Assembly (NCBI RefSeq): GCF_947568905.1
Contig: NC_079168.1
Span: 73,718,001 to 73,782,000 of the forward strand
Direction of reading: 5' to 3'
Length of the DNA: 64,000 nucleotides
DNA from: Ostrea edulis
Lineage: Eukaryota
Shown here in pieces: positions 1 through 64,000 of this stretch (the first letter of the stretch is position 1; each line of letters opens with the position of its first letter). The translations under genes were made by a program, and so were the position numbers. Below the pieces are notes generated by a model. That model saw nothing but the letters and a program-made list of their open reading frames with translations, was not told the DNA's origin and did not search any database.

Positions 1-90
1 AAAGATGGTGTACACATGTCAGATTTGGGTAACGAATTATTTATCAATTAATTAAGAAATGCTCTTTAAGGCACTATTGAAATATTAATA
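1..90 (+). pseudogene. Degraded SGNH/GDSL-hydrolase-like C-terminal fragment, possibly from an Ngaro/DIRS-type element
   Basis: Frame 1 reads KDGVHMSDLGNELFIN*, containing a DGxH block-V-like motif, followed by stops; truncated by the window edge. Confidence 0.35.
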
Positions 91-1594
91 TTATTAGAAA
101 TGTTTCGACGGAACTGACAGATAGAGGTTGTTTTCTTTGCTTCGTTTGCTAAAGAGTTCCATTTGAGAATGACATCTGGAAAAAAAAATTTGTTATATGT
201 TTCTTGCTTAGTTCTAGGAGGTATATAGTCATATTCTTAAAGCTGTATGACCCGATTTCATGTATTATTTTTGTACATAATTACTTTAAAGCAAATTAAT
301 TACTTTATAAAGTTATCAACTTTCCCTTAATTACATGTTTGAAAACATCTGCATGTAATAGAAAACAGTGCGAATATTATTTAGAAAGTAAATATAGTGG
401 CTACATATTAAATCATCCCATAATAGACGTCTATAAATAGACCCACGCGCGTCAGGAGAATCCCAACATGGTGTATTAACTCATACGCAACTATCTAGTT
501 TTAAGGCTCAAAGAGCGTAAAACAACGAATTACTAAGAGGTATTTGATATTTTTATTTCTATTAAACTTATCGTACGGTACTGTTATAACAAAATACACA
601 GCTTTACACAGAGATCTGAAAGTTTGAACTGGTCACGTGACTGTCACTTGAAATGGCAGAGTGACGCGGTTATTTGTAAACATCGATTTAAAATCAAATT
701 AAATAGTACATTATTGTGTACAAATGGAAACAGGGAAAAGTATTGGCTACGATAATATTGTTGAATTCAGAAATTTGATTTCAATGTTTTATATAAGCAT
801 CACGAAAAGAAAAACATAGCTCAAAGTATTTTAATTCTACACAAGAGAATTCATCGTTTACCCTGTGCTACGTTACTAGAGCAGGACCCCTCAAATAATG
901 GGTTTCTAGGTCATAAAAAGGAGTTATTGTTACATAATATTATATAACATATATGAATATTCATAATGTAAAGTGGATGCAAAAAGGGGCTTAATCCTCA
1001 CCTAGGGCACCATGGATTGGATACATTTATATAATACAAGTTCTACACATAATTAAGAAATTGTTTGAGAAAAGGAAATTTACTTTCACATGTTTTAAAA
1101 AGTGTAATACTAATAAATTAAAAATTATTTTTACATAATGTATTTGTATTTTTTTAAAATTGTTTATAATTTTTAATTTATTAGTATTACGCAAAATGTG
1201 TTTATTTCATTAATTGCATTTTCTATCATTGCGTTTGACGAGAAGAAACGATGTGTGTTCATAATTTTGCTCTTAAATTGTCGCAATGAACAAAAACTAC
1301 CATTATAAACACATTCGCAATACTAAGTTTCAAATATTGAAATTGTGAGCGGCCGTTCATTTTGTCTTTAGTCAACTATTCGGCATGACAGATTACGATT
1401 GCATTCGTAAAATCATTATCTAATTTTCAATACGGAGAGATCATTATCTTACATAAAGAACATCTAATTTGGAGCTCCAAGTGACTATCTAATAATAAAG
1501 TTTTATTTACTGTATACGAGTATGATATCCATAAATATACGCAATTACTCAAATATTTTTCTCAAATTCATTTGAATTAAAAATAGCGTTCATT

Positions 1595-1837
1595 TAGTTT
1601 CTGTGGAAACGAGGGTTTATTTATATTCGGTCTTTCCATTCCCTTCGTTTCTGTCCAAGCCCTCATAAAGTATGAATTGATTTATGTAAGTTTTCGAACG
1701 ATTCACATCAAATGTAAGCTGAAATAAATTCAAACCGAAGCGCGACTGATTTCCCACATACTTTATGAGGGCTTGGACAGAAACGAGGGGGATAGAAAGA
1801 CCGAATATAAATAACCCCCTCTTTTCCATAGAAACTA
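1595..1837. mobile_element. Mutator-like MITE
   Basis: ~80-bp inverted arms (1595-1674 / 1757-1837) and a perfect 9-bp target duplication GCGTTCATT at 1586-1594 and 1838-1846. Confidence 0.85.
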
Positions 1838-2182
1838 GCGTTCATTCAATTAATGAGCGCATCAATTCAAGCACGCATTAAAAAGTCCTTCCTCTATCGC
1901 AACAATTCAAGGAATTTTAACACGCATTAAAAAGTCCTTCCTCTATACAATATTATTTAATTCTGATTCCCCGTGCTTGCGAGGGGTTTCATTTAGTATA
2001 TGCATATAATTAATCCACGTGTGCACTTAAATTCTGTACAAAAAAGTATATTCTTACATTTGCACTGTATATTTTTTCTTCCTGTATCTTTTTTCACTTA
2101 TTTGAGAAAGAAGTTATGGCTTTTGGACGAAAATATATGCCAACTGTATAATTTACCTACAAAAAATAAGTTTGGATCTTGC

Positions 2183-2451
2183 TATTTAGACCGCCGCGGT
2201 TCTAATCCCGGCCGCGACAAACCTCAGTCGTTAAAACAGGTAGTGAAAGTTCCATCGCCAAACGCTGATATGCATCAGGTGTAAATGTCACGGGTCCTCG
2301 GAGATGACCTTAAACACGGATGTCCCGTGTTACAGTAGGTGTGGCACGCTAAAGAAACCTCATTGCTCCATGGCTGTAGGCGCCGAGCAAAGGCCTAAAT
2401 TTGAAACCCTTCACCGTTCTTCACCGTTCTTCACCGTGGACCATCGTGACC
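2183..2451 (+). mobile_element. tRNA-derived Meta/MESC-type SINE, 5' part (3' part resumes at about 4969-5010)
   Basis: B-box-like GGTTCTAATCCCGG; body similar to other copies in the window (GTGTGGCACGCTAAAGA, GCCGAGCAAAGGCCTAAATTT). The expected tail GGTGATGTCTCC...GTGAAAAATTCTCGAG appears only after 4968. Confidence 0.7.
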
Positions 2452-2453
2452 AT

Positions 2454-4966
2454 GGTGAAAAGATTCAGTAACGCAGGGTTTCTAGATTTTTGAAGCGATC
2501 GGTAGATTTATTTTTCTCAAAAACAACATAAATGAGAGTTTTCTTTGTCTAACACATATCGCACAGAACGCACAGAAGTATTAAGAAACAGAATATGCCC
2601 CATACTTTGAATGAAAGTAGTTACTTTTCTCAAACACTCGTGTTTAATATCGAGTACCTACGAAAATTCGCACGGATGTTTGCTTCATGAGCTGAATTCG
2701 AGGTTTGAAACAATTTGAGAAAGAACCATGATAATCTGTCACAAGAATATAGAAAGACATTCATTTTCTTACTAAACTGGGATTAATAATAGTCTTTATT
2801 TTGACGAAATGCTTGAAAATGAAAATAACGCAGGGTGAAAATATGGAAGATGTAGCGTTACTAAGGTGAAAAGATATCAAAGATTGTCATATTGATTAAT
2901 ATCATTCAGTAAATTCACAATTTTAAGTTTTTCTGTCTTATACATGTATTATATCCTGGTTTAAGGAATGAATCTATTTTTCTTTTCGCAGCGCATGATA
3001 CATAAGTTTCCCTTCAATTATAAGATATGAATAATTGCTACAAATAAGATGAATTGTTGGTACACGTATGGTGTGCAGGTACATCTTTAAGAGGATGTCA
3101 AGGTGCGATATTTTTATCTTTATTCTTAGCTATACTTTAAATCAGACATAAACCCAACATACAATAACTTCTAGGAGCTTAGCTGTACTATAATTTCCAC
3201 GGAACCATACTCCAACTTCCAAACCACGAGCATAGAAAAGCAAGAATTTTGTAACATTTATTCAATGATGAAAACATAAGAAATGCAACATATAAATAAA
3301 TCAAACATAATTGATGTGTCAAATTCAGAGGCAGATCAAAGATTACAGGGGTGGGTGGGGGTTGGGGGTTGGGGGTTACATATTAGCCAAAATACTCAGC
3401 CACTTTGGGTGCCAAATCTCTTTCTCTTTTGGGATGTATCAATGGTACTAGCTTTGGAAATTTGTCTTGTGATAAATGGAAAAAAAGTAATTCAAATTGT
3501 TTCAAATTACGTTTTCAAATTGAAAAATCCCTTTTGTCGTAAAATGTAACTTTGTACATATATAATTATTTTTGTTTGTTCCTGTTCATATCTAATTATA
3601 TAATGTTCTAGTTGTCAAATACTCATAACTCTCCATCACCTTGGAGGAAATAAAGACTATCTTATATATATATATATAATCCAAATAGAAAGAGTTGATA
3701 TCACACAGTCAAAATAATTCAATAAAAAAGCAGGAAAATATACAGTTCCAAAATATATTTAAATCACTAGCGCTTTCTGGATTTTAACATCCATCCTCAG
3801 GCGTAGTTAAGTTCTGACTTTGAATCAACTGCATGTAACTTCATTGCTCAAAATGACCTCATAAATTTCCAAGGAGAAAAGCGGTGTCAAATCCGATATC
3901 GCACGTGAAAATAATTTGATATTTCTCAAAGAGTGGGATCACAGATCTCTGGGTGGAATCGGAGATAAGGGAAACCCTCAATAGACAACATCATTCAAAG
4001 GTAAGTTGAATATCATTTAAGATAACACATCAAGCAATTGGGACCAATGAACACACGAGGAAGACATTGGACGACAATATACAGTGTAGATAATGTAGCT
4101 ATCCGGATTACCACTGTGCTCGAACCTCCTACATATCGTGAGCTTAGAGGTTTCAAATAACACAATAAGAGTAGAGAACAAGAGAACAAACTTCCTCACT
4201 GTAAGAGCATTGAACGAATGGGTCCTAATTAAGAAAAGTTACCGAGGTACAGACAGATTTACCTGTAACTACAAGTAACTACATGTATATGATTTCCATA
4301 TCATTTCATTTTCGTTGCGCCAACGATTCCGATTGACTGCGTTTTTGTTAATCGTTTCATTGACCAGATGCTCATACACAATTGAGAAGGAATCGATAGA
4401 GGTATATCGCAAAAAATGGAAGGAAAACGTATGTATTATGCGCTGCGAAAAGAAAAATAGATTCGTTCCTTAAATCAGGATATAATATATGACAGAAAAA
4501 CTTAAAATTGTGAATTTACTGAATGATATTAATCTTTGATATCTTTTCATCTTAGTAACGCTATATCTTCCATCTTTTCACTCTGCATTATTTTCATTTT
4601 CAAGCATTTCGTCAAAATAAAGATTATAATTTATGAATCCTAATTTAGTAAGAAATTGAATGTCTTTTTATATTCTTATGACAGATTATCATGGTTCTTT
4701 CTCAAATTGTTTCAAACCTTGAATACAGCTCATGAAGCAAACAGCCGTGTGAATTTTCGTAGGTACTCGATATTAAACACGAGTGTTTGAGAAAAGTAAC
4801 TACTTTCATTCAAAGTATGGGGCATAGTCTGTTTCTTAATACTTCTGTGCGTTCCGTGCGATATGTGTTAGACAAAGAAAACTCTCATTTATGTTGTTTT
4901 TGAGAAAAATAAATCGACCGATCGCTTCAAAAATCTAGAAACCCTGCGTTACTGAATCTTTTTACC
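2454..4966. mobile_element. Non-autonomous DNA transposon with very long inverted arms (ISL2EU-like termini)
   Basis: Arms ~2454-3019 and ~4415-4966 are reverse complements; termini GG...CC flanked by AT on both sides; splits a SINE. Confidence 0.75.
3759..3810 (-). ncRNA. Minimal type I hammerhead ribozyme motif, Penelope pLTR relic
   Basis: Minus strand: CTGAGGA core, stem II TGGAT/ATCCA with GTTAAA loop, GAAA, palindromic GCGC, TA cleavage site; stem I only partly paired. Confidence 0.6.
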
Positions 4967-5668
4967 ATTTGGTGATGTCTCCACACCAGTGAAAAATTCT
5001 CGAGACTGGAGACGTTAAGTATTCGTAAATCACTCGTCGGTATCCGTGTCTAAATCGTAACAATCCGTGTACTTTTACGGATTTGTGGAATACGTAAAGA
5101 TCCGCAAGAAAAATCCGTGAATGTGAAGGTACCATAAACAAATCAATCAATCTCAATCTTGCTATGTTAGGAAAGATAACTCTTCCATCCGGAATTTCTA
5201 AACCAACATGTTTTATAAAGTTTTCTATATATGGCTGTGTAGACACTTTTTTCAATTTGACCTTTTCATATCATTAATATGCATGTGTATTTTCTATTTA
5301 CAGAAGTTGGTACAGACCTAACTGCCATTTTTCAAGAAATCGAAGTTTGATGTTATAAAAATTCCCTTATCCAGAAATAATTTTAAAAAAGAATATGATG
5401 ACTATAAAGATATTGTTTTCTTGTATTTTAATTCAGTCATCGTAAACAGAAATATTTCAAAAGACAAAATGAGGACTTCTGGTGTATGTAATTGAAAATT
5501 GATGGAATTCAAATTTCTTTAAAACATGAATAAAAATTGTGAAAAATTAACGATAAACACTTGAGATTTGGGGCTATTAGGGATGTTTCTATAAATATAT
5601 GAGGAGTTGGTATAGGAAAATCATTCAACCTTAAAGATTCTTTTGTTTGCTAGGCCCATTGTACTTAA

Positions 5669-6623
5669 GAATGCTGGACAACTCGCCCCCAAGGCAACTC
5701 GCCCTCAAGACAACTCACCCCCTCTTAGGACAACTCGCCCTCTCGGAACAAGTCGACACTTTTCTTGAGACAAGTCGCCCCCAACATTATATATAAATAT
5801 ATTATCACATTTTATTTTCATTGTGTGTGTGTGTGTGTGTTTTATCGATAGAGTATATTTAAGTATAAATGTGATGCATGAATATTCTGATACATGTAAT
5901 TATCTTTAAATGCGTTTCTCAACTAATTGCCGTTGAAAAATCATAAAATTCCCATGTTAGAAATTTTATAACGGCTTTGCTTTACTGATTCTTTTTACGC
6001 GGCGATTTCAAAGTGAAAAGTACTCTGATGATGAGTACCTTATCGTCAAACTTCCGCCAGAGGTCGTTTGCACACAAACCAACTCTCTGTGTGCGGAGAC
6101 GCAGAGGACTATGGGTAGTATGCCTTAACGTTTGAAGTAAATTGATAACAGCTTGGGGGAAATCAAACAATTAGATTTAACAACAGACGCCGATTATAGA
6201 TAATTATAGTACGTCAGCCGTAGACCAAGTTAATACTCTCCCTACCATACGCTTACTTGCTTCCGCTGAAATTATATATTTTACATGTACATAAAAGCGA
6301 TGATGAATTTGAACCCAAACACTTGATTTTCACTAAAATATTTCGTCTTGCATAAAAAGTTCGGTGCTTATGTGAACATGTCTTTTTGTCTGTGATGTAT
6401 ATACTATCTATAAGAAATTTATTAATTTTTGCTAATCCACCTCTTGGATTTAGACCAAAAATAATAATTGTAAACATGTATGATACGAAGGGGAGAGTTA
6501 TCTTAAGAGAGGGGGGCGAGTTGTCCCAAAGAGAGGGCGAGTTGTCTTGAGGGCGAGTTTTCTTAGGGGCGAGTTGTCCCAAAGAGGGGACGGGTTGTCT
6601 TGGGGGCGAGTTGTCCTGATACC
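5669..6623. mobile_element. Foldback-type MITE with subterminal ACAACTCGCCC repeats
   Basis: Arrays of (G)ACAACTCGCCC at 5677-5785 and GGGCGAGTTGTC at 6512-6616; flanks GTACTTAA / GTACTGAA (8 bp, one mismatch). Confidence 0.7.
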
Positions 6624-7589
6624 GTACTGAATAGGCAACAGGGCATCAATTTTCTTGTTAAGACATGGGCCACAGTAAATGTTGAATTTTTGTATTATGA
6701 ATGTACATATATTTATTTTTCATTCAAGCCCTTAATCCTATTTTACTACTTTTAAGATATGGGGTTTTTTTTGCCAAAACTAAATTGCTCGAACGTCATA
6801 ACACAAAATAATGAACTTAATTATTGATTATCAACTTTATATAGTGTTGCCAGCAAACTAATGCTTTGTAAATTAAAATCCATCGTTAATCGTCTTTAAT
6901 CGTGATTGCTGTTCCTTACTTAAAGACATGAATTCTTCTGTACAAGATCGAAATCATTTACGGTTCTCAGAAATATATCTTTAGTTTATCAGATACGAAA
7001 CCGAAAGTAAGAAAGATGACATGTGGACTATAATTAAAGCTATTGGGGAAGTTCAGAGTAGTAAATCATTGTTAAGCACATGCGATGCATAAAAAAGTTT
7101 AAACGTATAACTTATGAATCAATATTGGCCCAACTATTCAGATCGTTGATCATTGCTGGATAAGGAAGTGCTGTTATTCGGAAATTCAGTTAATTTCTTA
7201 AAGGTGAGTGTGTGTATTTTATAAATTATCCCTCGCCATAATAGCAATTCTTATTGTTTCTTAAGAAGGACAATGTCATTTTGTGTGTTTGATAAGACAG
7301 GTACGCTTATCTTTTGATATACTGGTGTCTTTGTGTAAAACCAGGAAGTAAACTTTCGTGAACCAAGTGTATATAAAACTCGATAAGAAGCTATGTAATA
7401 TTTGTATTCTGTATATTTAATGCTAAACCAAACACTTCTGTATTATACATTTATTATAATGTATCTGTATGGATTAGCCATTTGGCTTAAAAAATAAATA
7501 AATAAAACGTTCTTGACTAATTAAGACGACACTAAGCATAATAAGAAGTACATACAAGTATTGAAAATGAATATATAATTAGGGTACCT

Positions 7590-7900
7590 CAATAGGCAGT
7601 CGTCCTTCTATAATCAGCCTGTGTGTGATTGCGTCCATTCGTGCAAACGCTTTTGCTATCCCTTCAACTTTTGTACCAATTTTTTTTATATTGACTTGTA
7701 TCACCATTGGTTACAAATTAAATTTGAGTTTGAGCTTTGTTGATCTATTTTTGAAAGAGTTATGGACCTTGAGCTAAACACATTTTAGGTATTCAACAGT
7801 TTCCTGGACTTGTTTGACTATCCCAGCAGCTATTGAATTGCAAATTTGATTATACATGGACATATATTATTGGGTTACAGATTAAGTTTCGTGTACTTTA
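7590..7900 (+). mobile_element. Degraded Helentron/HINE-like fragment
   Basis: TGTGTGTG/GTCC-like microsatellite followed by GAGTTATGGACCTTG-type central repeat sequence resembling 15430-15760. Confidence 0.3.
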
Positions 7901-9881
7901 AATAATGCCACAAATCGGAGCCCATTTATGATGCATGCCATCAAATTGGTAATATCTATCTCATTTATAAGAAACCCTTATTCATTTTATCTCTTTAAAA
8001 ATGTTAGTCGGGCAACACTGAAACAATGAAGCTATTTTATGTATGCATTGAAATGACTGTCATGTGATATGAAGCCCTGTTGTTATTTTTAACTTTTGGC
8101 CAACTGTGGAAAAAATCATGTATATACTGCTTGAAGAACACTGCTCCACACTGTAATAGCTGAACAATATCAGTATAATCAGACATAATCATTATGTTTT
8201 GTATAGACCACAGTGGGAATGCAGAATTACTATAGATACTTTAATTGTCAGCAATGGGGAAAAAAATCCCTACGAAGAGTCATTTAGTAACTTTAGAGAC
8301 GAAATGATATGTGCTTACGATGTTTAATCGGTGTTTCGTCTATATATAGTAATCTTTCATACATGTAACTACTCCGACTCATATTCGCGGAAATGGATTT
8401 TGTATGAACTGTGTTCTATTTTTGTTTTCTTTTTAAATAACATGTTACTGTATCAGCTCTCATCTGAAATTTGATGCACTATAGTATAGAAATCTCTCTG
8501 ACCTAGGTAGCGCATAGATGAAAACCGTTTTAATCTTACAAAGCTATATACATGTATAAGGTATGACGAAGAATTCAAGTTTGGAAAAAAAAATCAGACG
8601 GGTGTACACATACTTATTCATTTACATGTGCAGCGTGCACAAAGTGCATGTAAATAAAGTTTCACTAGAACTAAAACCATTTTGAGATAATTCTACTAAC
8701 AATTTTACATCCCTTTAAGACAAACTAGGAAGAGCAACATAACAAGATATTTGAACATTCCATGGAATCAGTTCGAAATACAACGTACTGAAGTCGTAAA
8801 TCCTCGTCAAGAATTTATTTTTTAAAATTGGTTTTTGTACACATAATAAAGTATAAGAATATAACAAGAATTTATGATTCATGTGTGGTGTTTTTTTTTT
8901 ATTAGTAAGAGATGTATTTGTCGTAATGCAGTTTGTGCACATGTCAGGAGGAAATGTATACTCAGCAACACGCCACTAATTAATAACTCCAAGATACAAT
9001 GTGTTAGAGACACGTTATGGATACTTGTAATATTTAGTTTTATACAGAAAGGTTATCAGAAAAAAGCATGGAGCTACTAAGTCAACATATTCTTTAACAT
9101 ATCGAGATACGAACTCAACTTTTGTCCTGATCGGCGATTTCCGGACAATCATCTCCAGTCCTGTTTCAGAAATTCACATTCGACCAGAGTATCTATTTTT
9201 GTATATAACCGGTTATTTAAAATGATGAGGTAATGATATACTTAGTGTGTTTCTTCCACGGAGATCAATTTAAAAAAAATAAATTTATGATCAATCTGCA
9301 TATTTTCAATGACGATTCTATGGAAACTACGGAGATCAAAATTTTTGAATTGGGGATCAATCTTCACATTTTCAACGACGACTCGATGGAAACCAAGATT
9401 TATTCATGAACCAGTAAAGACTACGATTCATTGAAGACTAACATCAGTACACACTAGGACTCAGTGAAGGTTAATATTCATTGGTGACTCAGTGGGAACT
9501 AAGGTTTATTTTTCATTCATGATTCACTGGAAATCAAGTATTATCCATGGCTTAGTGGAGACTAAATAAGGTTTATTCATGATTCGATGGAAATCAACTT
9601 ACTTTGTATAAATAGGACTGCAGCGAAAACACCATATTCCTATACAACTTGTACATGTACAGTGATCGTGTTTCTATTTATACGCTTCTCTTCTAAACCT
9701 GCATATAGGTACATGTGTACTTTGTTTATTCGATTTGAATAATATTATTCACAAAACGGATAGCAAACACAGCCTATTAAGGGTCTACTGTATTTATTCC
9801 TTTATGAACGAATACTGTATATGTAGTACACTGTATGTTGTAAAAATGAAATCAGGGGATTCGTTTCAGTCATTCCAGAGT

Positions 9882-9956
9882 AACTGTATTCATATGGAAT
9901 AACTGTATTCATATGGAATAACTGTATTCATATGGAATAACTGTATTCATATGGAA
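9882..9956. repeat. 19-bp tandem repeat, 4 copies
   Basis: AACTGTATTCATATGGAAT repeated directly. Confidence 0.95.
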
Positions 9957-10084
9957 AACAGTTTTCAAAATTTTGAAAAGAAGTATTTAATATTTTTCAT
10001 TTTCAGGAAGAAATTTGTTTCTTGCTTCACCGAAACAGATAAATGTATTGATGACGAGGGGCGTGGTCTACAATCTAAAAGGTG

Positions 10085-13000
10085 ATGGATCCGGTAGGTA
10101 CAGCAAGGACACGGAACGGAAGTCTGGTTTCCATGACGTGATATTTTCGATTGATACATGTATATCAATTGGAAATGTTTTCTGTAAAGATAATTTTGTA
10201 TTTGGGATGTCTTAAGATAATCCATGTTGGTAATTTCAAGTAAATGTGTTTTATAATGTATCTGTCCAGAAGTGAAAGTAGCTGATTCATATACTGTGTG
10301 ATAGCAATTTGAATGAATCACGATGTTCTCTATTATCTAAGAAAATTCAGTATTATGACTTTATATTTAGTTTTCAAACCAGGATCCTTGGGACAATACC
10401 GAAATGACAGCACAGAATTATTACACAAGTGGAGAAGGAGACTTTGATTGGGTAGAGATTTGATTCTTGCGCTTCTAATTTACTTACGCTTTCTTATCAC
10501 TGCATATGCAGTTCTGAATATATCTTAAGTCGGGTGAGTTTTAAATTAATTGTTTTTTCAATCGTCTTGTTGATTTAGTTTACTTTTCTTAATCATATTT
10601 CTAGACAATAGAAAGTGTCCAAATGAATTTAGAGCTTCAGTTTTTATGTAACATGAGACTTGTCAGTCGTGGTTTTAATGACATGTGCAACAGTGCCGAG
10701 TTAGGAAAAAAAAAAAAAAAAACAAAGGTTACAAAAATCTTGTATGATTTTAAAGAATAGAAATAATTCTTTATTATTCATATTTTTGTAAGTTGATTTA
10801 AGACCACTAGGCGTCTGGATCCCAGAGTAAAGTATTCTACCAACATTGTTGAATGTATATTTCTTAAAGAGATCATTCAATTATTTCTCACAGAACGATC
10901 TGGAAAATATCCCTTTTTCTGCGACCTTTGACAACGAAACATGGAACAATACTCATCAGGCATTGCCTCATGATGAACCGAGAGATCAAGGAATTGAAGT
11001 AAATATGACAAAGATGAATTAACCTCCATTACATGATTTTATAAAACATTTTTGATTTTACGAAAGCTTTTAAAAAATCTTTAATTGAATGGATTATATT
11101 TGCTCCTTCCCATTTTGATAATGCATTTCTTCAAGTTTTATTTATTTATGAAATTGATTCATCTTTTACCTATATATTTTTTATAGGACATGATCGACAA
11201 TTTGCCGTATACAGCACCGGTATTTTACAGAAACGACGAATATAGCGACATTTCTTTATCTCCACCGACTATTCAACACTACGAAGAAACCGACAGAAAT
11301 CTGGTAACCAAATGTTATTGCAAATCTTAAATTCTGTTGAGTGGAAAGTAAAAACATGTATCATGAGGGAATTAGTCATATTTCATATTCATTATGAATC
11401 TTTTTAATATTTAAATATGGCTTTGATATTTTAACATATTTATGAAGAAACTCAATAGGATTTGGCAACATGCATATCCTATGCAGGCCCTCTCCCAAGC
11501 ATAGCTTATGCAGGTCATCTCCCAGGCATAGCCTATGCAGGCCCTCTCCCAAGCATAGCCTTTGTTGGCCCTCTCCCAAAATGTAACTTCCTAGACGTGA
11601 CTAGTAGGAAATTCTTGTTTCAGCGACAAGGTGTATGCTATATAGGCCTACATGTTATTACATTTCACGAAAGTGATACTGCAAGGCATGTAGATATCAT
11701 GGTTTTTCATTACCCCAAATCTTTTCCCCCGTTTCCATTTAAAGGACTCTGACACAAGGGCACTACCCCTCATTGGAAGTCTATGTTTTCCATCTACTTT
11801 TAGATTTTCTTCAGTAAATAACAATTGTAAAAATCTATATATACGGTACCACCCTCACGAGTCTGCGCAGTCCAAAGTTTTCTTACTAGGGAATGTGCTT
11901 TAAGCCATAAAATGTCTGTAATTTTCTAGATCTGTGTAAAACCATAGAGATAAAACCCAAAGAACTTTCACGAAAGACAGTGTTGATCAGATAAAAACAA
12001 TTTACAAAGACAAATTTCATGGTGTATTATTACCAATAAACTTAGCTTTCGGTACAGAATTAAATACTAGTACTGTATACATGTCTCAAAAATTAAATAC
12101 TGTATATTATTATTCAATTCAATCTTCGATACAGAATTAAATACTGTATATGAATATTCAATTCAATCTTCAATACAGAATTAAATATTCTATATGAATA
12201 TTCAATTCAGCCTTCGATACAGAATTAAACACTGAATATGAATATTAAATTCAGCCTTCAATACAGAATTAAATACTGTATATGAATATTCAATTCACTC
12301 TTCGGTACAGAATTAAATACTGTATATGAATATTCAATTCAGCCTTCGATACAGAATTAATTACTGTATATGTATATTCAATTCAGCCTTCGATACCGAA
12401 TTAAATACTGGATATGTATATTCAATTCAATCTTCGGTACAGAAATAAATACTGTATATGTATATTTAATTCAGCCTTCGATACAGCATTAAATACTGTA
12501 TATGTATATTTAAGCCACCAAAGAAAAGAAGAAGAGTACACGAAACTGATTTCAGCACGGAATGTGCACCTTATATTAACTTGAACCCACAGTTCCCAGA
12601 GGACGTTGTTACCAGTCATATACCGAATCAGGACTTCATACGATACTGCACCGTGAGACCGGTGATTGTAGGGATGGGAAATTTCCGCGGAGAGGTAATA
12701 CAATTTTTTACAATTGACGGTTCACAGTTATGGAATAATATGCCAGATTTTTAAAAAATATTATCCAACATTGGAAACTTTTAAATCCACTTATTTTAGA
12801 TTTTTTTTCATCCTGGAAATTAAAAACATATAGATTTTTTGGTTTATTTTCAGTTTTAATTACATGTACCGATATGTAGATAGCTTATTATGTTTTCAGG
12901 ACCACAATGTAAACTAGTTTTTTAAAACTTACTATGCTATCCTGTATAAATATAGGACATTCTTATTCTTCTTATTATTATAACCCGACTACCGAACTGA

Positions 13001-16000
13001 ATACTGAACTCAAATAGTATATCAAAAGCATGCTCTACACGATTTTAATATAACTAGTGTACAAATGGTTTTGTCAGGTTGAAGCAGGAGAGGAGGTGTT
13101 CTTGATTAAGGATGGTTCCAGTAAAACCTCACTAGTGATCACCAACAAATATGGCATAGAGGTTGGATACTTGAAATCTGATGTCGCCACTGTTCTCTCA
13201 CCGTTAAGGGACAGGAAAGTCATAGGAATTGAGGGGTTAGAACTTACAATATGAACTTCCATTATTCACGTGTTACATTTATTTCTACTCACATTGATTT
13301 CTCAAAACTACTGGCGTTTCAGTAATTTAATCTTGGCCACTAAAAGCAATTTCGTTGGTACATAAATTCACGGTTTTTTTTTCTAAATAAAAACTATTTT
13401 TCTTCTCTAGATTTCAATTTGTAGTTTTCTTCATCATGCGAAAACATTTTAAAATTTTTAAATGTTGAACATATACATGAAATGATTAAAGAGTATCAAA
13501 TCAATGTTAAGCATATCATAAAGACAGTTTTATTAATACTTTTTCTAATGACACTTTTATTAAAATATCTTCTCCACATTTGTCTGTCTTTTTAAATGAA
13601 ACACAGGACTGCTGTACATGGCAGTAAGAATGCCCTGCTTAACAGCATTGGTGTTGATCTAAACATATTTGGAAAGGAGGACCATAAAATATCTACTTTG
13701 AAAAAAATAATCGACATCGGGGTGCCAGTAAAAGTTGACATTGGTCCATCAGATTCAAAAGAAGAAATCTCGAAAATCCTTGGCTGCGAGGAAAAATCAG
13801 ATGTGTATTTTGACGAAAACCATTTCTTAAACATGAAGGAGGTAATTCATTGTATGTTTGCGTATAAGGTCAGCATTCAATACCAACTTATTATGCGTCT
13901 GAATTATCTCGATTTCGTTATTTGAAATATACTGAGGATGCATCTAAATGTTTCGCTTAACCAACGCTTATCATGAAATGCTAGCAAAATTTGAAATTCA
14001 TCAGAAGCTAAACGCTTGAAAAGAAGTATCGCTGTTTTCTATTGTAACTGACTCAAATCACGGGCTTCCGGTGAAACGGAAGGATATATTCAGAGATATT
14101 CCTGTCTCAGAGATCTTATAGATTAAATGAATGTAACTGTATGTCAGTAATAACGTGAATTAAAACTTACACACTGATAACGATACAATTTTCTTGACTC
14201 CAAAAAGTCCAATCCTGTTCCACCGTTTCATCAACATTGTCTTCATTAGAGAATTGAAATCTGGGCGAGTTTTAAAAATACGGATGACTCTAAAAGCTTT
14301 AAGGAGGAATGCAACACAAGATATTTGATATGGATGAAAAGTGAAGGATATTTGTAACAATATTTTGAAATTGAAAACTTTCAAATTTACTTTATTCAGT
14401 CAACAATTGGAGGTTTATTAGAAAGCAAAAAAAAAAAAAATAAAAATTAAAATAATAATAATAATAATAATAAATTAAAACCCCTGCTGGACTCGAAACC
14501 GCGATTTACTGTTCAGTTACTTGAAATGAAGTCAAATATTGCTGACATTTCTTGTTATATTTTCATCCATGTCTTAAAAGGGAGTCAGCCATTATGGCGA
14601 TGTGGAGTATCTCCTTAAGCCAAGTTTGGCGAATTTAAAACGAGAAGGAAGTGGATTTTACAACATTTATGAGAAGATAACACTGGGTGAAAATGGTGAT
14701 GGTATTAGTGCAGTGTACATGTCAAGTATGATTTGTAAATGAAACTAATGGACACATCATGTGATTGGAAATTCCTTCATACTCATGACTGATAGACGTC
14801 AGCTATCTTTTTCCGCACAGGAAAATCATGCCTCATTGACATCAAAATAGTTTACATTCATTTAAGGAGGCATACTACATCGTAGCACTGGCTGACTTCC
14901 TTTTTCTCTAAAGTTTCATCGCCTAGCTGTATAGCTCAGTCGGTTAAAGTGTCGGTTGTTGATCTGTAGATCGTGTTTTTATATTTACTAAAATTGCACT
15001 TTTTAAAATAAAAATGAATTAGTTTTGATAAATGGAAATGTTTAATGGTGTGAGACTGTAAGTAACTTTATGCTCTGCTAAATTTTATTTCCAGATTGCC
15101 ACTTATAATTTTTTATGTGTTTAATATTTTGATGTATAAATCTCCAAGATACTTACAGAAATAATTCACCAATAATTGGCATCCATCAGTTTTCCTAAGC
15201 TTCTAAAATTTGCAAATAGGGATGTTGACATTGCACTTGCACCTTTAAGGAGAAGTATACCTCCACAAATTGCATTTGGTATCTTCATGATGACGTGTCC
15301 ATATGAGTGAAAGATTCTCGAGAGGGACAATGTACAATCAATCAAATAAAATATTGTGTTAAAATCATACGTCACAGTCCCTTCCAATTACATATGTTGA
15401 AGACATTTTGTAGAAATATGCATGCATCTATTATTATACACCACACGATGTTGCGTAGGGTATAATGTTTTTGATCGGTCCGTCCGTCAGCCCATTTCTT
15501 GTTAGTGCAACTCTTCTGAGACCGCTAAACAGAATTTTATGAAACTTTGTAGTTATTAAGGACACACTGTGTAGATGTGCATATTCCCAGGAAAATCTGA
15601 TTCAATAATTTTTATGGGAGTTATGTCCCTTTTGAGCTTAGAATTTCTAGCCCATCTGTCCTGTTCTTGCAGTAATGCATATCAATTACCGTTCATTATG
15701 TGACGCGTTGCCAAGCAATGTTGGAGCGTAGGGTATGTGAGCTTGCTCACACTTGCTTTCTTTCATTTATACATTTACATATATATACATGAGGGGAAAG
15801 GTATTTCTGATTTTTACAGATGTATTGTGTTTCATACATTTATCTTTAACAATATACAGGAAGCAGACACAGTCAACACAATATTTGAAAATTTGACAGA
15901 AGACGATAAACAGACGCCGGCAGAGCCATCAAAGGTTTGAGAAATTACTATTTCACGATTCAGTCAGTTTCATTTCCGAGACATTACTTTGATGAAAAAC

Positions 16001-19000
16001 TTTCCGGTCACATATTTTTCATGTTCTAGTTACTAGTCGTTTTAGATAAAACCTTTTCTTCATTTTAAACCTATGAAGTAACTTTATATGACTGTAAAAT
16101 CCAGAAAGGTGCGAATCATAATGAGAAATGCAAGTAAAATGGTGACGTTTCACGCGATATTTACTGTATATTTTAAGAACATTGCGGTTTCAACACAAAG
16201 TAAACCAAACACAAGTAGTCGATCCTGTAAAAGGTCTGACTGCAATATGAATCTTAAAATACAAGCCCAGAAATATTTATCAAACCTATCTACAGAGTAA
16301 GTGTTGCAGACAAGTGGTAATTCTGATTCTCTTACGTCATAAAAGTTAATAGATCATACCTTTTGGTAATCACGTGGTACTACTTTTCTGTTATATATGT
16401 GTGTGTTTTTTTCATCAGGAAATTATAACACCACTGCATGTACATCAGAAACAAGCCCTTCACTGGATGATGATGAAAGAGAAAGGAGACCAACTGCCAC
16501 CTTTCTGGGAGTTGAAAGCTGATGTTTACCATAATAACATCACATATCAGAAACAGACTACAAAACCTCGCAGCATCAAAGGAGGTGAGAAATTTACAAT
16601 AGCAGGACCAATATTAACTAACGTTATTTTTTGGGTATTATTAATTACTGAAATGTTAGAAAACATGTGTCGTCTCTATACGAGTGATCGAATAGAATGT
16701 AAAACAACACACAAACATACATATAGAAAACATCTTGACTTTTAGATACCTGTCGATAGAAAACATTGACTTGCATGGATACCTGTCGATAGAAAACATA
16801 TTGACTTGCATGGCTACCTGTCGATAGAAAACATATTGACTTGTATGGATACCTGTCGATAGAAAACATATTGACTTGTATGGATACCTGTCGATAGAAA
16901 ACATACTGACTTGCATGGCTACCTGTCGATAGAAAACATTGACTTGTATGGATACCGGTCGATAGAAAACATATTGACTTGCATGGCTACCTGTCGATAG
17001 AAAACATATTGACTTGTATGGATACCTGTCGATAGAAAACATTGACTTGCATGGATACCTGTCGATAGAAAACATATTGACTTGTATGGATACCTGTCGA
17101 TAGAAAACATTGACTTGTATGGATACTTATCGATAGAAAACATTGATATGTATGGATACCGGTCGATAGAAAACACGTTGACTTGTATGGATACCGGTCG
17201 ATAGAAAACATATTGGCTTGTATAGGTACCGGTCGATACAAAACATATTGACTTGCATGGATACCGGTTGCGGTAGCCAAGAGGTTAAGACGTTCGCTCT
17301 GCAACCGGAAGGCTTGGATTTGATTCTCAATATCGCTGCTGCGTCAAACCTAAGACGTTTATCATGATATGGGGCTCATGGTGGGTGTGACTGGTCGGGG
17401 GATGCTTACTCCTCCTAGACACCTGATCCCACCTCTGGTATATCCAGGGGTCCGTGTTTGCCCAGCTCTCAATTTTGTATTGCTTATAGGAGTTATGATT
17501 GATCACTGTTCGTTATCTTATCCTTTCACATAGGAACATGTAGTGATTGTTCCTTTGCCAAGTGCTTGGCAACAGAAGTGATAGTCTTTCGGAAATTAAA
17601 ATGGAGGTCCCGTTTCTCGGTAGGCTTTGACATGATAAATAACCCTTACTTATAGGTCAGATGTTGTGGTACTTCGTCTGAAGCTAATGGCGTCTCTACA
17701 TGAGTGAGAAATACTTCTCGAGGCGTGATACGTTATACAGACACATGGGACTTGTATAGATTATTTTGTAGTTATACATTGAGGAAGATAAGCAATCGAG
17801 CCAAGGGTTGCTTATGAGTTAATTCTATTTGCAATGAAGACATCGGTTTTTAACAAATGTCTATTTCAAGACAATATTCATTATGAATGATAACATAATC
17901 AATATCTGAAAGGGCAAGTGTAAGAAGCTATGTATAAATGATCTTTTACAGGAATTCTTGCTGATGAGATGGGATTGGGGAAAACACTCACAGTAATTTC
18001 CCTAATTGTGACGAATCCAAAGAAATCCACCCACCCTCTCGATAAAGTCAGTGAGTCGAGGAAAAACGGGAAGGAAGACATTGAAGCGGTGGAACAAAAA
18101 GATGAGCATCAGCACTCTGACACGGAGAGGCAAACACAATATACGAATGCATCCAGCGATACAGAGGAACCGTCGGAGGAGGAAGATGTTCAGTCTGACC
18201 ACGAGGTGCGTGCTCAAGATGAAGTCACAGACTGTAAATCGGAGGAGCATAGTGAAGGTGGTGATGTTTGTTCTGAATCTGAAGATCAGGGTAAAAATAG
18301 TAATTTTTGCTCTGCATCAAAGGAGCAGGATAAAAATAGTGATCTTAATTCTAACCTGGATGAGTTGTCGAACGATACAGATGTATTCTCTGATACTGGA
18401 AAAAGAAAGAGAAATGAAGAAGTATCTCCGAATACCGAAGATGTGACAGATGATGATCATTCATCTCTTCAGAATGATGAGTCATCTGTTTTAGAACCAG
18501 TAAAATCCCAGGAAAAAGCAAAGGTAAACTATAATTATAGGTACCAGGTTAATTGTTTTTTTTTCGATCAGAGTTACAACCCAGTTCTATCACTTTTATT
18601 TCATTACAACCCATATTCATAATACACTCTTAGTTGAAAATCAACACTTGTGAGTACTGAGTAGACAGTAAGTTTTGAGAGTTTTCAATAAAAAACCAGT
18701 TCATGTAACTGTTGGTTTAGCACAGTGCAGGTTGTATATTTTTGTGTTTATATAAACGTTGTTAGTTTTTTTTTTTTTTTTTTTTTTACAATAAATGCTA
18801 TGATTTCAGTACACACATCAAACAGGAGATTTAGAAGAAGTGGAGATGAAAGGTATCCTTTTCAAATATATAAAGCATCGAGTAAAATGAATTAATTTGG
18901 AAAACTAATTTTGGTATACAACAGTTTATTCTTCTGTCAGCCACCAATGATGCAGAGAAATTACTGAAGAGAAAAAAGAGAAAGAAAAGGAAGAAATCTT

Positions 19001-22000
19001 CAAAAACTACACTTATTGTAGCACCCCTGTCTGTCATCAATGTATGGCAGGTAAGAAACTTTTATCTGGAAAAGCGCTTCAGCGGATCGTAAAATATTCT
19101 GTTAGAATATCATATGTGATGTAACAGATGTACTTTATATATTGTCATATACAGTGTACTTTCCCTGTTGTCTTCAGAGAGCCAGAAAAATTACTGAATG
19201 CATTTGATGTCTAGGATTTCTTTATTGAGTATTATATATTTTTGCAGACCCAAATTACTCAGCATGTTGATCCGATGCATCCACTGAGAGTGTCCACTTT
19301 CCATGGCAGGAACAGATCAGAGGTGTCTGTTCTCACCGAAAATGATATTGTTATTACATCGTACGACACACTGAGGATAGATGCTAAGGTATGTAAAATC
19401 GATATTCTTTGATTATTCTCATCTCTGATTTATCCAGGGGGTTCGTATTCGCACAACTCTTAATTTTGTATTCCTTATAAGAGTTATGAGATTGATCACT
19501 GTTAGTTATCATCACCTTTTCATTAGATAGAAAAAAGTTATGAAAACTTCAAATAACATTCTTACATGTAGGGACTGAATGTTTTGTCTTCATATTTAGA
19601 TATCAATACATTACAGTCATGCTTTATTGGCACATGCGCACATTGTAGAGCTGATTGATACATTTACTGCTTAATAGCACATATGCACACTTTGTGCGAA
19701 TTGAACTGGGCACGCAATTAAGAAATATCGATTAAAATGACCCCCTTTCGGATATACATGCATCACTTAATGCGAGAAAATTCTTTGAAATATTTAAGCT
19801 GAAAGCTTTAAGCTAAAATATAACGTCTATAATATAATTCACCAATGGCGTAGCGGTGACCTAGTGATGATGACGCTTGCTTCACAACTGGGAAGAACCT
19901 GGGTTCGTAATCTAATCATCACTGGGTCAGACCCATATCCACATCAGCCCTGTATTTTAATCACCATCCATTAGAATTAATGGCATAATATATATCGTCA
20001 TCTTATCAACTTAACTTTAGGGACCTGGATTAGTACAGGTCCTCAGTACCCCTTGCTTTTCGTAGAAGGCGACTAAATGAGGCGGTCCTTCAGATAAGAC
20101 CTCAAAAACGAGACTCCATGCCACAACAGGTGTGGCACGATAAAAATCCCCCCCCCCTGCTCAAAAACTGGAATCGCCAGCAATGGTGAACGGTAATAGC
20201 TTAATAAAAGTGAAAAACAATTCTCGAGAGGGTCGTTCAACAATATATAATCAACCAATCACATAGCCGCAATCAATTAAATCAACTTTAGTAGTAAATA
20301 GACACATACACCCCGCCAATATATATAATTTTGTTCTTGGTATGTATCTTTTAATGTGTTTAGTTATATTCGTTATACGTACATGCTGTCAATTACGTAA
20401 TATTTGATGTGTATCAAACAATTATGTTTCACTCGACAGACGCAACGCACTCTACAACAGGTGAAATGGTTCCGAGTAGTACTGGACGAAGGGCACAAAA
20501 TAAAGAATCCTTCCTCTAAACAAACTCAGGCTATCAACAGCCTCCACTCAGAAAGAAGATGGATTTTAACAGGTAATTGACATAATGTCACGGTGATTGG
20601 ATATACATAATTGGTATCAATTTTTAATCCGAATATGGAATCGATTATCATCTTTGAAGGTTAAAATCGTCTGCAATACCGTGTAGATACTTTTTTCTAA
20701 ATGTTCAAGTCCCGTGGGGATCCGGGTTAGAATAGGTCCTCAGTATCCCCTTGCTTGTCGTAAGAGGCGACTGAATGGGGCGGTCCCTGCTCAATGGCCA
20801 TAAGTGCCGAGCATAGGCTTAAATTTTGCAGCCCTTCACCGGCAGTGGTGACGTCTCCATATGAGTGAAATATTCTTGAGAGGGACATTAAACAATAATT
20901 AATCAATTAATCAATCTAAATGTTCAAAAACATAACTGTAAATGCGCCTTTCCTGCAGCAGTGCAGTTCCAGTAGCATATTTGTATTTCCCCATGTATTA
21001 GCACAGTTAACAAGAATATAAGTCATGTCTTTTTTCCTGTATGAGTTACTTCTCAAAAGAAGTTTTTTATTATCGTAATTTCAAAAGATTTCCCCCATTT
21101 TTTTTTTATATTCTCTACCTTCCCACTTTCCTTCGTATATATCAGTACAATCCTAATGTGGATAATGAAATAACAGAATTAAAATTGAAATCTTGTAGGT
21201 ACCCCCATTCAGAACAAGATTGAGGAGTTATGGTCTCTCACATCATTTCTCAAAATCGACACCTTTACTGATATCAATCAGTGGAAGAAAATTATAGTGG
21301 ATCCTCTTGTGTATGGGGACGGGGATGCCAAGACGTATGTTTCATTTTGGACATCATTGTCAATGATAAATGAAATATTATGATGTTCGTTTCTTCTTAA
21401 TCTTGGTTTTGTTTACCTTAAAAATCCATAATGAAATAAAAAGCACTTAAGTTAATATCCTCGATTTTCTAGGATATTGAAATATATTCATAAAAATGAA
21501 AAGATGGCAATCTGCTGTATAGTTAATGTTTTTTAGTTTCATTATAATTAATCATGACTTGGATGACATTTGTACCTATAAAATATTTTGTATACCGGTA
21601 TTTTGATTGTCATAAGTGAATCGGTCAATGTTTTTTCCTGATCAAGATATAGGGCTCACGTCGGGTGTGACAGGTCGATAGCGGAGATGCTTACTCCACC
21701 TAGGCACCTGATCTCACCTCTGGTGTGTCCAGGGGTCCGTGTTTGCCCAACTTTCTATTTTGTATTGCTTATAGGAGTTATGAGATTGATCAGTGTTTGT
21801 TATCTTCACCTTTCATTTAGGCGCGTGTTTCATCTGGTGAACTTTATTGCACTGAGAAGAACAAAAACGTCCACTATAAACGGAGAGAAAATCATATCCT
21901 TACCTACGAAAAGGATATATGAAAGAGTGTTAGTGTTTTCTGATAAGGAACGGGAGATTTACGGAGAATTTGACAGAGGTTGCAAACAACTCATTCGTCG

Positions 22001-25000
22001 GTAATAATTACTATGTCCATCTCTTTTCTTAAAAAGCACATAGTACCTGATATTAAGTCGCCATAAATTAGATATTCAATAATTGAATATTATAAATGCA
22101 CATTGTATTTGGCTTCTTTTTTCCGATTTTGCTAGACTCATTGATGAGAGGAGACACCTCCAGGAAATTGGAATATTTTATGCAGCTTTAGTACGATTAC
22201 GACAGCTATGCTGTCACCCAGAAATTATTCCCCGCAAAGCCAAAGGTGTGTATAACCTAATCGCTTTTTATAAATATAAAAAATTCAAAATAATAAAAAA
22301 ACCAACCTCATTATTTTGCTTCACTTTGATTTAAGTAAGTACATCATGGGAAAGGGGAGATGTTTTCAATATATACATTTGACATAGGCTTGTTTCATTT
22401 TAAAACGCGGAAAATAATTCCTTTTGCTTGAACATTTATCATTAATGTTAGGTCGGTCATGACCTGGCATCGTGTTCAGAAGTAATCATCAAAGTCATTG
22501 GTGTTAGATTAAGTTGGAGAAGACGAAACACGAGTTAATGAACCTCAAATAAGTCGGATGTTTCATAAAGCAAGCTATTTCTAGGAAAGTGGTGTTAGCG
22601 GGGAGAATATTTACAATGGATATTAGAGATTATGCGGTAGTAAAAAATGAATAAAGCAAATAAGATAACAATGAAATGTAATGAAAATGAAAACAAAAAC
22701 TACATATACATAATACTATAGAATAAAAATGTCACCGCTAAACCTCTAGCTGACTGAAGTAGTCTTGACGAAATATAGGATGTAAACACGAGACCAACCA
22801 GACTGCAACTATTTAAGCCTTGGTTTATTTATTTCCTAAAGATATTTGCAACACTTCCATAAAGCTGTATTGACGTGATGGCATGTCTTGTTTATATTTA
22901 ATTTGAATTTTAGTTGGCAAAGTTAAGTTGGCTAGGTCTCTCACAGACTTTGACTCCACACAATCATCGGTGGAGAAGCTAGCGTCCTTACTACGACTAT
23001 CTGAAAATGACTGCTGTAGTATTTGTTTAGAAGAAATCTGTGTTAAAGAAGGCATGAAGGCACCTGTTATAACGGACTGCGATCATGTTTTCTGCAAAGT
23101 ATGTATTCTTGAGGTGATTCAACAGCATGGGGCTTGTCCGAACTGTCGTGGGGGACTGACAATGAACTCGATAACGGAATGCCCTCCTGAGCAACTCGCT
23201 CTTCGATTAGGAAGGCCTGAATTAGATAAATCGGTGTTCAGTACAAAGGTATGCTATATTTTATTCACAATTAATGTAGAAATGATCGAGCTGTATAAAT
23301 CGCAACAAAAATATTATCTGATAATTTTTTAAGAATTATGAGAATCGTTTCATTTTATTCAGACAACAGCATTGATGAATGATCTACTGCATTTAAGAGA
23401 GAATTGCCCGGATGTTAAGAGTGTAATTGTTTCGGAATTCACTACTCTTTTGGATGTGATTGAGGAACCATTAAAGTGAGTACGATATCGACAGCTTTTC
23501 TCGTAGCGTTTTCTTGCTCATAAAATATTCTTTTGATTTATTGTATATTGTTTAACGTACCTCTCACGAATCTTTCACTCATGAATATGGAAACGTCACC
23601 ATTCCCGGTGAAGGGCTTCAAAATTTGGGCCTATGCTCGGCGCTTACAGCAATTGAGCAGTGAGAAATCTTTATCATGCCACACCTGCTGTAACACGTGG
23701 CCTCGGTTTTTGCGGTCTCATCCGAAGGACAGCCCCATTTAGTCGTCTCTTACGACAAGACGAGTGTGGCAAGAGAAAATCAGAAATATGACTACAAACA
23801 GAAATTTTACAGATAATTTTGTAACGATAATCATGCGTTCAGTAGTCTTATTTTGTTTGGCTATGAATTTTGAATTTTCGTACACTGTAACTTTTTAATT
23901 TGTTTCATTGTAAGATCTGGAAACACTGAGTATTCAAACTTATTTTAATCATTTCTCTTTCAGAGAACGCTAAATGATTAACAATTGAACAAACTTCTTT
24001 AACTATCATCACGCTGCATTGTTGCCCAGCAATATGTCAATATGTATAATGTAATGAAACAATTAATTAATTTTTGTGTTACAAGGTATTGGATTCAACC
24101 ATTGAACTATGTTTTTACATTATGACTATTATTTAATAAGATAGAAACTTCAGGTGATGTCAACCAAAACTGTGTGCTGTAATACCGATTCAAAATTGAA
24201 ATTAACATCGAATAATTTTTACTATTTACCAAATTCAGGCTATTCCAATTGGGTTTAATTTTGAAATATTGTTGACTGTATGTACACAATGTTCTGTTTT
24301 GAGTGCCCTCGTGAAAATGCCTTTTGAACCACCGACAGACAATGCGTTTTATGAAATGTAACTCAAAATTTATCCTCAGGGACTACATTATTTATTTTAC
24401 TTTTACCTACACCATTCCATGAATATATTCATTTCCGTTTTATTTCCGTATCCTTTCAAAACATACAATGAAGTTCGGAAGAATATTTTCGTGGGATTCC
24501 GGGTTAGAATAGGTCCGTATCTTAGTTACTCATCCATAAAACATAACGCCACTTGACGTTCTTTTGTTTTTTACGGCCAAGTCGAAAATTCTTGTACTCA
24601 TATTGGTACGTCGCCATCTGTACGTGAATTGCCCAATTTACTACGCATGGTGGTCAAGGATGTAAGATCTTTAATATTGTGCCAACATCTACTTTTAAGG
24701 TCAAATCAGAATGGCCGGTTATTTTCGCTTTCAATGCTATCGACTTCAAATCATCTTCAGTTTGTTGTGCCTGCTAGAATCCAAATTTCATGCAAACCAG
24801 GACCCTTTTTTTGTTTTACGATCTTTCAAGAATTGTTTTACTCATATTGAGGCATCACCATCTGTAGGTGAAGTAGTACAAATTTAGACATATGCCTTAC
24901 TTTCAGGACCGTAACAGTGAGGGTTCTTTAACGTGCTAACGCTTGCTGCGAAGCGTTTGAAAGTGTTAAGGCGTATATTCTAGACCACAGTGACTATAGT

Positions 25001-28000
25001 TTGAATCATGTGATGCATCTAGCATTAAACTGAAACAGATTTAAAAAAATAAAACAGATTAAAAAAAAAACAATTTGAGGAGTTCTTGTGTGTGAAAATT
25101 TTTCGAGCATAATATTTTACGTTATAGGCTACATCCTTTATCTTATTCAGTAAAAATCATCACATAGATGAAAGGTGAAGATAACAAACAGTGATCAATC
25201 TCATAACTCCTATAAACAACTCAAAATAGATAGTTGGGCAAACACGTACCTCTGGTCACACCAGAGGTGGGATCAGGTGCCTAGGAGGAGTAAGCATCCC
25301 CTGTCGACCGATCACACCCACCGTGAGCCCTATATCCTGAACAGGTAAACGGAGTTATCCGTAGTCAAAATCAGTGTGCCAAGTATGGTCTAACAATCGG
25401 TATGAAACACGTCTATTTTTGTCAAGAAGATCAAGTATGAATGTTCTATTATGGCTATATATAGGACTCATGACGGGTGTGACCTGTCGATAGGGATGCT
25501 TACTTCTTCTATGCACATGATCCCATCTCTGGTATATCCAGGGGTCCGTGTTTGTCCAACTCTTAATGTTGTATTCCTTATAGGAGTTATGAGATTGATT
25601 TCTTCGTGAAAGTTCGTTATCTTCACCATTTCATCGATTCATTATTGGATCCATTTTCGAAATACAATCGTATTGAATATTCAAATCACCGGTCACGGTA
25701 GCTCAGCGGTAGAGCGTTCGCTTCGTAACCAAGAGTTTGAACACCACTCGTGCCATGGCTGTGTCAAACCTAAGACGTTAACATAGGTAGTGATTGCTCC
25801 TTCGTCAAACTCTCGATATTTAGAACTGAGAATCACGGTTCTTTCGGATATGACCTTATCTCGTATTGGGTCGCGTTTCGCAGCAGGCGTTGGCACTCTA
25901 AAGAACCCTCATTGCTACGGCCCTGAACGCTAAGCATTATAAGTTTAAATCTGTGGTACTTCACCTACAGTCGGTGATGTCTGAATAGGAGTGAAAAATT
26001 CTCGACGGGACGTAAAAAGCAAACAATCAATATTCAAATCTTCTTTTCAGGAATTCAAATTTCCGATTCGTTCGTCTGGATGGTAAGATGACTCAGAAAG
26101 CCAGAGCAAAAAGTATTAAAGTATTTTCAAGCTCAGAAGCTGACTCGCCAACAGTGATGTTGCTGTCGCTGAAGGCAGGAGGAGAGGGCATCAGTTTGAT
26201 AGCAGCTTCACATATGTTTCTCCTAACTCCGGTAATGGTTCTTTTCCCTTTATGTTTCATGGTACAGACAGAATGTGTAAGGTTTCATTAATGTTTCGTT
26301 TGATGGATTTATCTTGGAAAGGTCAAGTTGGTTTGTTTTACAGTATAATGAAATTAATTGTGGAATGAAATTCCCCAGTAATCAAGCATATCATGTGATT
26401 ATAAATTTCAGTGTACAGTATACCATACGTGGTTAATTTGCAGAACAGGAATCGTTGTGCGAATTTAACGCCTTTGTTGACTTACAAAATATAGCAATGT
26501 TTTAGATTTTGAAATAAAGGGTTAAAGAGAATCTGAGGATTACTGACTTTTTGAATTTCAAAAAGGTGACAGTTTCCATTCTCGGATGGGATGAATTTTC
26601 AAGTTATTCAGACATTCCACAATTCTTCAAAAGCTTTGAAAAGTTAGTTCAACTGTATTTAAAATAACATTCGCTTATCTCATGAAAGTTGTCAAATTCA
26701 TTTTCTTTATTAACAAATTGTTAGAGTGTTCTTTACATACTGATTTTGACTACTGATTGCTTTGTTTATCTGAGCAAGATACAGGGATCACGGTGGGTGT
26801 TACCGGTCGACATTGGCTGCTTACTACTCTTAGGCACCTGATCCAACCTCTTTATCTGCTGTACTATTCATTATAATAGTAAATATTTGAGTCGAAATCA
26901 CCTGCTTTTGTTGGTGGAGATATCTGTCCCGCACTTTGTGTATGTCTACTTGCCTTTATGTATCGGCATAAAACACAAGAAAAATATCGACGTGAAAAAC
27001 GACTCAAAACTTACAATATTTAAATCGTGCAGATTTGTTATACCTGATCTCATTGGTACAATTCTTTGTATAGGTATACCATTTGACCAATGACATTGAA
27101 TATAACCGATCGCTAAAATCTGAACCGAAAGTTTGGGATCGTTTGCTTTGTCGATCTATTTCTTGTTTATTTCTGTTCCTTCGAAATATTTTCACTTATA
27201 TCAAGATGTCACGAGCTGTAGATGAAGAGCCGCGACTAGTTTCTTATGGACGGTCCTCATTGCAATACCAGTGAGGGTTCTTTATCGTGTGACATGGGAC
27301 CTCGGTATGTAAGATGCAAGATCTCTTACTAAAATACCCACGACTGAGAGTGAGAGTGTGTTGAAGGAGCAGTTACTAGCTAGTTTATCGTCTTAGGTTT
27401 CACACGGCCAAATTACAAGGGAATCTCAAACATTCGAATGTCTGGGCACGAAGCAAACATTTCAATCATTGGACCACCGCAACCGGTATCTAAATGTATT
27501 TCTTGCTCACGGTGGCGTGTACATAAAAGACAACAGCTGAAGGTACCGAGAGGATGTGGTCAATAGACCAAAATGTGATACAATATGGATGTTTCCACTA
27601 ACAAATATATGTAATTTCGGCAATTGGTTGCAAATAGACGAATTGCAATTGGTGACATATATACTTAGATCCAAATCACTCTGTAAAATAAAACAAATTA
27701 AATTTGATAATTTTCACAAGTATTATATATCTCCTTGGTTTAACATGAGGAGTTTAAATATCATCAACTAATTGGCTATATTTCAGTACAGTTTCACCAT
27801 TGTCTCTTTGACACCTGTACCTTCCAAATGATACCTGCTTCTATGTACCAGAAGTAACTAGAGACATTAAAACTTTATTTTAGCATTGGAATCCGTCTAC
27901 CGAGGATCAATGTTTTGACAGGTGTCACAGAATTGGTCAAACAAAAGATGTCACAGTAATAAAGGTACAGAAAGAATAATTTGCTGAATGAGTGTAACAA

Positions 28001-28216
28001 GTACAATAGTATAGTAGAACTGAAATATGATATCGACTTTTCTTTTGCATATTGCAGTACGTGGTCAAAGATACCATAGAAGAAAGAATACTCAGTCTTC
28101 AAAAGCAAAAGAAGAAACTTATGGAGTGTGCTTTTAACAACAATAAAGAAAAGCCTGAAAAATTAGGAATTGATGAGATTATGACATTACTGAACATACC
28201 TTGTTATGGGGAGTAA
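10085..28216 (+). CDS. HLTF: HLTF/SMARCA3-like SNF2-family helicase / RING E3 ligase, 22 coding exons, 1139 aa
   Basis: GT-AG exons with matching phases: 10085-10093, 10371-10451, 10894-10998, 11187-11303, 12515-12694, 13078-13235, 13607-13841, 15860-15934, 16419-16584, 17952-18523, 18810-18852, 18941-19050, 19248-19388, 20440-20572, 21199-21334, 21821-22000, 22136-22245, 22914-23248, 23363-23475, 26051-26231, 27884-27964, 28058-28216 (3420 nt, no internal stop). Motifs: HIRAN-like region, HQKQALHWM, GILADEMGLGKT, TLIVAPLSV, VVLDEGH, TGTPIQN, LRQLCCHP, C3HC4 RING, RLDG, QCFDRCHRIGQ. In-frame stop just upstream of the ATG. The first four small exons rest on splice signals and phase only. Confidence 0.9.
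11478..11579. repeat. 27-bp tandem repeat, about 4 copies (intronic)
   Basis: CCTATGCAGGCCCTCTCCCAAGCATAG variants. Confidence 0.9.
12046..12514. repeat. 44-bp minisatellite, about 10 copies, abutting an HLTF acceptor
   Basis: Unit CCTTCG(G/A)TACAGAATTAAATACTGTATATGAATATTCAATTCAG. Confidence 0.92.
14440..15170. mobile_element. Two back-to-back Kolobok-like termini with embedded tRNA-like sequence
   Basis: ...GGAGTATCTCC+TTAA ends at 14614; TTAA+GGAGGCATACTACATCG starts at 14866. The two ends are similar in inverted orientation; outer limits uncertain. Confidence 0.4.
15430..15760 (+). mobile_element. Non-autonomous Helentron (HINE)-like element
   Basis: 5' TTATAC...GGGTATAATG palindrome-like start, GTCC microsatellite, one central repeat monomer, 3' GGGTATGTGAGCTTGCTCAC hairpin before a T-rich end. 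Confidence 0.7.
16745..17270. repeat. 30-32-bp minisatellite, about 17 copies
   Basis: Unit GATACC(T/G)GTCGATAGAAAACAT(AT)TGACTTG(C/T)ATG. Confidence 0.95.
17263..17730 (+). mobile_element. tRNA-headed Meta/MESC-type SINE interrupted by a Naiad 3' fragment (about 17361-17529)
   Basis: Head ACCGGTTGCGGTAGCC... matches the copy at 25688; the body resumes after the PLE tail CCTTTCAC. Confidence 0.7.
19425..19520 (+). mobile_element. Naiad PLE 3'-end fragment
   Basis: TCCAGGGGTTCGTATT...GAGTTATGAGATTGATCACTG...TCACCTTTTCAT matches the 3' end at 30670-30759. Confidence 0.75.
20017..20260 (+). mobile_element. tRNA-less SINE-like element (structured-head family)
   Basis: Begins with the GGGACCTGGATTAGTACAGGTCCTCAG head, Meta-type body, CAAT-type tail. 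Confidence 0.75.
20709..20915 (+). mobile_element. tRNA-less SINE-like element with internal deletion
   Basis: 12-bp target duplication CTAAATGTTCAA at 20697-20708 and 20916-20927; head GTCCCGTGGGGATCCGGGTTAGAATAGG; AATC-repeat tail. Confidence 0.88.
21636..21816 (+). mobile_element. Naiad PLE 3'-end fragment
   Basis: Close match to 30585-30759; ends 4 nt before the start of HLTF exon 16. Confidence 0.88.
23535..23765 (-). mobile_element. SINE-like element, 5'-truncated
   Basis: Reverse complement of the same body and tail as 41975-42240. Confidence 0.75.
25168..25632. mobile_element. Head-to-head pair of Naiad 3' fragments (25168-25412 minus, about 25455-25632 plus)
   Basis: ATGAAAGGTGAAGATAAC on the left and TTATCTTCACCATTTCAT on the right. 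Confidence 0.8.
25688..26028 (+). mobile_element. Full-length tRNA-derived Meta/MESC-type SINE
   Basis: A-box TAGCTCAGCGG, decayed B-box, 12-bp target duplication AATATTCAAATC (25676-25687 / 26029-26040). Confidence 0.88.
26730..26850 (+). mobile_element. Naiad PLE 3'-UTR fragment
   Basis: ACTGATTTTGACTAC...GGGTGTTACCGGTCGAC...AGGCACCTGATCC. Confidence 0.65.
27150..27487 (-). mobile_element. Degraded tRNA-headed SINE
   Basis: Reverse complement resembles 25688-26028 (ACCGGTTGCGGTGG head, GTCTTAGGTTT, GAGGGTTCTTTA). Confidence 0.55.
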
Positions 28217-28571
28217 TCTGTAATGGACTCATTTATCAATTCCAAGTAATTGTCATGCAAATACATTACTTTCATAAAATTGTAAGTAATGACCAATACT
28301 TTTCAATCAAAACGATTCTAGCCTACCCAGGATCCGCTCCTGTAGATTTACTTTTCAGCATTGCAAGCAAAGATTTAAGGTCAGAGCTCACGATTATGAA
28401 ATGCACCTCTGATGTGTAAAATTCCTAGATATATTTACAATTTGACTTCAAGGATGATAAATTATGTGTTGATATTTCGTTTTTGTAATGTGTGATGTAT
28501 TTCATTACTTACGCATAGTAATTGTAATTTATGAATTACTTTTCTGTGAAAGTAATGGTATCTATAATGGG

Positions 28572-28577
28572 AATAAA
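28572..28577 (+). terminator. Candidate polyadenylation signal of the HLTF-like gene
   Basis: AATAAA about 355 nt after the stop codon. Confidence 0.45.
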
Positions 28578-28592
28578 ATATTATAGTCTTAA

Positions 28593-29364
28593 AGGGAAAG
28601 GCAACCCAATTTTTTACATGATAAAAATGATACGATTAATTATATGATAAAGATTTGTCATACTATTCTTTTGATATACGACCTAGATAAGCTTCAGTAC
28701 TAATTTTAAAACGTTAAAAAATTGAAATTCCCGCCATCTATAGAGGCTGCCATGATGCTGAACTCTTTTATATTCAAGATCACAAAAATCAATAATTTTG
28801 ACGTCACCCCGTCTATTCCGGTTTTGATGAGATTCTATGATCATCAAAGATGTGCATGTGGTAGATTTTACGAATACATTGTAAATATGTGGATGCCTTC
28901 CTGTCAAGCAGTTAATTACACTAATGCGAAGGGGAGATGTGAAAAAAGTCCCCCCCCCCGAAATATATTGACTCAACAAAGTTATTTGAAAAGAAAATAC
29001 TATGTAAACTGTGGATCCATCATTTGCGTAATGACAAGTTGAGGTTTGAGACATTCACATGTATGAAGAAACGAGTACCATCTTCCTGGTCTGCGACTCG
29101 ACTGAACGTCTTGTTTTCTTAAATTCTTCTTGCGAAAATCTATACTGCTCCAAACTTAACTGTTCGTGACTTGTCATGTTTACAGTGCTGGTGATGAAAT
29201 AAACCGGAACCGACGGTGTGACGGTGTGACGTAATGAATTAAACTTCAATGGCGAGTAATTTGAAATATAAGATAGATTAATATTGATTTAATTGTTAAG
29301 CAAGGATTTTTGTTATTAAAGACTGTCATTAACGATATCAATGTGGTTAGGATTGCCTTTCCCT
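28593..29364. mobile_element. Non-autonomous Kolobok-like DNA transposon
   Basis: TTAA on both sides; terminal inverted repeat AGGGAAAGGCAA / TTGCCTTTCCCT. Confidence 0.82.
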
Positions 29365-29735
29365 TTAATTTAATGCATTACCTTTTAAAGTAATTGCCCC
29401 ATGTCTGAAATATATAATGCATTTTTTTTTCAATAATTTCAAATAATACAAACATGATATTCAGATTTTTTATCTTGATATACAAATTTCGATATTACAA
29501 AATGATATTCCTTCCAAATCATGCCGTCAGTTCCTTAAACTCATTCACTAACAAAGGAATATAAACAACATTCATTGTCATAAACAAGTTCAGTCTTGCA
29601 TTCCAGCACATTTCAAGTTCAAGTCTACACCCTGTATTTCCAATAAATATACTTCCAGTTTAGCATCGTGTGCTAAATGTGAAACGAAGAACTTAATACC
29701 TTGTCAGAGTGGATGAAATGCGATACACAAGGAAT

Positions 29736-30759
29736 ACAGTTGCTTCTTTAAAAAAATGGAAAAAGGAAATATTCATATCTGTTGACCAGTCATCCAAAAA
29801 CTTACTTTGTTAAACATCACTCTGATTCCACGCACAAGTACTCTGAAGTTGAAATAAAAAATATGCTAGAGTTCCTCATTGACAATATCTTCATGGTCTT
29901 TGGTGATCAGGTCTTCCAACAGTCTGTTGGAATTCCCATGGGCACGAATTGTGCTCCTCTATTAGCTGACCTGTTTCTATATTCATATGAAGCAGAATTT
30001 ATTCAAAAACTTCTACGTGAGAAGAAAAATCTCTTGCGGTGGCCTTCAATTCGACATTTAGATCTATCGACGACGTTTTGTCTATTAACAATAATAACTT
30101 TCATTCATATGTCGATTCGATATGTCCCTGTGAGCTTGAAATAAAAGACACTACAGAGTCGTCCACTTCAGCTTCATACTTAGATATTTTATTGAAAGTA
30201 GACATTAACAGCAAACTGACAACTCAACTGTATGACAAAAAGGATGATTTCAGTTTCTTAATTGTCAATGTCTCATATTTATGTAGCAATAATCCATTAT
30301 CACCTGTATGTGTTGTTGATATCTCTCTACTGATTCGATACGGAAGAGTTTGTTCTGCGTATAGTCAGTTTTTAAATTGAGGCAAGCTATTGACAAACAA
30401 GTTGATGGTACAGGGGTTTCAACTGTCTCGATTGATGTCATCATTTCGCAACTTCTATGATCGTTATAACGATCTAGATCGTCAATACAACCTATCATTG
30501 GGTCAAATGCTGTCTGGGGTGTTTCATACCGATTGTTAGGCCGTTCTTGGCACACTGATGTTGACTACGGATAACTCCGTTTACCTGATCAGGATATAGG
30601 GCTCACGGCGGATGTGACCGGTCGACAGGGGATGCTTACTCCTCCTAGGCACCTGATTCCACCTCTGGTGTGTCCAGGGGTCCGTGTTTGCCCAACTATC
30701 TATTTTGATTTGCTTATAGGAGTTATGAGATTGATCACTTCGTTATCTTCACCTTTCAT
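29736..30759 (+). mobile_element. Naiad-type Penelope-like retroelement, 5'-truncated RT and 3' UTR
   Basis: VGIPMGTNCAPLLADLFLYSYE and FRSIDDVLS; no C-terminal GIY-YIG after the RT; frameshifts present. Confidence 0.88.
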
Positions 30760-30760
30760 G

Positions 30761-31008
30761 ATAGAGTTGGACAAATACGACCCTTTGACATACCAGAGGT
30801 GGGATCAGATGCCTAGGAAAAATAAGCATCCCCTGTCAACCGGTCATACTCACTCTGAGCTGTATGTTTTGATCAGGCAAACGTAGTAATCCGTACCGTA
30901 GTCAAGATCAGTGTGCCAAGAACGGCCTAGCAATTGGTATGAAACACGTCAAACAGCATTTGACCCAATGATAAGTTATATGGGCAAATCAGATCATTAC
31001 AACGACCA
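30761..31008 (-). mobile_element. Inverted Naiad 3' fragment, tail-to-tail with the previous copy
   Basis: Reverse complement of about 30455-30710 with divergence. Confidence 0.8.
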
Positions 31009-31014
31009 TCAAAG

Positions 31015-32818
31015 GATAAAAAGAACCCCGTTTTAGACGCATCAAAACAAAAGTGTAAACCATATATCCTTCTGTGTATAGTAAACCAGAAATGATCAAA
31101 GAATTAGATCGGTAATATGAAGAATGTGTTTTGGTTCCAGCAGACAAGGCTTATATCAACATTGTCTTGTAAAGCTCATTATTACAACTGTATCTTTAAC
31201 GATCTTGCCCTACATTTCATGATTAAAGTACAAAAGATGAAATTCTTCAACATCAAGCATCAGTTTTAAACATTTGATATCCCAGTCAATGGGCCAGATG
31301 AATGAGAGTTGCCATATCTATACTGGATTCCTAAACTTAAAAAAAAAACCTTACAAACAAAGATACATTCCTAGATTCACTAAATGGTCTGCCAAGCCTC
31401 TATCTTTTCTCCTCAGAAAAATATTAACAGATGTGAAGGAGAAACTTCAAGTGTCTAGTGCCACATTATATACCAGAAGTGGGGCAAATCAAATGTGGAT
31501 TCTAAACCATTCTAAAGAACTTCTAGTTAATTTGAAATCACAAAACTTTTTTCATATCAACATCAAAACGTATTACTTTTGAACACTTTACACGACCATT
31601 CCTTACGATAAATTAAAGACTAGTGCATTTTTGAAATTATAGACAGTTGCTTAGTCAACCAAAATGTAAGAAAGGAAATATTCATTCTAAAAAACTTTTA
31701 TTACACTTGAAATCGCAAAATTTTTCTGAAATTAACAACATACAAACGCATGGCTTTTCAACACTTTACACGACCATTCCTCACGATGAATTAAAGACTA
31801 GACTTTTTGACATCATAGACAGTTGCTTCTTCAACAGAAATAGAAAACGCAAATATTCCTATCTAGTGATCAGTCATCCAAAAAAATATTTTGTTAAACG
31901 CCACTCTGCTTCCACGCGCAAGTACTCTGAAGTTGAAATAAAAATACACTGGACGTCCTCATTGACAATATCTTCGTGGTTTTTATTGATCAGGTCTTCC
32001 GACAGTCTGTTGGAATCCCATGGACACGAATTGTGCTCCTTTCTTGGCTGACATGTATTTATATTCCTATAAAACAGAATTTATTCAAAAACTTCTACGT
32101 GAGAAGAAAAAAATATCTTGCTCTGACCTTCAATTCAACATTTAAATATATCGACGACGTTTTATCTATTAACAATAATTTTATTGATTCGATTCGATAC
32201 ACTGTATATCACAGCGAACTTGAAATAAAAGAAACCACAGAGTCGACCACTGCTTCCCACTTAGATATTTTATTGAAAGTAGATATTAACGGCAAATTAA
32301 CAACTCAACTTTATGTTAAACGGAATGATTTCAACTTCTCCTTCGTCAGCTTCCCATATTTATATAGCATTATTCCATTATCACCTGCATATGGTGTTTA
32401 TATCTCTCAACTGATTGGATACGCAAGAGCTTGTTCTACTTATGTTGAGTTTTTAAATTGAAGCAGGCTACTGACAGGCTACTGACAAATAAATTGATGG
32501 TGCAGGAGTTCCGACAGTCTCGTTTAAAGTCAACATCTCGCAAATTCTATGGTCTTTATAATGATCTAGTTTTCCGATACACCTATCATTGGGTCAAATA
32601 CTGTCAGATGTGTTCCATACCGATTATGAGGCCGTTCTTGGCAGACTGATTTTGACTACTGATAACTCCTTTTACGTGATCAAAATATAGGGCTCACGGC
32701 GGGTGTGGCCGGTCGACAAGGAATACTTACTACTGCTAGGCACCTGATCCCACCTTTGGTATATCCAGGGGTCCATGTTTACTCAACTGTCTTTTTTGTA
32801 TTTCTTATAGGAGTTATC
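31015..32818 (+). mobile_element. Naiad-type PLE, longer decayed RT copy with an internal duplication
   Basis: VPADK, YWIPKL, STLYTTIPHDELK, KYIDDVLS; duplicated block about 31510-31640 / 31700-31830. Confidence 0.85.
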
Positions 32819-32894
32819 TTCACATTTAGATATATCTACAATGTACTACATTTATGTATATTAATAATGATCATTTTCAATCATATGTCGATAC

Positions 32895-34165
32895 TTTACC
32901 AAAATCAGACAAATCTTTAGACCAGGTTATAACAGCACTTCAAGATGACAATAGATCTCTGATTAAATGGTTCTCCTCAAACAAAATGCAGGCAAACCCA
33001 AAAAAGTTTCAAGCTATATCTATTGGCAACAAAACACAAAAGGAAAGCATCTTTGATCTAAATGGAATGAAAATTTATTGTGATGATGAGATAAAACTAT
33101 TGGTTATCACCATTGATTTGAAGCTTTCTTTCAACACACATATCACCAATATTTGCAAAAAGGCAGCAAGGGAATTAAAGGTTCTTAAACGGATAGGCAA
33201 ACATTTAAGCAAATTAGTCAAATTAACAATATTTCATTCATTTATTATGTCCAATTTTAGTTATTGTCAATTGACATGACACTTCTGCACTTAACAAAAC
33301 ACCCGCAAAATTGAAAAGATACTGGAAAGAGCTTTTAGGATTTATTTATGATGATTACAAAAGCACGTATGAAAATTCATTAAATCAATCAAAATTACCA
33401 TAATTGAAAACCAGGAGAATGCGAACAATAGCTCTTTTAAACTTATTCACAAAATTATCCCAGTTTTCCTGCAAGATTTAGTTGTCGTAAAAACCATTCA
33501 TACAATTTTAGATATACGAATACAGCTGAAATACCCAAATCAAGATCAACCAGGTATGGGATTAAATCTTTCACATATTAGGCAGCAAAGCTCTGGAACT
33601 CTTTGTATATAATGTCAGAAATTTCTCAACATACAGCCAGTTTTCAAATTATGTCTTAAATTGGTATGGGGGAGTAAATTGTAAATGTAGGTCATGCAGA
33701 CTCCAGCCTCTCCTGCCTACATCTTGAATTTGTGATCTAAACTATTATTGTTACCCGTTAAATTTTACTATTCCAACTGTGTTGGTGCTGTGTGTATTAC
33801 CCCTGATTCTTTTATATGTACCTGTGTTTTATATATTCCCTGTATATCTATGCATGTTTTATGTTTCTGTATCTGTGTTTTAGTAAGTCCCTTTATATTT
33901 ATGCATGTTTTTTGTTTCCCAACTGCATTAGTGTTTTGCTTCTTACCTTTTTTTACCCTTGATTTTTCTATATATGTATGTGGGTTTTCTTTTGTTCATA
34001 TAGTATGTGTTTTTTATTTATTTAAAAATGTGTTTGTTTTATGACTGTATGTATATATACCATTTGTGTTATGTGTTGCTTAAAGAGCAGTTTGGCTCAT
34101 GTTACTTGTTTATTGTAAATAGTTCCGACTTTAAATAAAAATTACTAACTTGCTTACTTACTTAC
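32895..34165 (+). mobile_element. L2/CR1-group LINE, 3' fragment, inserted in a third Naiad copy (32819-32892 and 34170-34470)
   Basis: KWFSSNKMQANPKKF, KLLVITIDLKLSFNTHI, YGIKSF..AAKLWNSL; AATAAA then a (TTAC)n tail; Naiad RT sequence on both sides. Confidence 0.8.
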
Positions 34166-34625
34166 AAATAAACTTTATGACAAACAGGATGATTTCAGCT
34201 TCTGCATTGTCAACTTCCAATATTTATGTAGCAATATTCCATTATCACCTGCATATCGTGTTTATGTCTCAAGTGATTCGATACACAAGAGCTTGTTCTG
34301 TGTATGATTAGTTTTTAAACTGAGACAAGCTACTGACAAACAAGTTGATGTTACTGGGGTTTCAACAATCTCGTTTGAAGTCAGCATTTCCCACATTCTA
34401 TGTTTGTGTTAACGATCTAGTTTGCAAATACGGCCTGCCATTGGGTCAAATAATGTTTCATACTAATTATAAAGTTGAGGTGTTAGTTTGCTGTTAACAT
34501 CTACGTTCAGTGAAACATCCAAATGAGATTCAGTGATGTCTTTTACTTTGGGTTCACTGGAGCATAACTAATCGAATTATATGATTGAAAATGAGTATTC
34601 CTAAGATATATGAAAAACGTCATCG

Positions 34626-34762
34626 ATGAAAGGTGAAGATAACAAACAGTGATCAATCTCATAACTCCTAAAATCAATACAAAATAGATAGCTGGGCAAA
34701 CACGGACCCCTGGACACACCAGAGGTGGGATGAGGTGCCTCGGAGGAGTAAGCATCCCCTGT
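34626..34762 (-). mobile_element. Naiad 3' fragment with a 14-bp flanking duplication
   Basis: AAAACGTCATCGAT at 34614-34627, 34763-34776 and 34777-34790. Confidence 0.85.
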
Positions 34763-35010
34763 AAAACGTCATCGATAAAACGTCATCGATATATGAAGAA
34801 GTACTGTCAGTTCCCTTTAAAATACACAGTTGCGATATCCAGACGCAAAATTTAAGATGGAACATAAACAAGTTGGCGTTACAGAACACTTTTTTCAAAA
34901 TTTAGGATTAACTAATATATCTAAGACAATATATTAACAAAATTCCTGAAATTAATGAAATATTTGGAGGCATTCAACATTCGCATATTGTTTTGATTTT
35001 TATTTGTTAA

Positions 35011-35085
35011 ACTGGAATCTTTTCTCCAGGATTATTGGTCTGACAGGTGTCACAGTCCAACCAAAAATGTCATTGTAACAGTGTC
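35011..35085 (+). pseudogene. Decayed copy of HLTF-like exon 21 (helicase motif VI)
   Basis: TGGAATC, AGGAT, an exact TGACAGGTGTCACAG and a further 18/24 match align collinearly with 27887-27960. Confidence 0.45.
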
Positions 35086-35819
35086 ATAGACAAAACCACC
35101 AATAATTTATTGCAAAATAAATAAATTTCAATACATATGGCAAAACTGAAATACAATAACGACACATCTTAATTTCAAGAAGTGATCAAACAAAATATAC
35201 AAGGAAATACACTTTCAAAGTAGAACTAGAACTATCCTAACGAGACTGATACTCCCGTAGTGGTGGGAAATCGTGAATGTGTGCTCATTGAAGAATAAGC
35301 ACAACCTTTGGACATGGAGAGATGCTCTGTTGCGCGGAGTTAATAAAGAGTGTACAAATTTTCACGGAATTATATGCTCAAGTTGAAAAATGTCTTTGAC
35401 AAAATCATATCAACAGACGGATAGGAGACAGACAGAAAAATGGACTGATGATTCCATTATACCGTCTCCTAAACCTCTGTAAGAAAACAGGTGGTTACGA
35501 AATCTAAAATAAGATAACTGTGTCGATAATATCTATAACTTCCTTTAATGTTAATCTATCTCAATGAAAATGACAGGTGAACAACATTACTATATACATA
35601 ATATGAATGAAATAAAAGGTGAAGATAACAAACAGAGGTATAATCAGGTAGGATCAAGTGTTAATTGACTTTTAAGATATACTATGTACAATGACAACAC
35701 CCCTCAAAATGAAAAAAATACCCATAACTTCCTAGAATGTTTAAGAACCTGAATTAAAATATCAGATACACAATTTCATTATTCATTTGATATATATAAA
35801 GTTTTAATCTAATCTGTTC

Positions 35820-35920
35820 TTTGGTGATATACTCTGGACAAATGGTGTCTACGGACGGAGAGGCGAACAAGGTCATTCCAGTATCCCTGCACATAGATTT
35901 TGTTTGCGGGGTATAATCAA
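35820..35920 (-). mobile_element. Helentron/HINE-like 5' fragment
   Basis: Minus strand ATTATACCCCGCAAAC...CCGTCCGTAGACACC. Confidence 0.45.
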
Positions 35921-36287
35921 AAACGGAGAGTGCTGTGAAAAACAAATACTAAATAGAACTGTGATTGATTGATTGTATATTGGTTAACGTCCCACTCGAC
36001 AAATTTTCACTCATATGGAGACGTTAGAACCATGAAAAACTAGAAATTAGTGAGAAAACGACATTATTAACCGAATAAAGCATTGCTTACAAAGTTAAAT
36101 ATGTTAATGCCGCATTACACTTGTAATCATTAGTTATATCGATCGATACAAAAATAATAGTAAAATTGTAAGGGCAACAAATCTAATAAAAGCGTTGAAT
36201 TCCTTTATATTGAAACAGAGAGGTAGAAGAAAAACCCCCAGAGCAGTCCAGATTCCATGTGTTTTCCGAGGTAGATACTTTGTAGAA

Positions 36288-38819
36288 TTAAGCGACATTA
36301 ATATCCCTGTGATATATTTGAACTCGTTTGGAGGCCACATAGAATATTCTGAAAGACATAAAATATGTATATTGAAATTAAGATTTGCTTTGGAAACGTA
36401 CATTGTCAGTTCTTTTTGACGTTCAGAATATAATCTTTTACTTGACAGACGTAAATGTCTATAAAGAGTAAAATATATTCAATTAGAAAAATAAAAATTA
36501 ACATTGCCATAAATGCTTACATAAGAAGGAACAAAGCGATGACGTTGTATCCCGCCATTACCCAGAAGGCAAACCCCGGGAGGAAACTGACGGTTTCTGA
36601 ATAGATGGCGCCTCCAGCCACAGACCCAACCATAAAGCAGACGTTCTCGAATAAGGCTATACCGCCAAACATTGAGCCTGTAATAGAAACAGCTTGATGA
36701 TCAACATTTCCAGCCTTATGACAGCATATAGTTTTTTTTTCTGGAGCTATGGGACTATGTATGTACTGAACACTACATAAGGTCATTTGCATTAGAGCTC
36801 ATGGATAATCAAAGTCTGAACGTTTTAAATTATGGAAATACACAGCCATTTTAATGTATCAATTTTCATATGATATCCGACTATTGTTTCTCAAAATTCA
36901 TTGTTTATATCAATTATAATTATTTTGTATATTTAACTGCTATTACCTACACAAATAATTGCAGTTTTTAGAATTTCAAATAGAGAATCCTTCACAGACA
37001 CAGGTGCTTGACTTTAAAATCATTCACAAATACTGAAAATGACGTACCCATACACGAAATACCACTACATTCAATCTCAAAATGGCGGACATAGTCTGTT
37101 TAACATTATTTTTCGTTGAGCATACATTTCTTTGTTAACTAAACGTATAAGCGTAAAATAGACGCGATCCAAGCATTTGGCAATGTCGATGTAGGTTGTA
37201 TGTGACGTTCAGTATGATGTCATGGAAGTGATTAACCTTAGTTTGTAGGGAAGGTACAGTGTATGTAGTCTACAGTACATGGGGTGTTTTGTAACTTCTG
37301 GGTCCTGTACATTTATGTATACAAACACATTTTTGCTTTACTTTACCTTGTTTGTCAGGAGGTGTTAGCCGAGACATGATAGACCTGATCATCGTGACTT
37401 CTATTATACCAAGGCACCCAACAACAGGGACTGGGAAAATTAGAAAGTAATAATGCATCAAAAACTTAAAACAAGAGCACCCAAAACGGGAGCATCCGGT
37501 AACAACCGGGCATATCTGTAAAAACAACATCGAACCCGATGCATTTTGTTTTCCAACGAATGTGTACACCCACGCACTCATCGCATATACACATACAAAG
37601 TACATATTCCATCGCGTTATGACATACACACAACTCATAATTACCTATCAACTCTCCGAGACAAACAAAAATAAAAATTATGATACTTACCCATGTACAG
37701 TTCAAAAGATGTTTTTGACAAGGCTTCCATGACGAAGTAACCAATAGCAGAAATGGTTCCAATGACCGCTATGAAATCATCCGACATAAAGCACTGCATT
37801 AATCGTATGGATAAGACACCCACAAACTCCTGAATGACACTGCGAATGGTGCCAAAGTTACTTATCCTAATTGGGTTCCAACAAAAAGGGGAACCGATTT
37901 GGTACAGAATCTCAACATTGGTTTTTCCTAATGCCGCCATGCTTAATAAGTTAAATGCACATATAAGGATTATGTACTGCCATTGTCGACCATAATTTGG
38001 ATCCTTGTTTCCATGAATATACATATCTAAAGACTCCTTAATTTGACGTAGTGGATGAACTGATGTAACTCTATGTTCTTCTTTTAAAGGTTCTTTAAGA
38101 ACAAACAGTGTTAGTAGTATCCCTATCAGAACCAGGGCTCCCGACGTAATAACGGGGCTGTTAAAACCGAAGGCTTCTATTAAATACCCTGAAAGCAAAG
38201 TGCCCGCTAAGAATCCAACCCCGACCCCAAGGCCAAGAATGGCAAACGCAAATGACCTTTGTTTTCCTGGTTTTGTGATGTCAGCGAAACCGGAAGAGCA
38301 TATGGCAACGGAGGAAACCCACCCTCCGGTGCAGCCCTCAATAAACAGATATATAATGAAAAAGTTTACATTATAGTTCATAAAGATGTTCAGGAAACAT
38401 AGTCCGCTTTTTACCAAAGATCCAAACAACGGGACGAGGAGAGTTTTCTTCCTTCCAAATCTATCACTCAATGACGATATCAAAGGTGCGGTGAAAATAG
38501 CAGGTATTCCCCCCGCTATGGATATATAAACAGTCCATCTTGCTGTGTCAGACTGTATAGTTTGGTCCATTTGAAATTCTTTTGAACTCGTGTTAGTTTC
38601 ACAAAGTGATCTATCGGACTTATTCAATGTTGCATTCGGGAACTCTTGGTCTTTATATACACTATAGGTATACTGACTAAGGTCAAACACAAGGATGGTG
38701 AAGGACGCCATGTGAACGAATACAATTATCCCTATGACAAACCCAGTGATAGGTAATTTAACAGTCTTAGGTTCGTCTTCATCCTCATTCAAAAGTTTGG
38801 CCTTCTCACTATGATCCAT
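36288..38819 (-). CDS. SLC46-family (proton-coupled folate transporter-like) MFS transporter, 476 aa
   Basis: Exons 38819-37691, 37430-37347, 36677-36521, 36348-36288 with GT-AG and matching phases. About 12 hydrophobic segments, motif A SSLSDRFGRK, LYQIGSPFCW, RSIMSRLTPPDKQG, glycosylated first loop. Family level only. Confidence 0.88.
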
Positions 38820-39585
38820 AGTTCTTAGTTATTATCTAACTTTTCTGTCAAATATCCTGTCAAAGAAAATGAAAACAATTCAATATTTTTTCCAATAGAT
38901 TTACATAACATGTACTTTGAAAACTACCATAAAGTAACCCAATGTATCAGGTGACCCACTGTCGTATGTGGCCGTTTAAATTCACCAAAGGTGATACCCA
39001 GTCTATTGTACCTGTATCAAACGACTGCCTGTATGTCACAACCAACGACCGGCATTTTTTACAATTTACTTCCTATTATCACTTTCGATTTTGGTCAAGC
39101 ATGCAACCGTCCATGAAAACTTGTTTGGTCCTAGCAAGAGTAATAGTTTGGTTGTGGCTTTGTTTGCAACAAGTAGTTCATGCGCGATGAATCATGGAAT
39201 ATTCTCTTTAGAGGTGTGAACAGGCATAGCTTACATCCACTTCTTTTTCGCTGATCTTATAGGTGCATGGGTCAAGGATATCTCCCTCTAACATACGTAA
39301 ACTATGGAGGAAATTCGAACAATGAATAAATGTTTCATTCCATTTTTTCAAACTTTTTGTGTTTCAAGAAGCTTAACTACATGTGTCATAACCATATGAT
39401 ATTTTAGCCATATTTTATAACTTTAGTTTCCCCACTAATGCGAAATATATATAAAGTACTGCGGGTCAATTTCCCCTTACTGTGCCTCAGGATAGATACT
39501 TTCCGATTTAAAGTTCCTAACATTGTTTACCAGCTGAATTTTGAGCTTCCTTCATTCCATACTATTTTTTACTTAATGATTCAAA

Positions 39586-39885
39586 GCTTCGTAAAACGGA
39601 GGTCGTGAATTCGAGCCCCGCTCGTGTCATGGCCGCGTCAAACCGAAGATGCAAACATAGGGAGTGGCGACTCCTTCGCCAAACGCTCGGCATTAGAAGC
39701 AAGAATCACGGTTCTTTCGGATATGACCTTAACAAACGTGGCAGGCGTTGACGCGTTAAAGAACATCATGGGTACGACCCTTCAGCGTTAAACGTAGGTC
39801 TAAATTTGTGGTACTTCACCTACAGCTGGTTACATCTCAATATGAGTGAACTATTCTCGACCGGACATAAAACAAACAAAAACGA
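39586..39885 (+). mobile_element. tRNA-derived Meta/MESC-type SINE
   Basis: B-box-like GAATTCGAGCCCC; body matches 25688-26028; CAAA-repeat tail. Confidence 0.75.
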
Positions 39886-39924
39886 AAAATCAGATACCGA
39901 CGTGTTAACGTCAGAGAATATCGT

Positions 39925-41822
39925 AACCCTTACCAAACAGATATCGGGAATAACCTAACCCTTACCAAACAGAGATCGGGAATACCCTAACCCTTACCAA
40001 ACAGATATCGGGAATACCCTAACTCTTACCAAACAGATATCGGGAATACCCCAACCCTTACCATACAGATATCAGGAAAACCCTAATCCTTACCATACAG
40101 ATATCAGGAAAACCCTAATCCTTACCATACAAATATCGGGAATAACCTAATCCTTACCAAACAGATATCAGGAAAAACCTAACTCTTACCAAACAGATAT
40201 CAGGAAAACCCTAATCCTTACCATACAGATATCTGGAAAACCCTAATCCTTACCAAACAGATATCAGGAAAAACCTAACTCTTACCAAACAGATATCAGG
40301 AAAAACTTAACCCTTACCAAAGAGATATCGGGAATACCCTAACCCTTACCAAACAGAAATCGGGAATACCCTAACCCTTACCATACAGATATCGGGAATA
40401 ACCCAACCCTTACCAAACAGAGATCGGGAATACCCTAACCCTTACCATACAGAAATCGGGAATACCCTAACTCTTACCAAACAGATATCGGGAATACTTC
40501 CAACCCTTACCATACAGATATCGGGAATAACCTAACCCTTACCAAACAGAAATCGGGAATACCCTAACCCTTACCAAACAGATATCGGGAATACCCTAAC
40601 TCTTACCAAACAGATATCGGGAATACCCCAACCCTTACCATACAGATATCGGGAATACTCCCAACCCTTACCAAACATAAATCGGGAATAACCTAACTCT
40701 TACCAAACAGATATCGGGATTACACTAACCCTTACCATACAGATATTGGGAATAGCCTGACCCTTACCGAACATATGTTGAGAATACACTAACCCTTACT
40801 AAACAGATATCGGGAATATCCTAACCCTTACCAAACAGATATCGGGAATACCCTAACCCTTACCATACAGATATCGGGAATACCCTAACCCTTACCAAAC
40901 AGATATCGGGAATAACCTAACCCTTACCAAATAGACATCGAGGATAATCTAACCCTTACCAAACAAATATCGGGAATACCCTAACCCTTACCATACAGAT
41001 ATCGGGAATACCCTAACCCTTACCATACAGATATCGGGAATACTCTAACCCTTACCAAACAGATATCGGGAATAACCTAACCCTTACCAAATAGACATCG
41101 AGGATAACCTAACCCTTACCATACAGATATCGGGAATACCCTAACCCTTACCATACAGATATCGGGAATACCCTAACCCTTACCATACAGATATCGGGAA
41201 TACTCTAACCCTTACTAAACAGATATTGGGAATACCCTATGTCTTGCCAAACAGATATCGGGAATATCCTAACTCTTACCATACATATATTAGGAATATC
41301 CTAACCCTTATCAAACAGATATTGGGAATAACCTAACCCTTACCGAACAGATGTTGGGAATACCCTAACCCTTACCATACAGATATCGGGAATACTCTAA
41401 CTCTTGCCAAACAGATATCGGGAATAACCTAACCCTTACCAAATAGACATCGAGGATAACCTAACCCTTACCAAACAAATATCGGGAATACCCTAACCCT
41501 TACCATACAGATATCGGGAATACCCTAACCCTTACCATACAGATATCGGGAATACTCTCACCCTTACTAAACATATATCGGGAATACTCATCTCTTGCCA
41601 AACAGATATCGGGAATACCCTAACTCTTACCATACAGATATCGGGAATACACAAACCCTATCAAATATATATCGGGAATAACTTAACCCTTACCATACAG
41701 ATATCGGGAATACCCCCAACTCTTACCATAGAGATATCGGGAATAACCTAACCTTTACCAAACAGATATCGGGAATAAACCAATCCTTACCAATCGAATA
41801 TCGAGAATAACCTAACCCTTAC
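39925..41822. repeat. 32-bp minisatellite, about 59 copies, containing CCCTAACCCTTA
   Basis: Unit CCCTAACCCTTACCA(A/T)ACAGATATCGGGAATA. Confidence 0.96.
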
Positions 41823-41974
41823 GAATGTGTTTGGTGCAGATCTTGCTGCTAGTTTACCGCAAGTCTGCAGTAAACAAAATTGTTTGCAACAAAAGGTTTT
41901 CCTTGTTTAGAGATGAAACTGACCTTCACCCATTTGATACGATATAATCTAATATGGTACAGTTTACGATTTAT

Positions 41975-42240
41975 GATTGATTGAATATTGTTTTACGTCC
42001 CTCTCCAGAATATTTTACTCGTATGGAGACGTCACCACTGCAAATGAAGGGCTGCAAAATTTAGGCCTATGCTCGGCACTTATGGCTATTGAGCAGGGAG
42101 GGATCTTTATCGTGTCACACCTGCTGTGACACGGGACCTCGGTTTTTGCGGTCTCATCCGAAGAACCGCCCCCATTTGGTCGCCTCTTACGACAAGCAAG
42201 GGAGTAATGAGGACCTATTCTAACCCGGATCCCCACGGGA
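41975..42240 (-). mobile_element. Full-length tRNA-less SINE-like element (structured-head family)
   Basis: Minus strand TCCCGTGGGGATCCGGGTTAGAATAGGTCCTCA...CAATCAATC. Confidence 0.88.
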
Positions 42241-45200
42241 TAGGTACGCTTTATAATCCGCACCTAGTTAGCTTATATTGTAAAACATAATTAGCTTCAT
42301 TCCTAATAATTTGATAAAAAAGAAGAAGACAAAACTGCGTTGTACAAGTCTTCGTTTATAAATAAGCAAACAAACACCGAGAAATAGAAATCATTTGCAC
42401 CGCGCAAGGATTCACTTACCAACATGCAGACGAAGAAAACCGCCATCTTTGTTCTTTGCATAACTGGAACATGTACAGTGTACTTTATTGATCAAATTTG
42501 AAAACGCTAGGCGGGGTTTGCAATGAATCTTGATAACATAAATACAATGTACATATGTAGAGCGAATGTTTACTTCACAGCGCAAAATCCACTTTTGAGA
42601 GAAAGTGTTGGAAAGTTTTAAAAATATAAACCTGACATCACACAAATCGCGTCACGTACCAGAGAATGCTATATAATTTACTATTTTTGATTTTACAAAA
42701 CTTTTAAACTACATCATAACTTACCGTGGCGTGTAATATTGTGGTCAATTAAATCCGACACGATAAAATATGTAAGCCGTCATCTGATACATTTTGCAAG
42801 ACATGACGCATTTTATTCTTTTCTAGGCGGATCAAGCAATACCCCAAGTGAAACTATACTTTAATAATGAAAAAGCAAAAGTTGCTAGTACTTGATATAC
42901 CATTATTTCGCACATGATATCGTTTGTATTGAACTTTTACCGATAGTGTTTTTTGTTTTTGTGTACTCAGAAGTAAAAAAAAATATATATACATCTTGTT
43001 TGGCATCGAGAAAAAAAGTCTAACAAAGGTACACTGTACTTCATTATGCACGCTTTATTCCGTTCATTTTCTAATTTCACAGATGGCCTACAATTTAACA
43101 GTGCTACGATGTAAAATCAAAATAAAAGTATTGACGTCTTGGGTTGTCGAGGGGGCATGTCCCCATACCAAGTTATGTTATACAATATAATTAAATATTT
43201 TCAGTGTGCTCAGCCAATGGAATTGCGTGTTACAAAAAAAATTGAACTATTCACATATGGAGGTCTGTACATGTACATATGTACAGTACCGTGGATATAA
43301 ATCAGAGACTGTCAGAAAATTTTGAAGGAATTTAAAATGACATCTACTCGCCCATAATTTTCAGTCTCACTTATAGCATCTAATAACTTGCAAATTTCAA
43401 TTCGTGTTTGTTGCATTGGAGATTATTTCAAATTTCAGAACATTTGAATTTGATTGAAAATATCTTGGGACCTGTAAATGCATAATTCTTTATTTGTATA
43501 TAGATATATCGGTACATGTGAATAAATAATGAAATACATCCACAATTTCTTTCAGAAATTCTGTTCTCTCTTACAGCATCAAACCATCTACCTGTTTCAA
43601 TCGGTAGTTTTATCGTTCCGCTTTTAAGTTAACAATATATCTTAAATGGTGGTAAATTCAATAATCATTTCTCAAAGATTAATTACTTTATAATCAGTTT
43701 GTAATCAACATTAGTAATTCACTATACCATGACTTCTTAAACATTGATGTAAAAGAATGGTGTATAGCTATTTTTAAAACCAAAATTTATTCACTGAATT
43801 TCCATGCAAAACATCTAGTAGGTCAATCAAAATCCATTTAAGATTTCTGAACAAAATTCACATTGCATGCTGACAAGACAATGCTCACTGTGGAGGAGGT
43901 GGGGGTCACCCCATCCATTTTCAGAGACTCTTGTCACGGTTTATCCACTTTCGCGTGAACCTTTGCACGAAATCGACTTTGGAAATCTGGAGAGGGTCTG
44001 TAGTTTAAAAACATTCTCTGTGTGCATCTTTGACTAACTACGTATATCATACAAATATTGATCGATGTCTGTGTTTTACCTGTACACACTTCACATTGAA
44101 AAGTTTGAAAACACTCTTTCTTGTAAGCCCGAGATGCTAACATTTTACTGAGAGTCTTAGCAAATGTGGAGATGCTATATTGAAAAAAAAACACACAACC
44201 ATTTTTATATATACATGTACATGCAGTGCCTACGTCGAAAAATGAAAACAACGAAAACTTTCGTTACAGACGAAATATTGGCGAATGTAAATATTACAGT
44301 AAAATGTGTTGGAAGAAAATGTTGTTTTGATTTAGTTATTATTACTAACAGCCGACATTCGATTCGCACGTAAGTTCAGGAGATTAAGATTTACAACTGT
44401 CACAGTCTATCAGGACATGAATATAACATACTTCAGGTCTAGAGTGGTTTATCATGCCTTAAGTACACATTAGTCGACATATCTCTGTTTATCAACACAA
44501 GTAAAACTGCAAAGTTATTTCTAACAAATTCTCTACAATGATGCACAGAATGTCTTATAGTACTGAAATCTTGTAGCATAAAACTTACCTTAATCAGGTG
44601 AAGCTAAATGTGCATTGTAGATTAAGCTTGCAATGTGTGATCAGTGAAGGCGCCGGGTCATCACCTACCATTTTATCGCTAGTTATGACAATTGAAACAA
44701 TAGGCGAAGATAAGATACGATACAATCAGAATACTGAAAGTGTGTGCTTCAATACCCCCGTATCAAACAGGTTACACGTGAGAAAGCAAACCATAATCTT
44801 CTACGTATCAGAGTTCAGAGGTTAGATGTACAATGTACAATGTATTTCTAGTGCGTCGCTTCCGGTCCGGTCGAGTTGTCGGACATGTCTATCGTAGGAA
44901 GTGAAAGCCAAATAGTGTGTCTCTGATAAAACACATGAAATGACACAATTATAGACTCCAGAACATATTGTATTATGACTGTCTACCTTTATATGGAGTA
45001 AAATATACAACTCTTTGAAGAATAAAATACTTCCTTTATTGAAAGAAGTAAAAAATGACAAAGAAAATACAATATAAATAGTACTCTGTTCACTTACATG
45101 AACCTACATGTAAAGTTCAGACGAATTGCATAATCTCAAAGTTGTACCTGAGAACAAAACGTGTGTCACATAGCATTACGAACAGTGCAACGTATGGAAT

Positions 45201-45439
45201 ATTCGGCATATACATGTACATGAACTATCTACACTACAAATGTATTGACAAATCTGAAAATGATTATGATGTACAGCTGTTCCACTGAATTTTATAAGTC
45301 GACTCCATATATTATATAATTTACTCTAACTACTCTACTCTAATCAGTAATGGTCGTCCTCTATCAAGTATAAAAACACTGATTACACATATCAAAGACT
45401 GAAAGTGTATTTTTGATTTCTACATAAAAGGATAATTAG

Positions 45440-46815
45440 AAAATTAAAAAAAAAACTAGGGTCACAATGCGTGTTATTGAGCTACAGTGTTTTAATGAAA
45501 CATTACCTTTTTGCACTTTACATTTACTCAAGATTTATTCGTTTAAACTTGATTTGTCTGTTGGTGTCAACACAAAATAAGCAACACAAATCAATCATTA
45601 CATAAAATGGATACACACATGTAAGCATGTCTTCTAACAATACAGATATAAAACAAAGTTTAATACTAGTAATGGGAATAAATAATGACCTTTTTGCACT
45701 TCACGATATCGAATTTGAGAGTTTAAAAGGATATATTAGAAATTTCACATGATTTTCAAAGTCCTGTCCTAAAATTTAAATGGAACTAAAGAATGGGGGT
45801 TATGGATTAAATTTGTCAATTATTGACCAAAATACTCATTCATTCATTCTTTATTTCCTCCCATGGGAGATCACATGAACAATAAAGAAATCAAATAATT
45901 AAAAAATTACACAAGTATAAAAATACATAGCATTATAATTAGAAATGAACAAAAAAAAAAAGAAAAGAAAAAAAAAGAAAAACAAAACAAAACAAAAAAA
46001 AACACCAAAAAAAACACCAACAATCAAAGACCAGATATAAGTATGTACATCAATTACAGAAGATGAAAACAAGATTGCTGACTAGATCGTTGAACGATAT
46101 GTAACTAATTAGAAGTAAACACTGGAAAAAAGGTGTAGTTTACTATGGTCAATGTGACGCAACTGTCTGTTGTGCCATGTTGCAACATTCCTTAGGAAGC
46201 GAAAGTTAAGAATATGCAAGCTGGAACTTTTGCACCTGATATACGAAAAACTTTATGATATCAAAATTGAGAGTTTAAAAGGGCATATTAGGAGTAATGT
46301 CAATTTCTAAACTTTTACATTATTTTTAAGGTCTTGTTGTGATGGAACTGAAAAAGTGGTGGTTGGAGATCAAATTTTTAAATAATTGGCGAAAATACTG
46401 AATTTCTATTTTTAAATTAATTTAAACGTTTATAAGAATCTGTGTTCTGTTTGGGACAATATATCAACCATAATAATAGATTACAACATTTGAACTAGTT
46501 CCAAGTCTCAACTACTTGTATCATAAATCATAAAATTGAAACACACGTATAGGAGTATAAAATTAGAGGGTAAATTGGATGAAAAAGATACTATGAAAAT
46601 CATGCAGAATTAGAACTTTTTGATTGATCAATCTTTTCATCACAAAATATAGTCCCTGTCAAACTCTTTCAAAATTTGAATTGACATCAAAAAAAAATTT
46701 CAACTTTAAAAATAGATGTGTAATACGTTTGCACCAATGGGTTCAGTATTGAACCAGTAAATACTTAGTTGTAGCATCCTGCGCAGGTGTGCTCAAAAGT
46801 TCTGCAGCAAACTTT
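45440..46815. repeat. Non-coding block duplicated at about 58345-59310
   Basis: Long collinear matches, e.g. TAAACTTGATTTGTCTGTTGGTGTCAACACAA and CCAGTAAATACTTAGTTGTAGCATCCTGC, in both places. Confidence 0.85.
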
Positions 46816-48718
46816 CTTAATTAAGGACCCCCCCCCCAAAAAAAAATGCGGTTAACTAATAAATCAATGTAAAGATATGATAACATTCATTAGATAGGAT
46901 ATTACATACTCCTTATAATACCTATAAATAGGACATCATTCTTTATCTACATGGTAGCAGTATGTCTACAATATGGTGGGGGTCAATATAATAAACAAAG
47001 GTGACGTTAATATTAACTTTGGTATCTTATGTCACATATACAGTATGCATTTTACTGTCACTCTCCTTGGTTATTCACATTCGAAAAAAGCAATGCATTG
47101 GGGAATAGCTTTTTAGATAACGAAAAAGATTTTATTTTCTCTTTAACTTTCAGTTGGATGTTAACTTTCAAACTTAGAACACAAAAATAACTCCTTTGAT
47201 AGTATGGTGTCTTGCTACAGAAATTTTGAAAAGACTTTCAATTCAATACACGTTACATATACATGTACGTATAAGATTAAACTTTCTTTATCGTACTAAC
47301 TGTCTTACCTGGACGGGGAATCTCAGTGAATAATTACATATTCACGTGGATGATCTAGTCAACCACTGCAATGTATTCATTGAACATTCATCGTCAGACA
47401 ATTGTCTACCTTAGAGAAATACATTGTAACCCTGCCTACGATTTATTTCATAATCAGTAATATATAAAACATAATTTGTTCAATCATTCAATGTACAACA
47501 TACATTTATAAATTAAACCATCTTTTTTTTCTATGTACATATACGTGGTAGGCCTTAACTTAATTTCTGCAAGAGCGAAACGATAAGCGCTGAGCTACAT
47601 GTATTTGAATTTACACCTAATCATATTATCTCAGTGAACTGTCCGTGTTGTTTCAGACAAAGGAAACCATATTAAGATATCATATATAAATAAACAATAT
47701 TTCCTACCTTGTTCTCTGTCAAAACATAATGTTTTGAATTTTATTGTTGTATATGAATTTATGAAATGTATTAGGCTAACTGTTTAAAAGCAGTAAAAAA
47801 AAATCGATTATCGGGCTGGGTTTAGGATAGATAGTTCAAACAGATTTTTCTTCGAATGGAAAATTAATATCAAGCATGTTCCATATAAATATTTCGGGAT
47901 CTGCAAAAGGAGTGCTATACAGAATTTACAAATCGAACATTGTTTCCAAATAAATCAAGAAAAACGTTTGTAAAATTTATAACTACAAACATCACTTCCT
48001 GTAGAAGTAGACATGTTTAACCCATCTTATGTTACGTTATTGTATGTAACTAAGTCATGTACCCTTCCATTGTTTACTGAATGAATAGATTTAGCTGAAC
48101 CGAAAATTTTCCCAGAGATAATTGACTATAATTAAGGAAATGAAATCTACAGATATAAAGCACGGAGTCAATTGACTGTAGAGAAAACTGGAGAGAAAAC
48201 TTCCGGGACGAAGGCTGGCATTCTAATGAATAACTTCCGGGGTAAAGCTGTTCTATATAAAACCTTTAGTGGGAAGATTCTCTAAGCAGCACTGGTTTTA
48301 TATACTTTAAAGGTAACAGGAAGTCTACAACGCGACACCCATGTAACCCGTCCGCCATATTTCCGATAGCCAGTTTTACTTTATTTATACATATATACAC
48401 CCAAAATGTGATTGGTACCCCATAGCAAATTTGGTTATATAGACGTATGTAAAGACAAAGCTGTTTTGTTGCATGCTTGTACAGTAACATGTAATAAACG
48501 TGGAAAACTCACTTACCAATTACCTACAGATAAAACTGAATTAGCAAGGAGCATACCATTCGCATTATTTACATTCCTTTCACGCAAAATGCAGATGCAT
48601 ACATGTACATTTTAGGTATGACATACTCGCCAATGAAACGCATCGCATGTGGATAACCTATTTAATTGGGCTACTAGAAGGATTGAGAGATGTGTACTTG
48701 CTGAGAATATTCCATTAA

Positions 48719-50267
48719 AGGACACATCTCGTGTTTTCAAAGTATACAGAATTATATGTATTTTGTCTTCCTTATGCTTATAGAAATTAATTGTAATAGT
48801 TCGTTCGCTGAAGTATTGCGATAATTAGCCACAATACGGACTTAAATCTAAGCCCTGATTTCAAAAAGCCTAGTTAATTAGATAGGTAGTCACGTGGTAC
48901 AGTGACGTCATATGCGACCTTCGTCGATCAACTTGTTGTAAAAGTATTGTTAGATATGTTTAAAAACTCGGGTTTTAGGGGGCCTAATTTATTTATCATG
49001 GATAACATTTATTTCGATGTTGACAAATTTCCTGAGTCTTATATCTTTTAGCCACCAGTGCATACAAATAACGACCCAAATGTAGCGAGGAAAGCGGGTA
49101 TGAAATCTGCATTTTGCGAGTAAATGATGTTTACATGGGATCACTGTCTAAACACTATTTGGTAATATCATTTCTGTAAACAACTGTAATTAGAGTTGTT
49201 GCTTTTCTAAAATAAACAGTGCAATTATTATTAAATTTATTTTTGGAGAAGTTAGATAGGCCTAAATTATGATACGATTACGTATCATTGGCAACTAGCT
49301 AGGACTACTGTCACGGGTGCATTTCGGAAAAAAATAATAAAAATGATCAAACTTATTGTGAAAATCACAATACTTTTAAATCATTTATTCAAGAAATTTT
49401 ATTAATCATTATTATTTTTTATCTACATGTTGTTACTTAGGAAGTGGAAGCGCGGCATGCTGTTGTTGTAAACACGTACACGCGTTCCTTTAAAAAAATG
49501 AAAGCATTATAATTCAATTCAAAGTTGGGAAATATCATATTTTATTATTTATAATTGAAAGTTCAATTATCTTTTATATTTAAATTTCTTTTTTTAAACT
49601 ACCAGTTGGTAGACACGGCTAGCAAAGTTCTGCCTATATGTTGTTACAAGGTGAAGGTCAGTTGGTGCGAGTGTGTATTGAATTTGAGAGCAGAACGGAA
49701 AGCATATGCCGTAGGCCTATATGTAACAGTGCGTAGCTTCGATAGAACCATTTTCTCACAGTTTATCTATGTCTTTGTCCAAGTGCTTGTTTGAAAAAGT
49801 ACAGGGACCAATTCTACTGGGCTTTTTAATAGCAAAATCGTTGTGCCGACAAAAAATATTCACGTCTTGTCACTCATACCTTCCTTCGAAAATTGAAGAA
49901 AACACAGTCCAAATCCTCTCTACTGACAGCAAGTACACCCTTAAACGGCACAAAACACCCTAATGCAGTGTTATTTACAAGCCGTTAATGTGATAATTGT
50001 TTGTTTGTCAATTAAATCTAATCTGTTTATGAAATGGCTAACAACTGTTTTCAAATCGTCTCGCTCGAGGTCGCATATGACGTCACAGATAATGGCGCGT
50101 AAAATATCGAAGAAAATATGCATATCGCAAGATTTGAATTTCATCGCTTTCAAACTCGAAAACTACGCAAACTGTTTCATTCAAAACACACGTAAAGTAG
50201 TTTTAGGCATGAAATGAATTAATTTTGCTGAAAAAAATAAAAAGTTTAAAAACATGCGATGTGTCCT
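48719..50267. mobile_element. Non-autonomous Kolobok-like DNA transposon
   Basis: TTAA both sides; AGGACACATC(T/G)C(G/A)TGTTTT terminal inverted repeat; symmetric 18-bp internal inverted repeat. Confidence 0.85.
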
Positions 50268-51454
50268 TTAATTACTTTGATAGATTCTACGAAATGACAA
50301 ACTCCGTTCTTATTCCCGCAGTAAACACCAACACTTCAGAATACAAACGGCAGCACACTAAGCCCACGCACCGGTCACGGTACATGTAACCTAGTGGTAA
50401 GGATACTAGTTTCGCCACCGGAATGTCCCGAGTTTGATACACTAAAAATAAATCGAGAAATTCTAAATGTAAATGGGTACTGAAATGCGAATGCTACATG
50501 CCTTCAATCGTAGCTAGTGTTTATATATTATGACTAATGTAGTCTTAGTAATTTCACTGACCAGCACGCGCTTGCACGTTTGATTAATTTTGTTTGTATA
50601 ATGCTTTCACATATATAGCTCTCTTATGAAAGAAGGAAATACATGTATAGTTATTTGTATATATTTTTAGTATTTATAAATCGATTCAATTGGGAAAGGC
50701 ACTAAGTCTCCTTGGTAGGTGGGGATGGCTGGAGAACAGTTGTAACGGTCCCCATTCAATTAGCCCTTGCAGTTAATGAAGAACAACTGAGAGAGAATCA
50801 TTACATATATGTTTAGAATTTAGAATCTCTTTCTCTCTCTCATTACGCAGGGCGTAGAGTAGATAACACCCCTGTCTCCTGATTGAGGGCAGCTGATCAG
50901 GACGGGTTAGTTGTATCGCAGTCCGTAACAGTGTAATGAAGTGACAATTTGTTCACTTTGTAAACACGAATGGAGTTTATCATTACATCTTGTGAAATTT
51001 ATCAGACGGGAATGAAATTTCCCAGCACTTTTCCGGACTGTTAAAATAGCGCTCGGGAAAGAGTTGTCAGCGATTAGTGCGTTTTGTGTATTACATTTGC
51101 CATGTTTATACAAGTGCATTTTGCATGAAATGAATGTGGGTAATATAAATTATATGTTCTTTATTTTTCCTATTCTATCAGTATAATATATTATTGGTAA
51201 ATCATTCCTACCCGTTTATTAAATATCCTCGTCACGTTTATCGCTAAACATGTAAAGAAAAGATTTTCTTCACATTTTGTCCAAATCAATTCAAATATTT
51301 TAGAATGTTCTACTATTTATGTTATGTGTTTTTCTAATTTTCAGCAATACATTGTGCTTTAAAACGTTATTTCATGTGCCTCTCATTCTTGAGAATTGAA
51401 CTGGTCGAATTTGTCCGCACAAACAAATCGGAAGCATCGATGCGATGTGAAACG

Positions 51455-51670
51455 ATACCATGTGTAACAGAAAGGGTGAAATTGCAACTAACCGGATCGA
51501 GATTCGAACTCGGGTCTGGTCCGTTGAATTATCTCCCTTCCGCGATAACTCATGTTCGAATCCTGGTCACGGGGATGGAGAAAATGCAACAAACCAGACC
51601 GGGATTCGAGTCCAGGCCCCAAGAATCTCTAGTCAGGTGTTCTACCAATTGAGATATCTGACTATCGGCG
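51455..51670 (-). mobile_element. Short tRNA-derived SINE, two adjacent partial copies
   Basis: Minus strand A-box-like ATCTCAATTGGTAGA and B-box-like GACTCGAATCCC / GAGTTCGAATCTC. Confidence 0.6.
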
Positions 51671-52413
51671 ATCAAACCACTCTGTCTACCACAAATGTTT
51701 ACTCGATATATATAACAATAGAATATTCAACTAATTTGGCAGATGAATGGAGAAATATGGTGAAAACTGAGACTTCTCGTATCTTTATGGATTCATGTTC
51801 GGTTTAACAACTTAATTAAAATTGATAATTACATCAGACATTTGCAAGCCGTTTTGTTGGAAATGCTATTTAATTGTGTAATCCATTTCATCTGTATCAA
51901 TTCGTGATTAAAGTCATAATCAGGCATGGTTACATTAAAGATAATAAATTCTAGCCTTCTATCAATACCAGTACATACCTTTTACAAATATTGTTTTTAT
52001 CTTTTAAGGTGAGTGTTTATTACTTGATATTCTTTTTCAAGATGAAATATACAAACAATACTTTATTCATGATTATAAATCCACGTTCCAGTTTTCAGCA
52101 AATGTATCTCTTCTCCCAAAAATTTTCACACAATGCAATCTCAAATCGATTTCGATATCCATATTCAATGACTACATTGTTTGACGTTAAGAAAACTATG
52201 AAAACTATCGGCTTTATGGACGGGCAAAAACCCTAATAAAAATATTCAAATATTGCCAAACGTTTTACATTTGAAAAACATTTGCTATGATAACAATATC
52301 TGGTCTTCATTACATGTACATAAATACCGAGAGCAGACTGCCTCGTAAACTGATGACTACATGTAATTCATATACTTGCAACTTACACGCCGATTTGGTG
52401 TCCTTTAAGTTGC

Positions 52414-55211
52414 TCATTTTACATTAATTGATGCATCACATAAGTCATCAGGAGACACCGTACCCTGGAGCACCTGATAACCGTTTTTCCTCTGCTTGTT
52501 GCTGATTATAAGGAGTCTAAACAATGGAGACATGATATATACAAGCATAATACATGGCAATGCAGGAAGAGCACAATGCTAGTGTAAAATATGATATACT
52601 ATTCACACGATAAAATGCGCAGGATTACATTTTCTACACTATTAGATTCAATATTTTACTGCAGATTTTAGTTACGAAATAATTATAGGTTATAGACTTT
52701 GTATGGGAAAATATGACGACCGAGTTTTTTGGCGCGTAGACGGACCGAGCTTGCGAGGTCCGTCCGCGACAAAAAACGAGGTCGTCATATTTTTCCATAC
52801 AAAGTCTATAAACGTTTTATTATATACTTTCAATTTCATTTAGAAATTAAGAATAATTTATATTTAACAATTTCTTTATTGGTTTAACTGAGTAAAAGAT
52901 GAAAAACACGAAAAATTTGAAAATTAACGACGTAGTAATTTGCTTGTGTATTGATTATGACGTAATGTTTGCGGACCGGAATGTTTCCGGGCATATATCG
53001 TGTGATATATGCCCGCAAACTTTTAAAGAAAAGAGAAGAGATGAAATTGAAAGTATATAATAACTTAATTTATCTGTATGAAAATCAATCTCATATAATG
53101 AAATAATGGTTTACAGTTAAGATTTTACAAATGACACAAAAAATGAATGCATATTTTAGAATATACAATTGTTCTGAATAAAGTATTGGAGAGCCAAACA
53201 AAAATTAAAACAAAAAACCACAAGATAATCCTTAAAGGAGAGTTCACAGTCGATGAAAATTGACGGATTTTCAAATAAATACGGTACAACAACACAAACA
53301 CAAATGGATACTGGAAACACAGCCAGATAGCGATAACAGTGGAAACAATCTGATTGAAAGCTAGACACACAGGAAGATATACAGTGTCTTAAATTCATAT
53401 ACATGTAACCATGATGATGGTCAAAGGGATTGTCATATTTTGGAAACCTGACTCATTGATGGAGGGGCACAAACTCAATGCCATATTCACACTGATACAA
53501 CAATGACCAAAAAGACACTCAAACATAATCACAATGATAGACTACTGACCAAGAGGAAGAAGAAAGGCTCGCGCCGGTAAGTGAGAAAGTTTCTCAGTTT
53601 ACTTTCGGAAGGTCGGTGGTCTCTTCCCAGGTACATTGTATCTGGGTTCTCTCTTCCGCCAATAAAAACTGGGCGCCACCGGATAACTGAAAAATTGTTG
53701 AGTGTGGCGGAAAACAGCAAAATGCAATCAATTTATGTAACACCACTGTTCGTTATCTTCACCTTTCATGATACTGACAACGGATAGGAACACATTCGAA
53801 TAAATATATTCAAATCAACAGAAAACTGACAAATGGTAAGAACACAGACTCAAAGATTGTTCACATTACCAAGGCAACTAATCAAGAACAACGGCCTACG
53901 TGTTACATACCAATTGTTATGCCGTTCTTTGCACACTGATTCTGATTACAGAACGTTCCGTCTACCTGATGAAGATTTCGGGCTCACGGCGGGTGTGACC
54001 GGTCGACTGGGGATACTTGCTCCTCCTGGGTACATGATCACAGGGGTCTATGTTTCCCCAACTCTATTTTGTATTCCTTATAGGAGTTATGAGATTGATC
54101 ACTGTTCGTTATCTTCGCCTTTTACTTAAATGATGTTCACAATAACAAGACTAGACTAAGATTGAGAGCACTAACGTAAGCTATACTATAGACCCTGAAA
54201 AGGAAGAACACATACTCATGCTCAACTCACAATAACAGGGCAATGCTAAAATTGAGAGAAAGAACAAAAACTCGATCTATAGCAGATCACCGGAGAAAGA
54301 AGATCGACTCAAAACTATGCTGGCATTGACAGATCACTGACCAGGAGTAGAATAACACACTTGAACTATACTCACATTAGGATGATGCAGGCCAAGAAGA
54401 ATAACATATACTCAAACCATAAAAGTGTGTACATCGCTTTCTCAATAGCTTAAACTATCCATAATGAAATTCAGGTGTTTTGGAAATTGCGGTTTGCTTT
54501 ACACACCTATTGATCTACAGAAGAAACAGTAAAAACAATAGCTTCCTAAACCACATTTGGAGAATATGATTAAGTAGACACTAGTCAAGAAATGGGGCGC
54601 AGACTCAAGAGCATACTCACATTAAAAAAACGCTTGCCAAGAGAAGAAACACAGAAAACACTAAGAAGGCTGCTCCCCTGTAAATGTCAACAGTGGCAGA
54701 ATATATGGATGATCCAATCACCGATCCCACACATCCACACATGGTCTCTACTATAGCAATTCCAGCATACATTGTACCTGTAAATTCAGAATTCTGAACT
54801 AACATGAATATATACATTTGTATATACAACAGTTAATATTCGTGTCCTCAAAATAAATTTCATTATATATATATACAATATTTCGAATGCAATGTGTATC
54901 ATTCATGATCCTCTTAAATGTACGTTAAATAACTGTATCCCATTTCCATTCTCAATGACCGTGTAGCGTGTGACAGCATGGCGAGAATTCCATCGTCATC
55001 GAAAGCAAGTTTTCGACTTGCCTAGATGGTCGAGCGGTCTAGCGCGCTGGTTACATGCTGCTAGGAGATTTGGTTCCGCAGGTCGTGAGTTCAACCCCGG
55101 GTAGGGGCGGATTTGGGTATCCAAATAAAGTGAAATTTTCTGTGCTTTATATTAAATATTTCTTCACTTAGGGCAGTTATGTTCATTTAAGAGTTCATTG
55201 CTATTTCTGTG

Positions 55212-55259
<48 letters not shown>

Positions 55260-57760
55260 TTGTTGGGCAAACACGGACCCCTGGACACACCAGAGGTGGG
55301 ATCAGGTGCCTAGGACGAGTAAGCATCTCCTGTCCAATCAGTATGAAACATGTCAAACAGCATTTGAACCCAATGATAGGTTGTATTGACGAACTAGATT
55401 GTTATAACGACCATGGAATTTGCAAAATGCTGACTTCAATCGAGACCGTTGAAACCCCTGTACCATCAACTTGTTTGTCAGTAGCTTGCCTCGATTTAAA
55501 AACTGGCTATACGCAGAACAAGTTCTTGCGTATCAAATAATTTGAGATATATTAACACCATATGCAGGTGATAATGGAATATTGCTACATAAATATAGTA
55601 TGTTGACGATGGAGAAGCTGAAATAATCCCGTTTGTCATACAGTTGAGTTGTCAGATTGCCGTTAATGTCTACTTTCAATAAAATATCGAAGTATTGAAG
55701 CAGAATCGGACGACTCTGTGGTGTCTTTTATTTCGAGCTCACAGGGATATATCGAATCGACATATGAATAAAAGTTATCATTGTTAATAGACAAAACGTC
55801 GTCGATATATCTAAATGTCGAATTGAAAGCCACAGCAAGAGATTTCTTCTTCTCACATGTAAGTTTTTGAATAAATTCTTCTTCACATGAATATAGAAAC
55901 AGGTCAGCTAACAAAGGAACACAATTCGTGCCCATGGGAATTCCAACAGACAGTTGGAAGACCTGATCACCAAATTTATAGCTATTTTCAGCGTTCTGAT
56001 CTTTCATTATTANNNNNNNNNNNNNNNNNNNNNNNNNNNNNNNNNNNNNNNNNNNNNNNNNNNNNNNNNNNNNNNNNNNNNNNNNNNNNNNNNNNNNNNN
56101 NNNNNNNNNNNNNNNNNNNNNNNNNNNNNNNNNNNNNNNNNNNNNNNNNNNNNNNNNNNNNNNNNNNNNNNNNNNNNNNNNNTAAATACTCAATCAATAT
56201 GTTTTGTGTTTTTAGTAGTTATGGATGATCCACATGTACTACGTACCTTGCTTGTGGGCAGGTGTCATTTTGGACATGACAGACCTGATCAAAGGTATAG
56301 AGCACATCCCAAGAGCACCGACCACGGTTGCTAAATATATAGAGGCAAGTAAAATATCACTTTAATGATTCCATCTTTGTATATGTTTTATTACACCGGT
56401 GTAAAAATGACTAATTGTTTTTAAATTTCCGGTATATCAATTATGCTGTTAATTATGAAAATTGCCGTTATTTAGTAATTTAATTAATTTTCCTGTTCAA
56501 TCTTAGAAATATCAACTCTCAGTTACAAATATTCATATGATGTGAATGTACTTCACGTTAATGTTATTAAACAATTTATTAGGTAAAAATACTGATATTT
56601 AAAGCTTGTCTTGTTGAAAGAGATTAACATGTGAGACTTTCACATTCAAAGTACATGTATTTCATATCGAAAGTGTATATCTCACCTATGATCATAAAGT
56701 TGGTAGATTTTGCAAATCCAATCATAATGAACGAAACAATAGCAGAAAGTGTTCCCACTAAGGATATCATTTCGTCGCTAAGTTTGTATTGCATGATTTT
56801 TATTCCCACTAAGATGACACAATCAGAGCCAATGCTCTTGCTTGTTTGAAATATCCCTATAGTCACTGGAGTGAAGCAGAAAGGTGAGTTCATTATGTAA
56901 TAGATCTCAACACTGAAAGAACCAAGTCTGGGCAATAATGTACACACAAGTGCCGACAAACAGAGGACGTATTTCCATTTAGATGAATGTTGATTTATGG
57001 GATCGTCATCAACATAAAACTGTACCAAGTTTTTCAGGTAAGACTTTATATTGCAATCTAAACGTATTCTTTTGTGTTCCTGAAGGGTTTCTTGAACAAA
57101 ATACAGAATGCCCATCGTCATAACACACACAATGCTAGAAATGCCAAGGCTCCAACTGTAACCTAGCTTTTTAATGATAAATCCAGATGAAAAGGAACCA
57201 CAGGCATACCCCAAACTGACCATAAATCCAACAAATGCAATCAAGAAAGATCTGGATTTTCCTACGGATGTCAAATCAGATACCATTGCCATAGAGATAG
57301 ATAGCTGTGTCACCCAGCTTCCACAGCAACCGTCGATGAAAATAAAAACAAGAAACACGTAGACATTCCATTTACATGCCACTGCTATACTCATTAAAAG
57401 AGTTTTCAGAAATACACCAATCAGACTCACAAGGATTAAAGGCTTCCTGCCTTTTGAGTCACTCAAGGAGGAAAATAGACCTGCCGATATTAGCAACGGT
57501 ATTCCCTGAGAGAGCGACATATATGTTGACCACTTGGATACTTTGGATTGTACGATTTGTTCTTGACGATACTCCTCAGAACTCGTGTTGGTGTCACACA
57601 AAGAGCGGTTGGAATGATCGCTGCGATAGTGGAATGCCTCGTGCCCATATTCACCGTAGGAATAAGACCCGACAGAGTAGGCAAAACCAAACGTAAACAG
57701 CATTACACAAATAGGAATAATATTCCTACGGTATTGTGGATCCGTTTTCAACGACTCCAT
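52414..57760 (-). CDS. SLC46-family MFS transporter paralogue, 472 aa
   Basis: Exons 57760-56686, 56330-56247, 54777-54621, 52516-52414; the 84- and 157-bp internal exons and phases match the first paralogue. Motifs SSLSDSKGRKP, YYIMNSPFCF, RSVMSKMTPAHKQG. Confidence 0.88.
52690..53063. mobile_element. Multi-palindrome non-autonomous element (possibly Crypton-type)
   Basis: 122-bp hairpin 52690-52811; perfect 23-bp inverted repeat 52817-52839 / 53041-53063; perfect 12-bp stem 52988-53015. Confidence 0.55.
53567..53732 (+). mobile_element. V-domain-like SINE, 5'-truncated
   Basis: Reverse complement of 62163-62352; GGTCGGTGGTCTCTTCCCAGGTAC core. Confidence 0.75.
53900..54124 (+). mobile_element. 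Naiad PLE 3' fragment
   Basis: GGGCTCACGGCGGGTGTGACCGGTCGAC...GTTATCTTCGCCTTT. Confidence 0.8.
54130..54425. repeat. Degenerate tandem repeat of roughly 45 bp
   Basis: Recurring AAGAA(T)AAC..ACTC...CTATA..CA...AGATCAC motifs. Confidence 0.45.
55257..56012 (-). mobile_element. Naiad-type PLE RT fragment next to a (TA)n tract
   Basis: VGIPMGTNCVPLLADLFLYS and FRYIDDVLS; adjoins the (TA)n run at about 55215-55255. Confidence 0.88.
56013..56182. other. Assembly gap, 170 N
   Basis: Run of N. Confidence 1.
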
Positions 57761-59086
57761 ATTGGTTCACTGAGGGTAGACGTGACGCCGTTGAGGAGGA
57801 AGTTGTTTTCTCAAGGAGGGCAGTAAAAATGCACTTTTTACTCCGAACTTCCAAATTCTGTTTAAAATGGTATATCGCCCTTTCATGAAATAAAATACAA
57901 GACGATTTAATTTCCTACAAAATATTGTAAACCATCATATCGTCTCAATTATGTAAGGAAATATAGTATGAGGAAATCCTAAAAATAAAGATCACGTGTG
58001 TTGTTGTAATAAGGAAACATCATGAATCCTAACTGACATAAAAATATTTAGAATGTAGAACAGGAAATAATAATATGGAAAATACCTGATATTATTTTTT
58101 AGAACAGATAAGCCTACCTTCTGCCAGTAATGAATAACGCGTGCATTACTCACTTGTACAATTGCAATTTTTTTATTGGTTTAGAATATACGGTACATGT
58201 ACATCTCTACTGAGGCAGAATTTATGTAATAAGAAAATAATAGCTTGTGGTGGACTTCTCATTAAAGATGTTCGCTCCTGACATTTGGAGTAATGTCAAT
58301 TTTCTGGGAAGCGTATTTTAAATTTCTACGTTGAAGGAGGAGCAGAAAATTTAAAGAAATGGGGACGCAATGCTTGTTATTAAACTACCGTGTTCTAAAC
58401 ATGACCTTCTTGCACTTAAAATTTATTCAATTAAACTTGATTTGTCTGTTGGTGTCAACACAATATAAGAAACAGAAATCAATCATTACATAAAATAGAT
58501 ACATAATCATGTATTCTAACAACACAGATTTAAAAAAAAAAAAAGAAAAAGGTTTAGTACAAGTAATGGTAATAAATAATGACCTTTTTGCACTAGATAT
58601 ACGAAAAAATTCATGATATCAAATTTGAGAGTCTAAAACGACATATTAGGAGGAATGCCAATTTCTAAAATTTCACATACTTTTCACGGACTGTCTTAAA
58701 ATTTAAAATGGAGCTAAAAAAAAAAATAAAAGTGGGTATTGGAGATCAAATTTTTTAATTATTGGCAAAAATATTGAATTTTTATGCAAAATTTCGGGTA
58801 AATCAATTTAAACATTTTTAAGAATCGGTGTACTATTTGGAAAAATATATCAACCAAATTAATCAATTACAACATTTGATTTTGTCTCAACTACTTGTAT
58901 CATAGAGTATAAAACTGAAATACACTGAAATAAAACTGAAAAAAGGAGTATAAAAATAGAAGATATATTAGATGAACGTTTTGGTTATAATCAATTCTTC
59001 CGCCACAAAATATAGTCCCTGCAAAAACCTTTCAAAATTTGAATTGACAATTTTTTTCAACTGGATAGGGTTCAGCAATAGATGTG

Positions 59087-59209
59087 GAAGGTGAAGATAA
59101 CGAACAGTGATCAATCTCATAACTCCTATAAGCAATACAAAATAGAGAGTTGGGCAAACACGGACCCCTGGATATACCAGAAGTGGGATCAGGTGCCTAG
59201 GAGGAGTAA
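59087..59209 (-). mobile_element. Naiad 3' fragment absent from the paralogous block
   Basis: Empty site AATAGATGTGTAATA at 46711-46725. Confidence 0.88.
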
Positions 59210-59510
59210 GTGTAATATGTTTGCACCAATGGGATCAGTATTAAACCAGTAAATACTTAGTTGTAGCATCCTGCACAGTTGTGCTCAAAATCTCAGGAGC
59301 TAACTAAGATATATCGATTATTTATTAACAATACTCATTTACATTCATGTGTTGATTCGATATATCCCAGTGAACACGAAGTAAAAACACCAGAGTCCTC
59401 CATATCTGCATCATATTTTATTAATCATTTTTTTCTCGAGCTCGGCTACTGATAGACACATTGATGTTACAGAGGTTTCAGTTTCGTTTAAAGTCAGCAT
59501 TTCGTAAATT

Positions 59511-59764
59511 ATATTCACGAGGGGATCTGGGTTAGAATAGGTCCCCCGTATCCCTTGCTTGTCATAAGAGGCAACTAAATGGGAGGGTCCTTCGGATGAT
59601 ACCGCAAAAACCGAGGCCCAGTGTCAAATCAGATTTGGCAGAATAAAGATCCCTCCCTGCTCAAAGGCTGTAAAGCGCCGAGCATAGACCTAAATTTTGT
59701 CTTCATATGAGTGAAAAATTATCGAAAGGGACGTTAAACAATGTACAATCAATCAATTAATTAA
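59511..59764 (+). mobile_element. tRNA-less SINE-like element inserted in a decayed Naiad RT (about 59340-59880)
   Basis: TCGTAAATT duplicated at 59502-59510 and 59765-59773. Confidence 0.8.
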
Positions 59765-60869
59765 TCGTAAATTCTATGATCGTTATAATGATGTAAAACT
59801 TATACGGTACGAATGATCTAATTTGCAAAAATAACCTGTCATTGGGGATGATGTTGACTAATGTGTTTCATACCAATTCAATCGGACTAAAGGCAGACCT
59901 CCATGTATGCGATAGCATAGATAGAGGTCTGGTTTAGCCACATTGATGCTAATTGTTAGGCCGTTTTTTACACATTGATTTTAACTATGGATTACTCCGT
60001 TTTCTGAAATGTATAATGTACACCCGAGGCGGGTGTGATCGGTCAAAAGGGGGTGCTTGTTCCACCTTGCCACTTAATACGCAACTTCCAAGATATCAGC
60101 TCTTCTGTGATGGAGGTACGTTCAATGTTCTATGGAACGCTTCGGTGGGTACAAGATGTATACATGTATACTGACCATATCAAGAATAGTATTTGTTTGA
60201 ATTAGGCCATTAAATTAAATATGAAATTATTTTTTATTTCCTCTTCTGCAAGAGTGATATTCTAATCAAAGAAAGATGATGATTATCGATTTTCGTTTGA
60301 GCTATTTTATTATTAAATACTAATAAATTTATAAATATTGTGTGTCCCTGCAGTTTGGGTGGTTGTATGGTGTCTGATAATCGGCCTTTAAGCATATAAA
60401 TGAAGGCAGCGATAAGCATTTGTACCCACCGCGTGTGGACGGTAGTATAATTTGCGTCTCACTGTGCGTAAGAGTTCCACAAAGGGAAAGAACTATTGGG
60501 CAACTCGGAAATTGCGTATTACATTATACAGACGTACGTCTCTCTTCCCTTCGTGATACATTCTGTTGTTCTATACTGTTCTATATAAGCCGGAAATGCT
60601 GTTTAGTGTGAAATTTCAACCGGGTAAAGTGGGTTAATTCACAATGAGTTCAGAAAATTAGAATTATCAATATTTTCAATATCAATAACAGGATTAGAAT
60701 TAGGTTTGAAAATGAACTAGTTGCAATTCAACATGACTGCAAAGGAAGATAAAGAGAACAGCAGATGAGTCCAATTTCACTGAAAGTTGAATGAAACATG
60801 CAAAACCATAGACAAAGTCTGCTGCAGAACTTAGACAATGGATGGGTACCGGGCAGGTACGCCAACTTG

Positions 60870-63800
60870 ACTACATCTGAATATCTACTGTCAAAAGAAA
60901 CCTTCATGTCAGAGTGCGAGTAAACTTAACCTCCCCATGTGATGAAACACATTACTCCACTTAATGCAACCAAATTACCAGTTTTCTCAGGAGATAAGAG
61001 GGGAGATACTTCTTATGACTTATTGTATTATGAAGTCAAATATTTCATGAAGGATGGGGTTAGTGCTGCAACAATCTTATAGAGTATAAAGAAATCATTG
61101 AGTTCAAGAGTATCAAGGGTTCTTATGCACCTTAGTACAGATACATCCATTGAGAAAATCTTCCTCAAGTTTGACAGTGTATATGGCATAGTGGACGATA
61201 ATGAGAACTTGATATTACAATTTTATAGTGCCTCACAGAGGAAAAGTTTTAGATCTGAACGAAATTGCAGATTAGAGGATCCTCTAGACAAAGTCATTCA
61301 GAAAGGAGAGATAACTACCAATACAGACCAGAAACATGCTTTGGAATGACTTGTTGAAAAAATATAATAAGTCACATCTTTAAGGAGAGTGGCTATTTTG
61401 AATAACACACAGATAATGAGTGAAACGCTATGATACAAATAAAGAGCACTATGGTAAATGAGATGGGAGAAGAGAGTAATGAAGTACGCACCAGATATCC
61501 AAAAGAGACATAATTCAAAGCAAGGAAATTTTAGTCGAGTTAAAGATAAACAGCGCGAAGGAGACATAACGTACTACAAATGTAGTAGAAAAGGACATAT
61601 GGCAGTAGGATGTCGATTTCGACTTGATCACAAGAAAAAATTCAAATTCCAAAGGCCCTACACCGAGAGGCGGGGGTCAGGGTACGAACAAGACCAGCAT
61701 CAATCAAGACTAATAGATCCTATGGACGCGAGTATGCATATAAATGGAATCCCAGCTTGTGTCAACCAATCATTTTACCAGCAGCGTTTTTCAGACATTG
61801 AAATCCAAGATATTAAGGAGGATTTTCATCTTCAATGTGTTGATTGTAGTGTTTTACCTTACAAAAGAGCAGTAGAGCAGGAGATATTATCCGAGGGCCT
61901 CGGATATACCGATAAAAAGAACATGCATATCGGTTCTTGCTGGTGGATGATGCCACTTGTCACAGCAACGTCCCCATACATTTAAGAACAAGCGTTCATA
62001 GGACAATGATGGAGGAATCAAGAGACAGTCATGGTGACAGACTTTTACACACCCGCATGAACCATGGTTTTGGACATTTAGATGGACTCTCGCTGTGCAA
62101 AAGGGAATTGCAGAGGAATAAATACAGATTAGGTGTTATTTAATGAAAGGTCAAGATAACGATTGATTGATTGATGTTTTCCGCCACACTTAACAATTTT
62201 TCAGTTATCTGGTGGTGCCCAGTTTTTATTGGTGGAAGAGAGAACCCAGATACAAGTACCTGGGAAGAGACCACCGACCTTCCGAAAGAATACTGGGAAT
62301 CTTTCTCACTTACCGGTGCGAACGGGATTCGAACTCGCGCCGACAGAGGTGATCAAGATAACGAACAGTGATCGATATAAGGAACACAAAATAGAGAGTT
62401 GGGCAAACATGGACCCATGGATATAGCTTAGGTGGGATAAAGTGCCTAAGAGGAAGCATTCCCTGTTGATCCGCCACACCCTCATGAACCCTATATCTTG
62501 ATTTGGTAAACGGAGTAATCCGTAGTCCAAATAAGTGTGTAAAAACGGCCTAATAATCGGTATGAAATACATTATACAGCATTTGACCCAATGATAAGCT
62601 GTATTGCCAAATTAGATCATCATAACGACCATAGAATATGCGAAAATCTGCAGAGATCAAACCAGGCAATCATGCCACAGTTCATGGTTATGTAGATAAG
62701 ATGGTTCCATACAATTAGCCCGCAGTGCTGTTACAGGATACTACGAAATTAGTAATTACCAAGGAGTTAGATGTAATAACTAATATAGTTGATTATAAGT
62801 ATGGTCATGAGTAGCAATGTTACAAAACGGACTGCTAAGATTACATCAAATACAGTGATAGCTGAACTGTGGTCTGACATTGGAGGAAATTCTTATATTG
62901 CCCATTAGCATTTCAGATCCAACCATGTATAACATACCCGAGGACAGCTTGACCAATGAGGAGTTTCTTAAGACAAACGAGATGATCGCCATGAATGGTG
63001 ATATTTTTCATGGGGAGATACAAACTTCGGTCATATGACAATTGTTCAACACAGAATTGAGTTGGTAGATATATTCCCTTCAAAGTTTCAGAAGGTTCGA
63101 ATTAGTGTAGAAATGAGTGATAAGAAGGTCGGATTCACCATTTTCCAGCAATGTAGGCCTTGTTAGGAAGAAAAATGGAGATTAAGAATGTGTGTGGGGA
63201 GTTGAACAATAAGACAAAAAGATACCTAAGCTTGGTCCCGTATTGAGATATTGGACAGTATATTGAGGAACCGCTGCTTCACTGCAATTAATGCGAAATC
63301 AGGATACTACCAAATTGAGTTAGATTAGGAACACAAGGGCAGCTTTTTTGTTGGTCCTCTGAGATTCTTTGAATACATTCGGATGCCATTTGGATTATCC
63401 AACAGCCCAGCTACATACCAATGACCCATGAAGGATCGTCTTGGAGAATTCCACCTCAACATTAGCTTTATTTTCGTAGATGAAAGTAATAGAATCAGAT
63501 TTGGTTGAGTTTTGGTGAAGGTGGTAGCATTTGATAGGAAAAATAAGACAACAGATGGTTAGAAAAGGGGCCACTATCAGATTATACATCAGCCTAACCC
63601 AGATATACCAGTGTTTATTGTCAAGACAGAATATGGAACAGGCAGAGTACGAACTATCCTTCGGAATCTGCTTCTTCCTGTAGGTACATAGATCCTGAGA
63701 TGTGTCACACACAGTTTCGAACCCCAGAAAGAAAACATAACAAGAGAAGAAACAAACCACAGTTAAGGTAGTATATCAAAGTGAGGAATCAGATTCCAGT

Positions 63801-64000
63801 GACCCTGATGATTATTTCCTTTTAAAGGTACCGGTACCACAAGTGAGAGCGACACCCCTATAGATGATCTACCCATCGTCACTGAGAGGGGAGTGTCACT
63901 TGGTGTACCACAGCAACGACCTGAGAAGGAAGTCATGGATACCCTTCCACCCCAAACTGCAGAGAGTGGTGGTCAGATGCCTGTGAATGAGGAAGTTATA
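60870..64000 (+). mobile_element. Decayed, internally deleted Ty3/Gypsy LTR retrotransposon
   Basis: PNMA-like gag (KLPVFSGD, FDSVYG, FYSASQ), knuckle xYKCSRKGHMAVGC, RT FEYIRMPFGLSNSPATYQ, integrase C-terminus GRVRTILRNLLLP; many stops. Confidence 0.82.
62163..62352 (-). mobile_element. V-domain-like SINE inserted in a Naiad 3' end (62143-62650, minus)
   Basis: 12-bp duplication TCAAGATAACGA at 62151-62162 and 62353-62364; B-box GAGTTCGAATCCC. Confidence 0.85.

What the first reader, a model, noticed from the sequence alone, without database searches (positions are those of the whole stretch)
20709..20915. Retroposed SINE-like family with no tRNA head but a fixed, highly structured 5' end: candidate self-cleaving or promoter RNA
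Five copies (20017, 20709, about 24489, 42240 minus, about 59514) start at essentially the same point and lack A/B boxes, yet share the body and tail of the tRNA-headed SINEs; two have clear TSDs (12 and 9 bp). The ~70-nt head can fold into a closing stem TCCCGT/ATGGGG (20710-15 / 20775-80), a stem GGGGATC/GGTCCTC (20716-22 / 20735-41), a hairpin GTCG/CGAC and a possible loop pseudoknot GGGT with A(C/T)CC. Substitutions in the 20017 copy (GGACCTG/CAGGTCC) and the 59514 copy convert wobbles or mismatches to Watson-Crick pairs in the same stem. The CUAA before the closing strand recalls the catalytic J4/2 strand of HDV-like ribozymes at the 5' ends of RTE and Ingi elements, but I could not fit a complete HDV fold. 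A self-processing head would explain a precise 5' end without a Pol III promoter.
Basis: partly seen in the sequence, partly recalled or inferred. Interest (0 to 1): 0.72.

Follow-up and report, generated by a model that had tools for sequence, protein, structure and literature searches.

The report
Known oyster LP-SINE, non-tRNA head
This is one internally deleted copy of a roughly 20,000-copy oyster jumping element of the "LP-SINE" type published in 2016, whose 72-base front end replaces the usual tRNA part; nothing computed here supports the idea that this front end cuts itself, and what it does has never been tested.

Summary
The family is real. About 19,700 heads lie in this 895-Mb oyster genome. 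They almost always start at the same base, have unrelated upstream flanks, 10-16 bp target-site duplications and an (AATC)n tail. The copy at 20710-20914 has a 13-bp duplication and lacks about 65 internal bases.

The architecture matches the "LP-SINEs" of Matetovici et al. 2016 (PMC4758252): a ~70-nt head without tRNA features, and a body shared with a differently headed SINE. That paper reports them in Ostrea and Saccostrea, and it already proposed a promoter role and drew the ribozyme analogy. I could not check sequence identity with the published consensus, because the alignments are figures.

The ribozyme reading finds no support:
- Rfam gives no match at E<=10.
- An HDV-type fold is topologically impossible.
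- The folding energy equals that of shuffled sequence (z = 0.02).

Weak hints favour a Pol II-type start: a purine just before TCCCGT in 43 of 52 copies, and an internal TTTT.

I found no LINE carrying this head in this genome. Other agents of this scan studied the same family elsewhere in the genome and also reached LP-SINE. Their claim of homologues in RNA-virus 3' UTRs was not reproduced by my 8 viral scans and 1 metagenome scan.

Verdict: already known, with the head's function still open.

The parts
20696..20708 (+). 5' target-site duplication (13 bp, TCTAAATGTTCAA)
   Evidence: Repeated at 20915-20927.
20709..20709 (+). Extra purine (G) between the duplication and the first T of the head
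   Evidence: It is not part of the duplicated target. In 17 of 33 copies with clear duplications an extra A (11) or G (6) lies here.
20710..20781 (+). 72-nt non-tRNA head (LP-type head)
   Evidence: It has the same start in ~20,000 copies. The head/body junction at 72/73 is set by the other-headed relative and by organism-B contigs (table 7).
20782..20849 (+). Body remnant; about 65 nt of the family body (consensus ~77-141) are deleted at 20784
   Evidence: BLAST of the full copy: query 1-76 maps to 20710-20784 and query 142-265 maps to 20784-20907.
20850..20914 (+). 3' tail ending in AATC-type short tandem repeats
   Evidence: The tail core motif is found at 6 sites in the window. Tail-only fragments begin at this same point.
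20915..20927 (+). 3' target-site duplication
41974..42240 (-). Full-length copy of the same family
59515..59764 (+). Older copy of the same family, with a 13-bp duplication (one mismatch)
20018..20262 (+). Old divergent copy; its first ~5 bases do not align
23531..23759 (-). 5'-truncated copy that starts at head position 45
24490..24516 (+). Isolated 27-nt head fragment, not a full element
2193..2420 (+). Member of a second abundant SINE family with a different, B-box-bearing 5' part. It shares the body with the LP family from position 73.
   Evidence: 2,707 first-look candidates.

Best explanation
The stretch 20710-20914 is an internally deleted copy of a young oyster SINE with about 20,000 copies. 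It is mobilised by a LINE and belongs to the published LP-SINE type.

Shown here: the element consists of a 72-nt non-tRNA head, a body shared with a differently headed SINE family, and a tail ending in (AATC)n. It is flanked by target-site duplications.

Inferred: the head is a module of the kind found at LINE 5' ends. It lets a master copy make RNA that begins at the element's own first base. The most likely mechanism is an internal, downstream Pol II-type promoter, as in the LINE 5' UTR promoters of jockey, I factor and L1Tc Pr77. Transcription would start at a purine one base before TCCCGT. The RNA would then be copied into new sites by a LINE reverse transcriptase that recognises the tail.

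The head is not an HDV-like ribozyme. I put identity as an LP-type SINE at about 0.9, and the promoter mechanism at about 0.45.
For: Identity:
- Copy number is 19,744, evenly split between strands.
- The 5' end is fixed and the flanks are unrelated.
- Variable 10-16 bp duplications are present in 33 of 52 copies.
- The tail ends in a short tandem repeat.
- Median divergence from the consensus is 3.6%.
- The body is shared with another-headed SINE from position 73. In another species the body is preceded by a different sequence at the same junction (table 7).
- All of this parallels Sgl_LP and Oco/Oed_LP in PMC4758252, section 10.
- The same 5' boundary is seen in contigs of three organisms (loose ends at 1501-1503).

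Mechanism:
- The base just before T1 is A in 35 and G in 8 of 52 copies, against about one third A expected.
- In 17 of 33 copies with clear duplications this purine is extra to the target site. That fits an RNA that starts at a purine.
- 45 of 52 copies carry TTTT inside the body on the sense strand. A Pol III transcript would tend to stop there. The B-box-bearing relative has only TTT at that place.
- No tRNA, 5S or 7SL match was found.
Against: - No recognisable initiator, TATA or downstream promoter element could be placed with the right spacing (my reading of the sequence).
- No raw RNA reads were available, so no 5' end, cap or strand could be observed. The runs were contigs only, and the table of begin/end places was empty.
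- No LINE with this head was found in this genome. Four LINE families were inspected. Of the first 100 of 286 pattern hits listed, nearly all were indel-bearing SINE copies and none showed a recurrent non-SINE continuation.
- Sequence identity with the published LP head could not be checked, because the alignments are figures and no supplement is held.
- Earlier agents of this scan report homologues in RNA-virus 3' UTRs. If true, that would favour a function at the RNA level.
Confidence: 0.55

Rival explanations
1. The head works as a folded but non-catalytic RNA. It could be a pseudoknotted 5' module that stabilises the RNA, stalls a 5'-3' exonuclease so that read-through transcripts are trimmed to a fixed end, or recruits the LINE protein. 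On this reading the fixed 5' end is made or kept after transcription.
For: - The consensus can form a 7-bp stem (7-13 with 26-32), a 4-bp hairpin (48-51 with 59-62) and alternative C-run/G-run pairings that would make pseudoknots.
- The first 30 nt are invariant between three oyster species, while positions 31-72 carry five changes in one of them. Among these, U31>C turns a G-U pair into G-C, and U35>C together with A64>G could be a compensated pair (table 3).
- According to PMC4758252 the same ~70 nt head otherwise unrelated LINE 5' UTRs.
- Earlier agents report a conserved knot and viral homologues. I have not verified this.
Against: - The folding energy is no better than shuffles (z = 0.02).
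- There is no covariation above chance in 61 copies, although decaying copies are a weak test.
- There is no Rfam match, and that library includes xrRNA families.
- Eight viral scans and one metagenome scan with head-derived patterns gave no viral homologue.
Confidence: 0.25
2. The head is a self-cleaving ribozyme, HDV-like or of a new class, that cuts at its own 5' edge.
For: - The 5' end is precise and there is no Pol III promoter.
- HDV-like ribozymes do sit at the 5' ends of R2, RTE, LOA and L1Tc elements (PMC5786205; PMC4758252).
- A CUAAAU strand follows a hairpin and precedes a G-run.
Against: - No hit to HDV, CPEB3, drz-Agam, hammerhead, twister, pistol, hatchet or any other Rfam ribozyme at E<=10 on either strand.
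- The only complement of bases 1-6 within 170 nt is ATGGGG at 66-71. With that as P1, one base remains inside the 72-nt module for P1.1, P4, J4/2 and the P2 3' strand, so the nested double pseudoknot cannot be built.
- The alternative P1 at 7-13 / 26-32 leaves 12 nt for P2 and P3, and it would remove bases 1-6, which every copy keeps.
- The extra purine at -1 is not expected from cleavage at T1.
Confidence: 0.07
3. The head has no function of its own. A few master copies sit behind fortuitous promoters, and the head is a passenger fragment fixed by founder effect.
For: - The head is almost uniform within the genome, which fits few masters (table 3).
- No LINE donor was found here.
Against: - A flank promoter would start upstream and give copies with shared extra 5' sequence, but the flanks are unrelated.
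- The same boundary holds in three species. According to PMC4758252 it also holds in snails, scallops, an insect SINE and three LINE families.
Confidence: 0.1

Closest known systems
LP-SINEs of molluscs (Sgl_LP of Saccostrea, Oco/Oed_LP of Ostrea, Hdi/Hmi_LP, Lsa_2; Matetovici et al. 2016, PMC4758252)
   Same: Both have a ~70-nt non-tRNA head at the extreme 5' end, variable target-site duplications and a short tandem repeat at the 3' end. As in Sgl_LP, the body is shared with differently headed SINEs. The host is an oyster.
   Different: Sequence identity to the published consensus could not be checked. The hexamer before the repeats is mostly AATATT here (AATATA in some copies). The paper lists AATATA and ACTAAA for Haliotis and Ostrea, and AGTATA for Saccostrea.
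Bipartite non-autonomous LINEs and SINEs carrying LINE 5' UTR pieces (Kojima 2018, PMC5786205)
   Same: These are short elements that keep the 5' end and the 3' end of a LINE.
   Different: Here a SINE-type body lies between the two ends, and no donor LINE was found in this genome.
Pr77 of L1Tc/ingi (a 77-nt 5' module with promoter and HDV-like ribozyme activity; cited in PMC4758252)
   Same: It is a short module at the very 5' end, shared by otherwise unrelated retroposons.
   Different: Pr77 folds as an HDV-like ribozyme. This head cannot take that fold.
HDV-like ribozymes of R2, RTE and LOA LINEs (Ruminski et al. 2011, as cited in PMC5786205)
   Same: They occupy the same position at the element's 5' end. 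The idea is also the same: the end is made by processing.
   Different: The defining fold is not met and there is no Rfam hit.
Internal Pol II promoters of insect LINEs (jockey, I factor, Doc; my own knowledge, not checked here)
   Same: The promoter lies wholly downstream of the start site, so it is carried along with each copy.
   Different: Those promoters have an initiator at +1 and a downstream element near +28. No such pair fits here.

Membership tests
LP-SINE (Matetovici 2016) | Non-tRNA head of about 70 nt at the extreme 5' end | tested here: met
   The head is 72 nt long. The junction at 72/73 comes, and the fixed start.
LP-SINE (Matetovici 2016) | Head homologous to the 5' end of LINEs (Nimb-17_LMi, I-3_DR, RTE-9_CPB) | not testable with these tools
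   The reference sequences are not held. No head-bearing LINE was found in the own genome.
LP-SINE (Matetovici 2016) | Variable-size target-site duplications directly flanking the element | tested here: met
   33 of 52 copies have duplications of 10-16 bp.
LP-SINE (Matetovici 2016) | 3' terminal short tandem repeats | tested here: met
   An (AATC)n tail is present in nearly all copies.
LP-SINE (Matetovici 2016) | Body and/or tail shared with tRNA-headed SINEs | tested here: inconclusive
   The body is shared with the family at 2193-2420, which has a 10/11 B-box match. The tRNA origin of that head is not confirmed, and its tail is not shown to be shared.
HDV-like self-cleaving ribozyme | Nested double pseudoknot in which P1 starts at the cleavage site, followed by P2, P3/L3, P1.1, P4 and a J4/2 cytosine, all within the module | tested here: not met
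   The only P1 partner of bases 1-6 is 66-71, which leaves no room for the rest. There is no Rfam HDV, CPEB3 or drz hit at E<=10.
Other small self-cleaving ribozymes (hammerhead, twister, twister-sister, pistol, hatchet, hairpin) | Match to the family covariance model | tested here: not met
   The only match of any family at E<=10 on either strand of L008:1440-1800 is a spurious frameshift-element hit at E = 4.4. Nothing reaches gathering score in the window.
tRNA-derived SINE (SINE2) | A box and B box of a Pol III type 2 promoter in the head | tested here: not met
   The best B-like stretch, GGTTAGAATAG, matches 8 of 11 and lacks the invariant C56 and C61. No A box is present. ARAGORN finds none and the pattern search finds none.
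5S- or snRNA-derived SINE (SINE3, SINEU) | Head matches 5S rRNA or U1/U2 | tested here: not met
   No Rfam match at E<=10.

The most novel reading that the evidence does not exclude
The 72-nt head is a compact RNA device that fixes its own 5' end after transcription. It could be a new class of self-cleaving RNA or an exonuclease-stalling knot. It would be traded between LINEs, SINEs and, as earlier agents claim, RNA-virus 3' UTRs across animal phyla.
Probability: 0.12. Interest if true: 0.8.

Novelty: already known. Interest (0 to 1): 0.28.

Why it matters
SINEs are defined as Pol III elements. LP-SINEs are the exception, and with about 20,000 young copies this oyster family shows that the exception can be very successful.

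The open question is how a 72-nt module gives a retroposon a precise 5' end without a tRNA promoter. It has stood since 2016 and can be settled at the bench with this family, by 5' end chemistry, a reporter assay and a cleavage assay. The finding itself adds no new kind of element.

Tried and rejected
1. HDV-like fold. Rejected on topology and by Rfam.

2. tRNA, 5S or 7SL origin of the head. No support. A short resemblance of GGTTAG-A to the 5S internal element and to a B box is too weak to count.

3. Search for a LINE with this head in the own genome. None of these carried the head or the SINE tail:
- RNase H-bearing LINEs;
- a young 5.5-kb LINE and two other families;
- a head 3' anchor followed by 'not body' letters, which gave 286 hits; nearly all of the first 100 listed were indel-bearing SINE copies and none showed a recurrent non-SINE continuation.

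4. Viral homologues. Eight scans of viral contigs gave only chance hits in large phage-like contigs. One search had a spacing error of one N.

5. One metagenome scan. It gave three real hits, all non-coding and eukaryote-like (L234; L236 and L237 are the same locus), and no virus.

6. Literature search for the sequence strings. No papers.

7. Search for papers linking xrRNA and retrotransposons. Nothing relevant.

8. RNA evidence. All 24 runs are kept as contigs, so no starts, ends or strand could be read.

9. Two pattern searches failed through my own errors: a wrong gap length, and an anchor specific to one copy.

10. The fragments at 24490 and 35966-36030 are not starts or ends of a LINE. 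Their neighbouring DNA is not repeated together with them.

Full report
WHAT IS THERE

The window is AT-rich eukaryotic DNA (GC about 35%). It comes from an 895-Mb assembly with ten chromosome-sized contigs.

The element at 20710-20914 starts with TCCCGTGGGG and ends in AATC-type repeats. It is flanked by a 13-bp duplication at 20696-20708 and 20915-20927, with a single G between the duplication and the first T. Compared with the full-length copy at 42240-41974 (minus strand) it lacks about 65 internal bases.

Other members in the window:
- 59515-59764, an older copy with a 13-bp duplication;
- 20018-20262, an old copy whose best match elsewhere is 78%;
- 23759-23531 (minus strand), a 5'-truncated copy that starts at position 45;
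- 24490-24516, a 27-nt head fragment, not an element.

GENOME-WIDE

- A 22-nt head core with up to two mismatches occurs 19,744 times: 9,802 forward, 9,942 reverse, and none in the reversed control.
- In 291 kb of fetched loci a profile of the head found 80 hits. Of these, 61 begin at head position 1 or 2, and their upstream flanks are unrelated. A few of these loci overlap the window, so some copies are counted twice.
- Of 52 distinct full-length copies, 33 have clear duplications of 10-16 bp.
- The modal length is 252-254 nt to the end of the tail core, and the median divergence from the consensus is 3.6%. This sample is biased towards the best matches.
- The base just before the first T is A in 35 copies, G in 8, T in 6 and C in 3.
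- In 17 of the 33 copies with clear duplications this purine is extra to the target site (A 11, G 6). The RNA therefore most likely begins with a purine one base before TCCCGT.

WHERE THE HEAD ENDS

A second abundant family has at least 2,707 first-look candidates. Its member at window 2193-2420 carries GGTTCTAATCC, a 10/11 match to a B box, in its 5' part. It shares the body with the LP family from position 73 onward at 77% identity.

In contigs of another organism, the sequence that precedes position 73 is also different (table 7). The head is therefore bases 1-72, and heads have been swapped on a common body.

I could not confirm that the other head derives from a tRNA.

LITERATURE

Matetovici et al. 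2016 (PMC4758252, section 10) describe exactly this architecture as "LP-SINEs". Their features are:
- a ~70-bp head homologous to the first ~70 bp of Nimb-17_LMi, I-3_DR and RTE-9_CPB;
- variable duplications;
- 3' tandem repeats.

They report them in Littorina, Haliotis, pectinids, Ostrea edulis/conchaphila and Saccostrea. [quoted passage not shown]

The authors propose that the head is a LINE promoter, possibly for Pol II. They point to the L1Tc/ingi 77-nt module, which has both promoter and ribozyme activity, and they state that experiments are needed. No later paper in the library uses the term.

Kojima 2018 (PMC5786205) gives the wider context of LINE 5' UTR pieces in SINEs and lists the LINE clades with 5' HDV-like ribozymes.

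I could not align my consensus with the published one, because the alignments are figures and no supplement is held. Membership therefore rests on architecture and host.

THE RIBOZYME IDEA

- Rfam at gathering score finds nothing in the window.
- At E<=10 on a consensus-like copy, both strands, the only hit is a spurious frameshift element in the body. No HDV, CPEB3, drz-Agam, hammerhead, twister, pistol or hatchet match appears.
- Upstream flanks are unrelated, so any ribozyme must lie wholly downstream of its cut. According to the 2016 paper the module is only ~70 nt long, so the ribozyme must also fit within 72 nt.
- Within 170 nt the only full complement of bases 1-6 is ATGGGG at 66-71. 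Using that as P1 leaves one base for P1.1, P4, J4/2 and the P2 3' strand.
- Using 7-13 / 26-32 as P1 leaves 12 nt for P2 and P3, and it would discard bases 1-6, which all copies keep.
- Extending the fold into the body gives a P4-like hairpin and an A-rich strand, but no P2. It would also not carry over to other LP elements.

THE 'HIGHLY STRUCTURED' CLAIM

- The minimum free energy of bases 1-79 is -27 kcal/mol, against -27.06 +/- 3.44 for shuffles (z = 0.02).
That is the same as when partners are shuffled among sequences (94.4).
- The covariation score is 0.077 against 0.076. One pair shows a double change, against 1.4 expected.
- Inserted copies decay neutrally, so this is a weak test of the master gene.
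- Between species there is a little more. In contigs of one other organism the dominant head differs at positions 31 (U>C, which makes G8-C31), 35 (U>C), 37 (C>U), 46 (U>G) and 64 (A>G). Positions 1-30 are unchanged in all runs (table 3).
- The 35/64 pair of changes could be compensatory. It is a single case and I cannot tell whether the two changes are linked.

PROMOTER OR RNA MODULE

Weak evidence for a Pol II-type start:
- the purine start;
- a sense-strand TTTT inside the body in 45 of 52 copies, where the B-box-bearing relative has TTT;
- the absence of any Pol III head.

Against it, or left open:
- I can place no initiator or downstream element with proper spacing.
- All public runs that hold the element are kept as contigs. 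These show only that the element, with the same 5' boundary, is present in runs of three organisms, including RNA libraries, and that it lies inside longer contigs.

SEARCH FOR RELATIVES

I found no LINE carrying the head in this genome.
- An RNase H-bearing 4.3-kb LINE with an (AAG)n tail lacks both the head and the SINE tail.
- So do a young 5.5-kb LINE with ORFs of 364 and 1,282 aa and two further families.
- A pattern asking for the head's 3' end followed by non-body letters returned 286 places. Nearly all of the first 100 listed were SINE copies with indels, and no recurrent non-SINE continuation appeared.

One metagenome scan, with a pattern that leaves the main stem free, gave three true hits. 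All are non-coding, eukaryote-like DNA.

EARLIER WORK IN THIS SCAN

After I had found the 2016 paper, the scan's notes showed that the same family had been examined at six other places in this genome, with the same LP-SINE verdict.

Two of those notes say the module also heads an I-type LINE and occurs in 3' UTRs of invertebrate RNA viruses. I tried to reproduce this with eight viral-contig scans built from different parts of the head. All hits were chance matches in phage-like contigs. The claim stays unverified by me. It is the main reason I keep 0.25 on an RNA-level function.

VERDICT

The observation of a fixed-end, non-tRNA SINE family is solid. The family is of a published kind in its published host group. 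The self-cleavage reading has no support. The head's function remains an open question that experiments can settle.

Noticed in passing
window 39916-41822: A minisatellite with a 32-bp unit, 59.6 copies and 86% matches. It shows strong strand skew (GC skew -0.35) and ends about 150 bp from the SINE copy at 41974-42240.
   Followed up: partly
window 35966-36030 (-) and 15288-15344 (+): Two tail-only fragments of about 57-60 nt, both beginning at the same point (GACGTCTCC / GACGTGTCC). The DNA upstream of the first is unique in the genome. The cause could be a preferred stop of reverse transcription or a processed RNA end.
   Followed up: partly
window 20884-20893 and the tail of all copies: The tail holds GACGTTAAAC (GACATTAAAC in this copy). 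From memory, this equals 10 bases of the plant-virus 'coremin' motif, which stalls Xrn1. It may be coincidence and was not tested.
   Followed up: no
G000 C1:1005799/1005878, C1:2419018/2419058, C1:12631035/12631071: Pairs of head cores lie 36-79 nt apart on the same strand. Many 'goes back ~32' joints appear in DNA contigs (tables 5 and 5c). Together these point to recurrent tandem duplication of the first ~33 nt of the head.
   Followed up: no
L255:848-6354 and L256:854-6360: A young 5.5-kb LINE with intact ORFs of 364 and 1,282 aa. The two copies are 99.7% identical, and at least 9 copies have the full 1,282-aa frame. It is probably active. It is not the SINE's partner, since neither the head nor the tail matches.
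   Followed up: partly
L117 (minus strand) and L119:4466-8784: A 4.3-kb LINE with an RNase H domain and an (AAG)n tail. Copies are 98% identical and start at CACAGGGTA.
   Followed up: partly
window 2193-2420: A second abundant SINE family (at least 2,707 first-look candidates) with a B-box-like GGTTCTAATCC and a body related to the LP family. Its 3' part holds a short CTTCACCGTT tandem.
   Followed up: partly
window 24806-24896: An unrelated ~90-nt repeat with 654 first-look candidates in the genome at 82-90% identity.
   Followed up: no
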